This document shows, piece after piece, positions 1 to 64,000 of a stretch of DNA of 64,000 nucleotides. Source of the DNA: Devosia sp. (lineage in GTDB: Bacteria > Pseudomonadota > Alphaproteobacteria > Rhizobiales > Devosiaceae). The first letter of the stretch is position 1, and every line of letters begins with the position of its first letter. The notes under the pieces are model-generated. The model searched no databases and was not told where the DNA came from. It worked only from the letters and a program-made list of their open reading frames with translations. The stretch lies in assembly GCA_035549855.1 (NCBI GenBank), contig DASZPY010000014.1, positions 1,015 through 65,014 of the forward strand. Reading direction: 5' to 3'. A program made the position numbers and the translations under genes.

Positions 1-491
1 ATGCCGTGGCGCTTTTCGATCTCTGTCAGCATGCCCTCGGGCGGCGCGAAACGCGTCCAGCCGGTCTTCACCACCAGCATGTTCTCGCGCACGCGTAGCT
101 CGCGGCCGACGATGTCCATGATGGATTCGTTGCCGCCATGGGAGTTGATGAAGACCAGCTTCTTCACCCCGGCCCGGCTCACCGATTGACCCAGCTCGAA
201 CCAGGCTTCGAGCAGCGTGTGCGCCGCGTGGCTGACTGTTCCCTTTGCCCAGATGTGCTCGTTGGACTTGCCCACCTGCTGCACCGGCAGGATGCGGATA
301 TCGAGATCGGCCGGTGCGCGCTCGATGAGCATGTCGAGGCAGCCACGATTGAGAATGGAGTCGACGCCGACGGGCAGATGCGGTCCGTGCTGTTCCACCG
401 CCGCGATGGGCAGGATGGCGATCGTCCGCATCGGGTCGATCGTGTCGTATTCGGGTGCCGGAAAATCCGTCCACCAGATCCTACGGGTCAT
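1..491 (-). CDS. Creatininase-family amidohydrolase (partial, runs off the window start)
   Basis: Manual translation from ATG at 491: MTRRIWWTDF...ILPIAAVEQHGPHLPVGVD...FINSHGGN, which has the EQHGPHLP and NSHGGN family motifs. Overlaps the stop of the RidA gene. Not in the ORF track. Confidence 0.9.
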   Translation of the reverse strand, partial: MTRRIWWTDFPAPEYDTIDPMRTIAILPIAAVEQHGPHLPVGVDSILNRGCLDMLIERAPADLDIRILPVQQVGKSNEHIWAKGTVSHAAHTLLEAWFELGQSVSRAGVKKLVFINSHGGNESIMDIVGRELRVRENMLVVKTGWTRFAPPEGMLTEIEKRHG

Positions 492-891
492 AGGCGTGTC
501 CCGCGAGCGGCGCGGCCGCGACGGCTTCAACCTCGACGAAGAATTCCGGTCGGGCGAAACCCGAGACGATCATCAGTGTCGATGCGGGTAGTGGATCGGC
601 GAAGCGGCTGTTGCGCGCCGTCATGTAGTCCTTCAGATGCTCGCGGCCGCTGACATAGGCATTGAGGCGGACGATGTCGGAAAGCTCGAGGCCGGATTCC
701 GCGAGGATCGCCGCGAGATTGTCGAAGCAGAGCTGCGCCTGGCCGAGGCAATCGGGCGGGATGTTCCCGGCCTTGTCGATGCCGAGCTGGCCCGAGCAGA
801 AGACGAGCTTCTGCCCCGGCGCCACTTCGACTCCATGGCTGTAAGGGGCGAAAGGCGGGTGGATGCTGGCAGGCGCGAGCGGACGGTGCAT
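481..891 (-). CDS. RidA/YjgF (Rid) family protein
   Basis: PYSHGV...FCSGQLG...PASTL...VEVEAVA pattern, 136 aa. Confidence 0.9.
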   Translation of the reverse strand: MHRPLAPASIHPPFAPYSHGVEVAPGQKLVFCSGQLGIDKAGNIPPDCLGQAQLCFDNLAAILAESGLELSDIVRLNAYVSGREHLKDYMTARNSRFADPLPASTLMIVSGFARPEFFVEVEAVAAAPLAGHAYDP

Positions 892-961
892 GAGAGGCCT
901 CGGTGGCCTGCTCAGCTAACCGGCAAAACAGCCCGAAAGCCAGCCCCTTTTCCGGCCCCGC

Positions 962-1005
962 TGCCGCGAAACTGGGCAATTCCTCTTGTGCCGCAATTTT
1001 AGGCT
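962..1005. promoter_or_regulatory. Tandem TGC-N11-GC(A/T) sites, NtrC-like
   Basis: TGCCGCGAAACTGGGCA (962-978) and TGCCGCAATTTTAGGCT (989-1005) in the divergent intergenic region. Confidence 0.35.
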
Positions 1006-1131
1006 TTCATTTTGTCCCGCCGCGCGGAATCTATCCCGCATGATGCTGCATGCGAGCATCGCGCGCCCGGCGAGCGTCAATTTCCCATGGGCTGCGCAGG
1101 CGGTTCGTCGCCACAACAGGGAGACTACAAA

Positions 1132-2127
1132 ATGAAGCACACTGCTCGATTGCTGGCGGCCGCGACGCTGCTGGCGCTGGGGACGGCCGTCCCCGCCTTC
1201 GCTCTCGACGAGATCACCTTCGGCACCAACTGGGTGACCGAGCCCGAGCATGGCGGCTTCTACCAGGCCGTCGTCGATGGGACCTACGAGAAGTACGGCC
1301 TCAAGGTCACCATCGTGCCCAAGGCCGAAGAGGCGATGCTGCTGGGCGGCAAGATCGACTTCTACATGGTGGGCAATTTCCTGCAGACCTTCTCGGCCGC
1401 CGAGCAGGACGTGCCGGTCACGGTGGTCGCCGCGATGTTCCAGAAGGATCCACAGATCATCATGGCGCATCCCGAGATGGGGATCACCAAGTTCGAGGAT
1501 CTGGCCAAGCTGGACTCGATCTTCCTCGGCGATGATCTCTATGCCAGCGGCTATCGATGGATGATGGCGACGTGGCCGGCTTTCACCGACGCCAAGCGCA
1601 AGCCCTACAATTATTCGGTCGCGCCGTTCCTCGCCGATCCGAAATCCGGGCAGCAGGGCTATCTCACCTCGGAGCCCTATGCGGTCAAGACGCAGGGCGG
1701 GTTCGAGCCCACTGTGTTCCTCATGGCGGATGCGGGGTATTCGACACCCTCGACCATGATCGAAGGGCTGTCGGAATATGTCACGGCCAACCCCGACATC
1801 ACCAAGCGCTTCGTCGAGGCGTCGATCATCGGCTGGTACAATTATCTCTATGGCGACAACACAGCGACCAACGAGTTGATCAAGTCCGAGAACCCGGATT
1901 TCAACGACGATTTCATCGCCTACTCGATCGGGGCCATGAAGGACAGCGGCCTGCTGGTTTCGGGCTCCGCGGTCGATGGCGGCATCGGCTGCTTCACAGA
2001 CGCGACCGTCAAGGACTTCTACGACAAGATGGTGTCGGCGGGCGTGGTCAAGGCGGGGCTCGACCTCAGCAAGGTCTACACCACCGAGTATGTCTGCAAG
2101 GGCCTCGGCAAAGAACTGGTCAAGTAG
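1132..2127 (+). CDS. ABC transporter substrate-binding protein, NMT1/THI5-like
   Basis: RBS GGGAG, signal peptide MKHT...PAFA, FGTNW..EPEHGGFYQA motif. Confidence 0.9.
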   Translation: MKHTARLLAAATLLALGTAVPAFALDEITFGTNWVTEPEHGGFYQAVVDGTYEKYGLKVTIVPKAEEAMLLGGKIDFYMVGNFLQTFSAAEQDVPVTVVAAMFQKDPQIIMAHPEMGITKFEDLAKLDSIFLGDDLYASGYRWMMATWPAFTDAKRKPYNYSVAPFLADPKSGQQGYLTSEPYAVKTQGGFEPTVFLMADAGYSTPSTMIEGLSEYVTANPDITKRFVEASIIGWYNYLYGDNTATNELIKSENPDFNDDFIAYSIGAMKDSGLLVSGSAVDGGIGCFTDATVKDFYDKMVSAGVVKAGLDLSKVYTTEYVCKGLGKELVK

Positions 2128-2146
2128 GGCAAAGCCTGACAGAAGC

Positions 2147-2176
2147 GGCGGGCGCGGACCGCGGTCCGTGTCCGCC
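2147..2176 (+). other. Intercistronic GC-rich hairpin (probable mRNA stabiliser after the binding-protein gene)
   Basis: GGCGGGCGCGGACC / GGTCCGTGTCCGCC inverted repeat with no U tract. Confidence 0.5.
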
Positions 2177-2199
2177 CCAGTTGAAGGACCGATCGACCA

Positions 2200-3036
2200 G
2201 TGCAGACTGCCGCTGCCAAAGCCGCCGCTTCATCGATGCCGAGCATGGATCACAGCGGCAAGCCGCTGGTGTCGCTGAAGGCGATCTCCAAGGTCTTCTC
2301 CAACGGCACGCTGGCGCTTTCGAACATGTCGCTCGATGTGCGTCGCGGCGAGTTCCTGAGCCTGCTCGGGCCATCCGGCTGCGGCAAGTCCACGGCGCTC
2401 CGCATCATCGCCGGCCTGGGCGAGCCGAGTTCGGGCACGATCGAGTGGCCGAGCGCGACGGCCTACGACTCTGCCGGCAAACCTGAACGCGAGATCGGGT
2501 TCGTCTTCCAGGAACCGACGCTGATGCCCTGGGCCACGGTCGCCGACAATGTCTGGCTGCCGTTGCGCCTCAAGGGCGCCTCGCGCCGCGCCGCCCGTGC
2601 CGACGTGATGGACACGCTGCGCATGGTGGGACTCGAGAGCTTCGCCGACCGCTATCCGCGCGAACTCTCGGGCGGCATGAAGATGCGCGTCTCCATCGCC
2701 CGCGCCCTCGTCACGCGCCCGAAGCTGCTGCTGATGGACGAGCCCTTCGCGGCGCTCGACGAGATCACACGCTTCAAGCTCAACAACGACCTGCTCGAAC
2801 TCTGGCAGCGCTTCGGCTGGACGGTGATCTTTGTCACCCATTCGGTGTTCGAGTCCGTCTATCTTTCCGAGCGCATCATCGTGATGGCCGCGCGGCCGGG
2901 CCGCGTGTTCAAGGACCTCACCGTCGATGCGCCCTATCCGCGCGACGAATCCTTCCGCACCTCCGAGGCCTACAACGAGAACTGCCGCATGACCTCGGCG
3001 GCACTACACGATGCGATGGGAGCGCTCGGGCATTGA
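2200..3036 (+). CDS. ABC transporter ATP-binding protein (TauB/SsuB-like); start could be 2236 or 2245
   Basis: GPSGCGKS, LSGGMKMR, LLMDEPF motifs. Confidence 0.93.
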   Translation: MQTAAAKAAASSMPSMDHSGKPLVSLKAISKVFSNGTLALSNMSLDVRRGEFLSLLGPSGCGKSTALRIIAGLGEPSSGTIEWPSATAYDSAGKPEREIGFVFQEPTLMPWATVADNVWLPLRLKGASRRAARADVMDTLRMVGLESFADRYPRELSGGMKMRVSIARALVTRPKLLLMDEPFAALDEITRFKLNNDLLELWQRFGWTVIFVTHSVFESVYLSERIIVMAARPGRVFKDLTVDAPYPRDESFRTSEAYNENCRMTSAALHDAMGALGH

Positions 3037-3899
3037 CCAGCGAGATCGTGACCCACCCGCAACCCGAAAGCGAGACCGAAGCGCCGCTTGTGCCTGTCGC
3101 CGAGCGGTCGACTTTCGGCGAGCGGTTCGCGACGCTGGCCATCCCCTTCGTGATGCTCGTGCTGCTGCTGGTGGTGTGGCAGGTCTATGTCACCGTCGCG
3201 AATGTGCCGCACTACATTCTGCCGAGCCCGCTGCGCATCGCGCAGTCCTTCGGCGAAGACTATCAGATGCTGTTCAAGGCCCTGACGGTCACGCTGCAGA
3301 CGACATTCCTCGCGCTCGCCATCGCGCTGGTCACGGGTGTGGCGCTCGCCATCATCATGGCGCAGTCGCGCTGGATCGAGCTGGCGCTGTTTCCCTATGC
3401 CGTGATCCTGCAGGTGACGCCGATAGTCGCCATCGCACCACTGATCCTCATCTATACCGAGACCACGCAGCAGGCCCTCCTGATCTGCGCATGGCTGGTT
3501 GCCTTCTTCCCCGTGCTGTCGAACACAGCGCAGGGCCTCCACTCAACGGATCATAATCTGCTCAATCTGTTCGAGCTCTATGGCGCGAGCCGGTGGCAGA
3601 CGCTGATCCACCTGCGGCTGCCCAATGCCCTGCCCTATTTTCTCGCGGGCCTGCGCATCGCGGGCGGACTTGCGCTGATCGCCGCCGTCGTCGCCGAATT
3701 CGCCGCAGGCACGCCCGGCGCCGACGCGGGCCTCGCCTTCCGGCTGATCGAGGCGCAGCACCGGCTCAACATCCCACGGCTGTTCGCCGCATTGGTGCTG
3801 CTGTCGGTCACTGGCGTGCTGATCTACGCGGCGACCAGCCTCATCTCGCATCTGCTGCTGCGCAAGTGGCATGAGAGCGCCGTCCGGCGGGAGAATTGA
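3033..3899 (+). CDS. ABC transporter permease
   Basis: Multiple TM helices, GASRWQ..LRLP EAA-type loop, 4-bp overlaps with both neighbours. Confidence 0.92.
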   Translation: MTSEIVTHPQPESETEAPLVPVAERSTFGERFATLAIPFVMLVLLLVVWQVYVTVANVPHYILPSPLRIAQSFGEDYQMLFKALTVTLQTTFLALAIALVTGVALAIIMAQSRWIELALFPYAVILQVTPIVAIAPLILIYTETTQQALLICAWLVAFFPVLSNTAQGLHSTDHNLLNLFELYGASRWQTLIHLRLPNALPYFLAGLRIAGGLALIAAVVAEFAAGTPGADAGLAFRLIEAQHRLNIPRLFAALVLLSVTGVLIYAATSLISHLLLRKWHESAVRREN

Positions 3900-5167
3900 T
3901 GGAGACGCTGCGCAATGCCTCGGTGCCCTCCGCGCTGATGGGCGGGCCTGGTGGCGGCATCGAGCGGCTCGACATCACCATTGCCGACGGCAAGATTGCC
4001 AGCCTGTCGCCGCACAGTCCCGGCCCGGGCCGCGACCTCGATGGCGGGCTGGTGCTGCCGGCCTTCGTGGATGTCCACACCCATTTGGACAAGGGCAATA
4101 TCTGGCCGCGCAAGCCCAATCCGGATGGCACGTGGATGGGAGCGCTCGAGTCCGTCCTCGAAGACCGCGAGGCCAAGTGGGCGCGCGAGGACGTCGCGCG
4201 TCGCATGGATTTTTCTCTTCGCTGCGCCTACGCCCATGGCACTGCCGCGATCCGCACGCATCTCGATTCCGCGCCGCCACAGCATGAGATCACCTGGGAG
4301 GTCTTCCGCGAGGCGCGGGAAAGATGGGCAGGCCGCATCGAATTGCAGGCCGTCTCTATCATAGGCGCCGATGACTGCCTCGATCGGGCGTCGCTCGACA
4401 GCGTTGCCCGCGTGGTGCAGCGCGCCGAGGGAATCCTTGGCGGCGCAATCGCGGTCCACCCTGAAGCGCGAAAGGCCGTCTTCAATGCCATCGACAAGGC
4501 CGGGGATCTTGGCCTTGCGATTGACCTTCACATCGACGAGACGCTCGATCCTGAGGCCTCGGCGTTGCGGCACTTCGCCGACGCCGTCATCGAAACCGGT
4601 TTCAAGGGCGCCGCCGTCGCCGGCCACTGCTGCGTGCTGTCGGTGCAGGATGAGAAGACGGCGCGCTCAACCATCGAGCGCGTTGCCGAGGCCGGCATCG
4701 CAGTCGTCTCGCTGCCTATGTGCAATCTCTATCTGCAGGACCGCGACCCCAGTGGGCGCAAGACGCCCGCCCGGCGTGGCGTAACGCTTGTGCGCGAGCT
4801 GCACGCGGCGGGGGTGCCGGTTGCCATCGGCTCTGACAACACGCGCGATCCGTTCTACGCCTATGGCGATCTCGATGGGCTCGAAGTCCTCCGGGAAGGC
4901 GCCCGCATCATCCATTTCGATCATCCGCAGGACCAGGCATGGCAATGGTCGCGCATGGTCAATGCCGGTGCCGCGAAGATTGCCGGCTTCAGCTACAGGG
5001 GCGAGATCGTGGCCGGCGCTCCGGCGGACCTTGTAGCCTTCCGTGCGCGCAACTGGACCGAGTTGCTGTCGCGTCCGCAATCGGACCGCGCGGTGTATCG
5101 TTCCGGCGTGCCGATCGACGGTGCCCTGCCCGACTATCGCGAACTCGACGATTTGATGGAGGTGTGA
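3896..5167 (+). CDS. Cytosine-deaminase-like amidohydrolase (substrate uncertain, possibly a pterin)
   Basis: HTHLDK, LHIDE, GHC, GSDNTRDPF metal and catalytic motifs. Confidence 0.85.
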   Translation: MMETLRNASVPSALMGGPGGGIERLDITIADGKIASLSPHSPGPGRDLDGGLVLPAFVDVHTHLDKGNIWPRKPNPDGTWMGALESVLEDREAKWAREDVARRMDFSLRCAYAHGTAAIRTHLDSAPPQHEITWEVFREARERWAGRIELQAVSIIGADDCLDRASLDSVARVVQRAEGILGGAIAVHPEARKAVFNAIDKAGDLGLAIDLHIDETLDPEASALRHFADAVIETGFKGAAVAGHCCVLSVQDEKTARSTIERVAEAGIAVVSLPMCNLYLQDRDPSGRKTPARRGVTLVRELHAAGVPVAIGSDNTRDPFYAYGDLDGLEVLREGARIIHFDHPQDQAWQWSRMVNAGAAKIAGFSYRGEIVAGAPADLVAFRARNWTELLSRPQSDRAVYRSGVPIDGALPDYRELDDLMEV

Positions 5168-5168
5168 G

Positions 5169-6572
5169 TTGGACCTGACCCAGTTCCGCGCCGCACTCGG
5201 CGACATCCCCGTGCAGGACCATCCCAAGATCGTGCAGCAGAAGAGTCGCGATCACTACTGGTACTCGCCGCGCCTCAAGGCCGAACTCGACGCGGTCACG
5301 GCGCAGCTTGTGGTCACCCCGCGCAGTCAGGACGATGTCGTGACAATCCTCGCCGGTGCCTATCGACACGGCGTCCCAGTGACGCCGCGTGGCGCCGGCA
5401 CCGGCAATTACGGCCAGGCCATGCCGCTTTCGGGCGGCGTTATTCTCGATCTCACCAGCCTCGACAAAATCATCTCCATCACGAGGGACAGCGTCCGCGC
5501 CGAGGCCGGCATCGTGCTCGAAAAGCTCGACGAACAGACCAGGCACGCGGTCGGCGGCGAGATGCGGTTTCATCCATCGACCTATCGCATGGCCACGCTG
5601 GGCGGCTTTATCGCCGGCGGCTCGGGCGGCGTCGGCTCGGTGCGCTGGGGCGGCCTCCGCGCCTTCGGGAATCTGCTCGGCCTCAAGGTCGTCACCTGCG
5701 AGGAGACGCCGCGCGTGCTCGATCTCGCCGGCCCCGACATCCTCAAGGTCGCGCATGCCTATGGCACCAACGGCATCATCGTCGAAGCGGAGATTCCGCT
5801 GACCGCCACATATGACTGGGTGGATGTGATGGTGGGGTTCGACTCCATCATGGCGGCCATGGCCTTCGGCGAGCAGGCCGCTTTGCAGGATGGGCTGCTG
5901 CTCAAGGAGATTTCCCCCGTCGCGGCGCCCGTTGCCTATGACTGGTTCAATCGACACCGCCCCTTCATTCGCCATCGCGACCAGTCCGTGGTGCTGCTGA
6001 TGGCGGCGCCGGCGGCAATGCCCGCACTCGCCGATTTTATCGCCTTCCACAAGGGCGAGTTGCTGATGCGCATGGATCGGGTGCCTGACGAACAGAAGGC
6101 CAAGCTGCCGCCGATCTATGAACTCGCCTGGAACCACACGACGCTGCGCGGCCTGAAGCTCGATCCCGGCATTACCTATCTGCAGACGCAGTATCCCGAT
6201 CTCACCCATGTCAAATGGGCCGTCGATCTCTTCGGCAACGAGATGCCGATGCATATTGAGATGAACCGCTTCGACGGGCGCATCGTCTTTTCCGGCCTGC
6301 CCATCGTCCGCTACACCACCGAGGAGCGGCTCGAAGAGATCATCCGCCTGCACGAGGACAATGGTTGCCTCGTCTTCAACCCGCACCGCTACACGCTCGA
6401 GGAAGGCGGCATGAAGAAGACCGACCGTGCCCAGCTCGAGTTCAAGAAGCAGGCCGATCCCAAGGGCATCCTCAATCCGGGCAAGATGATCGCCTGGGAC
6501 GATCCCGATTTCGACTTCGACAGCGGCCGTGCGTGGCTGTTCGAGGGCCTCAAGACGCTCGGAGCCGCCTGA
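5169..6572 (+). CDS. FAD-binding oxidoreductase (VAO/GlcD-like)
   Basis: TPRGAGTGNYGQ, ATLGGFIAGG, DPKGILNPGK motifs. Confidence 0.9.
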   Translation: MDLTQFRAALGDIPVQDHPKIVQQKSRDHYWYSPRLKAELDAVTAQLVVTPRSQDDVVTILAGAYRHGVPVTPRGAGTGNYGQAMPLSGGVILDLTSLDKIISITRDSVRAEAGIVLEKLDEQTRHAVGGEMRFHPSTYRMATLGGFIAGGSGGVGSVRWGGLRAFGNLLGLKVVTCEETPRVLDLAGPDILKVAHAYGTNGIIVEAEIPLTATYDWVDVMVGFDSIMAAMAFGEQAALQDGLLLKEISPVAAPVAYDWFNRHRPFIRHRDQSVVLLMAAPAAMPALADFIAFHKGELLMRMDRVPDEQKAKLPPIYELAWNHTTLRGLKLDPGITYLQTQYPDLTHVKWAVDLFGNEMPMHIEMNRFDGRIVFSGLPIVRYTTEERLEEIIRLHEDNGCLVFNPHRYTLEEGGMKKTDRAQLEFKKQADPKGILNPGKMIAWDDPDFDFDSGRAWLFEGLKTLGAA

Positions 6573-7174
6573 TGCGCGTGATGGTGCTCCACGCCCACCC
6601 GGTCGAGACCAGCTACAATCGCGCCCTCTTCCACGCGGTGCTCGATACGCTCAAGGCCAATGGCCATGAGGTCGACCCGGTCGATCTCAATGCCGAGGGC
6701 TTCGATCCGGTGATGAGCCGCGAGGAGCGGCTCAACTATCACCATGTGCCCGACAACATCACGCCCGCGCTCAAGCCCTATGTCGATCGGCTGATGGCGG
6801 CAGAGGCGGTCGTGCTGGTGTTTCCGGTCTGGAACTACGGCTTCCCCGCCATCCTCAAGGGCTATTTCGACAAGGTGTTCATGCCGGGCGTCTCCTTCGT
6901 CCTCGAAGGCGGCGGCAGTGCCGACAAGGGCAAGCTTGTGCCGAATCTCAAGCACATCAGGAAGGTGGCGTTTGTCACGACCTATGGCGGCGACCGGTGG
7001 CGCACGATGCTGATGGGCGATCCGCCACGACGCATGGCGCGGCGGTGGGGCTGGGTGACGTTCGGCGGCTGGCTGCCCCCGAAGTACCTGGCGCTCTACG
7101 ACATGAACAATGTCACGCCAGCGCAACTCGATGGCTTCATCGCCAAGGTGAAGCGGGTCATCGGGCAGTGGTAG
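6572..7174 (+). CDS. Flavodoxin-like NAD(P)H-dependent oxidoreductase
   Basis: Starts MRVMVLHAHP..SYN at a TGATG overlap; FPVWNYGFPAILKGYFDKV. Confidence 0.88.
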   Translation: MRVMVLHAHPVETSYNRALFHAVLDTLKANGHEVDPVDLNAEGFDPVMSREERLNYHHVPDNITPALKPYVDRLMAAEAVVLVFPVWNYGFPAILKGYFDKVFMPGVSFVLEGGGSADKGKLVPNLKHIRKVAFVTTYGGDRWRTMLMGDPPRRMARRWGWVTFGGWLPPKYLALYDMNNVTPAQLDGFIAKVKRVIGQW

Positions 7175-8401
7175 TCATACAACCTTTGCCTTGCGCTTGA
7201 ACTCGGGCTTGTCCCAGGCGCGCGACTGCATCACGTCGCCGAGGATCTCCGCAGCACGATAGACATCGACGAAGCGCAGGTAGAGCGGCGTCAGCCCGAA
7301 GCGCATGATGTCGGGCTGGCGGAAATCGCCGATGACGCCGCGGGCGATCAATGCCTGCATCACGGCATAAGCTTCGGGGTGCCGCAGCGAAACCTGAGTG
7401 CCGCGCGACGCGGGATCGCGCGGCGTCAGCAGCTCGAGTTCCGGGCAGCGCGCGGCGACCTCAGAAACAAACAGCTCGAACAGGGCGTCGGCCTTCGCCT
7501 TCACCGCGCTCAAGTCGACACCGTCGAAGGCGTCGAGCGCCGCATCGAGGGCGCTCATCGACAGGATCGGCGGCGTGCCCACGCGCAACGCATCGATACC
7601 CTCGGCCGGCTCGTAGTCCGGCGCGAACGCAAAGGGCGCAGCATGTCCGAGCCATCCGCTCAGCGGCTGGCGCAACCCATCGAGATGATGCGGCGCGACA
7701 TAGGCAAAGGCCGGCGCACCCGGTCCGCCATTGAGATATTTGTAGCCGCAGCCCACCGCGAAGTCGGCGTCGGCCCCGGCAAGGTCCACCGGTAGCGCGC
7801 CGGCGCTGTGGCACAGGTCCCAGATTATGAGCGCGCCGACTTCATGCGCGCGCTGTGTCAGCGTCTTCATGTCGAGCTTCGCCCCGGTGCGATAGTTGAC
7901 CTCGGTCAGCAGCACCACCGCGACGTCGCCATCGATCGCGTTGAGCAGACCATCGGCCGGGGCGAGTCGCACTTCGTGCCCCTGCCCCAGCAGGCTGGCG
8001 ATGCCGCCCACGACATAGACGTCGGTGGGGAAATTGTTCTCTTCGGTGACGATGACCTTCCGCCCGGGGCGCTTGCCGAGCGCTACGGCAAGCAGCTTGA
8101 AGATGTTGATGGAGGTGGAGTCAGCCACGATCACCGTTCCGGGTGCGGCGCCGATCAGCGGGGCGATGCGATCTCCGACGCGGCGCGGCAGATCGATCCA
8201 GTCATGCACGTTCCAGCTCGTAATGAGATCGCGGCCCCATTCTTCGCTCACCACCTTGGCGGTCCGCGTCACGACCGATTTCGGCAGCGCTCCGAGCGAA
8301 TTGCCGTCGAGATAGATGGTGCCTTCGGGGATCGCGAAGCGGTCGCGCAGGGATGCGAGCGTATCGGCGCGGTCCAGCGCCTCGACCTGACTGAAGTTCA
8401 T
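7175..8401 (-). CDS. kynU: Kynureninase
   Basis: IYLDGNSLG, WDLCHSAG, GCGYKYLNGGPG (PLP lysine). Confidence 0.95.
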   Translation of the reverse strand: MNFSQVEALDRADTLASLRDRFAIPEGTIYLDGNSLGALPKSVVTRTAKVVSEEWGRDLITSWNVHDWIDLPRRVGDRIAPLIGAAPGTVIVADSTSINIFKLLAVALGKRPGRKVIVTEENNFPTDVYVVGGIASLLGQGHEVRLAPADGLLNAIDGDVAVVLLTEVNYRTGAKLDMKTLTQRAHEVGALIIWDLCHSAGALPVDLAGADADFAVGCGYKYLNGGPGAPAFAYVAPHHLDGLRQPLSGWLGHAAPFAFAPDYEPAEGIDALRVGTPPILSMSALDAALDAFDGVDLSAVKAKADALFELFVSEVAARCPELELLTPRDPASRGTQVSLRHPEAYAVMQALIARGVIGDFRQPDIMRFGLTPLYLRFVDVYRAAEILGDVMQSRAWDKPEFKRKAKVV

Positions 8402-8490
8402 GGCCGCACTCTTTCCAAACCCACGAGACATTGTCGATAGACAAGGCGAACGGCCGGCCCTAAACCCGCTTGCGATCAGTGGATTTGGCG

Positions 8491-9285
8491 ATGACCCCAC
8501 CCAGCCTCGACCTCATGCTCACCGCCGCCCGCGAGGCCGCGGCGGCGATCATGGAGATCTACCTCGGCGATTTCGACAGCAGTTCCAAGGACGACGGCTC
8601 GCCGGTGACCGCGGCCGACGGGCGGGCCGAAGCGATCATCCTCCAGCATCTCGCCGCGACGGGCATTCCCGTCCTCGCGGAGGAAAGCGCCTCGGCCGGC
8701 GATGTCCCCGAGTTGGGGAGCCGCTTCTTCTGCGTCGATCCGCTGGACGGCACCAAGGAATTTCTGAAGCGGAACGGGGAGTTCACGGTCAATATCGCGC
8801 TCGTTGAAGCCGGCCGCGCGACAATGGGAGTCGTGCTCGCCCCTGCAACGGGCGCGACCTTCATCGGCGGGCCAGAAGGTGCTTTCGAGATCGACTCCCG
8901 CGACGTGCATCTGCCGCTTCACACAATTGTCGAGGGCCCGATGAAAGTGGTCGCCTCGCGCTCGCATGGGCACGACGCATTGGAAGGCTTTTGTGAGTCA
9001 TTCCAGGTGGTTGAGGACGTTTCTGTTGGTTCATCGCTCAAGTTCTGCCTCGTAGCCAAAGGCGAGGCCCAGCTCTATCCCCGTTTCACGCCGACATGTG
9101 CATGGGACACTGCGGCGGGACAGGCGGTTCTGGAGGCCGCGGGGGGCGTTGTGCTGGGGATTGACGGGATGCCGCTCCGCTATGGTGCCGGGGCGCCGCG
9201 CTACCTCAATCCGTTCTTCATCGCGGCCGCCAACGAGGACCTGGCGCGACGCGGTGCCGCCGAGATGCGGCGGCTAACCCGCTGA
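8491..9285 (+). CDS. cysQ: 3'(2'),5'-bisphosphate nucleotidase
   Basis: KDDGSPVTAAD, VDPLDGTKEF, GSSLKFC, WDTAAG motifs. Confidence 0.92.
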   Translation: MTPPSLDLMLTAAREAAAAIMEIYLGDFDSSSKDDGSPVTAADGRAEAIILQHLAATGIPVLAEESASAGDVPELGSRFFCVDPLDGTKEFLKRNGEFTVNIALVEAGRATMGVVLAPATGATFIGGPEGAFEIDSRDVHLPLHTIVEGPMKVVASRSHGHDALEGFCESFQVVEDVSVGSSLKFCLVAKGEAQLYPRFTPTCAWDTAAGQAVLEAAGGVVLGIDGMPLRYGAGAPRYLNPFFIAAANEDLARRGAAEMRRLTR

Positions 9286-9375
9286 TTGCCGGGCTTTTTG
9301 TAGAGCTCCATTAACTCCGCATGGCTTTTATGCGCGGGAGCGGATTGCGCCGACTCCGGTGTGCCTGTATAGGCC

Positions 9376-9413
9376 CGGCATATTTCAGGCTGGCATATGC
9401 CGAACGGATATAT
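9376..9413 (+). promoter_or_regulatory. Probable PadR operator (two overlapping ATAT-N11-ATAT dyads)
   Basis: ATATTTC-N5-GGCATAT (9380-9398) and ATATGCC-N5-GATATAT (9395-9413) just before the PadR start. Confidence 0.5.
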
Positions 9414-9416
9414 GGA

Positions 9417-9965
9417 ATGAACGTCCGCACGATCTGCCTCTCCATCCTCTATGACGGGGAAGCGACGGGGTACGAAATCCGCAAGCTGTCGGTGGAAGGA
9501 GAATATTCCTATTTCATCGACGCCAGCTTCGGCTCGATCTACCCGGCGTTGGCCAAGCTCGAGGCGGACGGCCTGGTCACCTCGCGCACCGAGCAGCAGG
9601 ACGGCAAGCCCGCCAAGAAGATCTACGCCATCACCCCGGCCGGCCGGCGCGACTTTATCGCGTCGCTGTTCGAGAAGCTGGGGGACGACGAATTCCGCAG
9701 CGAGTTCCTGCTGTTCGTCCGCTTTGTTTCCGAGCTGCCGCAATCGCTCGTTCAGGTGCGGTTAACCGAGCGGCTGGCAGCCATCGACGCCGCCATCAAG
9801 GAGATGGACGAACTCGCCACCCAGCACACGGCCCCCGCCGATGCCTGGGTGTTGGATTATGGCCGCACTTGTATGCAGGCGGCCCGCAACTACATCCACT
9901 CCCATTTGGGGGAATTACTCGCACTCGCGCGGCCCGACACGGGCGTCGCTGACGCTGCGGAATAG
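9417..9965 (+). CDS. PadR family transcriptional regulator
   Basis: TGYEI, SFGSIYPALAKLE, KKIYAITPAG. Confidence 0.92.
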   Translation: MNVRTICLSILYDGEATGYEIRKLSVEGEYSYFIDASFGSIYPALAKLEADGLVTSRTEQQDGKPAKKIYAITPAGRRDFIASLFEKLGDDEFRSEFLLFVRFVSELPQSLVQVRLTERLAAIDAAIKEMDELATQHTAPADAWVLDYGRTCMQAARNYIHSHLGELLALARPDTGVADAAE

Positions 9966-9978
9966 AGGGCTTTCGACT

Positions 9979-11199
9979 ATGCGTGCGATTTACTCTTATG
10001 GCATCGCGCTGATCATTGTGCTCGGGCTCGCCGTCTGGATGGCGACCGGCACGCTGATTCAGGGCGGCAAGGGACCCGGCAATGGCGAGAAGCCGATTGT
10101 CGGCCTGATCGACGGCGGCAACGGACCGCTGAGCGATGTCGTCGACAATTCCGGCATCAACGGTGCGCATGAAGAGAAGGAGGGCATCGACCCTTCCCTC
10201 ACCATCGCCGAGCGCAATGCGGAGAACAATGGCGGCGAGAATGCCCCACCGCGCTCGGTCCGCATCGAGACCGTCACCGCACAGGCGATGCCGATCGAAG
10301 TGCCGCTGCGCGGGCGCACGGCTGCAAAGGCCAAGGTCAGCGTTGTCGCACAAACCACGGGCGTCGTGCAGTCGGTTGCCGTGAGCAAGGGCCAGAAAGT
10401 CAATGCGGGCGACCTGCTCTGCACTCTCGATCAGGGGGCCCGCAAGCTCGCGGTCGATCAGGCACAGGCCGCGCTCGATCAAGCGCAGACTGCTTTCGAC
10501 GCGAACAAGGCCCTCCGCGACAAAGGCCTTGCCGCCAACAACACCGGCCTTGCGCTCGAATCGGCCCTCAAGGGCGCGCAGGCGCAGCTCGAGAACGCCA
10601 AGCTCGAACTCGGCCGCACCGAGATCAAGACCGAGGTTGCGGGTGTCGTGCAGGATCCGATGGCGACCGTGGGCAACATGCTCGCGGCTGGCCAACCCTG
10701 CGCCACAGTGGTGCAGCTCGATCCAATGCGCTTCCTTGCATCGGTGCCCGAGGCCCGCATCAGCTACGCCAAGCTCGGCCTCCCAGCGACCGTCACCACT
10801 GTTGCCGGCGACAAGGTCGAGGGCAAGGTGACCTATGTCGCCTCGACCGCCGACGAGGCGACCCGGACCTTCGCGGTCGAAATCGAGCTGCCAAATCCGG
10901 ACGGCAAGATTCTTGACGGAGTCACCGCCGACGCCGTCGTCAATGTCGGGACTTCCCCGGTCCACGTGTTGCCGCAGTCGGTGCTGACGCTGGACGATGA
11001 CGGCGTGCTCGGTGTCCGGACGGTCGAGACGGGCAACAAGGTTGCCTTCCATGCCGTGACCATCGTCAAGGATACCCGCGATGGCGTGTGGGTCGTGGGC
11101 CTGCCCTTCAAGGTCAATGTGATTACCGTCGGACAGGACTTCGTCCAGCCCGGCCAGGTCGTGGATGCCAAGACTGCCGACGGGGGACTCCCATCATGA
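9979..11199 (+). CDS. RND efflux periplasmic adaptor subunit
   Basis: N-terminal TM, lipoyl/hairpin pattern, TRTFAVEI; coupled to the RND permease gene. Confidence 0.9.
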   Translation: MRAIYSYGIALIIVLGLAVWMATGTLIQGGKGPGNGEKPIVGLIDGGNGPLSDVVDNSGINGAHEEKEGIDPSLTIAERNAENNGGENAPPRSVRIETVTAQAMPIEVPLRGRTAAKAKVSVVAQTTGVVQSVAVSKGQKVNAGDLLCTLDQGARKLAVDQAQAALDQAQTAFDANKALRDKGLAANNTGLALESALKGAQAQLENAKLELGRTEIKTEVAGVVQDPMATVGNMLAAGQPCATVVQLDPMRFLASVPEARISYAKLGLPATVTTVAGDKVEGKVTYVASTADEATRTFAVEIELPNPDGKILDGVTADAVVNVGTSPVHVLPQSVLTLDDDGVLGVRTVETGNKVAFHAVTIVKDTRDGVWVVGLPFKVNVITVGQDFVQPGQVVDAKTADGGLPS

Positions 11200-14100
11200 T
11201 GAACTTCCTCGAACGAATCCTCCGCATGCCGCGCGTGGTGCTGGTCATCATGGCCGGCCTGCTGATCGCGGGTGGCCTCAGCTATGCCTCACTGCCGCGC
11301 GAAAGCTTTCCGGCAATCGACATCCCCTATTTCTATGTTTCGGTGAGCCAGACCGGCGTGTCGCCGAAGGATGCAGAGCAGCTTCTGGGCAAGCCGATTG
11401 AGGACCGCATCAAGTCCATCGACGGCCTCTCGCACTATACTACGACGGCGTCGCAAGGCCACGCTTCGGTCGTCCTTGAATTCGACGTCAATGCCGACAA
11501 GGACAAGGCTCTTTCAGACGTACGGGCCAAGCTGGATGGCGTGACCGCTGAGCTGCCGGCCGATGCCACGACACCAACCGTCACTGCTATATCAACCGCG
11601 AGCTTCCCCTCGGTTTCGATCGCGGTCTATGGCGACGTGCCGGAGCGCACACTGGTACAGAAGGCCAAGGATCTCCAGGACGCGCTCGAGAAGCTGCCCG
11701 ACGTTCAGTCGGCGGATCTGTCGGGATCACGTGACGAGATGCTGGCGGTCACCATCGACCTCGACCGGCTCGAAGCCTACAATCTCACAGCGGGCCAACT
11801 CTTCGACGCGCTGGCCAAGAACAACCTCGTGGTGCCGGGCGGCACGCTCGACACCGGCAACGGTTCGTTCGAAGTGCAGGTGCCGGGCCTGATCACCACG
11901 GCAGCCGACGTCTATTCGCTGCCGATCAAGACGTCCGGCGACACCGTCGTCACGTTTGGCGACGTCGCCACGATTACGCGCACGTTCAAGGATGCAACCA
12001 GCTACGCCCATGTGAACGGCCAGCCCGCCATCACGCTGGCCGTGGTCAAGAAGCTCGACACCAACGTCATCAGCGTCGTCGATGAAGTGAAGCGCGTCAC
12101 GGCCGAAGTGACGGGAACCTGGCCGGAAGGCATCCAGCATTCCTTCCTGCTCGACCAGTCGGAATCGGCCAAGAGCCTGTTCAATTCGCTGCAGGCGGCG
12201 GTGCTCACCGCGGTGGCGCTGGTGCTCATCACCTGCGTCGCCACGCTCGGTGTCGGCCCTGCCCTGATGATCGGCGCCTCGATTCCGATCTCGTTCATGA
12301 TCGCCTTCCTCGTCACCGGCATCATGGGCATGACGCTCAACATGATGATCATGTTCGGCCTCGTGCTCGCCGTCGGCGTGCTCGTGGACGATCCGATCGT
12401 GGTCGTCGAATATGCCGAACGGAAGCTGCAGGAAGGCGTGCCGAAGCGCGAAGCCTTCATCATGGCGGCCAAGAAGATGTTCGTGCCGGTGGTGTCGGCG
12501 ACGTTCACCACGCTCAGCGCCTTCGTCGTGCTCTTGTTCTGGCCGGGCATTATCGGCAAGTTCATGAGCTACCTGCCGATCATCGTGATCGTGGTGATGT
12601 GCGCCTCGCTGCTTTCGGCGCTGGTCTTCATGCCGATTATCGGCTCGATCATCGCCCGCACACATGTCGATCCGGTCGCCAAAGCCAAGGCCGACCTCGT
12701 GATGTACCCCGACAAGTTCGACGTGCAGAAGGTCGGCGGCCTCACCGGCATCTATGTGCGCGTGATGAGCAAGCTGCTCCACTACCCGCTGGTGACGCTG
12801 CCAATCGGGTTCGCGCTGATCATAGCGATCTTCATGTTCGCGCATCCGTCGGGATTCGTGGCGTTCCCGGTGTCGGAGCCCGAGCAGGGCACGGTCAACG
12901 TGATTGCGCGCGGCAACTATTCCCCGACCGAGGTCCGTGACCTTCTGGCCGAGGTCGAAACGCGCATCCTCACCGTGCAGGGCATCCAGGACTCCGTGAT
13001 GTCGTTCGGAGGCGGCGGCTTCGCCGGCTTCGGCAGCGCCCCGCCCGACACAATTGGCTCATTCCAGCTGCAGCTCCTGCCCTGGGCGGAACGTGTTCCG
13101 GCCGAGCAGATCTTCCAGGATATCCGCGACAAGGTGAAGGACATCCCGGGACTCGAAGTGCAGCTCTCCGCACAGGAGAACGGGCCGCCGGCCGGCAAGG
13201 CGATCAACCTGCGCGTCGAAAGCACAAGTTACGACGACCTCATTCCTGTCGTCGCAAAGTTGCGCAGCTTCGTGGAGAACGATCTGGGTGACACGCTCGA
13301 CGTCGAGGATGGCCGGCCCGCTCCGGGCATCAACTGGGAAGTGACGATCGACCGCGTCGCCGCCGCCAAGTACGGCATCGGCGTGCGCGAGCTCAGCCCC
13401 TATGTGCAGCTCGTGACTTCGGGCGTGAAGATCGGTTCCTATCGTCCGGCAGAGCTGACCGACGAGCTCGACATCCGCGTCCGCCTGCCGCTCGAGGAGC
13501 GGACGTTCGATGCACTCGACTCGCTGCGCATCACGACGGCGCAGGGCCTCGTGCCGGTCAGCAACTTCATCACCCGCAAGGCCGTGACCAAGGTTGCCAC
13601 CATTGGCCGGTATGACGGGCTTTATTCGATGAACGTCGCGGCCAATGTCGCGCCGGGCGTCGACTCCAACGCCAAGGTCAATCAAGTCCGCGAGTGGGAG
13701 AAGGAGCAGGCCGCCGCGGGTGTCATCCCGGCCGGCACGCATATCGTCTATGGCGGCGCCGACCAGCAGCAGGCCGAAACCTTCGCCTTCATCTCCAAGG
13801 CGTTCGTTATCGCCCTGGCGCTGATCGCCCTGATCCTCCTGCTCGAATACAACAGCTTCTGGCAGGTGTTCGTCACTATCTCGACTGTCGGCATGTCGCT
13901 GGCGGGCGTGATGCTGGGCCTTGCGATCACACAGACACCGTTCTCTATGATCATGACCGGCCTGGGTATTGTCGCTCTCGCCGGCATCGTGGTGAAGAAC
14001 GGCATCGTGCTGACCGACACCTACAACCACTACAATCGCGACGACGGCGTCGAGCCGATCAAGGCCATGCTGCTGACCATCAGCCAGCGTGTCCGCCCGG

Positions 14101-14528
14101 TGCTGCTCACGGCAACGGTGACGGCGCTGGGCGTGATCCCGATGGCGCTCAATATCGAGTTCGATTTCATCGGGCGCGAGATCAATGTCGGCGGGCTCGC
14201 GGGCACCTGGTTCGTCGCACTCAGCGAGGCGCTGGTGTCTGGTCTGTTCGTGTCCACCAGCCTGACGCTCGTCATGGTGCCGGTGATGATCGTTGCGCCG
14301 AAGGTGGCCAAGCACCAGTTCGGCCGCTTCTTCCGCGGCCTCTGGAATGCACCCGGCCGGTTCTTCAACTGGCTCTTCGGCCGCTTCCGCCGCCGCACCG
14401 CCATGACGCCCGAGGGCGAAATGGTGGACGTGCCCGCCGAGGAGCGCTTCCTGACCGCCGAGCCGGCGGCGCCGGAGGCCGAGGCCGACGAGCGCGACAC
14501 GCCACCCAATCGCCAAGCAGCCGAATAG
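11196..14528 (+). CDS. RND efflux permease (AcrB/D/F family)
   Basis: About 1110 aa; VDDPIVVVE, VVKNGIVL, RVRPVLLT. Confidence 0.95.
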   Translation: MMNFLERILRMPRVVLVIMAGLLIAGGLSYASLPRESFPAIDIPYFYVSVSQTGVSPKDAEQLLGKPIEDRIKSIDGLSHYTTTASQGHASVVLEFDVNADKDKALSDVRAKLDGVTAELPADATTPTVTAISTASFPSVSIAVYGDVPERTLVQKAKDLQDALEKLPDVQSADLSGSRDEMLAVTIDLDRLEAYNLTAGQLFDALAKNNLVVPGGTLDTGNGSFEVQVPGLITTAADVYSLPIKTSGDTVVTFGDVATITRTFKDATSYAHVNGQPAITLAVVKKLDTNVISVVDEVKRVTAEVTGTWPEGIQHSFLLDQSESAKSLFNSLQAAVLTAVALVLITCVATLGVGPALMIGASIPISFMIAFLVTGIMGMTLNMMIMFGLVLAVGVLVDDPIVVVEYAERKLQEGVPKREAFIMAAKKMFVPVVSATFTTLSAFVVLLFWPGIIGKFMSYLPIIVIVVMCASLLSALVFMPIIGSIIARTHVDPVAKAKADLVMYPDKFDVQKVGGLTGIYVRVMSKLLHYPLVTLPIGFALIIAIFMFAHPSGFVAFPVSEPEQGTVNVIARGNYSPTEVRDLLAEVETRILTVQGIQDSVMSFGGGGFAGFGSAPPDTIGSFQLQLLPWAERVPAEQIFQDIRDKVKDIPGLEVQLSAQENGPPAGKAINLRVESTSYDDLIPVVAKLRSFVENDLGDTLDVEDGRPAPGINWEVTIDRVAAAKYGIGVRELSPYVQLVTSGVKIGSYRPAELTDELDIRVRLPLEERTFDALDSLRITTAQGLVPVSNFITRKAVTKVATIGRYDGLYSMNVAANVAPGVDSNAKVNQVREWEKEQAAAGVIPAGTHIVYGGADQQQAETFAFISKAFVIALALIALILLLEYNSFWQVFVTISTVGMSLAGVMLGLAITQTPFSMIMTGLGIVALAGIVVKNGIVLTDTYNHYNRDDGVEPIKAMLLTISQRVRPVLLTATVTALGVIPMALNIEFDFIGREINVGGLAGTWFVALSEALVSGLFVSTSLTLVMVPVMIVAPKVAKHQFGRFFRGLWNAPGRFFNWLFGRFRRRTAMTPEGEMVDVPAEERFLTAEPAAPEAEADERDTPPNRQAAE

Positions 14529-14544
14529 AAACAGATACGATGAC

Positions 14545-14572
14545 AAGGGCCCGGAACATCCCGGGCCCTTTT
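14545..14572 (+). terminator. Rho-independent terminator, possibly bidirectional
   Basis: AAGGGCCCGG-AACATC-CCGGGCCCTTTT between convergent genes. Confidence 0.8.
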
Positions 14573-14573
14573 C

Positions 14574-16475
14574 CTATTCGGCGGCGGGAAGCCCGCGCTT
14601 GACGAAACCGTCGGCGTCGTTGGCGGCCTCGCGGGCGCGCTCCTCGGCCTCGGTGGCTTCGCGCTGGCGGTTCCACATCTGCGCGTAGAGCCCGTCGCGG
14701 AGCAGCAGCATCTGGTGCGTGCCGCGCTCGGCGATCAAGCCATCGCGCAAGACGATGATCTCGTCGGCATTGATGACGGTCGAGAGCCGGTGCGCGATGA
14801 CCAGCGTCGTGCGGTTGGCGCTGACGATTTCGAGTGCGGCCTGGATGTCGTGCTCGGTCTTGCTGTCCAGCGCCGACGTCGCCTCATCGAGGATAAGGAT
14901 CGGCGGGCCCTTGAGGATGGTGCGCGCGATGGCGACGCGCTGCTTCTCGCCGCCCGAGAGCTTGAGGCCACGCTCGCCCACCGGCGTTTCAAAGCCCTTG
15001 GGGAGGCCGGCGATGAAGCGCCCGATCTGTGCCGCTTCGGCTGCGCGCTCCACATCGTCGTGCGAGGCGCCGGGGCGTCCGTATTCGATGTTGTAGGCGA
15101 TGGTGTCGTTGAACAGCACCGTGTCCTGCGGCACCATGCCGATCGCGGCCCGCAGGCTCGCCTGCGTCACGTCGCGGATGTCCTGGCCGTCGATGGTGAT
15201 GCGGCCGCCGGTGACGTCGTAGAAGCGGTAGAGCAGCCGCGAGATGGTGGACTTGCCCGCGCCGGTGGGGCCGACAATCGCGGTGGTCTTGCCGGCCGGG
15301 ACCTCGAAGCTGATGCCCTTTAGGATTTCGCGATCGGGGTCGTAGTGGAACTTCACGTCCTCGAAGCGAATGACCGGACCGGTGATCCGCAGCGTCGGCG
15401 CCGCGGGCTTGTCTTCGATCTCCGGCTGCCGGTCGAGGAGCTTGAACATTTCCTCGATGTCAGTGAGGCCCTGACGGATTTCGCGATAGACGAAGCCGAT
15501 CTGGTTGAGCGGCCGATAGATCTGCAGCAGGAACGTGTTGAGGAGCACGAAGTCGCCGACCGTCAGCGTCCCGTTGAGGACGCCGAACACCGCCAGCACG
15601 CCGATGATGACGGTGCCGGTGTAAAAGATCACGGCCTGGCCGAAATTGAGGAAGCCCAGCGAGGTCCAGATGCGGACGGCGGAGCGCTCATAGCGGGCCA
15701 TGGACGCGTCGAAGCGCTCGGCCTCCATCTTCTCGTTGGAGAAGTATTTGACGGTCTCGAAGTTCAGCAGGCTATCGACGGCCTTGGAGTTGGCGTCGGT
15801 GTCGCTCTCGTTCATGTCGCGGCGGATCGAGATGCGCCAGTTGGAGGCGCGGATGGTGAACCAGAGGTAGAGCCAGATGGTGACCAGCAGGACGCCGAGA
15901 TAAGTCGCGCCGAACATGGTGATGAAGATCACCGAGACGACGATGAACTCGACCAGAGTGGGTGCGGTGTTGAGCACCACGAAGCGGACGATGGTCTCGA
16001 TGCCCTTGACGCCACGCTCGATGATGCGGCTCAGCCCGCCGGTGCGCCGGGCGAGATGGAAGCGCAGCGACAGACGGTGGAGATGCTCGAACGTCCGGTA
16101 CGCGAGCTTGCGCACGGCATGCTGGCCGACACTGGCGAAGAGGATGTCGCGCAATTGCTGGAAGCCGGCATCGGCAACGTTGCCGACGCCGTAGGCGACC
16201 ACGAGTACGACGGGGACGGCGATGCCGAGGACCAGCGCGCTGTTGGCACCGGCGGACTGGCCGAGGCCGTCGATGATGCCCTTGTAGATGAAGGGGATCA
16301 GCGTCGTCGCGACCTTGCTCAGCAGCAATGCGCCGATGGCGAGGACGACCTTGAACCGCAGGTCGGGCCGATCGGCGGGCCACATATAAGTCCAGAGATT
16401 GCGGATGGTGGAAAGCAACCCGCCTTCGCCGGCATCCACCGTCGGCGCCTTGGTGCCGGACTCTGCGGAGGCCAT
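14574..16475 (-). CDS. ATM1/ABCB7-like ABC exporter
   Basis: LRFHLARRTGGL, DSLLNFETVKYF, VPQDTVLFN, complete NBD. Confidence 0.93.
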   Translation of the reverse strand: MASAESGTKAPTVDAGEGGLLSTIRNLWTYMWPADRPDLRFKVVLAIGALLLSKVATTLIPFIYKGIIDGLGQSAGANSALVLGIAVPVVLVVAYGVGNVADAGFQQLRDILFASVGQHAVRKLAYRTFEHLHRLSLRFHLARRTGGLSRIIERGVKGIETIVRFVVLNTAPTLVEFIVVSVIFITMFGATYLGVLLVTIWLYLWFTIRASNWRISIRRDMNESDTDANSKAVDSLLNFETVKYFSNEKMEAERFDASMARYERSAVRIWTSLGFLNFGQAVIFYTGTVIIGVLAVFGVLNGTLTVGDFVLLNTFLLQIYRPLNQIGFVYREIRQGLTDIEEMFKLLDRQPEIEDKPAAPTLRITGPVIRFEDVKFHYDPDREILKGISFEVPAGKTTAIVGPTGAGKSTISRLLYRFYDVTGGRITIDGQDIRDVTQASLRAAIGMVPQDTVLFNDTIAYNIEYGRPGASHDDVERAAEAAQIGRFIAGLPKGFETPVGERGLKLSGGEKQRVAIARTILKGPPILILDEATSALDSKTEHDIQAALEIVSANRTTLVIAHRLSTVINADEIIVLRDGLIAERGTHQMLLLRDGLYAQMWNRQREATEAEERAREAANDADGFVKRGLPAAE

Positions 16476-16819
16476 CAGGCGGTCTCGGCGACCGGGCGGC
16501 GCGGGGCGGCGGAAAGGTCGGTGAGGCTTGTGAAGAGGCCGCTGAACGAAGCTCCGAGGAGATCGAGCTTGGCCGTGTTCACCGAGTAGCAATTGCGAGT
16601 GCCGCGCGCATGGCGCTCAACCAAGCCCGCATCGAGGAGGACCTTGATGTGCTGGCTCACGGTGGATTGCGCCAGCGGCAGGCATTCGGTGACGTCGGTG
16701 CAGCAGCAATCGGCGGCGCGGTCGGCGAGGATGCGCAGGATCGACAGGCGCACGGGATGTCCCAGGGCGCGCATCGCGTTGGCGAGATCGTCGTCGGCGA
16801 GCGGAGCGTTCATCGTCAT
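16475..16819 (-). CDS. ArsR/SmtB family regulator with a CCC motif
   Basis: ALGHPVRL, DCCCTDV, LAQSTVSQHIKVL; stop overlaps the ATM1 start. Confidence 0.9.
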   Translation of the reverse strand: MTMNAPLADDDLANAMRALGHPVRLSILRILADRAADCCCTDVTECLPLAQSTVSQHIKVLLDAGLVERHARGTRNCYSVNTAKLDLLGASFSGLFTSLTDLSAAPRRPVAETA

Positions 16820-16859
16820 TTACCGATAGAAGAAGTCCCGCCCCAAGGCAAGGACCGAC

Positions 16860-17831
16860 TTAGGGGCCGAGGGTCAATGTGATGATCGAGGAATTCTCGC
16901 CCGTCGCCGGGGGCGGGAGGACGGTGACACTGGGGAAATCGGGGTCGTCGGCGAAAGGTGGCGGGGCGGGTTCCGGCCGAGGCGGCGGAACAGGTGCCGG
17001 CTCGGGGGCCGGTGGGGGATCGACGACCGGCGGCGGATCGTCTTCGCGCGGGCGCGGTAATGGCGGGGGCTCGGGAGCTTCGAGCGGGGTGAGCATGGCA
17101 AGCGCCAACTGATTGTCTGCTGCCGTCGATGCCGAAGCGCTGAGCGTGCCTGCCGTCTCGCCGAACGGCGCGACAATGGGCGGCAGCGCTTGCGGCGCCG
17201 CATCGGCGCCCGCGATCGTTGCCGCCGGGGCCGAGAGGTTCGCGGTGGTGGTCGGATCGAGGGCACCGTATGCGGCATCAGCCGTGAGCGATCCCGGAGG
17301 CCCGTCGAAGGGGACCGCGACGCTATTGGGTGCCTCGGGGGGGCCGGAAGCCGCCGACAGCATTCCGCCAGACGCGTTCAACCGAGTTCCATTTTCGGGA
17401 GTTGAGGCATGTGGAATGGTCACCGCGATCGTTCCGCCTGTCGCGTCCAGCGCCGCTGTCCCGGTCGCGCCGAGCTGGGGCGTTACGGCGATGGCCAGTT
17501 CCATGTCCTGGCCCGAGAGGTCGACTTCTGGGGGCGGCACGACCTCTCCCGTCGTCGCGGCAGCGCTCAGACTGCCGAGGACAGGGGCGACTTCCACGCT
17601 TGGAGGTGGAGCGGGCAAGTCGGGCACCGTGGCGGCGAACTCGGGGAGCTCCGGCTGCGGAAGAAGCTGGCGGTCGACGAGCTTGTCGCGCAGGCAGGCG
17701 GACAGGTTGCCCTCCCCGTCCGAGCAGTCGCGTATGGCTGGCCCAAGCAGGATGGCACCGCTCAGCAGCAGCGTGCCGATGGCGATTCCCGTGGTCAGTC
17801 TCAGTGTATCGAGTGGTCGCGCCCCGGCCAC
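16860..17831 (-). CDS. Membrane-anchored Pro/Ala-rich protein with internal ~24-aa repeats
   Basis: N-terminal TM, C-x9-C, repeats, poly-Pro tail; co-oriented and fills the gap between cimA and arsR. Confidence 0.7.
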   Translation of the reverse strand: MAGARPLDTLRLTTGIAIGTLLLSGAILLGPAIRDCSDGEGNLSACLRDKLVDRQLLPQPELPEFAATVPDLPAPPPSVEVAPVLGSLSAAATTGEVVPPPEVDLSGQDMELAIAVTPQLGATGTAALDATGGTIAVTIPHASTPENGTRLNASGGMLSAASGPPEAPNSVAVPFDGPPGSLTADAAYGALDPTTTANLSAPAATIAGADAAPQALPPIVAPFGETAGTLSASASTAADNQLALAMLTPLEAPEPPPLPRPREDDPPPVVDPPPAPEPAPVPPPRPEPAPPPFADDPDFPSVTVLPPPATGENSSIITLTLGP

Positions 17832-17865
17832 AACAGGTCTCCCGGCTCCTGAACCGGGGCTGCCG

Positions 17866-19458
17866 CTACGCCGCCGATGCCTTCATGAGCTTATAGGTGA
17901 TCGACTCATAAAGCGCCTCAAATGAGGCGTCGATAATGTTTGGCGAAACGCCGATCGTGTACCACCGCTCGCCCGTACCGTCCCGGCTCTCGACCAGCAC
18001 ACGGGTGACCGCGCCCGTGCCGCCGTCGAGGATACGAACCTTGAAATCGACCAGCTCGAGATCGGCGATCTGGCCCTGGTAGCGCCCGAGATCCTTGCGC
18101 ATGGCAAGGTCGAGTGCGTTAACGGGGCCATTGCCCTCCGCCACCGACATCAGCCGCTCGCCGTCGATGTCGATCTTCACGACTGCCTCGGTGACGGTGA
18201 TTTCCTCGCCGCGCGAATTGTGGCGGCGCTCGACGCTGGTGCGGTAGCTCTCGACATTGAAGAAGGTCGGCAGCGTGCCCAGCACCTCACGGGCCAGCAC
18301 GACGAAGCTGGCTTCGGCGCCGTCATAGGAATAGCCCTTGGCCTCACGCTCCTTCACCGTGCGCAGCAGCCGCTCGAGCTTCGGATCGTCCTTGCTGAGT
18401 GTGATGCCGTGGCGCTTGAGCGCCGTGAGCAGGTTCGACTTGCCGGCCTGCTGGCTCACCATGACGTTGCGCTCATTGCCGACGCTTTCGGGCGCGACAT
18501 GCTCGTAGGTCGCGGGATCCTTGGCGAGTGCCGAGGCGTGGATGCCGGCCTTGGTCGCGAAGGCCGAGGCGCCGACATAGGGCGCTTGCCGGAATGACCC
18601 ACGGTTGAGCAGATCATCGAAGGCGCGCGAGATGCGCGTCAGCTCGGCAAGCTGATCGGGCCCGATGGCGGTCTCGAACCGGTCGGCAAACACGGGCTTC
18701 AGCAACAGCGTCGGGATGATGGTTACGAGGTTGGCGTTGCCGCAGCGCTCGCCGATGCCATTGAGCGTGCCCTGGACCTGACGAATGCCGGCATTGACCG
18801 CGGCCAGCGAATTGGCGACGGCCTGGCCAGTGTCGTCATGGGCATGGATGCCGAGCTTGGCGCCCGGCGCAACCTTGAGCACCTCGCGCACGATGGCCTC
18901 GACCTCAACGGGCATCGTTCCGCCATTGGTGTCGCACAGGACGACCCAGCGCGCGCCCGAGGCGATCGCGGTTTCGACGAACTTCAGCGCATAGGCCTTG
19001 TTGGCCTTGTAGCCATCGAAGAAGTGTTCGCAGTCGATCAGCGTTTCCTTGCCGGCGGCAATAGAGGCCTCGATGGTCTCGGCGAGGTTCCTGAGGTTCT
19101 CCTCCGGCGAAATGTCGAGGGCGAGCCTGACCTGATGATCCCAGGACTTGCCGACAAAGCAGGCCGCGCTCGCGGGGGAATTGAGGATTGCCTGCAGACC
19201 CGCATCGTTGCCGACCGAGCGCCCGCTCCGCTTGGTCATGCCGAAGGCGGTGAAGGTCGCACGGTTGGTTCGCGGCTCGGCGAAGAACGCATCGTCCACG
19301 ACATTGGCACCCGGATAGCCACCCTCGACATAATCGACGCCAAGCTGATCGAGCAGCTTGGCGACAGCGATCTTGTCCTCGAGCGAAAACTCGATGCCGG
19401 CCGTCTGCGCGCCATCGCGAAGCGTCGTGTCAAAAAGGTAGAGGCGTTCCTTGCTCAT
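17866..19458 (-). CDS. cimA: Citramalate synthase
   Basis: DTTLRDGAQ, VEGGYPGAN, DCEHFFDGYKAN, LCDTNGG, C-terminal regulatory domain. Confidence 0.92.
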   Translation of the reverse strand: MSKERLYLFDTTLRDGAQTAGIEFSLEDKIAVAKLLDQLGVDYVEGGYPGANVVDDAFFAEPRTNRATFTAFGMTKRSGRSVGNDAGLQAILNSPASAACFVGKSWDHQVRLALDISPEENLRNLAETIEASIAAGKETLIDCEHFFDGYKANKAYALKFVETAIASGARWVVLCDTNGGTMPVEVEAIVREVLKVAPGAKLGIHAHDDTGQAVANSLAAVNAGIRQVQGTLNGIGERCGNANLVTIIPTLLLKPVFADRFETAIGPDQLAELTRISRAFDDLLNRGSFRQAPYVGASAFATKAGIHASALAKDPATYEHVAPESVGNERNVMVSQQAGKSNLLTALKRHGITLSKDDPKLERLLRTVKEREAKGYSYDGAEASFVVLAREVLGTLPTFFNVESYRTSVERRHNSRGEEITVTEAVVKIDIDGERLMSVAEGNGPVNALDLAMRKDLGRYQGQIADLELVDFKVRILDGGTGAVTRVLVESRDGTGERWYTIGVSPNIIDASFEALYESITYKLMKASAA

Positions 19459-19967
19459 AGCGTGCTGCTCGGTCGCGGCGTCCAACTTGCCGTGTCGTGA
19501 TCGGGATGCTGGTTGTTCGATCGGCGGATCGCCTCAAGCTCGGCCGCGTCCTCCGCGGTCTCGGTCGTGCCCATGCTTTCCACGTCGTCGAGATGGAAAA
19601 GCGAGGGGTGCTTGCCCTCATTGCCCATCTGCCAGCGCAGGGCGATCCGATGCGGCTCGTCGAAAGCACCGATGGAGATGCTGACGCGCTCGCCCGGCAG
19701 GTACTGATAGAAAAGCGGCGTGCCGCAATTGGAGCAGAAGCCGCGATCGACATTGGCCGAGCTGCGAAAGCGCGAGGGCGTGCCGCGGGTCCAGGTGAGG
19801 TTCTCATGCCGTACGCCGACCAGCGAGGCGAAGAGATTGCCTGTCGCCTTCTGGCACATACGGCAGTAGCAGACATGCGGATTGTCGTGCAGCGCCCCGG
19901 CGCGGAAGCGCACCGCGCCGCACTGGCAGCCGCCGGTGAACGGGCCCTCGGGCATCTCGAAGCTCAT
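19455..19967 (-). CDS. GFA (Mss4-like, Zn-binding) family protein
   Basis: GGCQCGAVRF, CYCRMCQK, FCSNCGTPL. Confidence 0.9.
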   Translation of the reverse strand: MSFEMPEGPFTGGCQCGAVRFRAGALHDNPHVCYCRMCQKATGNLFASLVGVRHENLTWTRGTPSRFRSSANVDRGFCSNCGTPLFYQYLPGERVSISIGAFDEPHRIALRWQMGNEGKHPSLFHLDDVESMGTTETAEDAAELEAIRRSNNQHPDHDTASWTPRPSSTL

Positions 19968-20452
19968 GCTGCGAATCCTCCAGCGGGCGGCCAATGTTCC
20001 GTGTCGTGATCGGGATGCTGGTGGCTGACGATGCCGACGAGAAACTCATCGGCCTTGGGCGTGTCGCCGGGCTGGCGAACAGGCAAGCTCGTGAGCTGGT
20101 CGAAGAAACTCAACTTGTCGCCGGGATTGACCTGCAGAACCGGCGCAACCTGTTCCGGGTCGTCGAAAGCACCGATGGCAAGCTCGATCGCGGATGCGCC
20201 GAAATCGTAGGCGAGCGGCGTGCCGCATTGAGCGCAGAAGCCGCGGCGCACCTTGTTGGAACTCTGGAACCAGGCGGGCTCGCCGCGTGTCCAGGTGACG
20301 CCATGGGCAGTGACCAGCGGCCCGAAGAAGCTGCCGAAGGCCTTCTGGCACATGCGGCAATGGCAGATCGTCGCGCGCCCTGCCCGCTTGACGGCAAAGC
20401 GCACGGCGCCGCACTGGCAGCCGCCGGTAAGCGTGGGCCTAGCGTCGGACAT
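19964..20452 (-). CDS. GFA family protein (tandem paralogue)
   Basis: GGCQCGAVRF, CHCRMCQK, FCAQCGTPL. Confidence 0.9.
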   Translation of the reverse strand: MSDARPTLTGGCQCGAVRFAVKRAGRATICHCRMCQKAFGSFFGPLVTAHGVTWTRGEPAWFQSSNKVRRGFCAQCGTPLAYDFGASAIELAIGAFDDPEQVAPVLQVNPGDKLSFFDQLTSLPVRQPGDTPKADEFLVGIVSHQHPDHDTEHWPPAGGFAA

Positions 20453-20804
20453 GACAGACCGCTTCGATGTTGTGGCCGTCGGCGTCGAGCACAAAGGCTG
20501 CGTAGTAATTCTCGCTGTATTCGCTGCGGATGCCGGGCGCGCCATTGTCCTTGCCGCCGGCGCCGAGCGCTGCCTTGTAGAAGGCATCGACCATGGCAGG
20601 TGTGTCTGCGCGAAGAGCGAGATGGACATGACCCGGAGAGCCCTCACCCACCCAGAGGAACGGATAGTCGGCGCCAAACCCAACGACCGTTCCGTAGTCC
20701 TGAAGGATCTGCAGACCGAGCGGCTTCAGCGCGGCGACGTAGAATTTGCGCGCCTGCTCGAAGTTGGTGACGTTGATTCCGACGTGGTCAACGCTCGTGC
20801 TCAT
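20439..20804 (-). CDS. VOC/glyoxalase family protein
   Basis: [39 protein letters not shown]. Confidence 0.9.
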
Positions 20805-22300
20805 CGTTTGATCTCCCATGTCGTTGTGCGGTTACCGGCGGCGTCCTTGCCGTCCATCAACTGGATGCCCTGCGTGAGAAGGTCGGCGCGAATTTGGTCG
20901 GCCTTGGCAAAATCTCTGCCGTTGAGCGCGGCGAGACGCTCCGAAATGGATGCCTGCACCCGCTCGTTAAGAGCAACATCGAGTAGTACCCCAAAATTTG
21001 CCACCCCTTGGCTGTTCAACTCGATCTCGGCGAAACCAAGAAGTTCGAGAGTCACGTGAAAGGCAGCGGCCGACTGCTCGTCACCTTTTGCTCCTTCCGC
21101 CCCAAGGCGGTGCAGGTCGGCGATTAGCGGCGACAAATTGAGATCGTCCAAGATCGGGCTACCCGAAGGTATGCGAGCCCTAAGCGCCGCAAGGTCACCC
21201 CCAAATCGCTCGTTGATAGCCAGCTTAGCGTCGGCCCACTTAGCAACGATCCTCGACGCCTCCTCCAATCGTGCGACGGCGAGATCGATCGGCTGGCGGT
21301 AGTGTGTCATCAGCATCGCGAGGCGCAGCACTTCGCCAGGCCATGACCTGCCGCCGAAATTGGTGCCGTCAAGCAGCTCGCGGATGGTGAAGAAGTTGCC
21401 GAGCGATTTCGACATCTTCTGGCCTTCGACCTGCAGGAAGCCGTTGTGCATCCAATAGCGCGCCATCGTCTCAGTGCCGTAGGCGCAGCGGGACTGGGCG
21501 ATCTCGTTTTCGTGGTGGGGGAAGATGAGGTCGAGGCCGCCGGCGTGGATATCGAATTGATGGGGATGCATCCGACCCTCCGCAGATAGCCGGCCTTCCA
21601 CCTCGTCCCAAAGGTAGCGCTCGCTCATGGCCGAGCATTCGATGTGCCAGCCGGGGCGTCCCCTGCCCCAGGGCGAGTCCCAGCCGGGCTCTTCGGCTGA
21701 ACTCTGCTTCCACAGCACGAAGTCAGCGGGATTGCGCTTGTGGGCATCCACCGCGACCCGGGCTCCCGCGAGGTTCTCCTCGAGGTTGCGGCCGGAGAGC
21801 GCGCCATAGTCCGGCATGGATTTGACGTCGAACAGCACTTCGCCCGCGGCCTCGTAAGCGTGGCCGCGCTGCTGCAGCGAGCCGATGAGGCGCTGCATCT
21901 CAGGGATGTTGTCGGTCGCGCGCGGCTGCACGGTCGGTTCGAGACAGCCGAGCGCTGTTACATCCTTCTGGTACTGCACAGCCGTCGTCTCGGTGACCTT
22001 GCGGATCGCTTCATTGAGCGGCAGGCCCGGATAGTCCCGTGCGGCCCGCGCGTTGATCTTGTCGTCCACGTCCGTGATATTTCGGACATAGGTGACATGA
22101 TCGGCGCCATAGACGTGGCGCAGCAGGCGGAACAGCACATCGAAGACGATTGCGGGCCGCGCGTTGCCGATATGGGCGAAGTCATAGACAGTGGGGCCGC
22201 AGACATACATGCGCACATTGGCCGGGTCCAAGGGGACGAAATCCTCCTTGCGCCGGGTCAGCGTGTTGTAGAGCCGCAATGTCGGTCCGGCCTCGGCCAT
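20801..22300 (-). CDS. cysS: Cysteine--tRNA ligase
   Basis: [34 protein letters not shown]. Confidence 0.97.
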
Positions 22301-22393
22301 GGACAATCCTCGCCTTCAACGCGTCACGCGCTGGCTGCGGGGCTCTTCGGGACCAGAGTTGAGGATGAAGAAAACCGCGCCGCCAACAGATGG

Positions 22394-22444
22394 TTAGCAG
22401 CAAATAATCGCGCAGATAATGCAGATCGCACGGGTGGTTTTCAT
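22394..22444 (-). CDS. Putative Cys/Ile-rich leader peptide MKTTRAICIICAIICC
   Basis: ATG AAA ACC ACC CGT GCG ATC TGC ATT ATC TGC GCG ATT ATT TGC TGC TAA, ending 93 nt upstream of cysS. Confidence 0.75.
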   Translation of the reverse strand: MKTTRAICIICAIICC

Positions 22445-22451
22445 GGCCGGC

Positions 22452-22480
22452 AATCTGACTGCGAACCGCCCCGAAAGCAA
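22452..22480 (-). promoter_or_regulatory. Putative sigma70 promoter giving a leaderless transcript
   Basis: TTGCTT-17 nt-CAGATT-7 nt-ATG; no Shine-Dalgarno before the sORF. Confidence 0.45.
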
Positions 22481-22527
22481 GGGGGCGGCCCACGGAGGAT
22501 GAACGAGACGGAAAGAGCCCGGAAAGC

Positions 22528-23001
22528 CTAGCGTCCGCGGTAGGTCTGGTGGCACTCGCCGCAGATTTGGGTCAGGCCGCGAACGGCATCCCCATAGGCG
22601 AGGTCGTCCTCAGCCAGGGCCGCCTCGAGCATTTTCGTGGCGCCGAGCTGGGCGTCCTTGAAGATGCCCTCGAACTCGTCCCACTGCTGCCAGATAATCG
22701 GCAGCGCATGGGAGTCCGGGGTGATCGACCCTTCCCGAAAGAGCGCCGGGAAATTGGTGAAGTTCTGAAGCAGCGTGGTTGCGGCTGCCACCGCGTCGTC
22801 TCCGGTCAGGGCGGCGGCTGTACGGAGGATGCCCCCGTCCTCCTTCATGGCGTCCTGGCGGGCCTTGACCAATTCGTCATTGGTCATGGTCGCGATGGCC
22901 GGGTCGACGACGACTGTCGGGAGCGTCTGGGCCGGGGCCGAGGCGGAGATGGCTGTGAGGGCGATGACGGCGGCTATTGCGGTGATCTTGCTGAGGGGCA
23001 T
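22528..23001 (-). CDS. Cytochrome c' / c556 (class II)
   Basis: Signal peptide, ARQDAMK, ALPIIW, C-terminal CGECH. Confidence 0.9.
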   Translation of the reverse strand: MPLSKITAIAAVIALTAISASAPAQTLPTVVVDPAIATMTNDELVKARQDAMKEDGGILRTAAALTGDDAVAAATTLLQNFTNFPALFREGSITPDSHALPIIWQQWDEFEGIFKDAQLGATKMLEAALAEDDLAYGDAVRGLTQICGECHQTYRGR

Positions 23002-23218
23002 GGGAACCTTCCAGTAGTGGGTCGCGCGCAGGCGGGCATTTACGCTAACAGCTTCAAACGATTGGTCATCCTCACCTCAAAGTTCAGACTGTTCACGAAA
23101 CCGTGAGGAATGGCAGAATATTGCTTCCGTCATGATCGGATGGAACCGTCTCGGTTTTGACCTATTGGAGCAATAACCAACTGCCGCCGGAACGCGGCGA
23201 GATCAGGCGTCGAATTCA

Positions 23219-24322
23219 TTGCTGCGACTTACGCTTCTCTTCATCGCAGTCGTCGCGATGGCCCTCCTGGATGTGGACACGGCCGTCGCACAATCGCGCA
23301 ATTGCGCGACCCTCGCCAACACCCTCGCGGCGATCGAGGGCAACCGCGATTTTCGCAGCCTCGACGACGCACGCGATGAAGCGCGGGCCGCGGAGCGCGA
23401 CGTGCAGCGCGCCGAAAGCGCCTATGTCCGCGAAGGCTGCAACCGCGCTGCCAAAAATGGCGAACCACAGACCCGGCAGTGCCGCGCGCTGGCGCGCCGC
23501 GTGCTCGATGCGCGGGACACCTATCAGTCGGTGTCGCAGTCGCTCGAGACGGGCACGGCCGTCGCCCAGCAGCGTGAAGCAGTCCTGCAGGAGATGGCCC
23601 GCTTCAACTGCAACACGCGGTCTACCGCCAGCGTCAGCCGCGAGCGCGGCCGCGGCAATCTGTTCGAGCAGCTCTTCGACATGTTCGACGGGGTGGGCAC
23701 GCGCGGCGACCAGTTCGAGGGCTATGGCAATTACGAGACGGTCCGCACGGTGTGCGTGCGCAAGGTCGACGGCTATTACTGGCCGATCAGCTATTCCACC
23801 TTGCCGGAGTACGCCCCGAACGATCTGCAGCAATGCATCGAGCAATGTCCGAACATGGATGTCGATCTCTATTACTACGACAATCCGGGGCAGGAGCCGC
23901 AGCAGATGGTCAATTTGAACGGCGAACCGTATTCGGCGCTGCCGACCGCCTTTGCCTACCGGACCAACTATGATCGCGCCAATAGCTGCAAGGCGCCGGT
24001 GAGCTACGGCTCGATCAGCCTCGCGGCACTGCCCGATGGGAACAATCGGGCCATTGTGAGCTTTGCCGATCTGACCTTCCCGCTGCCGCTTCGCGATCCG
24101 AGGCGAACCACGCAGGCGACCGTGGTGGCTGCCGCGGCAGTGAACTATGTCAGCGTGCCTCTCCCGCGGCCGCGTCCCGCGGCACCTGGGGAGACGCCGA
24201 AGCCCGTGGTCGTCCGACAGGCCTCGGCCGATCCCGTGCGCATCGTGCAGTTCGGCGACAAGCGTGTCAGGATAGTCGGTCCCGACACACCTTACGCCCC
24301 AGTAGCGGAAGCAGGGACTTAA
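23219..24322 (+). CDS. Secreted DUF2865-like protein
   Basis: Signal peptide; RTVCVRKVDGYYWPIS, C..QCP, GEPYSALPTAFAYR; C-terminal VRIVGP. Confidence 0.8.
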   Translation: MLRLTLLFIAVVAMALLDVDTAVAQSRNCATLANTLAAIEGNRDFRSLDDARDEARAAERDVQRAESAYVREGCNRAAKNGEPQTRQCRALARRVLDARDTYQSVSQSLETGTAVAQQREAVLQEMARFNCNTRSTASVSRERGRGNLFEQLFDMFDGVGTRGDQFEGYGNYETVRTVCVRKVDGYYWPISYSTLPEYAPNDLQQCIEQCPNMDVDLYYYDNPGQEPQQMVNLNGEPYSALPTAFAYRTNYDRANSCKAPVSYGSISLAALPDGNNRAIVSFADLTFPLPLRDPRRTTQATVVAAAAVNYVSVPLPRPRPAAPGETPKPVVVRQASADPVRIVQFGDKRVRIVGPDTPYAPVAEAGT

Positions 24323-25592
24323 GCTCGGGCCCGTCTTCGCGCCCGGTGAGCGCCAGGCGAAGCGGATGGAACAGCGCCCTGCCCTTGCGGCCCGACTGCG
24401 CCTTCAGGGCGCTGGTCCACGCTGTCCATGTGCTTTCATCCCAGGGTTCGGGAGGAAGCAACTCCGCCGCTTTGGCCAGGAATGCCTCGTCAGCAGTGTC
24501 GGCGGGATGATGCATCTGGTTCTCGAATACGGCCGCCCATGCCGCGACGTCGGAGAATTTGTGGAGATTTGCGCGGAGCAGGTCCCATGCGGCACGGCCG
24601 ATCGACGCCGGCAGCCGAGGCTTCGCCTCTTCATAGGTCATGCCGTGGAGAATGCGCGCGTTGAGACTCTCGAGCTCCGCCGGGTCGAACCGCGCAGGTC
24701 CGAGCGAGATCATCGAAAAGTCGAGCCGCTCCGCAAGCGAGCGCAGGTCGCGATAAGGTTCGACCGGAAGACTGGTGCCTGTCAGCACCGCGACTGCCGC
24801 AACGGCAAGAGCTTCGAACCCGTCCTCGCGCAGATCGCTCAGCGATAGAGACCCGAGACGCTTCGAGAGCCCCTCTCCTTCCGCGCCCGTAAGAAGATTG
24901 TGGTGCCCGAAGGTGGGCACCGGTCCGCCCAAGGCTTCAAAGATCTCGATCTGCGTTCCGGTGTTGGAAACGTGGTCTTCGCCGCGGACGACATGGGTGA
25001 CCGCGAGATCGATATCATCGACCACGGAGGGCAGCGTGTAGAGATACGAGCCGTCACCGCGGATCAAGACCGGATCCGACATAGACGCGGTGTTGACCGT
25101 CTGCGGTCCCTTGATGAGGTCGACGAAGTGAACGGGACGACCATCGAGCCGGAACCGCCAATGCGGTTTGCGGCCCTCCGCCTCGAATGCAGCCTTCTGC
25201 TTGTCAGTGAGCTCAAGCGCGGCGCGATCATAGATCGGAGGCTTGCCCAGTGCGCGCGCCCGGGCTCGCTTTCGCTCAAGTTCGTCTTCGGTCTCGAAGG
25301 CGGGATAGAGCCTGCCTGACGCGATCAATCGGTCGCGCGCGGCCTCGTAGAGCGCAGTGCGATCCGACTGACGGACGCGTTTATGCGGCGCAATGCCGAG
25401 CCATGCGAGGTCGGTGTCGATGCCCCGGGCAAACTCCTCCGTCGAGCGTTCGCGATCGGTGTCGTCGAGCCGGAGAATGTATGTGCCGTTCGACTTCAGC
25501 GCGAAGAGCCAGTTGATGAGCGCGGGGCGCGCATTGCCGATGTGAAGCCGGCCGGTGGGCGACGGCGCATAGCGAACGATCGGTCCGGTCAT
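24267..25592 (-). CDS. gltX: Glutamate--tRNA ligase
   Basis: RYAPSPTGRLHIGN, LRLDDTD, HVVRGEDH, LSKR. Confidence 0.95.
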   Translation of the reverse strand: MTGPIVRYAPSPTGRLHIGNARPALINWLFALKSNGTYILRLDDTDRERSTEEFARGIDTDLAWLGIAPHKRVRQSDRTALYEAARDRLIASGRLYPAFETEDELERKRARARALGKPPIYDRAALELTDKQKAAFEAEGRKPHWRFRLDGRPVHFVDLIKGPQTVNTASMSDPVLIRGDGSYLYTLPSVVDDIDLAVTHVVRGEDHVSNTGTQIEIFEALGGPVPTFGHHNLLTGAEGEGLSKRLGSLSLSDLREDGFEALAVAAVAVLTGTSLPVEPYRDLRSLAERLDFSMISLGPARFDPAELESLNARILHGMTYEEAKPRLPASIGRAAWDLLRANLHKFSDVAAWAAVFENQMHHPADTADEAFLAKAAELLPPEPWDESTWTAWTSALKAQSGRKGRALFHPLRLALTGREDGPELKSLLPLLGRKVCRDRLS

Positions 25593-25813
25593 CCGCCGCG
25601 CATCCCGAGAAAGAAGAGTGCGCCACCTGCCAGGCCCAGAGCCAGGGCCGCGAGTGCGGGCAGACGATTCCGACCGTCCGCCAGCGGCGCAGTGATGCCA
25701 CGGCGCTGCAAGCCATAGCGATCCACGATGAGCGCACTGCCGCCCAGCATCGCGACACCTCCAACGATCATCCACATCTGCAGCGTGATGCCGAGAAATG
25801 TCGCGTCCATCAC
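25589..25813 (-). CDS. Small two-TM membrane protein
   Basis: 74 aa, two hydrophobic helices, 4-bp overlaps with both nadE and gltX. Confidence 0.65.
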   Translation of the reverse strand: MMDATFLGITLQMWMIVGGVAMLGGSALIVDRYGLQRRGITAPLADGRNRLPALAALALGLAGGALFFLGMRGG

Positions 25814-27525
25814 TCGACGCCCTGCCTGGCTGGCGCGCTCGATGTCACAGGCGCCTCGCTGTCATCGCGGTAGCCATTGGTGATCGGATATTTGCGGCCG
25901 ATGCCGAAAGCCTTCTTGGTGAGCTTGACCCCGGGCGCGGACTGTCGCCGCTTGTATTCGGCGACATACAGCATCCTCTCGACGCGCTTCACCAATGCGC
26001 GGTCGAAGCGGCCCTCCCCCTTGGCGACGATTTCGGCGACCGACAGTTCTTCTTCGACGAGCCCCTGCAGCACCTCATCGAGTATTGGATAAGGCGGCAG
26101 TGAATCCTGGTCTGTCTGGTTGGGCCTGAGCTCCGCGCTCGGCGCCTTGGCGATGATCGACTCCGGAATCACTGCGAGCTTTGGGCAGAAGCTTCCATCG
26201 GGGATGTGAGAATTGCGCCAGCTCGCGAGGCGATAGACCTGCATCTTGAGCAGGTCCTTGATTGGATTGAAGCCGCCATTCATGTCGCCGTAGATCGTTG
26301 CATAGCCGACGGCCATTTCGGACTTGTTCCCGGTCGTCAGCAGCAGCGAGCCGAGCTTGTTGGAGACGGCCATAAGGACCGTTCCCCGCATGCGCGACTG
26401 AATGTTCTCCTCGGTCACATCGGGCGGGCGATTGCCGAAGACCGGCTGCAGCTCCGCGAGCGCTTCGTCGACGGGGCTGCCGATCGACACGACGTCGTAG
26501 CGCACGCCAAGCGCCGCCGCGCAATCCTTCGCATCGCGCAGGCTCTCGCCGGACGTGTATCGATAGGGCAGCATCAGGCAGTGGACATTTTCCGGCCCGA
26601 GCGCGTCGGCGGCGATTGCCGCGACGATGGCGCTGTCAACGCCCCCGGAGAGTCCAAGCACGACCTGTTTGAAGCCGTTCTTGCCGACATAGTCCCGCAG
26701 GCCGCGAAGCATGGCCTGCCAGGGCGCTTCTTCGATCGAAGCCAGGGGCACCACCTCACCCTGAGTGCAATGCCAGACGTGCTTGCCGCGCTCCCAGTCG
26801 GAGACGATGAAGTCGGACTCGAAGCTCTTGCCCTGGAAGACCAGCTTGTCCCCGGGCTCCATCGCGAACGAGGCGCCGTCGAAGACAAGCTCGTCCTGAC
26901 CCCCGACCTGATTGAGATAGATCAGCGGGACCTTGTCCTCGCGCGTGCGGGCCCGGACGAGATCGCGCCTCGTGTGCTGCTTGTTGCGCCAGTATGGCGA
27001 CCCGTTGGGACAGAGCAGAAGCTCCGCGCCCTGCTCGACGAGATAGGCGCATACGTCCGGATGCCATATGTCCTCGCAGATGGGCACACCGATGGAGACG
27101 CCCTTGATGGTCAATGGCTCGGGCAACGGCCCTGGCGTGAAATAGCGCTTCTCATAGAACACGTCGTCATTCGGCAATTCCCGCTTGAGCCGCCGCGCCA
27201 CCACGCGTCCATTCTCGACCTGCAGCACTGCGTTGTAGAGGCGCGCGCCATCGCGCCAGATGGTGGGCAGGAGCAGGGTTACGGCAGTACCGGAAGTGGC
27301 CTTCACGAGATTCGCCGCCGTCGCCATTGCATCGTCAATGAATCGCGGCTTGAAGAACAAGTCCTCGGGGAAGTAGCCGGTCAGGAAAAGCTCCGAGAGC
27401 AGCAGGATATCCGCGTGCGCTGCCTGCGCATCGGCAAGCGCCTTCTTTGCCAGGACCAGATTGCCGGCGAGGTCGCCGACTTTGGGATTGAGCTGGGCAA
27501 GCGCGATGCGCAAACGGTCCGTCAC
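25810..27525 (-). CDS. nadE: Glutamine-dependent NAD+ synthetase
   Basis: Nitrilase domain (E, K, ICEDIW) plus GLSGGVDS, TGNKSE, PSAELRPNQTD. Confidence 0.96.
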   Translation of the reverse strand: MTDRLRIALAQLNPKVGDLAGNLVLAKKALADAQAAHADILLLSELFLTGYFPEDLFFKPRFIDDAMATAANLVKATSGTAVTLLLPTIWRDGARLYNAVLQVENGRVVARRLKRELPNDDVFYEKRYFTPGPLPEPLTIKGVSIGVPICEDIWHPDVCAYLVEQGAELLLCPNGSPYWRNKQHTRRDLVRARTREDKVPLIYLNQVGGQDELVFDGASFAMEPGDKLVFQGKSFESDFIVSDWERGKHVWHCTQGEVVPLASIEEAPWQAMLRGLRDYVGKNGFKQVVLGLSGGVDSAIVAAIAADALGPENVHCLMLPYRYTSGESLRDAKDCAAALGVRYDVVSIGSPVDEALAELQPVFGNRPPDVTEENIQSRMRGTVLMAVSNKLGSLLLTTGNKSEMAVGYATIYGDMNGGFNPIKDLLKMQVYRLASWRNSHIPDGSFCPKLAVIPESIIAKAPSAELRPNQTDQDSLPPYPILDEVLQGLVEEELSVAEIVAKGEGRFDRALVKRVERMLYVAEYKRRQSAPGVKLTKKAFGIGRKYPITNGYRDDSEAPVTSSAPARQGVE

Positions 27526-27618
27526 GAGGCTGATCCGAAGCGTGGAAAAAGCGCAAAAAGCCTTATCCGCTCACCCCTTGCGGGGCAAGCGGACAAGGGT
27601 CTCAGGAAGAGCGGCGCG

Positions 27619-28704
27619 TCAGAAGGAGTAGGTCAGTTCGGCCATGAGGCCGTAACGGAACATCGCGAACGGGTTGACGATCTGGATGTAGTTGCTGTTC
27701 ACGACGGTCGGATCGATGTCGTAGACGCCATCGGGTTCGGTGTCGCCGGGATTGCCGATTTGCGCGGCCGAGAAGGTCTGATCGACGGTGCCCTGGATAT
27801 ACCAGGCGCGGCCTCCCAGGCGGAACGCCAGGTCCTTTCGCGGATGGAAACCCAGCCACGCTTCGGCCATGCCGCCATAGCCCCAACCGTCTATTTCCGT
27901 GGGCGACGTACGCATCCAGGAGATGTTGCCGTTGGCGACGCCCGAATAAGGTGCCTGCGCGGGACCTCCATAGACGCTCGTGTCGAACTGCACATCGTCC
28001 ACACCGATGACGCCGGACACCTTGGCGTAGGGCACGCCAGCAAGTTCGCCGCTGATGTCGAAATAATCACCGAGATTGGCCTTGGCTTGGACGCCAAGGC
28101 GCAACATGTGCATGTCGACATAGTTCGGCGCACTGTCACCGGGGACGAAGGTCTGCCCGGTAATGGGATCGTATGTGATCGGAGCGTCGACCACCGCAAA
28201 ATTGTTGCGCCCCGTGTTGGGGGCATCCTGCCAGTATTGATAACCGACCAGCATGCCGACACCGGAGCCCTCATTGTTGCCCCAGGGGTTCCAACCGAAA
28301 TCGGCGCCGACGTAGCCGACATGGCCGTCAACGAGTGTTCCCGAATCCATGGCGGTGGAATAGGTGCCGCCCATCACCATGCTGTAGCCGGCGATGGCCT
28401 TGGCAAAGGTATTGGTGGCGTGGTCTTCGATGCGCAGATGAAGCTCGCCGATGTGGCTCGTGTCTCCCGATGACAGCAGATTGCCTCCGCCGCTGTCGCT
28501 GAAGCCCTGCGCGCCCATCGAGTACCAGTAGCGCACGCCGAACTCGAATTTCAGGGAGTCGTCTTCGTCGCCAAGTCCGGCCCACTGCCCCGGTTCTGTC
28601 GGATAGGAGTCCCGGAACGGCTCGTAGTAGTCGGCCGCGAATGCGGGGGCCGTGATGGCCGTGGCAGCCAATAGGACGGCGACACCCGGGAACGAACGGA
28701 ACAT
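27619..28704 (-). CDS. Putative outer-membrane beta-barrel protein
   Basis: Signal peptide APAFA|AD, aromatic/Gly-rich amphipathic strands, C-terminal LTYSF. Confidence 0.75.
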   Translation of the reverse strand: MFRSFPGVAVLLAATAITAPAFAADYYEPFRDSYPTEPGQWAGLGDEDDSLKFEFGVRYWYSMGAQGFSDSGGGNLLSSGDTSHIGELHLRIEDHATNTFAKAIAGYSMVMGGTYSTAMDSGTLVDGHVGYVGADFGWNPWGNNEGSGVGMLVGYQYWQDAPNTGRNNFAVVDAPITYDPITGQTFVPGDSAPNYVDMHMLRLGVQAKANLGDYFDISGELAGVPYAKVSGVIGVDDVQFDTSVYGGPAQAPYSGVANGNISWMRTSPTEIDGWGYGGMAEAWLGFHPRKDLAFRLGGRAWYIQGTVDQTFSAAQIGNPGDTEPDGVYDIDPTVVNSNYIQIVNPFAMFRYGLMAELTYSF

Positions 28705-28751
28705 GGAACCCTCGGCACTACGAACGCGATGGATCGTTTATGCCCCGTTAG

Positions 28752-28768
28752 GGTTAATGGACCGCTAA
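28752..28768 (-). promoter_or_regulatory. CtrA-like box
   Basis: TTAG-N7-TTAACC about 50 bp upstream of the OMP gene. Confidence 0.45.
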
Positions 28769-28775
28769 AGCGCGC

Positions 28776-30161
28776 CTACATGCCGACAGCGAGGGCCGGA
28801 CGCGCCGGCCGCTGGGCGCGGATTTCCTCGGCGACGAGGAATGCAAGCTCAAGCGCCTGCGAGGCATTCAGCCGGGGATCGCAGTAGGTGTGGTAGCGAT
28901 CCTGAAGGTTGGCCTCTGTGATCGCAGCGACACCGCCACCCGTGCATTCCGTGACATCGTCACCGGTCATTTCGATGTGGATGCCACCGGCATAAGTTCC
29001 CATCTGCCGGTGGATCTGGAAGAAGGAATGGACCTCGCCGAGCACTCTCTCGAAGGGTCGTGTCTTGTAACCGTTCGCCGCCTTGACCGTATTGCCGTGC
29101 ATCGGGTCCGAGCACCAGACGACCGTCCTGCCTTCGCGCTTGACCGTATCGATGATGCGCGGGAGATGTTCCTTCACCTTGTCCGATCCAAAGCGGCATA
29201 TCAGCGTGATCCGTCCCGGCTCGTCCGTGGGATTGAGCCGGTCGAGCAGGCGAACGAGATCATCGGACGAGAGTGTCGGACCGCATTTGATGCCGACTGG
29301 ATTCCTGATGCCCGAGAAATACTCGGCATGGGCGGCGTCAGGCTGGCGAGTCCGGTCCCCGATCCAGAGCATGTGGCCGCTGGTGGCGTACCAGTCGTTG
29401 GTGATCGAGTCGCGGCGCGTCAGTGCCTGCTCATAACCGAGAAGCAGCGCTTCGTGACTTGTATAGAACTTCGTTTCGCGCAGCGGCGGCGTATTGTCCG
29501 GCGTCAGACCGAGAGCACGCATGAAATCAATGGCATCGTCGATCTTCCTTGCGACTTCCTCGAAGCGCGGGAAGGCGGCGGAGTCCTTCATGAAGCCCAT
29601 GGTCCATTCGTGGACGCGCGCAAGATTGGCGTAGCCGCCAGTGGCAAAGGCGCGGAGCAGATTGAGCGTCGCCGCAGATTGCCGGTAGGCGAGAAGCAGG
29701 CGCTCGGGATCGGGCGTCCGCGCATCGGACGTAAAGCCGATGTCATTGATGATGTCGCCGCGATAGGAGGGCAGCGTCACCCCATCAATGGTCTCGGTGT
29801 CCGCTGAGCGGGGCTTGGCAAACTGGCCCGCAATGCGTCCGACCTTGACGACGGGCTTTCCAGCGCCGTGAGTGAGCACCACCGCCATCTGGAGGAACAC
29901 CCGAAAGAAATCGCGGATGTGATCGGCCCCGTGCTCCGCGAAGGACTCGGCGCAGTCGCCACCCTGCAGGAGGAATGCCTGTCCGCGCGCGACTTCGGCC
30001 AGCTGGGTCTTCAGCTCGCGCGCCTCGCCGGCGAAGACCAAGGGAGGAAAGGTCGACAGCTGCTTCTCGGCAGCGGCAAGCCTCGTGGCGTCCGGATAAT
30101 CCGGAACCTGTGAGATCGGCTTGCTGCGCCAGCTATCGGGAGTCCAGTTGCTCATGCTCAT
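28776..30161 (-). CDS. Class II DAHP synthase
   Basis: [42 protein letters not shown]. Confidence 0.96.
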
Positions 30162-30217
30162 CCCTGTCCGGAGCGGGGTCTAGCAAGCGGGCACCGCCCT
30201 GCCAAGCGCGCCGAGGG

Positions 30218-31585
30218 TCAGACTTTGGTGCCGCCCCGGAAACGATAGGTGGGGCTGGCAAAGGTGACGAGTTCCTCTCCGGCCGTCGGATGCATGGCGA
30301 CCGCACGGTCGAAATCGGCCTTGGTGGCGCCCATTCCGAGGGGAATGGCGGCCATCTGGATCAACTCCGCGGCGCCCGGCCCTGCAATGTGAACGCCAAG
30401 AACCTTTCCGCCGTCAGGCGCCGTAATGAGCTTCATCATCATCCGCTCGAGCCTGTCGGTGAGGGTGATCATGAGCGGGCGAAACTTCGCGACATAGACG
30501 TCGATGTCACCATGAGTGCGGGCCTCGGCTTCCGTGAGGCCGATAGTCGCAATCTCGGGTTCCGAGAAGACCGCGGTGCCGACCAGCGAATGATCCACGG
30601 CGGTGGGGTTGTCCTTGAAGGCGGTCTGGACGAAGGCGACGGCGTCGCGAATGGCCACGGGGGTGAGTTGTACGCGACCGGTTACGTCCCCCACGGCGAA
30701 GATGTTGGGAACGTTCGTGCGCGAATAGTCATCCACGTCGATGAAGCCGTCTTCATCCAGCCTCACCCCGGCAGATTCCAATCCAAGCCCGGCCGTGTTC
30801 GCCTTCCGCCCGGTCGCAAACATCACGGCGCCAAAGGGTGCGTCCACGCCGTCGGAGAAGTGAGCGACGATGCCGTTGGCAGTCCATTCGAGGGCGCGAA
30901 TGGTGGTCTCGTAGATGAGCTTGATCCCACGCGTCCTGAGGCCCGCATCCAGTGCGTCGCGCAGGTCTTCATCGAAGCCGCGCAGGACCTTGTTGCCGCG
31001 ATAGACGATGGTCGTTTCGACGCCGAGCCCGGCGAAAATCGAGGCGAACTCCGCAGCGACGTAACCGCCGCCATCAATCAACATTGAGCGTGGTAATTGC
31101 AGAAGGTCGAATGCCTCCCTGGACGTGATCCCGAGTTCCTTGCCCGGCAGCTCCGGGACAAAGGGATGTCCGCCCGTCGCGAGAAGGATCGTTTCGGCCG
31201 TCAATTCCCGCCCCGAAGGCTCCAGGCGTACTGAATGGGGGCCGGTGAGGACCGCACGCTCCCGGATGATTTCGCCGCCGGGGTTCCTGACGGCGGCCTC
31301 ATAGGCCTTCTCGAGACGTTCGATTTCCCGGTTCTTGTTGGCCACCAGCGTCGGCCAATCGAAGGACGCCGAGACCGTCCAGCCATAGCTCTGGGAAATG
31401 TCGTGGAATTCGGAGAAGTGGGCGGCGTAGGCGAACAGCTTTTTGGGAATGCAGCCCCGGATGACGCAGGTGCCGCCCATCCGGTCGGCCTCAATCACCG
31501 CGATCTTCTTGCCCATCGCGGCGGACAAGCGGCCAGCGCGGACGCCGGCGGAGCCGCCTCCAATGATCAGCAAATCATAGTGCAA
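30218..31585 (-). CDS. gor: Glutathione reductase
   Basis: GGGSAG, GGTCVIRGCIPKK, QLTPVAI, HPTAGEE. Confidence 0.93.
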   Translation of the reverse strand: MHYDLLIIGGGSAGVRAGRLSAAMGKKIAVIEADRMGGTCVIRGCIPKKLFAYAAHFSEFHDISQSYGWTVSASFDWPTLVANKNREIERLEKAYEAAVRNPGGEIIRERAVLTGPHSVRLEPSGRELTAETILLATGGHPFVPELPGKELGITSREAFDLLQLPRSMLIDGGGYVAAEFASIFAGLGVETTIVYRGNKVLRGFDEDLRDALDAGLRTRGIKLIYETTIRALEWTANGIVAHFSDGVDAPFGAVMFATGRKANTAGLGLESAGVRLDEDGFIDVDDYSRTNVPNIFAVGDVTGRVQLTPVAIRDAVAFVQTAFKDNPTAVDHSLVGTAVFSEPEIATIGLTEAEARTHGDIDVYVAKFRPLMITLTDRLERMMMKLITAPDGGKVLGVHIAGPGAAELIQMAAIPLGMGATKADFDRAVAMHPTAGEELVTFASPTYRFRGGTKV

Positions 31586-31653
31586 TCGCGCTTCTCGCCT
31601 AGGGGCGGGTAAGCGGATTGCACAAACTCACCCGCCGCACAAGGCGATGCAGG

Positions 31654-32181
31654 CTAGATGGTTATGCCCTTTTCCTTGAGGTCGGCGCGCACCCGCCGCA
31701 CAAACTCGGCGCTCAGGTTGTTCTGGTAGACTTTGAGGACATCGTCGGTCGTCTTGGAAAGTTCGGGACTGGCCTGGGCCAGTTTCTGACCGACCGGACT
31801 CTCGTAAAACGCCACAATCTGCTGGAGTTCCTCAAGCGTAAAAACGGTGGCATAGACTCTCGCGATCTGATCGAGGAGATCGGACTCGTCGCCAGCGTAG
31901 GACTTGATCGTGCGGTCGACCGCGTCGGAAATGTCCTTTTCGATGTCGGCGTGGCCAACGGTCAAGGCTTTGAACGAGCCGATGGCGGTCTTCAGCACCA
32001 CGCCCCGAAACAGGTTGGAGGTGTTGATCAGGTCGACATATTTCCGCGCCAGCGCCAGTTGATCGGGCGGGATTTCCTGGGCGGCTGCGGGCGCGGCCAC
32101 GGACCCGGCCACTATCAGTGTCAGCACGACAAAGAGTGGCGCAGCCCAGCGACGAAGGCGCGACAAAGTACTGCTATTCAT
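31654..32181 (-). CDS. DUF2059-like secreted protein
   Basis: Signal peptide; YATVFTLEELQQIVAFYESPVGQK. Confidence 0.8.
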   Translation of the reverse strand: MNSSTLSRLRRWAAPLFVVLTLIVAGSVAAPAAAQEIPPDQLALARKYVDLINTSNLFRGVVLKTAIGSFKALTVGHADIEKDISDAVDRTIKSYAGDESDLLDQIARVYATVFTLEELQQIVAFYESPVGQKLAQASPELSKTTDDVLKVYQNNLSAEFVRRVRADLKEKGITI

Positions 32182-32210
32182 CCGTAACCCCCAATTGGCG
32201 CGGTCGGCGC

Positions 32211-32921
32211 TCAAACGTCCAGTGTTTCGATACCCGTCGGCCCGGCAATGTAAGCCCGATGACAAAGACCAAGAAAGAGGCCGTGTTCGACGACGCCGGG
32301 TACGGCCGAGAGGGCCGTCGCAAGCGCTTCTGGATTGGAAATACGGCCAAAAGAAGCATCCAGAATGAAGTGCCCCCCGTCGGTCATAAATGGCCCACCG
32401 CCTGGCGTCATCCGCTGCACCAGCGGCCCTTCGGCCCCAAACCGGTCCATGATCTTCCTGACCTGCCGCGACGTGGCCGCGAGCCCGAACGGATTGACTT
32501 CGATCGAGAGCGGGAACCTGCCCAAGGCGTCCACCAGCTTGCTGCTGTCGGCAATGACGATCATCCGCCTGGATGATGCCGCCACGATCTTTTCGCGAAG
32601 AAGCGCGCCGCCGGCCCCCTTGATCAAAGCGAGACGCGGTCCGATTTCGTCGGCACCGTCCACCGTGAGATCGAGTTCCGGGGCTTGGTCGAGCGTCGTC
32701 AGCGGGATGCCGAGGGCTGAGGCCTGCCTGGCGGTCGCCTCCGAGGTCGGCACGCCGACGCATCGAAGCCCCGCGGCGACTTTCTCAGCCAGCAGATCGA
32801 CGAAGTGCTTCGCCGTGGATCCCGTGCCGAGGCCGACGATCATGCCCGAATGGACTTCCGCAAGTGCGGCGCCGGCCGCCTCGCGCTTCCAGTGGTCAAT
32901 CCCGGACAGAGCCCCATTCAT
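32211..32921 (-). CDS. rpiA: Ribose-5-phosphate isomerase A
   Basis: [25 protein letters not shown]. Confidence 0.97.
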
Positions 32922-33130
32922 GGCCTGCGGTGCTACGGTTGGTCCCCTGCGGTGTCAACGGCCACGATCACGCGTCGGTGATCGGAATTGTCGCTGGTTA
33001 GCAACAGAGTCGGAGTTAGCTGTGGCCATAAGGAGCGATTCATGGGTCGTGCTCTTTTCGCAACAGCATCCATTCGCTACTGATTTGAGGAACTGCCGGG
33101 GGGCATGCCCGTGCATGATCAGAGGCCAAA

Positions 33131-33727
33131 ATGAATAAAGTCGTCCAAGCTGCCGCAATATTGCTCGCGGTGATATTTTCCGTGACGGCGGTGACGCCCA
33201 GTTACGCCATCAAGTTCTTCAATCGGGATACGCTCGAATTTGAGGAACGGCCGACGGGAGCGGGGGCGCGGCGGCACAATTACAAGGCCATCCCGCGCGA
33301 GATCGTCCCATACGAGACCAGCTTCAAGCCCGGCACCATTGTCGTCGAGACCTCCGAGCGGCGGCTCTACTTCGTCCTTCCTGATGGCGAGGCGATCCGT
33401 TACGGAATCGGTGTCGGCCGCGATGGCTTCCGGTGGTCCGGCCAGCATAAGATCACCCGTAAGGCGGAGTGGCCCGGCTGGACCCCGCCGCCTGAAATGC
33501 GCAAGCGCGTTCCGGATCTCCCGGCCTACATGCCCGGCGGCCCCAACAATCCACTCGGTGCGCGGGCGCTCTATATCGGATCGACCCTCTATCGCCTGCA
33601 TGGCACGTCGGAGCCGTGGACGATCGGGCAAGCCGTCTCGTCCGGCTGCATCCGGCTGACCAATGAGGACATCATCGATCTCTACGACCGCACCAAGGTC
33701 GGCGCCCTGGTCGTTGTCCACCAATAA
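33131..33727 (+). CDS. L,D-transpeptidase (YkuD family)
   Basis: NPLGARALY, YRLHGT, SSGCIRL. Confidence 0.95.
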   Translation: MNKVVQAAAILLAVIFSVTAVTPSYAIKFFNRDTLEFEERPTGAGARRHNYKAIPREIVPYETSFKPGTIVVETSERRLYFVLPDGEAIRYGIGVGRDGFRWSGQHKITRKAEWPGWTPPPEMRKRVPDLPAYMPGGPNNPLGARALYIGSTLYRLHGTSEPWTIGQAVSSGCIRLTNEDIIDLYDRTKVGALVVVHQ

Positions 33728-33743
33728 CCTCCCACTTTCCCTG

Positions 33744-33772
33744 AAGGGCCGGTCTTCGGACCGGCCCTTTTT
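33744..33772 (+). terminator. Rho-independent terminator
   Basis: AAGGGCCGGTC-TTCG-GACCGGCCCTTTTT. Confidence 0.9.
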
Positions 33773-33809
33773 GTTTGGCGTCCGGTGGGCGCGGGCCTAG
33801 ATTGGCACC

Positions 33810-34835
33810 ATGACCGTTCTATTCGCGCAGGACAGTATCCGCCCCCAGCCCCTGGTCGACCGCTATGGGCGCACGATCAGCTATTTGCGGATTTCGGTGA
33901 CTGACCGCTGCGATCTGCGGTGCGTCTATTGCATGTCGGAGCATATGGAGTTTCTACCCAAAGCGGAGATCCTGAGCTTCGAAGAGATCGACAGCATTGC
34001 GAGCGCCTTCATCGCCCGCGGCACGAAGCGCATCCGCCTGACAGGTGGCGAACCGCTTGTCAGGCGAGACATTCTCGAGCTGATCGACAGGCTGGGACGG
34101 CGCATCGGCGACGGCCTCGACGAACTCACGCTCACCACCAACGGCACACAGCTCAGGCGCTATGCGCGGCGGCTGGCAGCGTCCGGTGTGAAGCGGATCA
34201 ACGTGTCGCTCGACACGCTCGATGAAGAGCGCTTCCGCGCCATCACGCGCCGTGGCCGCATCGCCGACACGCTGGATGGGATCGACGCCGCGGTGGAAGC
34301 GGGCCTTCGCGTCAAGATCAACATGGTGGCGATGCGCGGCGTCAATGACGACGAGATCGAGCCCATGATGGAGTGGGCGCATCAGCGAGGTTTCGGGCTG
34401 ACGCTGATCGAGGGCATGCCGTTGGGGGAAGTCGGAATCGACCGCGTCGAAAGCTATCTGCCGCTCAAGGAGATGCGTCAGCGGCTGGCCTCACGTTACA
34501 CATTGGAGCCGACGGAGCATCGCACGGGCGGGCCGGCACGATATGACTGGGTGAAAGAAACCAATGGCTTGCTCGGCTTCATTACGCCGATGAGTCACAA
34601 TTTCTGCGAGAGCTGCAATCGCGTGCGGCTGACCGCGACGGGCCAGCTCTATATGTGCCTCGGCCAGGACGCGATGGTCGATTTGCGCGCGGTATTGCGC
34701 GACGATCGGCCGGGCGGCCTCGATGCGGCGCTCGATCGCGCCATGCAGCTCAAGCCGAAGGGCCACGACTTCATACTCGATCGCGACCATCGCGGCCCCG
34801 CCCTCGCCCGCCACATGAATGTGACTGGCGGCTAA
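33810..34835 (+). CDS. moaA: GTP 3',8-cyclase
   Basis: [19 protein letters not shown]-terminal GG. Confidence 0.97.
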
Positions 34836-34836
34836 G

Positions 34837-35316
34837 CTATTTGTCGTCGTCCGCCACCTGCGCAAATTCGAGCGGCAGCGCCGTGGTGTACTTGATCTGC
34901 CCCATTGCGAAGGATGAACTGACGTCCGTCAGTGCGATCCGCGAGATCAGCTTCTTGTAAAAGGCGTCATAGGCCGCGATGTCGGGCACGACGACGCGCA
35001 ACAGATAGTCGACATCGCCGCTCATGCGGTAGAACTCGACCACCTCGGTCAGATCGTCGACCACCGACGCGAATTTGCGCATCCACGCATCGTTGTGCTC
35101 ATTGGTCTTGATGGACACGAACACGGTCACGCCGACATTGATTTTCGCGGGATCGAGGACCGCAACGCGGGCTTTGATGATGCCGTCTTCTTCCATTTTC
35201 TGGATGCGGCGCCAGCAGGGAGTGGTGGAAAGTCCAACCTTTCTGCCGATCTCCGCCACCGGAGTGGTGGCGTCCTTTTGAAGCAAAGCCAATATCTTGC
35301 GGTCGATCTTGTCCAC
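34837..35316 (-). CDS. Lrp/AsnC family regulator (DecR/YbaO-like)
   Basis: VGLSTTPCWRRIQKME, FYRMSGDVDYLL, IKYTTALP. Confidence 0.92.
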   Translation of the reverse strand: MDKIDRKILALLQKDATTPVAEIGRKVGLSTTPCWRRIQKMEEDGIIKARVAVLDPAKINVGVTVFVSIKTNEHNDAWMRKFASVVDDLTEVVEFYRMSGDVDYLLRVVVPDIAAYDAFYKKLISRIALTDVSSSFAMGQIKYTTALPLEFAQVADDDK

Positions 35317-35406
35317 GCGTAACCCCCAAAGCTCAATTGAAACCAGTTTGCGGGATAGGAGGCAAAATACTGCCCGCCGCGCAAAGACTCCCGCAGAAAA
35401 TTCATC

Positions 35407-35991
35407 TCAACGCAATTTTGTTGCGCCTGTCAACTGATTGAACAGGCCCTTGAGCCAGCCGAGCAGGTCAAATTGCTGGCTGTCGCCGTGGCGGGCGCGC
35501 CAGTCCGATGGGAGATCGAAGCGCCCGGCCCAGATGCCCCGCCCGGCGGTGCGCGCCGCGATTTGCTCGACCAGGTAATCGCCGTCCGTCACAGCGAGGC
35601 CGGCCGCGACCAGCGTGCGCCCGAGGTCGCCCTGCCCGGCGCTGCAACGGGCGAGAACCCGGCCGTAGCGGTCCCGACCGAAGGTCTCGCATTCGGTGGT
35701 CCTCTCGCCCAGTTCGCCGGCCAGCAGAAGGCGCGCCGCCTCGCCGCACCGCCAATTGGCGCCATTCCGATCGCCGCAGACCTGGTCATATTCGGGCGCA
35801 TCGATGCCGAGCAGGCGCACCCGTTCACCGGAAAGGCGAAGGCTGTCGCCGTCCGTCGCGGTCGCGCGGCCGGATAGCTTTGGGGAATCGGGCTGCAGCA
35901 GGGCCGCCGCAACCGCGATCAGACCAATCAGAAGCAGCGATCCAGCGATGCCGAGGAACCGGGATCTTGCGGGAAGGCGGGACGTCCTCAG
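35407..35991 (-). CDS. Thermonuclease (SNase-like) family protein; start uncertain
   Basis: TM then DGDSL, VRLLGIDAPE, DRYGRVLA, GIWAG; no in-frame ATG near the TM. Confidence 0.8.
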   Translation of the reverse strand: MRTSRLPARSRFLGIAGSLLLIGLIAVAAALLQPDSPKLSGRATATDGDSLRLSGERVRLLGIDAPEYDQVCGDRNGANWRCGEAARLLLAGELGERTTECETFGRDRYGRVLARCSAGQGDLGRTLVAAGLAVTDGDYLVEQIAARTAGRGIWAGRFDLPSDWRARHGDSQQFDLLGWLKGLFNQLTGATKLR

Positions 35992-36000
35992 GCCGCGGAT

Positions 36001-36017
36001 TTCACCACCTCTTAACC
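36001..36017 (+). promoter_or_regulatory. CtrA-like box
   Basis: TTCA-N7-TTAACC upstream of a DivJ/PleC-like kinase gene. Confidence 0.4.
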
Positions 36018-36092
36018 ACGACAAAGCTAGGGTCGGCGCAGCGTAGCGAAGGCCCGCCACCTTCGCATCATCGAGTTGTCGAGTACCGCGTA

Positions 36093-37640
36093 ATGCCCTT
36101 CGCGCACGCGCCGCAGGCCGATGTGCGTTCCCAGATGGGACGCGAGCGCCGCGGCACACCCCAAAAGACGGTGTTCGACGCAAGGCAGCGGCTGACTTCG
36201 TCTTCCGGAACGCGCGCCGATTTCGACTATGAGCTGCTGAACGATTATGCCGACGCCCGCATCTCGGGCGTCCTGGTCGTGCCGGCGGTGCTGGTGATTC
36301 TCGCAGGGTTCGCGAGCCTGTGGGCTCCCCTCTATGCGGTCCTTGCCTGGGCCGGAGCGACGGTGGTCATCAACTCGGCGGTCGTGCTGATCTGCCGCCG
36401 CTTCAAACGGGTCGTCCCATCGCGATTCCATGCGGCGCAATGGACGGCTACCTTCATCGCGGCTGAGACTGCCTATGGCGTCTGCTGGGCGCTGTTCACA
36501 CTCTTCGTCCTCGTCAGCAGCGACAGCCGGAACCTCGCCGTCATCATGTTCGCGATTGCGCTCGTGGGCATCGCATCGAACGCGGTCTCGACGCGCACCC
36601 TGCCTGGCGCGACGCTCATGAGTACCCTACCCACGGCGCTCACGGTCTCCATCAATCTCGTCGTGCTCGGCGGCACTCTCAACTGGTCGCTGGCGGCGGT
36701 GACGCTCGGCGCCGAGATTTTCTTCGTCTATCTCGCCCGCCAGCTGCATGCCTCAGAGCTCGAAACGATCGTGCATCAATCTGAAAAGGATGCGCTGATC
36801 AACGAGCTCGAAGAAGCGCGCGAAATGTCCGACGAAGCGCGCCGGCATGCCGAGCAGGCCAATGTCGCCAAGTCGCAGTTCCTCGCCACGATGAGCCATG
36901 AGCTGCGTACGCCGCTCAACGCCATCATCGGTTTTTCGGAAGTGCTGAAATCGGAGCTTCTCGGCCCGCACGCCGTTCCTCAGTACAAGGAATATGCCGG
37001 CGACATCCACGCCTCGGGCCAGCACTTGCTCAACCTCATCAACGAGCTGCTTGACCTCTCGCGCATCGAGGCGGGCAAGTACGAGCTGAACGAGGAGGCG
37101 GTCTCGCTGGCGGATATCGCCGAAGACTGCCGGCGCATGATGGAGATTCGCGCCAAGTCGAAAGGCATCGAGCTGACCTATACGGTCGGCAACAATTTGC
37201 CCAAGCTCTGGGGCGACGAGCGGGCGATCCGGCAGGTGGTGTTGAACCTGCTCTCCAATGCCATCAAGTTCACGCCGCAATCGGGCAAGGTGGCGCTCAT
37301 GGTTTCGCGCAGCGCCGATGGCGGCCAGATGATCTCGGTGCGCGACAACGGACCGGGCATACCGGACAGCGAAATGGAGCACGTCCTTTCGTCATTCGGC
37401 CAGGGCAGCCTTGCGCAGAAATCGGCGGAGCAGGGCGCTGGGCTCGGCCTGCCGATCGTACAGAAGATCATGGAACTGCATCAGGGCCGCTTCGACCTGT
37501 TCTCCAAGCTTCGCTTCGGGACGGAAGTCATCGCCACCTTTCCGCGTTCCCGCGTGATGGACGCGCTTGCCCCGGTGGTCGAACGGAAGCGGGGCCTGAA
37601 GATTTACACCGACAGCGAGCCCAAGAGCGCTGCGCGCTAG
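36093..37640 (+). CDS. Multi-TM sensor histidine kinase, DivJ/PleC-like H box
   Basis: Several TMs; FLATMSHELRTPLNAIIGF, NLLSNAIKF, DNGPG, GAGLGL. Confidence 0.9.
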   Translation: MPFAHAPQADVRSQMGRERRGTPQKTVFDARQRLTSSSGTRADFDYELLNDYADARISGVLVVPAVLVILAGFASLWAPLYAVLAWAGATVVINSAVVLICRRFKRVVPSRFHAAQWTATFIAAETAYGVCWALFTLFVLVSSDSRNLAVIMFAIALVGIASNAVSTRTLPGATLMSTLPTALTVSINLVVLGGTLNWSLAAVTLGAEIFFVYLARQLHASELETIVHQSEKDALINELEEAREMSDEARRHAEQANVAKSQFLATMSHELRTPLNAIIGFSEVLKSELLGPHAVPQYKEYAGDIHASGQHLLNLINELLDLSRIEAGKYELNEEAVSLADIAEDCRRMMEIRAKSKGIELTYTVGNNLPKLWGDERAIRQVVLNLLSNAIKFTPQSGKVALMVSRSADGGQMISVRDNGPGIPDSEMEHVLSSFGQGSLAQKSAEQGAGLGLPIVQKIMELHQGRFDLFSKLRFGTEVIATFPRSRVMDALAPVVERKRGLKIYTDSEPKSAAR

Positions 37641-37658
37641 ACTCGCCGCCCCTGGCGA

Positions 37659-38669
37659 CTAGGTCTTGTCGCTGACACCCGCGCTTGAGAATGTCGCCAT
37701 ATGCGCGTGCAGGTGCAGCGCGGTCTTTGCAAGCACGAGGCCGAGCGCCGCACCCGTCCCCTCGCCCAGGCGCATGCCGAGGTCGAGCAGCGGGGTGACG
37801 CCCATCGCCTCCAGGGCGCGCGCATGCGCCGTCTCGGCGGAGACATGGCCGAAGACGCAATGGCTGATTGCGTCGGGATTGACCGCATGCGCGATGGCCG
37901 CCGCCGTCGTTGCGACGAAGCCATCCACGAAGACCGGTATCTTCTGGTGGCGCGCGGCGACAAGAGCGCCGAGCATCGCGGCGATCTCGCGGCCCCCGAG
38001 GCGCGCGAGCATGGCCATGGGAGTCGTGAGATCGGCATGATGGAACGCCAAAGCGCGATCGACGGCGCTGGCCTTGCGGCCGAGACCCTGATCGTCAACG
38101 CCGGTCCCGCGCCCCACCCAATCGGCGCCGGCGCCGCCATAGAGCGCGGCGTAGATCGCAGCGGCGACGGTGGTGTTGCCGATCCCCATTTCGCCGATCG
38201 CGAGGGCATCGGGCTTGCCCGCGATCGCCTCCATGCCGAAGGCGATGGTTGCGGCGCAGGTGCGGTCATCCATCGCCGCCTCGCGCGTGATGTCGCCGGT
38301 CGGTACCTCGAGGGCCAGCTCGAAGACGCGCAGATTGAGCTCATGCAGGGCGCAGATCTGCGAGATCGCCGCTCCGCCATCGGTGAAGTTCTTGACCATC
38401 TGCGCGGTGACTTCGCGCGGGAAGGCGGACACGCCCTGGTCTGTGACGCCGTGATTGCCGGCGAAGATCGCGACCATCGGATTTTCGAGCGTCGGAGGAG
38501 ATTTGCCCTGCCATCGGGCAAGATGTTCGACGAGGGCCTCAAGCCGGCCGAGCGAACCGCGCGGCTTGGTCAGTTGCGCGTCATGAATGTGCACCGCATC
38601 GACGGCCTCTTCGCTGCCGGCAGGCGCAAGGGTGAGCAGATCGATGATGTCGGCGAATGCGTCGGACAT
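37659..38669 (-). CDS. cobT: Nicotinate-nucleotide--dimethylbenzimidazole phosphoribosyltransferase
   Basis: LTKPRGSLGRLE, GEMGIGNTT, MRLGEGTGA. Confidence 0.96.
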   Translation of the reverse strand: MSDAFADIIDLLTLAPAGSEEAVDAVHIHDAQLTKPRGSLGRLEALVEHLARWQGKSPPTLENPMVAIFAGNHGVTDQGVSAFPREVTAQMVKNFTDGGAAISQICALHELNLRVFELALEVPTGDITREAAMDDRTCAATIAFGMEAIAGKPDALAIGEMGIGNTTVAAAIYAALYGGAGADWVGRGTGVDDQGLGRKASAVDRALAFHHADLTTPMAMLARLGGREIAAMLGALVAARHQKIPVFVDGFVATTAAAIAHAVNPDAISHCVFGHVSAETAHARALEAMGVTPLLDLGMRLGEGTGAALGLVLAKTALHLHAHMATFSSAGVSDKT

Positions 38670-38672
38670 GGA

Positions 38673-39140
38673 TCAGGCAAGGCTCGCGAGGCGCTTGTTG
38701 ATGTCCGCTTCGCCCCAGCCCATGACGACATTGTGGTTCCAGCGGTAGACCGGACGCAGGACCGGCGCCAGTGCGACCTGCCACGGAATGGTGATATCGA
38801 TGTTCCAGTCGTAGCGGACATGGGTGCCGGCGCCGTCGCGGCGCAGAGTCCATAGGCCCGTGCCATCGAGTTCGCCCTTGGCGCGTCCTTCCAGAACGGA
38901 CATCGGTTCGATCCGCGTGGCCGTCATGTCGAAGCTCAACTCATAGGGCAGCGCGGTGCGCCAGGTGAAACGCCGAACCGCGCCGATGCCGTCGGGCCCG
39001 CCATTGGACAGAACCTCCACCTTCCGGACCGCCCGCCACCATTGCGGCCAGCTCTCTGGCCGCGATATTTCCGCCCAGACGCTTTCGAGCGGAAACGCCA
39101 GCCGCCATTCGCTTACAAGCTCGAAGCGGGTCGCGGGCAC
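38673..39140 (-). CDS. SRPBCC family protein
   Basis: VW..I..PESWPQWW, GELDGTGLW, WNHNVVM; GTG start inferred. Confidence 0.8.
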   Translation of the reverse strand: MPATRFELVSEWRLAFPLESVWAEISRPESWPQWWRAVRKVEVLSNGGPDGIGAVRRFTWRTALPYELSFDMTATRIEPMSVLEGRAKGELDGTGLWTLRRDGAGTHVRYDWNIDITIPWQVALAPVLRPVYRWNHNVVMGWGEADINKRLASLA

Positions 39141-39209
39141 GGCTTGCAAGGCTCCGGCGATTGGTGGGACAGTCGGGCGCCTTCTTAGACGAGCCGCAGG
39201 GAAAAGCAA

Positions 39210-40031
39210 TTGAGCGACGGCCCAATGCTGCCGCAGCCGCACAACGACAATAGTAATGGTGGCGAGCTGGGCGCACGGCTGGTCGACGACCTGCTCATGG
39301 GGCTCCGATTCTATTCCCGGCTGCCGACCGGCGACCGGCCGCATGAGCGCCCAAACCTCTCCCGGATCGCGCTGGCCCTTCCCTTCACCTCCTGCGTCAT
39401 CGGGCTTGCCCCTGTCGCAGCGCTGCTCGCCCTCGAATGGCTGGGCACGGCACATCTGTTTTCGGCTGCGTTTGCCGTCGCGGTGGGTGTCGTTGTGACC
39501 GGCGCGATGGCGGAGGACGCCCTCGCCGATTCCGCCGACGGATTGTTCGGCGGGCAGAATATCGAAGAGCGGCTGGCGATCATGAAAGACAGCCGTCACG
39601 GCACCTATGGCGTGGCGGCGATCGTCATGCTGCTGCTGCTGCGGGTGTCGGCCATCGGGTCGGTCGGCAATCCGCTGGCGGCGGCAGGGGTGTGGCTGGC
39701 GGCGATGGTGATGTCGCGCTCGGGCGCGCTATGGCTGACGCGGGCGCTGCCCGCCGCGCGGTCCGGAGGCGCGGCCGCTACGGCCGGGCGGGTCAGCATG
39801 CAGGCGTTCGCGGTGGGCGGGATTTTCGCTGTGATCCTGAGTTTTGTGTTCGCAGGCTTTGCGGTCGGCGTGCTGGGCCTCGCCCTCGCCTATCTAAGCT
39901 GCGCCGGCGTGCTTTTCGGCTGGATCGCGCTCTGCCGCCGGCTGATCGGCGGCCAGACCGGCGACCTGATCGGCGCGCTCCAGGCGCTCCTTGAAATCGC
40001 CGCGCTCAGTGCCTTTATGGTCTTTGCATAG
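39210..40031 (+). CDS. cobS: Adenosylcobinamide-GDP ribazoletransferase (cobalamin synthase)
   Basis: FYSRLP, TGAMAEDALADSADG, IMKDSRHGTYG, GGQTGDLIGA. Confidence 0.92.
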   Translation: MSDGPMLPQPHNDNSNGGELGARLVDDLLMGLRFYSRLPTGDRPHERPNLSRIALALPFTSCVIGLAPVAALLALEWLGTAHLFSAAFAVAVGVVVTGAMAEDALADSADGLFGGQNIEERLAIMKDSRHGTYGVAAIVMLLLLRVSAIGSVGNPLAAAGVWLAAMVMSRSGALWLTRALPAARSGGAAATAGRVSMQAFAVGGIFAVILSFVFAGFAVGVLGLALAYLSCAGVLFGWIALCRRLIGGQTGDLIGALQALLEIAALSAFMVFA

Positions 40032-40043
40032 TCGGGGATCGTC

Positions 40044-40730
40044 GTGTTCTTCATCGGTGTGGCATTACTGGTTGCGGTCGGGCTGGGGCTCCTGATCAGC
40101 TCGGACGCGGGAAGCCTGGTCGGGCTCACGCAGCAGCAATTCGGCCAGCTGGTGCCGCTCGTCATCCTGCTGATCGTGTTCGCGGCGAGCATATTCGGGC
40201 GGCGGCAGCGGCTTTCGGCGATGGCGGGCAATTTGCTGGCGTGGGTTGCCGTCTTCGGCATCGCGCTGGTCGCCTATGCCTATCGCGACGATCTGCAGGG
40301 CGTCGCGGCGCGGGTCTTCGGTGAACTGGTGCCGAGCGCCGCGGTGATAGATTCCGAGAACGGCACGGCGAGCTTCCGGCGCGGGCGGGACGGTCATTTC
40401 CAGGTGGCTTCCACCGTCAACGGCGTGTCCATTCCGCTGCTGTTCGACACGGGTGCCAGCGCGGTCGTGCTGTCCTATTCCGACGCCACGAAAGCCGGGA
40501 TCGACGTGGCCTCGCTCAATTTCGACACGCCCGTGACCACCGCCAACGGCACCGGGCGGGCGGCGCTGGTGCGGCTCGACCGGATCGAAGTGGGCGGCAT
40601 CGCGCGGCGCAATATCCGCGCCTTTGTCGCCGAGCGCGGGGCGCTCGAAGGCAGCCTGCTCGGCATGACCTTCCTCGAAACGCTCAGCCGCTACGGTGTC
40701 TCCGGCAACAGGCTGGAACTTGCCGACTGA
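40044..40730 (+). CDS. TIGR02281-type clan AA aspartic protease
   Basis: N-terminal TMs, DGHF, FDTGAS, TANG, LLGMTFL. Confidence 0.9.
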   Translation: MFFIGVALLVAVGLGLLISSDAGSLVGLTQQQFGQLVPLVILLIVFAASIFGRRQRLSAMAGNLLAWVAVFGIALVAYAYRDDLQGVAARVFGELVPSAAVIDSENGTASFRRGRDGHFQVASTVNGVSIPLLFDTGASAVVLSYSDATKAGIDVASLNFDTPVTTANGTGRAALVRLDRIEVGGIARRNIRAFVAERGALEGSLLGMTFLETLSRYGVSGNRLELAD

Positions 40731-40777
40731 CGGCTAGAGCCGCATAGTCGATTCAGCGTCAACCGGAGACTACCCAA

Positions 40778-41266
40778 ATGCCCCAACGTCCCTACGACGA
40801 GCGGCTGTTGCGTGCTGCTTTCGCCGTGGCTCAACGCGCCCGCGAAGGTGGCGACCATCCCTTCGGCTCGGTCCTTGCCGACAAGGATGGCAAGATCCTG
40901 CGCGAGCAGGGTAACGGATATTCCTCTGAGGGTGGCGACCGAACTGCCCATGCCGAGAGGCTGCTTGCCTCGTGGGCAGCCAAAAATCTCTCGCTGGAAC
41001 AGCTTTCCACCTGCACGCTCTATACCTCGGCGGAACCCTGCGCGATGTGCTCAGGCGCGATCTACTGGGCCGGTATCGGGCGCGTCGTCTATGGCCAGAC
41101 CGAGCGCGACCTCAAGGCACAGACGGGCGCGCATGAGGAGAACCCCACGCTCGACCTGCCCTGCCATATCGTGTTCGAGGCGGGACAGCGGCCGACCGAA
41201 ATCGTGGGGCCGCTGCTGGCCGAAGAGGCGGCGCAGTTGCAGGCGGATTTCTGGAAACACAAATAG
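40778..41266 (+). CDS. Zn-dependent nucleoside/nucleobase deaminase
   Basis: HPFG, HAE, EPCAMC. Confidence 0.9.
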   Translation: MPQRPYDERLLRAAFAVAQRAREGGDHPFGSVLADKDGKILREQGNGYSSEGGDRTAHAERLLASWAAKNLSLEQLSTCTLYTSAEPCAMCSGAIYWAGIGRVVYGQTERDLKAQTGAHEENPTLDLPCHIVFEAGQRPTEIVGPLLAEEAAQLQADFWKHK

Positions 41267-42265
41267 TCAGGCGACTTCGAGCGCCGGCTGCTCCAGAGCG
41301 GCGAGCGCACGCAGGATGATCTCGGGCCCGGCGCCGCGGCGCGCGGCGTCCACGCTGAGGATTTGCCGGAAATGCCGGGCGCCGGGCCGGCCATTGGCGA
41401 GACCAAGCATGTGCCGCGTGATGTTGTTGAGGCGCGTGCCCTTGCTGAGTTCGGTTTCGGCGTAGTCGGCCATAGCGCGGAGGATCGCCGCAAGGTCGAT
41501 GTGCCGCGCCGTGTCACCGTAGAAACGGGAGTCGATCTCGGCGAGCATCAGCGGATCGTGGTAGGCGGCGCGGCCGAGCATGACGCCATCGACGTGCTGC
41601 AAGTGCGCTTCGGCGGCTTCCAGGGAATCGATGCCGCCATTGATCGAGACCATGTGCCGCCCGAGCCGCTCGGCTAGACGATAGACGCGCGGATAGTCGA
41701 GCGGCGGGATGGTGCGGTTCTCCTTGGGCGACAGGCCCTTGAGCCACGCCTTGCGGGCGTGGACGTAGATATGGTCCGCGCCGGCGGCGACCATCCCGTC
41801 GGCGAAGCGGTCGAGGCTTTCTCCGGTGTCCTGGTCATCGATGCCGAGCCGGCATTTGACCGTAACCGGAAGATCGGTCGCGGCCTTCATGGCGCGCACA
41901 CAATCGGCCACGAGCGCCGGTTCGGCCATCAGGCAGGCGCCGAAGCGGCCGGATTGCACGCGGTCCGACGGACAGCCGACATTGAGGTTGATTTCGTCAT
42001 AGCCGAAGGCGGTCGCGATGCTGGTGGCCTCGGCGAGCTCGCCCGGATCGGAGCCGCCGATCTGGGCCGCCAGCGGATGCTCGATCTCGGAAAAGCCCAG
42101 CAAGCGCTCGCGGTCGCCGTGGACGATGGCGGCGCTGGTCACCATCTCGGTGAACAGCAAAGCGCGGCGCGTCAGCTGGCGATGGAGGGCCCGGCAATGC
42201 CGGTCCGTCCAGTCCATCATGGGCGCCACGGAGAAGCGGCGCGCGTTGGCCAAGTTCAGGGTCAT
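41267..42265 (-). CDS. dusA: tRNA-dihydrouridine synthase A
   Basis: VAPMMDWTDRH, NLNVGCPSDRVQ, HARKAWLKGLSPKENR. Confidence 0.96.
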   Translation of the reverse strand: MTLNLANARRFSVAPMMDWTDRHCRALHRQLTRRALLFTEMVTSAAIVHGDRERLLGFSEIEHPLAAQIGGSDPGELAEATSIATAFGYDEINLNVGCPSDRVQSGRFGACLMAEPALVADCVRAMKAATDLPVTVKCRLGIDDQDTGESLDRFADGMVAAGADHIYVHARKAWLKGLSPKENRTIPPLDYPRVYRLAERLGRHMVSINGGIDSLEAAEAHLQHVDGVMLGRAAYHDPLMLAEIDSRFYGDTARHIDLAAILRAMADYAETELSKGTRLNNITRHMLGLANGRPGARHFRQILSVDAARRGAGPEIILRALAALEQPALEVA

Positions 42266-42422
42266 GGGCGGGACATAGGCGGTCCGGCCCGAAAACGCCA
42301 GCGTGCCTGGCATAGCCGGTGAACGGGATGCCCGGCACGCATATGAGGGCTTCCGGGCGGGATGGATGGCTGGGTTGAGCGGCGGTTCGCCGGAGCCTAT
42401 GTCTCACACGGGGCGCGAAACG

Positions 42423-43769
42423 ATGGTGGACATCATGGTTGGCGAGGCTCGGAAGCATAGAATTGTGGTGATCGGCGGCGGCTTTGGCGGGCTCGCGGCC
42501 GTACAGGCGCTGAAGGGGTCTGGCGCCGACATCACCATCATCGACAAGCGCAACCATCATCTGTTCCAGCCCCTGCTCTACCAGGTCGCGACGACCGCGC
42601 TGGGCCCGTCGGAAATTGCGTGGCCGATCCGCCAGCTTCTCAGCAAGCGCGATGATGTCACCACCCTTCTGGCCGAAGTCGTCGGCATCGATACCGCCGC
42701 TAAGGCCGTCCTGCTCGAGAGCGGTGCCCGCGTGCCCTTCGACTCGCTGATCATCGCCACCGGCGCGCGGCATGCCTATTTCGGGCACGACGACTGGGAG
42801 CCTTTTGCGCCGGGCCTCAAGACGCTCGAGGATGCGACCGCCATGCGGCGGAAGCTGCTCGTTGCATTCGAAAAGGCGGAACTGGAGAGCGATCCGGTCC
42901 GGCGCCGCGCGCTCCTGACTTTCGCGATCATCGGTGGCGGCGCCACGGGCGTCGAGCTCGCCGGTGCAATCATCGAGCTGGCGCGCATCACGCTCAGGAA
43001 CGATTTCCGTTCGATCCATCCCGAGGAAGCGCGGGTCGTCCTTATCGAGGCGGGCGAGCGAGTGCTGGCTGCCTTCAAGCCTGAGCTATCGGCTTATGCG
43101 CTCAAGGCGCTGACCAAGCTCGGCGTGGACGTGCGCCTCGGCAAGCCGGTGACGGCGCTCAGCCAAGGCAAGCTCCAGATCGGCGACGAAGTGCTCGAGG
43201 CGGAGACGATCATCTGGGCGGCCGGCGTCCTCGCCTCGCCTGCGGCACAGTGGCTTGGAGCCGAAGCCGACCGCGCCGGCCGCATCAAGGTCAATGACGA
43301 TCTCACCGTGCCGGGCCATCCCGATATCTTCGCCATCGGCGACACGGTCACCGCGCCCTGGCGCGACGGCAAAGCGGTGCCGGGCATAGGGGACGCGGCA
43401 AAGCAAGGCGGACGGCATGCGGCCGCGATCATCAAGGCACGGCTCGCCGGCGACAATTCGCACAAGCCGTTCCACTACGCGCATCTCGGAGACATCGCGA
43501 CGATCGGCCGGCGGGAAGCGTTGATCGATTTCGGCTGGATCAAGCTCACCGGCTGGATCGGCTGGTGGACATGGGGCCTCGCCCATATCTACTTCTTGAT
43601 CGGCTTGAAGAACCGGATCTTCGTCGCGCTCAACTGGCTGTGGATCTATCTCACCGGCTATCGCAGCGCCCGGCTCATCACCGAGGAGCGGGTCAGCGCA
43701 TCGCCAGCAAACGGGACGGTGCCAGCAGAAAAGGCGGCAGCGCCGCGGCGAGATTCGAAAGCGGCATGA
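42423..43769 (+). CDS. ndh: Type II NADH dehydrogenase-like flavoprotein
   Basis: GGGFGG, HLFQPLLYQVAT, GGGATGVELAG, IFAIGD. Confidence 0.85.
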   Translation: MVDIMVGEARKHRIVVIGGGFGGLAAVQALKGSGADITIIDKRNHHLFQPLLYQVATTALGPSEIAWPIRQLLSKRDDVTTLLAEVVGIDTAAKAVLLESGARVPFDSLIIATGARHAYFGHDDWEPFAPGLKTLEDATAMRRKLLVAFEKAELESDPVRRRALLTFAIIGGGATGVELAGAIIELARITLRNDFRSIHPEEARVVLIEAGERVLAAFKPELSAYALKALTKLGVDVRLGKPVTALSQGKLQIGDEVLEAETIIWAAGVLASPAAQWLGAEADRAGRIKVNDDLTVPGHPDIFAIGDTVTAPWRDGKAVPGIGDAAKQGGRHAAAIIKARLAGDNSHKPFHYAHLGDIATIGRREALIDFGWIKLTGWIGWWTWGLAHIYFLIGLKNRIFVALNWLWIYLTGYRSARLITEERVSASPANGTVPAEKAAAPRRDSKAA

Positions 43770-45078
43770 CCTCCGGCTTGAGCCGGATGCCGAGCACGTC
43801 GGCCATGAAGGCGCGGCGTGCCTCGACGCGATCGGCCAACTCGGGGAATTTGTCGCGCAACTCGGCGCGGCCGCGCTCATCCAGCAGCGCGATACCGTCC
43901 TCGATATTGGCCGAATAGTAGGGCGCACCGACCGCCGGAATGATGTCGCACTGGATCGCCTGGCCCGATTTCAGCGTCTCCCTGGAGCCCGGATAGACCG
44001 GCGTGTTCATCCATTCGTCGAGATGGATGAGGTGGCCGGGGTTGAGGATGAGGTTGAAGAACGGGTCGCCGAGGTGCCTGCGGACGAGCGCGTCGAGCGC
44101 GCCGCCTTCGACGCCGATGCCGATCGTCTCGTACCATTCGGCTGCGCAGGCGAAATAGGGCATGGCCAGGCGCTCGACATAGTCATGCGCCTCCACCGGC
44201 AGTTCCTTGGCGTCGGCGACCATCCAGCCGACCCGGCTCGACAGGCCGCCCCAATAGCCGACCGCAGTGGTCAGCGGATCGCCGCGTTCGATGACCTTGC
44301 CGCTCGGGCTCTCGAGCCCCGATAGCCTGGCTCCGGTCGAGAGCATCGTATGGCAGGAGTGTGGCAGCGCGCCGAGCCCCATGGATTGTACGGCGGCAAA
44401 TTCGGTGATGCCCGGCCGCAGATTCTGCCACAGCGCCTTGATGGCTTCCGAGGCCTTTACCGCACCGAACTCGAACTGGGCGATCTGCTCGATCTCGTTG
44501 ATGGCGCGCAGGCCCTTGGACGAGTCCATCAGCAAAGCGTTTGAATTCAGCACCCTGCCCTCGCCGCCCACGAGCTTGCGGAGCATATCGATGATGAAGG
44601 CCGGCGTTTCGAACCAGCTGTCGGGCTTGGCCGCCTCGTCAATGCCGAAATATTTCCAGCCCATGACGCCGACACGCTGGCCCGGGGCGATCCCCGCCGT
44701 GGTCAGCACCTCTTCGAGGTCCGGCGTTTCGCTGCGATCCTGGCCCAGAAGTCCGAAGGGAGGATAGAGCCGCGCATCGACCTCGATCATGGCGTGGCTT
44801 GCACGCCCCAGATTTTCCGGACCTGTGAGCAGCGTTGGCACGTTGCCCGGAGTCATAATCAACAGCGCCTCTTCGAAGCGCGGATCGAAGCCCGTGAGCC
44901 AAGCAAGATTCGCGGAGTGCTCGCGGTCGGCATAAATCACGACAGCATCGAGACTGGCGGCGCGTCGCGCACGGCCAAGAGCATCGAGCCTTGAAGCATA
45001 GGTCAAGCGCGGCAGTTCGGGACGCGCGGCCGGCACCCCGAAATCGGGCAGCGCGGCGTCAATCAGGCGGACAGGCAT
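43693..45078 (-). CDS. M24 (pita-bread) fold protein with an incomplete metal site
   Basis: YADREH..NLAWLTGFDPRFEE N-domain; NPGHLIHLDEW, QCDIIP, NIEDG. Confidence 0.8.
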   Translation of the reverse strand: MPVRLIDAALPDFGVPAARPELPRLTYASRLDALGRARRAASLDAVVIYADREHSANLAWLTGFDPRFEEALLIMTPGNVPTLLTGPENLGRASHAMIEVDARLYPPFGLLGQDRSETPDLEEVLTTAGIAPGQRVGVMGWKYFGIDEAAKPDSWFETPAFIIDMLRKLVGGEGRVLNSNALLMDSSKGLRAINEIEQIAQFEFGAVKASEAIKALWQNLRPGITEFAAVQSMGLGALPHSCHTMLSTGARLSGLESPSGKVIERGDPLTTAVGYWGGLSSRVGWMVADAKELPVEAHDYVERLAMPYFACAAEWYETIGIGVEGGALDALVRRHLGDPFFNLILNPGHLIHLDEWMNTPVYPGSRETLKSGQAIQCDIIPAVGAPYYSANIEDGIALLDERGRAELRDKFPELADRVEARRAFMADVLGIRLKPEVMPLSNLAAALPPFLLAPSRLLAMR

Positions 45079-45155
45079 TCAAGGACCCCTTCGACGACGG
45101 CGGCAATTCTAGGCGGCTTCCCGCCGCGCGCCAATGGGCCGCCAATCGGCGGCTT

Positions 45156-45857
45156 TCAACGCAGCCAGGTCTTGTAGTCGCTCACCAGCAGATGCCAGGG
45201 CTCCTCGTCTTCCTCGATGCCCGAGAAGCGGGCGATCTTTGGGTCCTCGAAGACATTGTCAGTGTTGTCGTCATTGACCGTCGAGACTTCGCCCACGAAG
45301 ACGTCGCCGCCTTCGCCCCAGAAGGCATGCCAATGCTCGTTGGGCATAAGCGTGACGCTTTCGCCCGGCGCAAGCCGCAACTTGTGGCCGGCTTCCAGTT
45401 CGCGCCGGATGCCATCGGTATAGACCACCGTACCCTTGCTGCGGTCGCATTTGCCGGCGGTGTCGCCGTAGAGTTCGATCACCAGCGTGCCGCCGCCGCG
45501 GTTGATGATGTCCTCGGCCTTGAGGTTGTGCCGATGCATCGGCGAATACTGGTCCTTGCGGCTGACCATCGCCTTTTCGGCGTAGAGCATGCCGCGGCCC
45601 TTGCTGAGGTCGGCATTGTTGCCGTTGCGCACGGTGAAGAGGAACAGGCCGGTGCCGTTGAAATCGCCGAGGCCATAATCGGTGATGTCCCAGCCGAGAT
45701 TGTGATCGATGATCGCCTGTGCTTCGGCCTTGCGCGCCTTGAACTCAGTCGGTGACCAATAGGCGAAGGGCGGCATGATGTAGCCGAAGGAGCGGATGAA
45801 CTTGTCGCTCTCCCGCATGATGCGGTTCACGTCGCTGCGCTTGATCGAATTGGCCAT
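45156..45857 (-). CDS. D-lyxose/D-mannose family isomerase (cupin)
   Basis: GWDITDYG, YAEK, PMHRH..KAEDIINRGGG, HAFWG, GEVSTVNDD. Confidence 0.92.
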   Translation of the reverse strand: MANSIKRSDVNRIMRESDKFIRSFGYIMPPFAYWSPTEFKARKAEAQAIIDHNLGWDITDYGLGDFNGTGLFLFTVRNGNNADLSKGRGMLYAEKAMVSRKDQYSPMHRHNLKAEDIINRGGGTLVIELYGDTAGKCDRSKGTVVYTDGIRRELEAGHKLRLAPGESVTLMPNEHWHAFWGEGGDVFVGEVSTVNDDNTDNVFEDPKIARFSGIEEDEEPWHLLVSDYKTWLR

Positions 45858-45904
45858 GTGTGTCTCCTCCCGTGCCTCTTGCGGCCGGCCTTAAGTTGTC
45901 GGGA

Positions 45905-46420
45905 TCAGGCTTCCACGCTGCGATCCGGCAAGACCGGCTTGACGAGCAGATAGAGGCTGAATGCAAGTGCGGTCGACGTGAAATCGGCAATGAGGCTGTT
46001 CTGCCAGAACGGAATCGCCGCGATGTAGCAGGCGACGAGACCCTCCCACGAGTAGCCGTACCAGCCTTCAAGCCAGGTCCCGAAATTGGACAGCACGAAG
46101 AAGGCGATGCTGGCGAGCAGGGTCGCCCCGATCAGCCGGAAAACGCCGAAGGTGGGCAGCAGGCCGCGCGCGATGAAAACGCCCGCCGCCATGCCCGCAT
46201 AGGTCGCGAGCATCCCCGGATACCAGCCGAGGACGATATCGGCGAGCGCCATCGCCCCGATCGGTACCAGCAACGCCAGCCAGATGTTGCGAAGTGCGTA
46301 GCCGGCAAGAAGCGTGACACCCGTCACCGCGGCGATGTTGGGCGGCAGATGCAGCAGCCGGCTCGCGGCGCCCAGCACGATGAGGATGAGGGCAAGCTTC
46401 TCGTCATTGGTCAGTTTCAT
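45905..46420 (-). CDS. DUF6580-like membrane protein (ECF S-component-like)
   Basis: SRLLHLPPN, FFVLSNFGTW, CYIAAIPF; RBS GAGGA before the ATG at 46420. Confidence 0.75.
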   Translation of the reverse strand: MKLTNDEKLALILIVLGAASRLLHLPPNIAAVTGVTLLAGYALRNIWLALLVPIGAMALADIVLGWYPGMLATYAGMAAGVFIARGLLPTFGVFRLIGATLLASIAFFVLSNFGTWLEGWYGYSWEGLVACYIAAIPFWQNSLIADFTSTALAFSLYLLVKPVLPDRSVEA

Positions 46421-46428
46421 CGGCGTCC

Positions 46429-48930
46429 TCAATAGGTCTGTCTCAGGTGCCCGATCCTGAGCGTCGATGCCAGAGCTTTCTGGGTGGCCTTGGCGCCCTG
46501 CCGTGGCGTGAAGCTCAACCGTACCTCGCGCCCAGGCAGCAGGGTGATCGCATTGTCGGAAAAATAGCCTGGAATGCCGGTCGTCGCGGTGACGAAGAGC
46601 GCCGGCTTGTCCGCCTTCAGGATCAGCACCGGCGCGCCGCCTTTGCTGTCCCAGCGCGTAGTGACCTTCGCCTCGGAGAAGTCGTATGCCTTATAGGGCC
46701 GCGGGAAATAGTCGTTCTCGCCGAGGAGCCTGCCGCCGGCGCCGCGCCAACTGAAATAGAGGAACTCGGTTGGGCGCAGATCGCCCGCAGCAAGACGCCC
46801 CAGCTCTGCGGCAGCGTCCGGAGAGACCTTGCTGGTGGCGGTAAAGACCATGCGCGACTTGCCGGTCACGTCGACCGCCTCGACTTCAAGGCTGATCTCG
46901 GTCCTCGCCCCTGCGTCGTTGATTGCCTTGATGACAATGTCACCGCTCTCGCGGTCGGGAACGGCAACAACGTTGACCGGCCGGAAGAAGCGCCTGGCCA
47001 TATAGTGCAGCAGCTTCCACTGCCCGCCATAGTCGAGGCTGGCCCAGCTGGCGACGGGATAGGTATCGTTGATCTGCCAGAACAGCGTGCCCATGCAGCG
47101 CGGCTTGGTCGAGCGCCAGAACTCGATGGCAGTCTTGATCGCCAGGCCCTGCTGGATCTGGCTCAGGAATACCATCTGCTCGAAATCGCGCGGGAAACGG
47201 AAGTAGCGCGTCATCGTCTCGAGGATGCGCGCATTGCCGCCGGTATTGCGCTGGTGATTCTCCATCACCGGCGATGACGGATTGCGATCGGCGGGTTCGG
47301 TGAAGCTCTCGATGACGTTCATCGAGGTGAAGCTCTGGAAGCCGAATTCGGAGGCGAAGCGCGGCTTGACGTCCTGGTAGGCCGAGAAGTCCTTGGCCTC
47401 GTGCCAGACGCTCCAGTAATGCGTGTCGCCACGGGTATCGAGATGCCAGCCGTCGGCGAAGTCGAGATAGCCGAGAGACGGTGACGAGGGCCAGAAGCGC
47501 CGGCCCGGATCCTCGTCCTCGACGATGCGCGCGAGCATCGAATTCAGGCGGTCGTAATTGGCGAGATAGCGTTCGGGATTGGCCTTGGTCTCAGGATACC
47601 AGGTGAGCGAGCCGATCACCTCATTGTCGCCGCACCAGAGCGCGATGCAGGCGTGGTGGCTGAGCCGGCGGACCTGCTGGGTGATCTCGATGCGCACATC
47701 GTCGAGAAATTCGCGGTTCGAGGGATAGCTCATGCAGGCGAACATGAAGTCCTGCCAGACCATGAGGCCGAGCTCGTCGCAGAGCTCGTAGAAATAGTCG
47801 GGCTCATACTGTCCGCCGCCCCAGACGCGGATCATGTTCATGTTCGAGGCGCGGGCGCTTTCGAGCAGGTCGCGGACGGCCGGCTCGGTGATGCGCGAGG
47901 GGATCGCATCGGCAGGGATCCAGTTGGCGCCCATCGCCGTGATGTCGCGGCCGTTCACGCGCACCTTGAAGGAATGATCGATCGCGTCCTTCTCGACGAT
48001 CCATTCGAGCTTGCGCAGGCCGATCCTACGTATGGTCCGTTCGCCGTCGAGCGTCGTCCACATCTCGTAGAGTGGCTGCTCGCCATGTCCGCTGGGCCAC
48101 CAGAGCTTTGGACTTTTGATCGTGAGATTGTGGGTAAAGACGTTCTCGCCCGGCCGCACGGCCACCTTGTCGATGATCTTCTGGCCGGCGATTTCGTGCG
48201 TCAGCTTTACCGAGCCTTCCGCGAAGGCGAAGATTCGGGTCGTGATGGAAAGCTCGACGCTGGTGCGGCCATGCGCCTGATCGACGGTGACGCTTTCCTG
48301 CCGCGCGAGGCGCGATCTGCGGATGGCCATGCGGCCATAAACGCCCGTCGGCATCAGGCGGATGCCCCAATCCCATCCGGCATGGCAGGCGGTTTTGCGC
48401 ACGAAATTCATGTGCACGCCGGGCAGGCCGTTGCTGAGATAGTTATAGGTATAGGGAATGGGAAACGGATGGGCATCGGCGCGGGCCTTGGCAACATCCT
48501 GCGCCACCGCGAACTCGAGGCGCAGCGTGTTGGCGCCTGTCTTCACCTTGCCGGTGACGTCGATATCGTAGCGGATGAACTGGTTTTGCGTGTGCCCGAT
48601 CTCCTCGCCATTGAGGAAGATCGTCGCGATGCAGTCCACGCTTTCGAGCGTCAGGGTGAGGTAGCCGTCGACATCCGCCCTCGTAGCAGTAAATCGGCGT
48701 TCCATTATCCAGGGCGTCTGGTGTACCCACATGACGGCCTGCTCATTGGTGCCGAAATAGGGGTCCGGGATCTGGCCCGCCGCCAGGAGCGCGGTGTGAA
48801 CGTCACCGGGCAGGTTGATGGAAGTCTTGATCTTCCGGCTGGGCGAGGTGAGCGCGAACTCTCCGGCTAGATCGATCTCCGAATAGTGCGCGTGTTCCTG
48901 TGCGAGCACCGCCGTGGCCGCCTTTGCCAT
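46429..48930 (-). CDS. Beta-mannosidase (GH2)
   Basis: GWDWG, GANWIP, RVWGGG, WQDFMFAC, WCGDNE, FASEFG. Confidence 0.93.
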   Translation of the reverse strand: MAKAATAVLAQEHAHYSEIDLAGEFALTSPSRKIKTSINLPGDVHTALLAAGQIPDPYFGTNEQAVMWVHQTPWIMERRFTATRADVDGYLTLTLESVDCIATIFLNGEEIGHTQNQFIRYDIDVTGKVKTGANTLRLEFAVAQDVAKARADAHPFPIPYTYNYLSNGLPGVHMNFVRKTACHAGWDWGIRLMPTGVYGRMAIRRSRLARQESVTVDQAHGRTSVELSITTRIFAFAEGSVKLTHEIAGQKIIDKVAVRPGENVFTHNLTIKSPKLWWPSGHGEQPLYEMWTTLDGERTIRRIGLRKLEWIVEKDAIDHSFKVRVNGRDITAMGANWIPADAIPSRITEPAVRDLLESARASNMNMIRVWGGGQYEPDYFYELCDELGLMVWQDFMFACMSYPSNREFLDDVRIEITQQVRRLSHHACIALWCGDNEVIGSLTWYPETKANPERYLANYDRLNSMLARIVEDEDPGRRFWPSSPSLGYLDFADGWHLDTRGDTHYWSVWHEAKDFSAYQDVKPRFASEFGFQSFTSMNVIESFTEPADRNPSSPVMENHQRNTGGNARILETMTRYFRFPRDFEQMVFLSQIQQGLAIKTAIEFWRSTKPRCMGTLFWQINDTYPVASWASLDYGGQWKLLHYMARRFFRPVNVVAVPDRESGDIVIKAINDAGARTEISLEVEAVDVTGKSRMVFTATSKVSPDAAAELGRLAAGDLRPTEFLYFSWRGAGGRLLGENDYFPRPYKAYDFSEAKVTTRWDSKGGAPVLILKADKPALFVTATTGIPGYFSDNAITLLPGREVRLSFTPRQGAKATQKALASTLRIGHLRQTY

Positions 48931-49014
48931 TTATCGAGCTTCCGGAATTGCAGGTGGCGTGGAGTAGCACATGGGCGGCAAGCGTCAAACGCACCCGCCG
49001 CTCGCTGTCCCCGC

Positions 49015-49044
49015 TTGACACGTGACCATTTGGTCACCTAATGT
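49015..49044 (+). promoter_or_regulatory. Sigma70 promoter with internal palindromic operator
   Basis: TTGACA (49015-20), GTGACCA-TT-TGGTCAC (49022-37), TAATGT (49039-44). Confidence 0.7.
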
Positions 49045-49051
49045 CGCGACC

Positions 49052-49801
49052 GTGGATGCGGTCTTCAAGGCGCTGAGCGATCCCACGAGGCGCCAATTGC
49101 TCGACACCCTGCGCGACAGGGGCGGACTGACGCTCACCGAGCTTGAAGAAGGGCTCGGCATGACGCGGTTTGGGGTGATGAAGCACCTTCGGGTGCTGGA
49201 GGCTGCAAACCTCGTCGTGACCCGCCGGGATGGGCGGTTCAAGTATCACTATCTCAACGCGCTGCCGATCCAGGAGGTCGCAGATCGCTGGATGGCGCCC
49301 TATGGCAAGCCTCTGGCCCGGTTCGCGCTCGACATAAAAAACGCACTGCAGGAACGTCACATCATGGCCGACAAGTCCGACTACGTGCTCCAGACCTACA
49401 TTCGCACCACGCAGGATGCGCTGTGGGACGCACTCATCAATCCCGACAAGACCGCGCTCTACTATTACAAGGCCCGCATCAAGACCGACCTGAAGGTCGG
49501 CAGTCCCTTCCAGTATTTCGACGCCGAAGGCGGATTGATGCTGGATGGCGAGGTCGTCGAGGTGAAGCCGAAGACGAAACTCGTCACGACGTTCCTCGCC
49601 CCTTGGGCAGAGAATCCCAAACTGACGCGCGTGACCTTCGAGATCGAGCCTGCCGGCGATCTCTGCAAGTTCACGCTCACACATCACGACTACAAGGCAT
49701 CCAATGCCGGTGCGGATGCCGGCTGGAAGCTCATCGTGGATGGACTCAAGACCCTGCTCGAGACGGGCAAGCCGCTCAACGTTCCCGAGATGAGCGACTG
49801 A
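49052..49801 (+). CDS. ArsR-SRPBCC(AHSA1) fusion regulator
   Basis: FKALSDPTRR, MTRFGVMKHLRVLE, then YIRTT..LWDAL...GW...GLKTLLETG. Confidence 0.9.
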   Translation: MDAVFKALSDPTRRQLLDTLRDRGGLTLTELEEGLGMTRFGVMKHLRVLEAANLVVTRRDGRFKYHYLNALPIQEVADRWMAPYGKPLARFALDIKNALQERHIMADKSDYVLQTYIRTTQDALWDALINPDKTALYYYKARIKTDLKVGSPFQYFDAEGGLMLDGEVVEVKPKTKLVTTFLAPWAENPKLTRVTFEIEPAGDLCKFTLTHHDYKASNAGADAGWKLIVDGLKTLLETGKPLNVPEMSD

Positions 49802-49808
49802 ACAGGCT

Positions 49809-49835
49809 GGCGGCGCGGAGTCTTGCCGCGCCGCC
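49809..49835. terminator. GC-rich hairpin between convergent genes
   Basis: GGCGGCGCGG-AGTCTTG-CCGCGCCGCC; no clear U tract. Confidence 0.5.
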
Positions 49836-49842
49836 CGGCAAT

Positions 49843-51705
49843 CTATTCCGCCGCTTTGGCGTCGAGATCGAGGAAGCCACCCGACTGCCGCTCCCAGAGC
49901 TGGGCGTAGTGCCCTCCCCGGGCCAGCAGTTCGGCGTGAGTCCCCTCCTCCACGATCTGCCCGCGTTCCAGTACGACCAGCCGGTCCATCGCCGCGATCG
50001 TCGAAAGCCGGTGGGCGATTGCGATCACGGTCTTGCCCCGCATCAGGGTCGCCAACTGCTCCTGGATTGCCGCCTCCACTTCGCTGTCGAGCGCGGATGT
50101 GGCTTCGTCGAGGATCAGGATCGGCGCGTTCTTGAGCAGCACACGTGCAATCGCCACGCGCTGGCGCTGGCCGCCCGAGAGCTTCACCCCGCGTTCGCCG
50201 ACATGCGCGTCGTAGCCGCGCCGCCCGTGGGGATCGACCAATCCGGCGACGACCTCAGCAATTTTTGCCTGCTCGGCCGCTTGGAACATCTCGGCGTCGC
50301 TCGCCTCCTGCCGGCCATACTTGATGTTCTCGCGCACGGAGCGGTGCAGCAGCGACGTATCCTGACTGACCAGGCCGATGGCGGCGCGCACGCTTTGCTG
50401 TGTGACGTGCCGCACATCCTGTCCATCGATGCGGATCGATCCCGCTTCCACGTCGAACAGACGCAAAGCGAGATTGACGAGCGTCGATTTGCCAGCGCCG
50501 GACCGGCCAACCAGACCGACCTTCTCGCCCGGGGCGATACGCAGGTTGAAGCGCTCCATGACGGTGCCTTCCTTGCCGCGCCAGTAGTTGAAGGTCACGT
50601 CGTCGAAGACGATCTCGCCTTTGCTGACTGAGAGCTCAGGTGCACCAGGGTCATCGAGCAGCGTGATCGGCTGCGCGATCGTGTCCATCGAGTCCCGCAC
50701 CGTGCCCAGCTGCCTGAAAATGTTGGAGCCGATCTCGAGGATCCAGCCCGACATGTTCATGATCTGGAGCGCGAAGGGTATGGCCGTGGCCACGGCCGCC
50801 GCGTTGAGCACGCCGTTGTTCCAGCCCGCCAACGCGATCCACGTGATCGAGACGACGAGCCCCGCATTGAGGATGAATAGCGTCGACCACATATAGGTGA
50901 AGACGCGCATCAGCTTCCAATACTCACCCGTGTGGAGATGCACGGATTCGGCGACGTAGCGGTCCTCATGGTCGCCGGTCGAGAAGGTCTTGAGCGTCTG
51001 GATGTTGGTGTAGCTGTCCACCATTCGCCCCGTCATCACCGACTTGGCGTCGGACAGCAGCTCGGAGTGGCGGGCGATCAGCGGCATCGTGATCGAGAAC
51101 AGGATGCCGTAGAGCACCAGCCACACGGCGATGGGGACCAGCAGCATCCAGTTGAGGCCGGCCAGCACGACCACCGCGACCACGACGAACACCGCGGCAT
51201 ACCACACCGCGTCCACAGCCGAATTGACCGCGCTTTCCAGCGCCTCGCCGCTCTGCAGCACCTTGTTGCTGATGCGGCCGGCAAAGTCGTTCTGGAAGAA
51301 CGTCCAGCTCTGCCGGATGATGTGCCAATGGCTCTGCCAGCGCACCCGATTGACGAGACTTGGCGCCAGCGCGTGGTTGCGTACCAGGGTGTCGAGCACG
51401 AAGGTGATCGGCCGGACCAGCGCGACCACGGCAATCATCGCCACAAGGGTCGGCCAGTGCGCCGAGAACATTTCGCCCCGGCGCGTCGAATCCAGAAATC
51501 CAACGACAATGCCGACGAAGATCGGGAACATGGCGTCGGCCGTCGAGCCGACCGCAACGAGGCCGAGCCGGATCAGGAAGGCAGCGCGGAACTGCCGGAT
51601 GAAATAGAAGCAGAAATCCCACAATCCATTGGGAGGTTGCGGGTTGGCCGCGATGGCGACGGGCGAATAACGGCCGTCGAACCAGGCGAGGATGCGATTG
51701 AACAT
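49843..51705 (-). CDS. ABC exporter, fused TMD-NBD (multidrug-type)
   Basis: FQNDFAGRI, GRSGAGKS, LSGGQRQR, LDEATSALD; start MFNRILAWF chosen by analogy to the paralogue. Confidence 0.92.
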   Translation of the reverse strand: MFNRILAWFDGRYSPVAIAANPQPPNGLWDFCFYFIRQFRAAFLIRLGLVAVGSTADAMFPIFVGIVVGFLDSTRRGEMFSAHWPTLVAMIAVVALVRPITFVLDTLVRNHALAPSLVNRVRWQSHWHIIRQSWTFFQNDFAGRISNKVLQSGEALESAVNSAVDAVWYAAVFVVVAVVVLAGLNWMLLVPIAVWLVLYGILFSITMPLIARHSELLSDAKSVMTGRMVDSYTNIQTLKTFSTGDHEDRYVAESVHLHTGEYWKLMRVFTYMWSTLFILNAGLVVSITWIALAGWNNGVLNAAAVATAIPFALQIMNMSGWILEIGSNIFRQLGTVRDSMDTIAQPITLLDDPGAPELSVSKGEIVFDDVTFNYWRGKEGTVMERFNLRIAPGEKVGLVGRSGAGKSTLVNLALRLFDVEAGSIRIDGQDVRHVTQQSVRAAIGLVSQDTSLLHRSVRENIKYGRQEASDAEMFQAAEQAKIAEVVAGLVDPHGRRGYDAHVGERGVKLSGGQRQRVAIARVLLKNAPILILDEATSALDSEVEAAIQEQLATLMRGKTVIAIAHRLSTIAAMDRLVVLERGQIVEEGTHAELLARGGHYAQLWERQSGGFLDLDAKAAE

Positions 51706-51739
51706 TTGGGTCTCATCGGAGTGAGAACCCGGCCGAAAC

Positions 51740-51829
51740 TCAGCTGCGGGTTCGCGTGAAGGATTTTCGCTTGCGGATGTGCCGGTTGATATGGCGGCCG
51801 GCATCGCGCGTTCCATTCATGCTTTCCAT
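51740..51829 (-). CDS. Putative basic leader peptide MESMNGTRDAGRHINRHIRKRKSFTRTRS
   Basis: AAGGAG-7 nt-ATG; stop 34 nt before the exporter start; alternative hairpins. Confidence 0.55.
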   Translation of the reverse strand: MESMNGTRDAGRHINRHIRKRKSFTRTRS

Positions 51830-51872
51830 CGGGAGTCTCCTTGGTTGACCCGCAGATGCGGGTGTTGAGTTC

Positions 51873-53720
51873 CTATTCCGCCGCTTCTTCGACGATGTCG
51901 GCGTCGATGAAGCCGCCCGACTGGCGCTGCCAGAGGCGGGCGTAGATTCCGTTTTGCGCGAGCAGTTCGGCGTGGCTTCCCTGCTCGACGATGCGTCCCT
52001 GCTCGATAACGACGAGCCGGTCGAGGGCCGCGATGGTTGAGAGGCGGTGCGCGATGGCAATCACCGTCTTGCCGCGCATCAGCGTCTGCAGCTGGCCCTG
52101 GATTGCGGCTTCGACCTCGCTGTCGAGCGCGGAGGTGGCCTCGTCCAGCACCAGGATCGGCGCATTCTTGAGCAGGACGCGTGCGATGGCGATGCGCTGG
52201 CGCTGGCCGCCGCTGAGTTTCACGCCGCGCTCGCCCACATGGGCATCGTAGCCGGTGCGGCCTTTTGCGTCGGCGAGGCTTTCGATGAAGTCGTGTGCTT
52301 CGGCGAGCTTGGCCGCAGCAATTATCTCCGCCTCGGTCGCATCCGGCCGGCCATAGGTGATGTTGTCGCGCACCGAGCGATGGAGCAGCGACGTGTCCTG
52401 CGTCACCACACCGATATTCTCGCGCAGTGTGTCCTGCTGGACCTCGGCGATATCGGTGCCGTCGATCAGGATCCGGCCGCTCTCGCGGTCATAGAAGCGC
52501 AGCAGCAGATTGACCACGGTCGACTTGCCCGCGCCAGAACGGCCGACAAGTCCGACCTTCTCGCCCGACTTGATGTGAAGGTCCAACCCTTCGATCACGC
52601 CACTCTTCTTGCCGTAGTGGAACGAGACATTATCGAAGACGATGTCGCCCTTGTTCACGGTCAGCGCCGGCGCGCCCGCCCTGTCGCTCACCACGCGCGG
52701 AAGCGAGATCGACGAGATCCCGTCGCGGACGGTGCCGATATTCTCGAAGAGCTGAGTCATTTCCCACATGACCCATTGGCTCATGCCCTGGAAGCGCATG
52801 ACCAGGGCGACCGAAACCGCAATGGCCCCCGGTGTCATCTGTCCATTGGTCCACAGCCAGATGCCGAGTCCCGCCGTCACCAGAAGCAGGCTCATGTTGA
52901 GCCCATATATGCCGTAGTTCAGCAGGCTGAACATGCGCATCTGCCGGTAGACGGTGCCGAGGAAATCGTCCATCGACTCCTTGGCGTAGCTCTCCTCGCG
53001 GCTCGAATGGGAGAACAGCTTGACCGTCGCGATGTTGGTGTAGCTGTCGACGACTCGACCGGTCATCATCGAGCGGGCATCTGCCTGCAGCTCCGATACC
53101 TTGCCCAGCCGGGGAATATAGTGGCGCAGCAGCAGCGAATAGAGCGCGAGCCAGGCGAGGAACGGGATGGCGAGACGCCAGTCGTTCGTCGCCGCGAGGA
53201 TCACCGCACCGATGAAATAGACGCCGACATAGACCACCACGTCGAGCAGCTTCATCATCACTTCGCGTACGGCGAGCGAGGTCTGCATGAGCTTGGCGGC
53301 GATGCGGCCGGCGAACTCGTCCTGGAAATAGCTCATCGACTGCCGCAGCAGATAGCGATGGCTCATCCAGCGGATGCGCTGCGGGAAATTGCCGAGCAGC
53401 GTCTGGTGGACGATGAAGCTGTTGAGCGTCACCAGCACGAAGAGGCCGAGCAGGAACACGGCCATGAAGAGGAGCGTGCCGCCCTCGCGCGCAAAGAAGC
53501 TCGCTGGTTCCGCTCCGCTCAGCCAGTCGACGATCTTGCCGAGGAAGCCATAGACGAACACTTCGCCCGCCGCGATCGTCGCCGACAGGGCCGCCATCGC
53601 CAGCAGCCAGCGTTTCGCGCCCTTCGAATAATGCAGGCAGAACGCGACAAGGCCCCGGGGCGGCTGCTCCGGTTCATCGGGCGGATAGGGATCGAGGCGG
53701 CGTTCGAACCAGCCAAACAT
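51873..53720 (-). CDS. ABC exporter, fused TMD-NBD (multidrug-type)
   Basis: MFGWFE..., FQDEFAGRI, complete NBD motifs. Confidence 0.93.
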   Translation of the reverse strand: MFGWFERRLDPYPPDEPEQPPRGLVAFCLHYSKGAKRWLLAMAALSATIAAGEVFVYGFLGKIVDWLSGAEPASFFAREGGTLLFMAVFLLGLFVLVTLNSFIVHQTLLGNFPQRIRWMSHRYLLRQSMSYFQDEFAGRIAAKLMQTSLAVREVMMKLLDVVVYVGVYFIGAVILAATNDWRLAIPFLAWLALYSLLLRHYIPRLGKVSELQADARSMMTGRVVDSYTNIATVKLFSHSSREESYAKESMDDFLGTVYRQMRMFSLLNYGIYGLNMSLLLVTAGLGIWLWTNGQMTPGAIAVSVALVMRFQGMSQWVMWEMTQLFENIGTVRDGISSISLPRVVSDRAGAPALTVNKGDIVFDNVSFHYGKKSGVIEGLDLHIKSGEKVGLVGRSGAGKSTVVNLLLRFYDRESGRILIDGTDIAEVQQDTLRENIGVVTQDTSLLHRSVRDNITYGRPDATEAEIIAAAKLAEAHDFIESLADAKGRTGYDAHVGERGVKLSGGQRQRIAIARVLLKNAPILVLDEATSALDSEVEAAIQGQLQTLMRGKTVIAIAHRLSTIAALDRLVVIEQGRIVEQGSHAELLAQNGIYARLWQRQSGGFIDADIVEEAAE

Positions 53721-53931
53721 GTAGTCACCTGACAATGCGAGAGAGGCGCAAGACTTGACGCGGATGGGCTCCGCAGGCTTGTTGCGCGCTGGCGCCGCCG
53801 GCCCTTCCCAATGCCGCCGGATTTGGCGGGCATTGAGACAGGGCCGGTCGAACCAGCCGGTCAGAATATAAGAAGATTCGCGGTTCTGGCTGTAGCCGGC
53901 CCGCAACACTCGTGGCGACTGGAGTTCCGGG

Positions 53932-56568
53932 ATGCGGATCGAAACCGAACATACGATCTATCTCAAGGATTACGCGCCGAGCCCCTATGTCATCGACAGG
54001 GTCGAGCTCGACATCGCGATCCGCCCCGATACGAGTCGGGTGCGCGCATTGCTGACGGTCTCGCCGCGCCCGGAGACGGCGCCCGGCACGGCGCTGGTGC
54101 TCGATGGCGACGAGCTCAAACTCGGCAGCATCGCGATCGACGGCTTCCCGATGGAACTCACTGCCTATGAGGTCGCCGAGACGACGCTGACGATCCTGCA
54201 GCCGCCCAACCGGACCTTCGTGCTCGAGACCGAAGTGACGCTGGAGCCGGAGAAGAACGTCAAGCTGATGGGGTTCTATCGTTCGGGCGGCACCTGGTGC
54301 ACACAGTGCGAGCCCGAGGGCTTCCGCCGCATCACCTGGTATCTCGACCGTCCCGACATCCTCGCGCCGTTCAAGGTGACGATGACGGCCGAGAAATCGC
54401 TGGCGCCTGTGCTTCTCGCCAATGGCAATCTCGTGGACCGGGGCGAGCTCGGCGACGGCCGGCACTATGCCGTTTGGGAGGACCCCTTCCCCAAGCCGTC
54501 CTATCTCTTCGCGATGGTCGCCGGCGATCTCGGCTCGATCCATGACGAATTCACCACGGCCTCGGGCCGCAAGGTCGCGCTCGGCATCTATTGCACGCAT
54601 GGCAAGGAGAGCGAGTGCCTGTGGGCAATGGACTCCCTCAAGCGTTCGATGGCGTGGGACGAGCGGCGCTTTGGGCGCGAATACGATCTCGACATCTTCA
54701 ACATCGTCGCCGTGTCCGATTTCAACTTCGGCGCAATGGAGAACAAGGGCCTCAACATCTTCAACGACAAACTGGTGTTCGCGAGCCCCGAGACGGCGAC
54801 CGACGACGATTTCTACAATGTCGAGCGTGTCATCGCGCATGAGTATTTCCACAACTGGACCGGCGACCGCATCACCTGCCGCGACTGGTTCCAACTCTGC
54901 CTCAAGGAAGGGCTCACGGTCTATCGCGACCAGGAGTTCACCTCCGACGAGCGCTCGCGCCCGGTGAAGCGCATCGGCGACGTGCGCACGCTGCGCGCGA
55001 CGCAGTTCGTCGAGGACAGCGGTCCCCTCGCCCATGCGGCGCGGCCCGACAGCTATCGCGAGATCAACAATTTCTACACGACCACGGTCTACGAGAAGGG
55101 CGCCGAGATCGTGCGCATGCTGGCGACGCTTCTCGGCGAAGCCGGCTTCCGCAAGGGCATGGACCTCTATTTCGAGCGCCATGACGGCGATGCGACGACC
55201 ATCGAAGCCTTCATCAAGGTGTTCGAGGATGCCAACCAGGTCGACCTCACGCACTTCCAGCAATGGTATCTGCAGGCGGGCACGCCCGAAGTCACCATCA
55301 GCGACAACTACGACGCTGCGGCGCAGACCTATACGCTGAACGTCAGCCAGAAGGTCGCGCCTACCCCCGGCCAGCCGGACAAGCAGCCGATGGTGCTGCC
55401 GATCAAGTTCGGACTCATCGGCCCCAATGGCTCGCCAATGGGCTGGACCAGCGCGTCGGGCGATGTGCGCGACGATTTGATCGTGGTCGAAGGCGACAGT
55501 GCGACGATCGAGTTCAAGGGCGTGCCCAACAAGCCGGTGCCCTCGCTGTTCCGCGAGTTCTCGGCGCCGGTGAAGATCACGAGCAATGCGACGCAGGCGG
55601 ATCGCCTGTTTCTTGCGCGCCACGACAGCGATCCATTCAATCGGTGGCAGGCGCTGCAGGATGTGGCGATGTCGCTGCTGGTCGATGCGGCAGGTGGCAA
55701 GTCCTGGTCCGGCAGCGACGCGGCGGCTCTTGCCGATGCGCTCGAGGACACCATCACGTCCAAATCGCTCGATCCAGCGTTCAAGGCGCTCGCGCTCTCC
55801 CTGCCCTCCGAGACGATCATTGCCCGCACGATCGGCAACGACATCGATCCCGACAAGATCCATGATGTCCGCCGCGCCCTCATCACCGAATTGGTGAGCC
55901 GCCTCGGGCCGGTGCTCGAGGCCGCGCATGCCGAAAGCGGTAAGCATGCGTCCTATGCGCCCGATGCGGTGCAATCGGGCGAGCGTGCCCTCCGCAACAC
56001 GGCGCTGCACCTGCTCGTCACCGGCGGCGCCGCGAACGGGCCGCGCCTCGCGAGCGAGCAATATCGCAATGCCAACAACATGACCGACCGCTTCGCGGCG
56101 CTCGGTGCGGCCGTCGTGGGCTGGACGGCGGATGCCGAAGCATTGCTCGGCGATTTCCGCGTCCTCTATGCCGGCGATCCGCTGGTCTTCGACAAATGGC
56201 TCTCGCTCAATGCGGCAGCAGCGGAGCCCGGCGTCATCGCGCGGATGGAGGCGATCCTCGCCGATCCGTCTTTCCCGAAATCCAACCCCAACAGGTTGCG
56301 CGCACTGGTGGGCACGTTCGGCATGGGCAACCCCACGCAATTCGCGCGCGCCGATGGCGCGGGCTTCCGCTTCGTCGCCAATTTCGTCGCCGATGTGGAT
56401 ACGCGCAATCCGCAGGTCGCGGCGCGGGTGCTGACGGCGTTCCGAGTCTGGCGAAGCTATGAATCGGTGCGCCGCGCGGCGGCCGAAACGGCGCTCAAAT
56501 CGCTCCGCGATTCGGGCGGGCTGAGCCGCAATACAGCGGACATTCTGGAGCGGACGCTGGCCGGTTAA
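53932..56568 (+). CDS. pepN: Aminopeptidase N
   Basis: TQCEPEGFRRIT, GAMENK, HEYFHNWTG, KEGLT. Confidence 0.97.
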   Translation: MRIETEHTIYLKDYAPSPYVIDRVELDIAIRPDTSRVRALLTVSPRPETAPGTALVLDGDELKLGSIAIDGFPMELTAYEVAETTLTILQPPNRTFVLETEVTLEPEKNVKLMGFYRSGGTWCTQCEPEGFRRITWYLDRPDILAPFKVTMTAEKSLAPVLLANGNLVDRGELGDGRHYAVWEDPFPKPSYLFAMVAGDLGSIHDEFTTASGRKVALGIYCTHGKESECLWAMDSLKRSMAWDERRFGREYDLDIFNIVAVSDFNFGAMENKGLNIFNDKLVFASPETATDDDFYNVERVIAHEYFHNWTGDRITCRDWFQLCLKEGLTVYRDQEFTSDERSRPVKRIGDVRTLRATQFVEDSGPLAHAARPDSYREINNFYTTTVYEKGAEIVRMLATLLGEAGFRKGMDLYFERHDGDATTIEAFIKVFEDANQVDLTHFQQWYLQAGTPEVTISDNYDAAAQTYTLNVSQKVAPTPGQPDKQPMVLPIKFGLIGPNGSPMGWTSASGDVRDDLIVVEGDSATIEFKGVPNKPVPSLFREFSAPVKITSNATQADRLFLARHDSDPFNRWQALQDVAMSLLVDAAGGKSWSGSDAAALADALEDTITSKSLDPAFKALALSLPSETIIARTIGNDIDPDKIHDVRRALITELVSRLGPVLEAAHAESGKHASYAPDAVQSGERALRNTALHLLVTGGAANGPRLASEQYRNANNMTDRFAALGAAVVGWTADAEALLGDFRVLYAGDPLVFDKWLSLNAAAAEPGVIARMEAILADPSFPKSNPNRLRALVGTFGMGNPTQFARADGAGFRFVANFVADVDTRNPQVAARVLTAFRVWRSYESVRRAAAETALKSLRDSGGLSRNTADILERTLAG

Positions 56569-56679
56569 TGAAATCCTAAAATTTTCTTCGCGGCCTAAGT
56601 GATTCAGCCGACTCACGTTTTTCGTCCCGCCCACAGCTTCGCGCAGCGCACCCACTGGACACTCGCAAGAGCTTGATTC
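56563..56679 (+). promoter_or_regulatory. CtrA-like box plus three GANTC sites upstream of the PleC-like kinase
   Basis: GGTTAA-N7-CTAA (56563-79); GATTC at 56601, GACTC at 56610, GATTC at 56675. Confidence 0.45.
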
Positions 56680-56724
56680 ACATTCGCTTTTACGGGCGTT
56701 TGGCGGGGCGTTCTTCCCGAATAC

Positions 56725-58287
56725 ATGGCGAGGAACTTGATGCGGTCGACGGAGACATCCGGCGTCGGGACGGATGGATTCAGCTTTGCGCATGGGCATC
56801 GGCCCGTGCCCAGGTCGCGGCTCCGCCGCACGCTTGAAGCCTGGTTTGCGCTGGTTTCTCCTATCACGCTCGCGGTCGCGCTGACCGGCCTGCTGGCTGC
56901 CACGCTGTTCGTGGTTGCCGACACCTTCCGTACGCTCGATGAGCTCCGGCATCGCGCGGCAATCGTCGAGCGGCTGGCTGCGGCACAGCCGTTGCTGGCC
57001 CGGCAGTTCGCTGCCGGTGCGCTCGATCCGGCGATCGGCGAGACCGACACGGCTGATGCGATGGCCGGCGTGGCGCAGCGGGGTGCGGCCGCCTATGCGC
57101 TTGCCCTGCTGCTTGCCGGCGCGGCATTCCGGCGTCGTGCGCTGCCGGTCTCGCGGGATGAGCGCGAACATCTGAGCGATTTGCTCTCGACGATCCCCTT
57201 CGGCGTCGCGTGCTGGACGCGCGATGGCCGCCTCATCGTCTGCAACGAGCAATATCGGGCGCGGCTTAACGCCCGAGACAGCGACCTTCGTCCCGGCAGC
57301 CACTACAAGGCCTCCGTCCTGCGCCTGATCGCGGGCGGCCACATGCAGCTCATCAGCGAGGACGAGTCCAACCGCGTGCTGGAACTGCATCGTGCCGATG
57401 GTTCCTGCCTGATGATCGACGAGCGCCCGATGGCGGAAGGCGGGTTCGTCACGCTCCTCACCGACGTCACCGAGCGCCGCCGCACTGATCATTTGCTGAC
57501 CTCGATCCGCGAGGAGCAGCGGGTGCTCGCCCGCCGCTACCACGAGGAGAAGCTCAAGGCCGAAGCGGCGAGCCGGTCGAAGACCGCCTTCCTCGCCCAT
57601 CTCAGCCACGACATCCGCACACCCCTCAATCACATCATCGGCTTCGCCGATCTCATGCGCCACCAGACCTACGGACCGCTGGGGGACGAGCGCTACGAGA
57701 CCTATGTGGAGTCGATCAAATCCTCGGGCGACCGGCTGCTGGCCTTCTTCGCCTCGATCCTCGATCTCGCCGAGCTCGAAAGCGGCGACCGCGTGATGCA
57801 GCAGGAAGAGCTGGCGGTCGATGATCTGCTGGTCGGCGTTGCTCGCCGCTTCTCGGCGCAGGCACAGCGCGCCGGCCTTACCCTCGCGCTCAGCCGTCCA
57901 TGCGGCGCGGCATTGCGCGGCGACCGTTTCGCGCTCGAGCGCGTGCTGTCCAATCTCGTCGACAATGCGATACGCTTCACGCCGGCGGGCGGCCGTATCA
58001 GCATCGCCGGCTACGCGGGCGAGGACGGTGTCGTGCTCGAAATCACCGACACGGGGATCGGCATGGCCCCGGAGAAGGTCTCCGCGCTGTCGCAGCCCTT
58101 CGCCTTCTCCGATGCGTCGCTGGCGCGGGACCGCGAGGGACCGGGTCTCGGCCTCGCCATCGCGCGTACGATTGTGGGGTTGAGCGGCGGCAATCTCGTG
58201 ATCGACAGCCGGTTGGGACTCGGCACGACGGTCGCCGTATCGCTACCGCTCAGCACTTCGCGCCTGCAGATCGTCCGCGCCGCCTAG
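56725..58287 (+). CDS. PAS-domain sensor histidine kinase, short divergent PleC-like
   Basis: Two TMs, PAS, SHDIRTPLNHIIGF, NLVDNA, DTGIG, GLGL; lies between pepN and glnE. Confidence 0.85.
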   Translation: MARNLMRSTETSGVGTDGFSFAHGHRPVPRSRLRRTLEAWFALVSPITLAVALTGLLAATLFVVADTFRTLDELRHRAAIVERLAAAQPLLARQFAAGALDPAIGETDTADAMAGVAQRGAAAYALALLLAGAAFRRRALPVSRDEREHLSDLLSTIPFGVACWTRDGRLIVCNEQYRARLNARDSDLRPGSHYKASVLRLIAGGHMQLISEDESNRVLELHRADGSCLMIDERPMAEGGFVTLLTDVTERRRTDHLLTSIREEQRVLARRYHEEKLKAEAASRSKTAFLAHLSHDIRTPLNHIIGFADLMRHQTYGPLGDERYETYVESIKSSGDRLLAFFASILDLAELESGDRVMQQEELAVDDLLVGVARRFSAQAQRAGLTLALSRPCGAALRGDRFALERVLSNLVDNAIRFTPAGGRISIAGYAGEDGVVLEITDTGIGMAPEKVSALSQPFAFSDASLARDREGPGLGLAIARTIVGLSGGNLVIDSRLGLGTTVAVSLPLSTSRLQIVRAA

Positions 58288-61055
58288 AGCGCCCGCGCTC
58301 GCGCATACCAGGCAGTAGCCGCTGCTTCCACCTCCATGCGCATCTCACGGACATCCGCATCGAGCCGCTCGAAGCTGGGGGCATTGGTGAGATGCGCGAG
58401 CAATTCACGAAAGGCCGTTGTCCACCCCGCATCTTTGAATGGATCGTTGAGTGCCGCGCTCATGGTCTGCAAGATCGTCGCGTAGATGCGGTGCGTCTCG
58501 ATCAGGCTATCGGCCTCCGGGAGCAGTCCCAGTGCGCCAAGACGCGCCAGCACGCGAGGCACTGTCGCCTGCGGCAGCGCGATCGCCTTGCCGGCCACCA
58601 GTTGCGCGGACTGCGCGATGAATTCGAGATCAATCAGGCCGCCCGGCTGCAGTTTCAGGTCGAAGGCATGACGCGGCTGACGCTCCTTGGCCATCAGGGC
58701 ACGCATGGCGACGACATCGTCGATCGTCTTGGCCACATCGCGGGGACGCGCGAGTATGGTCGCGATGGCCTCGCCGATATCGGCGTCGAAGCTTCCATCC
58801 GCCACCGCTACCCGGGCGCGGCTCAGCGCCAGATGTTCCCAGGTCCAGGCATTCTCTTGGTGATAGGTGACGAAGCCTGGAAAGCTCGTTGCGAGCGGAC
58901 CTGCATTGCCTGACGGCCTCAGCCGCAAATCGACGGCGTAGAGCACGCCCTCCGACGTCGGCGCCGTCACGGCCGCGACGAGACGCTGCGTCAGGCGCGC
59001 GAAATACTGGCTGGCCGGCAGCGGCTTCTCTCCATTGGAGTCCTCCGTTCCCTGCGTCTGGTAGAGCATGATGAAATCGAGATCGGAGGCCGCGGTCATC
59101 TCGCGGCTCGCCATCTTGCCGAAGGCGAGCAGTCCCGCCCGCGCCCCCGGCACCACGCCGTGGCGCTTTTCGAATTCGGCGCGGACGGCCGCGAAAAGCG
59201 TGCGCAGCAGTGTCTCGGCAAGCGCGGTGAATTGTTCGCCGGCGCGTTCCGCCGTCACGGTGCCCGAGAGCAGTGCCGCCGCGATGAGGAATTGCTGTTC
59301 CTGTCCGATGATGCGGGCCCGATCGATCACCTCCTGGAAGTCCCGCGCCTCGCCGAGGAACGCATCGACCTTGGCGACCAGCACTGCCGGCCGCGAAACC
59401 TCGTCGGCAAAGGCCGGATCGATCAGCGCATCCATTACATGAGCGCGGTGGATCACGGCTTCCGCCATGCGCGGCGCCGATGCCATGAGTTGTACCAGCA
59501 GCGCGCGCAGATCGGCATAGTTGCGCAACAGCGCGAAGAGCTGGATGCCGGACGGCAGGCGCGACAGGAAATCGTCGAAGCGTGCGAAGGCATCGTCGGC
59601 GCCGCCGGTTTCCGCGATGGTGCTCAGCAGTGCGGGCAGCAGCTCCGTCAGATGGGCGCGGGCCGCGGCGGCGCGTGTTGCGCGGTAACCGCCATAGTGC
59701 CATTTGCGCACAGTCGCCGAGACTTTCGCCGGATCGGCGAAGCCCATGCGCGCGAGCGTGTCGAGCGTTGCCGGATCGTCGTCCGTTCCCGTGAAGACGA
59801 GATCGCCGCCCTCGGCGCCCAGCGGCGTGCCTTCGGTGAAGAGCTCGGCGTAATAGCCCTGCACGCGGTTGAGCGCCGCAAGGTAAGATGACTCGAACTC
59901 CCCCAGGGACGCAAAACCCATCAGTAATGCGACGGTGCTCAGCTCGGCAGGATTCTCCGGCATCGTATGCGTCTGCTCGTCGCGCAGCATCTGCAGCCGG
60001 TTCTCGACGGCGCGCAGGAACCAGTAGGTTTCGGTGAGCTGGCCGGCGGCGCGCTGGCTGATCCAGCCGGCGCTCGCCAGCGCCGCAAGCGCCTGCGTCG
60101 TGGGCCGCACCCGCAGCGACTTGTCGCGGCCGCCCGCGATCAGCTGCTGAGTCTGGACGAAGAACTCGATCTCGCGGATGCCACCACGGCCGAGCTTGAC
60201 ATTGTGGCCCGCGACCCGCGCTTCGCCGACGCCCTTGGCAACATTGATCTGGCGCTTCATAGCCTGAATGTCGGCGATCGTCGCGAGGTCGAGATGCTTG
60301 CGCCAGACATAGGGCGCAAGCTCATCGAGGAAAGCCTCCCCCACACCGAGGTCCCCGGCGCAGGGCCGCGCCTTGATCCAGGCCGCGCGTTCCCAGTTCT
60401 GCCCACGGCTTTCGTAGTAGGCCAGCGCCGCGTCGATCGACAGCGCTACCGGAGTCGATCCCGGGTCGGGGCGCAACCGCAAATCGGTGCGGAACACATA
60501 AGCGTCGCCCGCACGCTCCTGCGTCAGCGCCGCAAGCCGCTGCACGATGCGGGTGAAGACCTTGCCGGCTTCCCCCGGTTCCGTCAGCGGCGCGCGCTGC
60601 GGGTCGTAGAACGCGACGATGTCGATGTCCGAGGAATAGTTGAGTTCGCGGCCGCCATGCTTGCCGAGGGCGAAGATCGCGAGACCGCAATTTGCCGCCG
60701 TCGTCCCCGCCGCGAACTGGCCTTTGCCGATCGCCTCGCCGATGAGTGCGGCGAGCCCTGCATTCAGCGCCACGTCGGCCAGATCGCTCAACGCCGCGGT
60801 CGACTCGGCCGGTGTGATCCGTCCGGTGACTTCGCCGGTGCCCACAAGCAGCGCGATCTTCTGCTTGAGCAGCCGCAGTTCGGTCGCCACATCCGCGGAT
60901 GGCCGGCTCGTGTCGGGCGCGACCTGCCCCAGCAGTTCCGCCACGACGGTTTTGGGATCGTGCTCCCGCACTTCCTCCCACCATGCCCCGAGTTCCGAAG
61001 CGAGACGACCCAGATAGGGCGCGGAGGCGAGCACGGTTTCGATGGAAACAGCCAT
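58284..61055 (-). CDS. glnE: Glutamine synthetase adenylyltransferase/deadenylase
   Basis: GKHGGRELNYSSDID, DLRLRPDP, KLGRGGIREIEF, second domain SDLD/DLRLRPSG. Confidence 0.96.
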   Translation of the reverse strand: MAVSIETVLASAPYLGRLASELGAWWEEVREHDPKTVVAELLGQVAPDTSRPSADVATELRLLKQKIALLVGTGEVTGRITPAESTAALSDLADVALNAGLAALIGEAIGKGQFAAGTTAANCGLAIFALGKHGGRELNYSSDIDIVAFYDPQRAPLTEPGEAGKVFTRIVQRLAALTQERAGDAYVFRTDLRLRPDPGSTPVALSIDAALAYYESRGQNWERAAWIKARPCAGDLGVGEAFLDELAPYVWRKHLDLATIADIQAMKRQINVAKGVGEARVAGHNVKLGRGGIREIEFFVQTQQLIAGGRDKSLRVRPTTQALAALASAGWISQRAAGQLTETYWFLRAVENRLQMLRDEQTHTMPENPAELSTVALLMGFASLGEFESSYLAALNRVQGYYAELFTEGTPLGAEGGDLVFTGTDDDPATLDTLARMGFADPAKVSATVRKWHYGGYRATRAAAARAHLTELLPALLSTIAETGGADDAFARFDDFLSRLPSGIQLFALLRNYADLRALLVQLMASAPRMAEAVIHRAHVMDALIDPAFADEVSRPAVLVAKVDAFLGEARDFQEVIDRARIIGQEQQFLIAAALLSGTVTAERAGEQFTALAETLLRTLFAAVRAEFEKRHGVVPGARAGLLAFGKMASREMTAASDLDFIMLYQTQGTEDSNGEKPLPASQYFARLTQRLVAAVTAPTSEGVLYAVDLRLRPSGNAGPLATSFPGFVTYHQENAWTWEHLALSRARVAVADGSFDADIGEAIATILARPRDVAKTIDDVVAMRALMAKERQPRHAFDLKLQPGGLIDLEFIAQSAQLVAGKAIALPQATVPRVLARLGALGLLPEADSLIETHRIYATILQTMSAALNDPFKDAGWTTAFRELLAHLTNAPSFERLDADVREMRMEVEAAATAWYARARAL

Positions 61056-61158
61056 GGCTTGGGATAATCGCGTGGACCGCTCTTCACAAGCTGCGGCGCT
61101 AGGTGACAACGATTGGCCGTTGTGATTGGTTCGCGCCGGTCACGCCTCCGAGGATTTC

Positions 61159-61758
61159 ATGCGCCGCGCCTTCGCCCTGTTCGTCCTTGCCACAGTCTTT
61201 GTCGCCGGGCCGGTTCTGGCCGACCAGCTCACCGGAATGGGCGCCAACATCCATGGCAATTACTTCTCATTCCCGAAGGCAAATCTCGACAAGACACCGG
61301 TGGGCAAGATCAAGGTTGGAGCGCTGAGCGTCGGACTGGCCTCCACCAAACTCAAGGATCTGGCCAAAGCCTTCGGCGGCACGATCCGCAGCGGCGGTGG
61401 CGCGACCTGGGTCTGCTATCACACCGAAGACGCCAACAGCTGGTTCATCTCGAACGCGCAGGGCGGACAGGAATTCGTGATGATGGTCGCCATGCAGTCA
61501 GCATCCGGCAATGCTCCCGCCGATTGCGACGATGCGAACGCGAAGTTCCGCCTGCCCGATCTGGGCGTGCCGGGCCTCGGGGCGAAGGGTGCCGATCTCA
61601 AGGCGACGTTCGGCTTCGCGTCGGGCAGCAAGGTCGCCTATCGCGCCGACCGTGCCGGCGGCTATTCCGATATCGCCCAGTATCTCGGCTACGTCCTCAA
61701 GGGCGGCGCCGTGACCGGCGTCGCCGTCGGCGAGACCACGATCCCGACTGCGCACTGA
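61159..61758 (+). CDS. Secreted hypothetical protein
   Basis: RBS GAGGA, signal peptide MRRAF...VLA, two Cys, host-like codon use. Confidence 0.75.
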   Translation: MRRAFALFVLATVFVAGPVLADQLTGMGANIHGNYFSFPKANLDKTPVGKIKVGALSVGLASTKLKDLAKAFGGTIRSGGGATWVCYHTEDANSWFISNAQGGQEFVMMVAMQSASGNAPADCDDANAKFRLPDLGVPGLGAKGADLKATFGFASGSKVAYRADRAGGYSDIAQYLGYVLKGGAVTGVAVGETTIPTAH

Positions 61759-61761
61759 GCC

Positions 61762-63174
61762 TCAGCTCGCCGGCAGGTCGATCACCGCGCGGACGCCCGG
61801 CGCATTGTCCTCGATGCGCAACTCGCCGCGGTGCAGCCGCGCCACTGCCGCGACCAACGAGAGCCCAAGCCCGGAGCCCGGTTCGGTACGGCTCTTCTCG
61901 AGGCGCACGAAGCGCTCCACCACACGGCCGCGGTCCTCGGCGGGTATCCCCGGGCCATTGTCGGAAACCTCGATCAGCACCCGGCCCTTCTGCGTCCGCA
62001 TGCCGACCACGATGCGGCCCGTCTTGCCCTCTTCCGGCTCGTAGTATTTGAGCGCGTTGTCGATGAGGTTGACCAGCGCCTGGCCGATCAACTCGCGATT
62101 GGCGCGCAGCGTGACTCCCGGCTCGATACGCGTGTCGAGCGCGATCCCCTGCTCCTCCGCGACGGGCCCATAGAGCTCGGCGACGTCCTCCGCCACAGTG
62201 CTCAGATCGATATCGGCGAAGGCGCCCGAAGGGGCTCCGGCCTCGGCGCGGGCGATCATCAGCAGGGCGTTGAACGTCTTGATGAGCTTGTCGCTCTCGC
62301 TGATCGTCGTCTCCAGCGCCGCGCGCTGCGCCTCGCCGGGCTGGGATTCGCGCAGCGCCGCTTCGGCGCGGTTGCGCAGCCGGGTCAGCGGCGTCTTGAG
62401 GTCGTGCGCCACATTGTCCGTGACTTCCTTCAGCCCCTGCATCAGCGCCTCGATGCGGTCGAGCATGGCATTGAGGCTGGTCGCGAGCACATCGAACTCA
62501 TCGTTCCGTTTGGTGAGCGGGATGCGCTCGCTGAGATTGCCGGACATGATCTTGGCCGAGGTGGCGTTGATCGCGTCGATGCGGCGCAGCACGCGCCGCG
62601 AAGTGACGACGCCGGCAATCGTCGAGAGCACGAGGATGCCGCCGACCCCCAGGACGAATGCCTGGAATACGATGGCGGTGAGCCCGCGCCGCTCGACCAC
62701 GTCGCGCCCGACGATGAGCCGCAACCCGCTGTCCAGCACGACGGAGCGGACCACCGCATAGCCCTGCGGCGGGTCCTCATCGTCGTCGGGCACGGTCTCT
62801 CCGTCGAACGCACCTTCGCGGTCGTAGTTGAAGCTGAAGACGCCCTCGGTCTGCAGCACATTGATAGGAAAGCTCGCGACATTGCCGGCGATCTGCAGGC
62901 CCGCATTGTCGCCGAGATAATAGATGCCCGGCCCCGGCTGGCTGGCGAGCCGCGCGACGGCGAAGACGATGCCGCGGATGCCCTGGCGGCTATCGACGCG
63001 CCGCAACAGTTCGACCTCGCGGTCGATGTCGGCCGTCTGCTGGCGCTGGATCTGGATCGAGGACTGGTAGGCGATGAAGGTCAGCAGCAGGATCGCAAAG
63101 ACCACGAAGAGCAGCATGAACAGCGCCGTCAGCCGCACCGTCGAGGTGCGCCAGAGCTGGGCGAGCCTATTCAC
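61762..63174 (-). CDS. HAMP-domain sensor histidine kinase
   Basis: Two TMs, HAMP, AHDLKTPL, NLIDNA, DNGPG, GSGLGL. Confidence 0.93.
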   Translation of the reverse strand: MNRLAQLWRTSTVRLTALFMLLFVVFAILLLTFIAYQSSIQIQRQQTADIDREVELLRRVDSRQGIRGIVFAVARLASQPGPGIYYLGDNAGLQIAGNVASFPINVLQTEGVFSFNYDREGAFDGETVPDDDEDPPQGYAVVRSVVLDSGLRLIVGRDVVERRGLTAIVFQAFVLGVGGILVLSTIAGVVTSRRVLRRIDAINATSAKIMSGNLSERIPLTKRNDEFDVLATSLNAMLDRIEALMQGLKEVTDNVAHDLKTPLTRLRNRAEAALRESQPGEAQRAALETTISESDKLIKTFNALLMIARAEAGAPSGAFADIDLSTVAEDVAELYGPVAEEQGIALDTRIEPGVTLRANRELIGQALVNLIDNALKYYEPEEGKTGRIVVGMRTQKGRVLIEVSDNGPGIPAEDRGRVVERFVRLEKSRTEPGSGLGLSLVAAVARLHRGELRIEDNAPGVRAVIDLPAS

Positions 63175-63838
63175 GGATCATGTATCCGGCGCCGCGAATG
63201 GTATGCAGGAGCGGATTGGCGAAGCCGCGGTCCACCTTGGAGCGCAGCCGCGACATGTGGACGTCGATCACATTGGTCTGCGGATCGAAGTGATAGTCCC
63301 ACACATTTTCGAGCAGCATGGTGCGGGTCACGACCTTGCCGGCATTCTTCATGAGATATTCGAGCAGGCGGAATTCGCGCGGCTGCAGCAGGATCGTCTC
63401 GCCCGCGCGCTCGACCTTGCGCGAGAGCCGGTCGAGCTTGAGGTCGCCCACGTCGTAGCTGGTCGCGGCCTCACCCGGGTTGGAGCGACGGGCGAGCACT
63501 TCGATGCGCGCCAGCAGTTCCGTGAATGCATAGGGCTTGACGAGATAGTCATCGCCGCCGGCCCTGAGACCAGTGACGCGGTCGTCCACTTCGCCCAGGG
63601 CGGAGAGAATCAGAACGGGAGTCTTGTCGTTCTCGGCGCGCAGCGATTCGATGATGGAGAGGCCGTCGCGGCGCGGAAGCATGCGGTCGATGATGAGCAC
63701 GTCATAGTCCATGCCCGAGGCCATGGCATAGCCCGTCTCGCCGTCCGAGGCGTGGTGCGTGACGTGACCGGCCTCGTCGAGCGCCTGGATCAAATAGCTC
63801 GCGGCTTCGCGATCATCCTCGATGAGCAGGATTTTCAT
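63167..63838 (-). CDS. OmpR-family response regulator
   Basis: LLIEDD, IDRMLP, DDYLVKPY, NVIDVHMSRLR. Confidence 0.95.
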   Translation of the reverse strand: MKILLIEDDREAASYLIQALDEAGHVTHHASDGETGYAMASGMDYDVLIIDRMLPRRDGLSIIESLRAENDKTPVLILSALGEVDDRVTGLRAGGDDYLVKPYAFTELLARIEVLARRSNPGEAATSYDVGDLKLDRLSRKVERAGETILLQPREFRLLEYLMKNAGKVVTRTMLLENVWDYHFDPQTNVIDVHMSRLRSKVDRGFANPLLHTIRGAGYMIRE

Positions 63839-63921
63839 GTGCCAAACCTAGTGACGCTGAGGCGGCAATTCAATGAAGTCCGGCCCCGGGCTGTGCGCTC
63901 CGGGACCGGCTTGGGAGACCC

Positions 63922-64000
63922 TTAGTTGGAGGCTGCGAGCGGCAGGCCGAGGAACCGGACCTGTCCGTTGCGCTCGGCCTTGACCAGCGCGGTCGGCAGG
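63922..64000 (-). CDS. C-terminus of a probable Do/DegP-family PDZ protease (partial)
   Basis: ...ALVKAERNGQVRFLGLPLAASN* resembles a PDZ end; position upstream of this two-component pair fits rhizobial gene order. Confidence 0.5.
   Translation of the reverse strand, partial: LPTALVKAERNGQVRFLGLPLAASN

Follow-up and report, generated by a model that had tools for sequence, protein, structure and literature searches.

Gene Content of the Operon and Its Leader

The locus described here lies in a 64,000-nt stretch of a Devosia genome (contig DASZPY010000014.1), hereafter the window, in which a set of overlapping genes is encoded on the minus strand. The first is cysS, encoding cysteine–tRNA ligase (20801–22300; PF01406, 2e-110; TIGR00435, 428 bits against a cut-off of 340). 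Its Shine-Dalgarno sequence GAGGA (22311–22307) lies 6 nt upstream of the ATG, the signal and start codon being contained in 22300–22311. It is followed by a VOC/glyoxalase-family gene (20439–20804), by two GFA-domain genes (19964–20452 and 19455–19967, both PF04828) and by cimA, encoding citramalate synthase (17866–19458; TIGR00977, 597 bits against a cut-off of 450). ATGA overlaps connect cysS to the VOC gene, the first GFA gene to the second, and the second GFA gene to cimA; the VOC gene and the first GFA gene overlap by 14 nt with the start that we chose for the latter. An earlier note on this sequence had proposed the same gene identities and an uninterrupted overlap from cysS through cimA, and Pfam and NCBIfam searches together with these coordinates confirm both. 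The presence of the VOC gene and the two GFA genes (19455–20804, minus strand) between cysS and cimA, with overlapping stop and start codons, is the arrangement of Devosia; in most other families cimA starts −19 to +150 nt after cysS. The proteins of the operon contain 4.0% Ile and 1.4% Cys.

Genome-wide, cimA is the sole match to TIGR00977 above the cut-off. Searches for the threonine deaminase gene ilvA (TIGR01124 and TIGR01127) gave no match above the curated cut-offs in this genome, which is 89% complete, and the best matches reached 49 and 65 bits. Because no ilvA exceeds its cut-off, isoleucine synthesis may have no entry other than CimA here, and the pathway in this genome may depend on it alone.

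Upstream of cysS, the minus strand carries a short open reading frame (sORF) of 16 codons followed by TAA, MKTTRAICIICAIICC (22394–22444; ATG at 22444, TAA at 22396–22394), which ends 93 nt before the ATG of cysS at 22300. Its last 10 residues comprise 5 Ile, 4 Cys and 1 Ala, so that Ile and Cys make up 9 of the 10. As a background set, we considered the 1,401 start–stop combinations of 10–30 amino acids found in the six frames of the whole window. A score of 9 was reached by three of them, the leader sORF and its two upstream TTG extensions, and the remaining 1,398 presented at most four Ile or Cys among their last 10 residues. Since all other sORFs of the window score this low, the Ile/Cys richness of the leader sORF is not a product of chance. 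Codon choice is also unusual: ATT represents 3 of the 5 Ile codons of the sORF versus 13% in the genes of the operon (10 ATT vs 65 ATC), which hints that the sORF is constrained at the nucleotide level as well.

A candidate promoter can be read directly upstream, with a −35 box TTGCTT (22475–22480) and a −10 box CAGATT (22452–22457) on the minus strand, separated by a 17-nt spacer, the −10 box lying 7 nt from the sORF ATG. There is no Shine-Dalgarno sequence before this ATG in the window. The earlier note had described the sORF, its composition, its distance to cysS, this promoter and the missing ribosome-binding site (RBS), and each of these could be read back from the sequence. In 29 Devosia leaders, both boxes are conserved, as is their distance to the ATG, and the −35 box is TTGCTT, TTGATT or TTGACN in these and in other families. 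Across relatives, the boxes are found at a fixed 6–7 nt from the sORF ATG. The promoter received no score in our promoter scan, whose consensus is of the E. coli type. The spacing between the boxes and the ATG, from which we infer the transcription start site, implies that the leader transcript would be leaderless. The gene further upstream encodes a cytochrome c' (PF01322, 2.8e-16; 22528–23001, minus strand) and its stop codon is located 83 nt before the start of the sORF. Because of this separation, the leader has a promoter region of its own.

Conservation of the sORF across Rhizobiales

We fetched cysS from 60 relatives and excised the DNA upstream. An sORF of 14–17 codons was found ~85–170 nt before cysS in all 29 Devosia loci examined; the thirtieth locus examined, from another family, was without a leader sORF. 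A covariance model built from the first 122 nt of the leader detected a single copy in this genome and 16 more matches among 150 genomes of the order Rhizobiales. All matches of the model directly precede cysS, and the 16 additional ones carry sORFs such as MKTVNPICIIGCIIIR, MNTACTIICCIITC and MKTAPALRAFVICTKIICS. An intact sORF of 14–20 codons is therefore present in 29/29 Devosia and in 16/16 model matches from other genera and families. Among named genomes, a pattern scan further found the element upstream of cysS in Brucella/Ochrobactrum, Rhizobium/Pararhizobium, Phyllobacterium, Hoeflea and Cohaesibacter, as well as in Pseudovibrio, Roseibium, Aestuariivirga, Pelagibacterium and a Methyloligellaceae MAG. 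Contigs named as Devosia encode leader peptides identical to some found in the relatives. The earlier note had suggested looking for a conserved Cys/Ile-rich sORF upstream of cysS, and such an sORF exists in every Devosia locus examined and in many other Rhizobiales. With strict filters, the covariance model (R1) gave no match outside the order among 150 class-level genomes. We attribute this result to the sensitivity of the model, because a search at the level of the sORF did find similar leaders in other orders (e.g., L207 and L236). The supplements of Ribo-seq studies of S. meliloti, searched for the peptide or for cysS, contained no occurrence of either.

The alignment of the Devosia leaders presents conserved promoter boxes, a conserved start codon (ATG, replaced by GTG in one genome), conserved Ile and Cys codons and a conserved hairpin at the stop codon, followed by a conserved tract GCGCGGUUUUCUUCA and a GAAGAG..CCCGC block. 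Insertions and deletions within the Devosia sORFs are of 3 or 6 nt, and the stop codon varies (16 TAA, 10 TAG and 3 TGA). Over the last 10 codons, leaders contain 44–49% Ile and 17–24% Cys, with values of 47% and 24% in Devosia. AT-rich relatives have replaced TGC by TGT. Leaders keep the overall composition and differ in how many Ile and Cys they contain and in what order. Because frame and composition are maintained while order and number change, the leader is best described as a translated sensor ORF rather than as a conserved micropeptide or a purely non-coding element.

The Devosia leaders (L001–L029) fall into two types, one ending in ...SIICC (stop mostly UAA, with a few UAG or UGA) and one ending in ...CIIIR (mostly UAG). 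About half of the Devosia relatives have the ...CIIIR ending, without a tandem Cys pair. The 5' arm of the stop-codon hairpin was rewritten between the two types (UGCUGCUAAC vs CCGCUAG) and its 3' arm is almost unchanged. In two Devosia loci, L007 and L013, ~75 nt comprising a GC-rich hairpin, CCCCGCGAAGGCGGGG, are inserted after the leader and ahead of cysS. This insertion extends the leader to ~220 nt and leaves the sORF and the switch untouched.

Two Mutually Exclusive Folds

Several segments of the minus-strand transcript can pair with one another. The sequence GAAAACC, which covers codons 1–3 of the sORF (22436–22442), pairs with 22376–22370 to form a helix that we term H0. The Cys-Cys-stop codons are enclosed in a hairpin, H1 (UGCUGCUAAC / GUUGGCGGCG; 22378–22402), which was recovered by RNAfold, RNAalifold and the terminator scan at the position given by the earlier note. 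Region 2 (22358–22376), the GGUUUUCUUC... tract, contains the 3' arm of H0 and can alternatively provide the 5' arm of another helix, H2. Region 3 (GAAGAG..CCGC..GCCAG; 22331–22348) constitutes the 3' arm of a long hairpin composed of H2 (UUCUUC/GAAGAG) and H3 (UUGGC/GCCAG), and its predicted duplex with region 2 and the 3' arm of H1 has an energy of −25.9 kcal/mol in the window. Finally, a small hairpin, H4 (CAGCGCG / CGCGUUG; 22317–22333), overlaps the GCCAG of region 3 and ends 5 nt (AAGGC) before the Shine-Dalgarno sequence of cysS.

We compared the predicted duplex of each segment with its own partner to its duplexes with the partners from other genomes, an alignment-free procedure evaluated with 2000 permutations. 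Cognate pairing was better for H0, H1 and H3, with 0/2000 permutations as good for each of them, and the signal was weaker for H2, the pairing of regions 2 and 3 (84/2000). Control segment pairs showed no effect. We then counted pairs on 63 leaders, aligned with a model that included neither H0 nor H3. For fold I (H0+H1), 84.6% of the cells are paired and 14 of the 18 pairs have changed on both sides, with a covariation score of 0.223 compared with 0.109 for shuffled alignments and at most 0.059 for slid controls. Fold II (H2+H3) scored 0.244 compared with 0.142 (shuffled) and at most 0.089 (slid). Covarying stems, which the earlier note had proposed to search for, are therefore found in both folds above both types of controls. 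A single position of region 2, column 129, illustrates this pattern: it switches between G and C together with column 18 in H0 (24 CG and 21 GC, a change between families) and it also covaries with column 207 in H2 (29 GC and 21 CG). The pair closing the loop of H1 likewise alternates within Devosia (15 AU and 9 GC). Judging from these sequence comparisons, in which three tests agree, the leader forms two mutually exclusive folds that are both under selection.

The earlier note had also suggested that the pyrimidine tract could pair either with the start of the leader or with the RBS of cysS. The first pairing corresponds to H0 and is upheld by the covariation and the cognate test; the second was weakly supported by the comparison (8/2000). 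Predicted energies in the window are −53.2 kcal/mol for fold I, −53.6 for a state combining H1 and H2, and −45.3 for the long hairpin without H1. Because of this last value, the long hairpin would need something to hold H1 open, for instance a ribosome positioned on the final codons. A scan of the leader region against Rfam with E values up to 10 returned nothing relevant.

Linkage of cysS and cimA

In all the named Rhizobiales loci with enough downstream DNA, cimA is found on the same strand, 0–5.2 kb after cysS. Three loci of the Rhizobium type (L093, L102 and L122) gave no cimA match, and the DNA available for them is shorter than the gap of 2.6–3.4 kb observed in their relatives. We then sampled 80 genomes across the class and 20 other families of the order, taking cysS together with the 5 kb that follow it, and left out one locus with too little downstream DNA, which yielded a sample of 99. 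In 63 of these 99 Alphaproteobacteria, cimA follows cysS on the same strand, often within 150 nt. The possibility that the linkage of cimA is a peculiarity of Devosia, unrelated to the Ile codons, was rejected since the linkage was found across Rhizobiales and the class.

Leaders were called with a fixed criterion: an ATG or GTG sORF of 8–35 codons that ends 30–300 nt before cysS and whose last 10 residues include at least 2 Ile, at least 1 Cys and at least 5 Ile and Cys combined. A looser criterion had given background on both strands and was replaced by this strict one with a reverse-strand control. An Ile/Cys leader was detected at 20 of the 63 loci where cysS is linked to cimA, at none of the 36 unlinked loci and in none of the 99 reverse-strand controls (Fisher's exact p = 4e-5 for the association between leader and linkage, a test that ignores shared ancestry). 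Ile-rich leaders therefore track the linkage to cimA, as the earlier note had proposed to verify. In addition, the four genomes of the order that lost the linkage have no leader at all. The same note had gone further and proposed that the leader explains the cysS–cimA linkage, and this part did not hold. Such a leader is missing from 43 of the 63 linked cysS genes, so the linkage is independent of it. In both age and breadth the linkage far exceeds the leader, which exploits it. We found no paper on a cysS–cimA operon or on a Rhizobiales cysS leader.

Output of the Switch

The terminator scan identified no canonical intrinsic terminator in the leader of the window. The sole terminator-like site consists of H1 followed by CGGUUUUCUU (1 found, 0.3 expected); the U-tract begins three bases (CGG) past the stem as drawn by the scan, and it is not kept outside Devosia. 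Neither region 3 nor H4 is followed by a U-run, which is also lacking in most of the other Rhizobiales leaders. In some leaders of other orders (e.g., L236 and L188), a U-run does directly follow the 3' arm of H0, in agreement with the published description of Rhodobacterales leaders.

We also evaluated the predicted openness of the cysS RBS. When fold II was forced, openness increased in 52 of 85 leaders and decreased in 8, with the median changing from 0.45 to 0.57; in this window, it did not rise (0.49 to 0.40). When a ribosome was represented by a 30-nt mask over the Ile codons or over the stop, folding at equilibrium gave no signal (median openness of 0.39, 0.42 and 0.38). The predicted duplex between region 3 and the RBS zone was slightly more stable with the genome's own zone than with those of others (−13.9 vs −12.8 kcal/mol, a difference of 1.1 kcal/mol; 0/2000 permutations as good). 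With low confidence, we propose that the output may be masking of the RBS by region 3, as in mycobacteria, possibly combined with Rho-dependent polarity on the untranslated operon.

Comparison with Known Leaders

To our knowledge, leader-peptide control of tRNA ligase genes has been little studied outside pheST. The closest element that we found is the uORFC-8-2 motif (Brewer et al. 2021, RNA Biol 18:2417, PMC8632094), a computational prediction with 145 examples, all upstream of cysS in Rhodobacterales. According to its published description, this motif contains an AUG uORF with tandem Cys codons at positions 14–15 within the first stem and a terminator with a U-run, and ribosome stalling was proposed. 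The account of the motif mentions neither Ile codons nor cimA, and as the sole description of an alphaproteobacterial cysS uORF that we know of it noted Cys codons alone (PMC8632094). The motif is absent from Rfam 15 and had no match there at E values up to 10. Compared by that description, the two elements share an AUG uORF directly upstream of cysS in an alphaproteobacterial order and tandem Cys codons inside the first stem (codons 15–16 within H1 here). They differ in that the described motif belongs to Rhodobacterales, ends in a U-run terminator and contains Cys codons only, whereas the present one belongs to Rhizobiales, has no canonical terminator and presents more Ile than Cys codons, many relatives lacking the tandem Cys (...CIIIR). 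Moreover, the 5' end pairs here with the region after the first stem and the element tracks downstream cimA, features that do not figure in the account of uORFC-8-2. The earlier note knew of no described Cys+Ile leader. This stands insofar as we found no publication on a Rhizobiales cysS leader, but the Cys half and the association with cysS have been published for Rhodobacterales (PMC8632094).

More distant parallels exist in other phyla. Canestrari et al. (bioRxiv 10.1101/834739) reported experiments in which leaderless polycysteine sORFs of mycobacteria relieve sequestration of an RBS upon ribosome stalling; the earlier note had mentioned that such attenuators exist in mycobacteria. Like these, the present sORF would be the first cistron of its transcript and is probably leaderless, and the control described in mycobacteria is translational rather than terminator-based. 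In contrast, the mycobacterial sORFs have no sequence relation to ours, contain Cys only and precede operons of cysteine metabolism, whereas Ile is the main residue here and unmasking of the RBS is weakly supported in silico. The cysS mRNA of Deinococcus deserti opens with a peptide of 10 codons, two of them Cys, and dRNA-seq placed a transcription start site at the AUG of this peptide (de Groot et al. 2014, PMC4007540). As is probable for the present sORF, this Cys-containing leader peptide is leaderless, but it belongs to an unrelated lineage, with no Ile codons or cimA reported and with transcription attenuation as the predicted mechanism (PMC4007540).

The classical attenuators of the trp, his and thr type share two traits with the present element, an sORF enriched in codons linked to the operon and mutually exclusive helices overlapping this sORF. 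Enterobacterial leaders can also be multivalent: thrL contains Thr and Ile codons, ilvL contains Leu, Val and Ile codons, and in each case one leader peptide with codons for several amino acids makes the operon respond to each of them. These leaders are generally known to be preceded by a Shine-Dalgarno sequence and to control biosynthetic operons through intrinsic terminators, whereas the present leader is common to a gene for a tRNA ligase and a gene that serves the synthesis of another amino acid.

Proposed Mechanism and Alternatives

We propose that the element acts as a leader peptide, read by the ribosome and sensing two amino acids, i.e., a multivalent attenuator, and that it controls the cysS...cimA operon; from the available sequences, we give this reading a probability of about 0.6. 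Transcription would probably start on the A of the sORF ATG or on an adjacent base, and a 70S ribosome would load on the 5' end without a Shine-Dalgarno sequence. The supply of charged tRNAs would be read over the last ten codons, where the Ile and Cys codons lie. When Ile-tRNA and Cys-tRNA are both plentiful, the ribosome would finish and leave, and the RNA would settle in fold I, with codons 1–3 paired to the GGUUUUC tract (H0), the Cys-Cys-stop codons enclosed in H1 and region 3 free. When either charged tRNA is scarce, the ribosome would stall on the Ile or Cys codons and keep H0 and H1 open, such that the 3' arm of H1 and the U-rich tract would pair with region 3 in the long hairpin of fold II. 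Fold II is the proposed ON state, in which translation of cysS would increase, and the signal would reach the genes down to cimA via the overlapping stop and start codons and relief of polarity. Leaderless initiation, stalling, the assignment of fold II as the ON state and the mode of output (translational, Rho-dependent or weak intrinsic termination) are the presumed parts of this scheme. The dual Cys/Ile sensing put forward in the earlier note is supported by the conservation of the sORF, the covarying stems and the association with cimA.

A more specific version of this scheme is possible but doubtful: the leader may be a one-shot sensor of two amino acids, gated at its 5' end, that sets translation or polarity rather than intrinsic termination of the ancient cysS–cimA unit. 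In this version, H0 would capture the transcript's own 5'-terminal AUG once vacant. Because of this capture, only ribosomes loaded during transcription would read the status of Ile-tRNA and Cys-tRNA. Cys charging capacity would then respond to Ile, and Ile synthesis to Cys, across Rhizobiales including Brucella and Rhizobium, which would represent an unrecognized regulatory coupling between the two amino acids.

Alternatively, the leader may be an attenuator of cysS that responds to Cys alone, as proposed for uORFC-8-2. In that case the Ile codons would not be sensors; they would form an unpaired, A/U-rich stretch, decoded slowly, by which the ribosome is positioned or the codons stay accessible. 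This would account for the dominance in the leader of ATT, the rarer Ile codon in this GC-rich genome, and for an ATT ATT pair that is nearly invariant; the Ile stretch is also unpaired in both folds, and the published model requires Cys codons alone. We nevertheless consider this explanation unlikely, as Ile is about twice as frequent as Cys and better conserved, and some relatives retain a single Cys with 4–6 Ile. The Ile-Ile pair also persists in AT-rich genomes (L041 and L046), where ATT is not rare, and such leaders were found only where cimA follows cysS.

It could also be the product that matters, either a hydrophobic Cys-rich micropeptide or a stable 5' RNA acting in trans like peTrpL and rnTrpL of Sinorhizobium, for which there is a precedent of attenuator products described as acting in trans within the same order (PMC6614838, PMC7968998). 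The peptide is indeed conserved across an order, and fold I is compact and closed at the very 5' end. This explanation appears very unlikely, however, because it is the composition that is kept and not the sequence: peptides differ in how many Ile and Cys they contain and in which order, and the length ranges from 13 to 23 codons. The N-terminus is moreover constrained by H0 and the C-terminus by H1, and the element is single copy and always linked in cis to cysS. Least probable of all is a non-coding switch (a riboswitch or a protein-binding leader) with an incidental ORF, which would fit the strong nucleotide conservation and the two covarying folds but hardly a start codon (ATG or GTG) at a fixed distance from the promoter, indels restricted to multiples of three, TAA, TAG and TGA interchanging at the same place, synonymous changes (TGC/TGT and ATT/ATC) that preserve the amino acids, and the lack of an Rfam family match.

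Overall, comparative evidence indicates that the element is a real and widely conserved leader-peptide switch whose Cys/cysS core was already known. The predominance of Ile codons, the tie to cimA, the helix that would gate the 5' end and the lack of a terminator in Rhizobiales appear to be new. The leader is present in well-studied genera such as Brucella, Rhizobium and Devosia, and our analysis supplies an annotation for an sORF that is unannotated in several hundred genomes. If the proposed mechanism is true, it would explain the co-regulation of cysS and cimA, a conserved but unexplained gene pair. It would also add a case of multivalent attenuation in which a tRNA ligase is coupled with a gene for the synthesis of another amino acid, and illustrate a leaderless sensor in which long-range pairing controls access to the start codon.

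Other Cys-Rich sORFs Upstream of cysS

A second class of leaders containing Cys only (C-x-C-x-C...R) was considered and rejected, as these sORFs result from reading the 3' end of the upstream gene in another frame. They were observed in L224, L176, L200, L215 and L195, from other Alphaproteobacteria, where the apparent Cys-rich sORFs end in C-x-C-x-C-(A/V)-R-R. The upstream gene reads there like the C-terminus of a glutamyl-tRNA synthetase (...LFMPLR.ALTG..HGPEL...), an assignment to gltX made by eye only. Such overlapping frames can mislead sORF screens, and they suggest a gltX–cysS(–cimA) arrangement in those lineages. Finally, one class-level locus in which cysS is not linked to cimA (L168) presents a 23-codon sORF that ends in ...RWCCA, 94 nt before cysS. 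With its tandem Cys and no Ile, this sORF may be a leader that relies on Cys alone, and it may offer a natural comparison with the Ile/Cys type.

Follow-up and report, generated by a model that had tools for sequence, protein, structure and literature searches.

A conserved leader with alternative hairpins between tandem ABC exporter genes of Devosiaceae, a probable ribosome-dependent regulator of the second gene

What does the 167-nt spacer between two tandem ABC half-transporter genes of Devosia (Hyphomicrobiales) contain, and how might it govern the second of these genes? Both genes lie on the minus strand of the window, as we call the whole 64,000-nucleotide stretch of DNA that was analysed.

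51873..53720, minus strand: exporter 1, an ABC half-transporter (TMD+NBD) of 615 aa that starts MFGWFERRLD (Pfam ABC_membrane and ABC_tran)
49843..51705, minus strand: exporter 2, an ABC half-transporter of 620 aa that starts MFNRILAWFD (Pfam ABC_membrane and ABC_tran; homology)

The spacer begins directly after the stop codon of exporter 1 (TAG, 51875-51873) and ends at exporter 2. As read from the sequences, the Walker B Glu and the H-loop are canonical in the nucleotide-binding domains of both exporters, and the search of the two proteins against protein family models returned only generic MsbA/ABCB-like matches, below the cut-off of every family. Comparison of the spacer with its counterparts in related genomes leads us to the view, held with good confidence, that it probably acts as a ribosome-dependent regulatory leader for exporter 2. 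The direction in which this leader would work is a more tentative matter, which we discuss after the evidence on the elements themselves.

Relatives share this arrangement of exporter 1, leader and exporter 2, with 26 to 540 nt from the exporter 1 stop to the leader ATG; co-transcription of the two exporters is therefore likely where the spacer is short. An internal promoter or a transcription terminator was considered and set aside, since neither a promoter-like nor a terminator-like site was found in the spacer (51700-51875 scanned for terminators), and no U-run follows either of the hairpins described below in the window sequence. In five same-genus genomes, an exporter 1 ortholog (69-83% identity) occurs without exporter 2, and in these five loci it is directly followed by other genes. 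Exporter 1 is thus found alone in some genomes and probably functions by itself, which makes the leader and exporter 2 a module that can be separated from it.

Where does exporter 2 start? The longest open reading frame opens at 51816 in the window, a start that the first-pass annotation had judged to be an over-extension of a gene beginning at 51705. This judgement holds. The homology to relatives starts exactly at Met38, which is the ATG at 51705, and this ATG is present in every locus. Upstream of it, an in-frame stop codon closes the frame in 68 of the 74 unique relatives, usually within 2-17 codons. In addition, the paralogous exporter 1 opens with an equivalent MF-WF motif (MF(G)WF), matching the start at 51705, and the ATG at 51816 lies 20 nt from the Shine-Dalgarno (SD) site of the leader. 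By homology, exporter 2 starts at 51705 and not at 51816; the Met38 boundary and the upstream stops rule out an N-terminal extension.

What, then, occupies the spacer? The same first reading of the window had placed there a strong AAGGAG site at 51842-51837 and a 29-codon open reading frame, and every coordinate of this proposal checked out on the minus strand.

51837..51842, minus strand: Shine-Dalgarno site AAGGAG of the leader ORF, with a duplex of -8.5 kcal/mol with the canonical anti-SD
51740..51829, minus strand: leader ORF of 29 codons plus TGA (MESMNGTRDAGRHINRHIRKRKSFTRTRS), with SD and ORF at the same place in orthologous loci

From the exporter 1 stop to the beginning of the SD there are 30 nt, and 7 nt separate the SD from the leader ATG at 51829; the ORF runs to the TGA at 51742-51740 with the end IRKRKSFTRTRS. 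Every one of the 74 unique sequences has a strong leader SD, with a mean of -9.6 kcal/mol, while the region upstream of exporter 2 in the same 74 loci averages only -2.9 kcal/mol, which is essentially no SD, and the SD of exporter 1, AGGUGA, reaches -8.2 kcal/mol; all these energies were computed against the canonical anti-SD, which was assumed because the 16S 3′ end is absent from the assembly.

Conservation in orthologous spacers, which had been proposed as a check on the leader, bears it out. A strong SD followed by an ORF of 29-33 codons, ending 34-41 nt before the exporter ATG, occurs in 16 of 16 same-genus orthologous loci. Among the 80 loci of a species-representative set, 70 are orthologous with readable upstream DNA, and 69 of these 70 carry the canonical leader, the 70th being a variant; the same detection rule matches 1.4% of shuffled spacers. 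When pooled, the leader regions give 74 unique sequences of 23-34 codons (mostly 29-34), with 34-55 nt from the leader stop to the exporter 2 ATG, or about 100 nt in loci with insertions. The strong initiation site, together with the conservation of the leader reading frame and of parts of its peptide, indicates that the leader ORF is very probably translated.

The element is unique within each genome. A covariance model built from 34 sequences finds exactly one match per genome, always adjoining the exporter 2 start, and in genus g1, the GTDB genus of the window, it matches 32 of 40 sampled genomes, the same 32 that carry exporter 2. No paralogous leader copy was detected in the same genome, either by nhmmer in the window's own genome or by the covariance model across genomes, and Rfam 15 gave only chance-level matches (E of 0.2 or more), none of them in the spacer.

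By their ends, the leaders fall into three subfamilies: A, which includes the window, with ...KRK(P/S)F(T)RTRS-stop; B, with ...KRKQSxRALT-stop; and C, with MGDII...(R)KP(M/I/S)DR(Y/H/F)RT-stop. The stop codon is UGA in all 74 unique A, B and C sequences. Leaders in other genera of the family end in ...VKRKSLYKSWLVQR-TAG (g33), ...LKRKFLKTTRHLQ-TAA (g21), ...SRKFKPKHQSSRMPRQF-TGA (g37), ...VKRKQYHKAKP-TGA (g26) and ...KKRKQQSSATT-TGA (g24). In genera g25 and g27, the leader stop is lost and the ORF, of 48-50 codons, runs across the exporter ATG; in genera g23, g32 and g39, which were also examined, the leader was not found.

Is the peptide itself maintained? Conserved N-terminal blocks (ME[TS]xN, MGDII) and a conserved C-terminal block, both with synonymous variation, flank a hypervariable middle, and a Pfam search of the leader peptide gave no match. 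At the C-terminus, selection acts at the amino-acid level on R(-4), D(-5) and [ST](-1) in subfamilies A, B and C. All 38 subfamily C sequences have Arg(-4), encoded by CGA, CGU, AGG or CGG, and their Asp(-5) is encoded by GAC or GAU; both residues lie outside the stop-codon hairpin described below in that subfamily. The ORF contains one further motif.

51764..51772, minus strand: Lys-Arg-Lys codons AAG CGA AAA (minor codons), by codon comparison the most widely conserved peptide motif

Subfamilies A and B keep this KRK motif, as do genera g21, g24, g26 and g33, and subfamily C has it only in part, with the last Lys alone; an RxR motif is strict in A and C (at -4 to -2 in C) and absent from B. 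The conserved Lys codons of the leader alternate between AAA and AAG, as do those on either side of the KRK arginine, which is itself encoded by CGA in 32 of 32 subfamily A and B sequences. The whole conserved block, AAR-CGA-AAA-CAA, consists of minor codons in a genome of 64% G+C, where, by crude shares taken from long ORFs, CGA makes up about 13% of Arg codons, AAA about 20% of Lys codons and CAA about 18% of Gln codons. Synonymous codon variation at conserved residues, along with the invariant CGA and the minor codons, indicates that the leader peptide is itself under selection, and that its decoding speed is probably selected as well.

Downstream of the KRK codons, the spacer can form two hairpins that share an arm, as the first reading had described.

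51725..51753, minus strand: hairpin P1, with outer stem GAACCCG:CGGGUUC and inner stem GCUGA:UCGGC, enclosing the leader stop (-16.5 kcal/mol)
51708..51730, minus strand: hairpin P2, GGGUUCUCA:UGAGACCC, covering the exporter 2 SD region (-10.2 kcal/mol)
51712..51714, minus strand: GAG, a minimal SD 6 nt before the exporter 2 ATG, in the 3′ arm of P2
51848..51863, minus strand: window-specific hairpin just after the exporter 1 stop (-10.6 kcal/mol, z -4.66)

In P1, the outer stem pairs 51753-51747 with 51731-51725. In P2, 51730-51722 pairs with 51715-51708, which ends 2 nt before the ATG at 51705. The two hairpins therefore compete for 51725-51730 in the window. Folded alone, P1 has a z-score of -3.55, with 1 of 200 shuffles as good, and P2 has a z-score of -2.79; in a 56-nt context of the window sequence, no more than about 1.5 kcal/mol separates the P1 state from the P2 state. 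The enclosure of a stop codon in a hairpin is by itself common, as it occurs in 62% of shuffles too (mean energy z-score -2.64). It is the conservation of P1 and P2 with covariation in relatives that makes the pair of hairpins more than a chance feature.

P1 pairs were counted by stop-codon and G-Y-U-C anchors and on the covariance-model alignment, because the MAFFT alignment misregisters the 3′ arm of P1 in subfamily A. Among 34 unique A and B sequences, six of the seven outer-stem pairs are 91-100% paired, and one position shows a compensatory exchange, G-C in 20 and A-U in 14. Subfamily C has a version of 6+3 bp, CCUGAC:GUCAGG and CCG:CGG. Over 62 distinct sequences on the covariance-model alignment, 83% of P1 cells are paired, compared to 20-41% with a slid partner, and none of 500 shuffles covaries as well. 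The inner part of P1 differs wholly in sequence between lineages and is still paired, and in six loci the P1 loop carries hairpin insertions of 50-60 nt with the stem intact. For P2 in subfamilies A and B, the pairing is 92.5%, against 20-43% for slid controls, and again none of 500 shuffles is as good. Two P2 pairs have changed on both sides (G-U/U-A at 16:15, and G-U/U-G/U-A/C-G), around an invariant CUC:GAG core. The claim of two mutually exclusive hairpins thus stands in the window, with both covarying in relatives.

All subfamilies and genera examined have the GAG of this core, the only SD-like element of exporter 2, at 5-8 nt (mostly 6 nt) upstream of the exporter ATG. Since P2 covers this GAG and the 5′ arm of P1 (arm A) pairs with the shared arm (arm B), the 3′ arm of P2 (arm C) is readable as a minimal SD, arm B with its CUC as an anti-SD mimic, and arm A as an anti-anti-SD. 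The extent to which P1 and P2 overlap varies: it is complete in subfamilies A and B and genus g37 and amounts to just 1-2 nt in subfamily C, g21 and g33, and no clear P2 is seen in genus g26. A fourth segment was also considered: the GAG-Y of arm C can pair with the G of the AUG and codon 2 (G-YUC; the C:D pairing, or P3) over 4-5 bp. This four-segment model was rejected, as the C:D pairing shows no covariation, and so was a long-range A:D pairing suggested by RNAalifold, which has only 4 bp and is broken in loci L007 and L110. The ACCCGCA sequence, said to occur both at the leader 3′ end and in an arm of an upstream hairpin, is indeed present at 51751-51745 and 51863-51857; the duplication and the upstream hairpin are absent from the spacers of relatives, and the hairpin (51848-51863), having no U-run, is not a terminator.

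How might these elements work together? The reading that we prefer, which agrees with that of the first reading of the window and which we hold tentatively and at somewhat less than even confidence, is a leader-peptide translational attenuator in which a slowed or blocked leader turns exporter 2 on. When arm A is free, P1 would hold the anti-SD mimic and leave the exporter 2 initiation region open. Two situations would leave arm A free: the absence of a ribosome from it, and a ribosome halted at the conserved Lys-Arg-Lys minor codons just upstream. A ribosome running on to the UGA would melt P1, and the mimic would then close P2 over the SD. We propose that this occlusion would be most effective in the first round of translation behind RNA polymerase, setting a kinetically trapped fold. 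Exporter 2 output would accordingly go up when leader translation is slowed or blocked, and down when it runs freely; translation inhibitors and scarce Lys- or Arg-tRNA are candidate slowing signals.

Read by hand, the sequences of most lineages have 10-14 nt between the last Lys codon and the core P1 stem, and those of g37 have 8 nt; minimum free energy folds extend the P1 stem nearer in some sequences and shorten the gap to no more than 3 nt in part of subfamily B. At a distance of 10-14 nt, the peptidyl end of the nascent chain reads ...KRK when the ribosome starts to open P1. In the window, a ribosome that has R21 in its P site and K22 in its A site, the geometry of +X+ arrest (PMC8298421), would have P1 starting at +17, where the hairpin can remain folded. 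A ribosome that has T27 in its P site, or that has reached the UGA, would enclose arm A and the inner stem, which leaves arm B free to close P2. The masked folding that had been proposed as a check came out in favour of this switch for the window's own sequence, in which masking of the leader 3′ end lowers the predicted AUG accessibility from 0.95 to 0.37-0.52, and that of the SD region as well; it did not carry over to the family, as thermodynamic ribosome masking gave no consistent accessibility change there. In local folds, the GAG is predicted to be paired in both states.

Our caution on the polarity has four sources: the inconsistent masking across the family, the overlaps of only 1-2 nt, the preference of naked RNA for P1, and the reading of the leader over the exporter start in g25 and g27. 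As P1 dominates in naked RNA, early stalling would be much the same as the basal state, unless folding is kinetically trapped. The preferred polarity fits poorly with g25 and g27, in which the leader ORF crosses the exporter ATG, and the lack of a strict KRK in subfamily C counts against the model. A programmed frameshift or read-through joining leader and exporter was considered separately and rejected: the stop-to-ATG distances (34, 36, 37, 38, 39, 40, 41 ... nt) fall into all three classes modulo 3, and several relatives have an interrupted CGA-AAA run.

Could the same leader work with the opposite polarity? In the manner of ermC or tnaC, arrest on arm A, either at the final codons of the leader or at its UGA, would turn exporter 2 on: P1 would melt, arm B would pair with arm C, and the exporter AUG would be freed from the weak C:D pairing. 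This is the only state clearly unlike the ground state of the naked RNA, and the amino-acid selection on R(-4), D(-5) and [ST](-1) in all three subfamilies, with the constant UGA, also speaks for it. When arm A is covered in local folding, the predicted AUG accessibility rises from 0.73 to 0.93 in subfamily A, from 0.62 to 0.69 in B and from 0.57 to 0.73 in C. However, the only SD-like element would be locked in P2 in the ON state, the C:D pairing comprises only 4-5 bp with no two-sided covariation, and the C-terminal residues and the stop are not kept elsewhere, with TAG in g33 and TAA in g21 and tails such as ...WLVQR and ...RHLQ. We regard this polarity as unlikely, while giving it serious weight.

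A constitutive translational coupling, with no sensing of a signal, has in our estimate the same rather low probability. Here the leader SD would recruit ribosomes, and the SD-less exporter 2 would track the translation of the operon, either because ribosome passage opens P1 and remodels the region or by re-initiation. The strong leader SD beside an essentially SD-less exporter 2 in all 74 unique loci is consistent with it; the leader ORF that overlaps the exporter start in g25 and g27 is the classic layout for coupling, and uORF coupling is documented in an alphaproteobacterium, Sinorhizobium meliloti (PMC13285730). On the other hand, a stop-to-ATG distance of 34-55 nt, and of about 100 nt with insertions, is long for re-initiation. 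Coupling also has no need of the conserved amino acids and the invariant minor codon CGA, and covarying alternative hairpins with a common arm suggest a switch.

Is the leader a sensor of macrolides, as the first-pass annotation had supposed from its R/K-x-R/K motifs? Macrolide- or ketolide-dependent arrest at K20-R21-K22 would induce exporter 2 as a resistance pump. At such +X+ motifs, ribosomes that carry the drug stop when X occupies the P site (PMC8298421), and the rule is established (PMC8298421, PMC12583479). In the window, P1 can stay folded with R21 in the P site, the KRK is kept in subfamilies A and B and four further genera (g21, g24, g26 and g33), and drug-sensing leaders have been described for ABC exporters and efflux operons (PMC4191407, PMC10314930). 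The window does hold KRK and RTR, but each of the two motifs is missing somewhere in the family: in subfamily C a strict RxR stands beside the last Lys of KRK alone, and subfamily B is without RxR. Stalls at KRK and at RxR predict opposite RNA states, so that +X+ arrest is not what the members of the family have in common. The exporters, moreover, match only generic ABCB/MsbA-like models below cut-off. We consider macrolide induction doubtful; a general slowdown of translation, or a limitation of Lys- or Arg-tRNA at the minor codons, fits at least as well.

Equally doubtful is a dedicated arrest sensor, in which the basic nascent peptide and a hairpin at the ribosome entry channel would together respond to a natural product or to the pump's own substrate, beyond a mere slowdown of translation, switching an exporter 1 homodimer to a 1/2 heterodimer or to a second homodimer. 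The peptide in view is Lys-Arg-Lys ... Arg-x-Arg/Leu-Ser/Thr-stop. If this reading were true, the element would be a ribosome-sensed partner switch of an ABC pump.

It is still less probable, and in our judgement very unlikely, that the small ORF encodes a functional basic micro-protein, such as an exporter accessory, with hairpins that are incidental or stabilise the mRNA. The strong SD and the conserved terminal blocks with synonymous variation would suit a protein, whereas the hypervariable middle, the missing Pfam match, the position of the stop inside a covarying hairpin that shares an arm with the SD-covering hairpin, and the constant place of the element at the exporter 2 start speak against it. 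We give next to no weight to the reading that there is no separate leader, that exporter 2 starts at 51816 or 51804 and that the small ORF is an accidental frame: the frame is open from ATG 51816 in the window, but the closed upstream frames of 68 of 74 relatives, the onset of similarity at Met38, the equivalent opening of exporter 1 and the 20-nt SD spacing all contradict it.

How does the Devosia element compare with known systems? We found no description of it in the literature on Devosia leaders, or on arrest peptides and ABC transporters in Alphaproteobacteria. Judged by its sequence, it appears to be a known kind of control, combining a mid-operon leader with a half-transporter pair and having no terminator, with no sequence relation to the known examples. 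The ermC/ermCL system, like the cat and cmlA leaders, has a short leader with its own SD (the leader here being predicted to be translated) and alternative hairpins, one of which occludes the downstream initiation region, without a terminator. The corresponding features found here are a conserved short ORF with its own ribosome-binding site and, in the window, subfamilies A and B and genus g37, mutually exclusive structures. The Devosia element differs in that it has three supported segments (A, B and C) rather than four, lies between cistrons, and appears to leave the initiation region open in its ground state; it has no sequence relation to ermC.

The bmrB-bmrCD system of Bacillus subtilis (PMC4191407) likewise joins a leader peptide to a pair of ABC half-transporter genes, and rare codons in the bmrB leader affect the outcome there, which recalls the minor codons of the Devosia leader. 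However, bmrB acts by transcription attenuation at an intrinsic terminator before both genes, while the Devosia spacer has no terminator and, situated between the two genes, can gate only the second. In the mefA-msrDL-msrD operon of streptococci (PMC10314930), the leader is also mid-operon, with a strong ribosome-binding site shortly after the stop of an efflux gene, and msrDL regulates only the downstream gene. The Devosia spacer has the same layout, in which a strong ribosome-binding site and a small ORF follow an upstream efflux gene. In contrast, msrDL has 6 residues (MYLIFM) and a Rho-independent terminator, neither of which the Devosia leader has; msrDL arrests at its stop codon with erythromycin, and msrD encodes an ABC-F ribosome-protection factor, not a transporter (PMC10314930), whereas the downstream gene in Devosia is an ABC exporter.

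In its logic, the preferred attenuator model resembles a trp-type attenuator, with segment 2 (arm A) trapping segment 3 (arm B) when a ribosome is halted upstream, as opposed to segment 3 pairing with segment 4 (arm C) once a ribosome arrives at the leader stop. It differs in that its output would be SD occlusion instead of termination, that no amino-acid biosynthesis genes are linked to it, and that it has only three candidate sensor codons, Lys-Arg-Lys, which are not conserved in subfamily C. With ErmDL and the other +X+ macrolide-arrest leaders (PMC8298421), the window leader shares the presence of two R/K-x-R/K motifs, KRK and RTR, from which it departs in that neither is universal among its relatives.

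Several consequences follow from these findings. The start of an ABC exporter gene is corrected, and an unannotated mini-gene, predicted to be translated, is added beside it. The leader and exporter 2 behave as a separable and probably regulated module, as exporter 1 stands alone in some species. Should the leader prove to sense translation inhibitors or a metabolite, it would be the first leader-peptide control of an ABC exporter that we could find described in Alphaproteobacteria, and an example of a tandem pair in which only one half-transporter is made conditionally. As a conserved, putative cis-regulatory family of Devosiaceae with 74 unique sequences, it offers three subfamilies that serve as natural mutants and are open to direct testing.

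Exporter 1 also occurs apart from exporter 2, the second ABC half-transporter gene of the tandem. At five related loci (L161–L165, in genomes G017, G006, G013, G057 and G018), exporter 1 orthologs with 69–83% identity are accompanied by neither exporter 2 nor the leader, the short ORF in the spacer between the two genes. The next gene in three of these loci resembles the GH2 glycosidase of the window, which is located beyond exporter 2. Since this GH2-like gene follows exporter 1 there, the leader and exporter 2, together with the following regulator gene, look like a module that was inserted or deleted.

49022–49801, + strand: ArsR/HTH_20 and AHSA1-domain regulator gene, directly downstream of exporter 2 and convergent with it

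A leader of its own also precedes a paralogous stand-alone exporter, the N-terminus of which is MFNAIIDWFDRH or MFGAIIDWFDQH, at L102, L104–L109 and L155–L158. This leader, within the 100–350 nt upstream of the exporter ATG, is longer than that of exporter 2 and unlike it, and it contains an sORF with the N-terminus MR(H/Q/N)(D/E/Q)xG, preceded by a hairpin.

Immediately 5′ of the sORF AUG, stand-alone exporter leaders at the same loci: hairpin GAGGGAUACCCUC

In L102 and L105, a tail adjoining the exporter ATG retains P1 (the hairpin enclosing the leader stop codon) and P2 (the hairpin over the exporter 2 SD region) in a form resembling subfamily A, the leader sequence group that includes the window. 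Because of this retained tail, the exporter 2 leader may have originated from a 5′ leader of this kind.

In L010, L011 and L018, G-rich REP-like repeats have been inserted upstream of the exporter 2 leader, in the stretch that separates its SD from the stop codon of exporter 1. The P1 loop holds separate hairpin insertions of 50–60 nt in L059, L061, L065, L070, L088 and L090. Neither kind of insertion disrupts the P1 stem or the leader ORF. In two other genera of the family, g25 (L154) and g27 (L135 and L076), the variant leaders have lost the stop and extend to 48–50 codons; they continue past the start codon of exporter 2 in a different frame and terminate some 50 nt into that gene. The entire P1/B region is deleted in g25.

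Subfamilies A and B share an invariant AUGAG word, the AUG of which is the first codon of another ORF.

51573–51716, − strand: 47-codon ORF, out of frame with exporter 2

As the AUG is often absent from this position in subfamily C, translation is unlikely to begin there.

Further features lie upstream of exporter 1, in the following region of the window and in its counterparts in L032–L110.

53721–53931, − strand: region 5′ of exporter 1

About 130 nt of 5′ sequence ahead of exporter 1, with the core GGGAAGGGCCGGCGGCGCCGGCGCGCAACAAGCC, is conserved among the subfamily-A genomes. In its place, the subfamily-B genomes carry the palindrome CTTGACCTCAAC-N4-GTTGAGGTCGTAG, which sits within a promoter-like spacer and, by its appearance, looks like a MerR-type operator.
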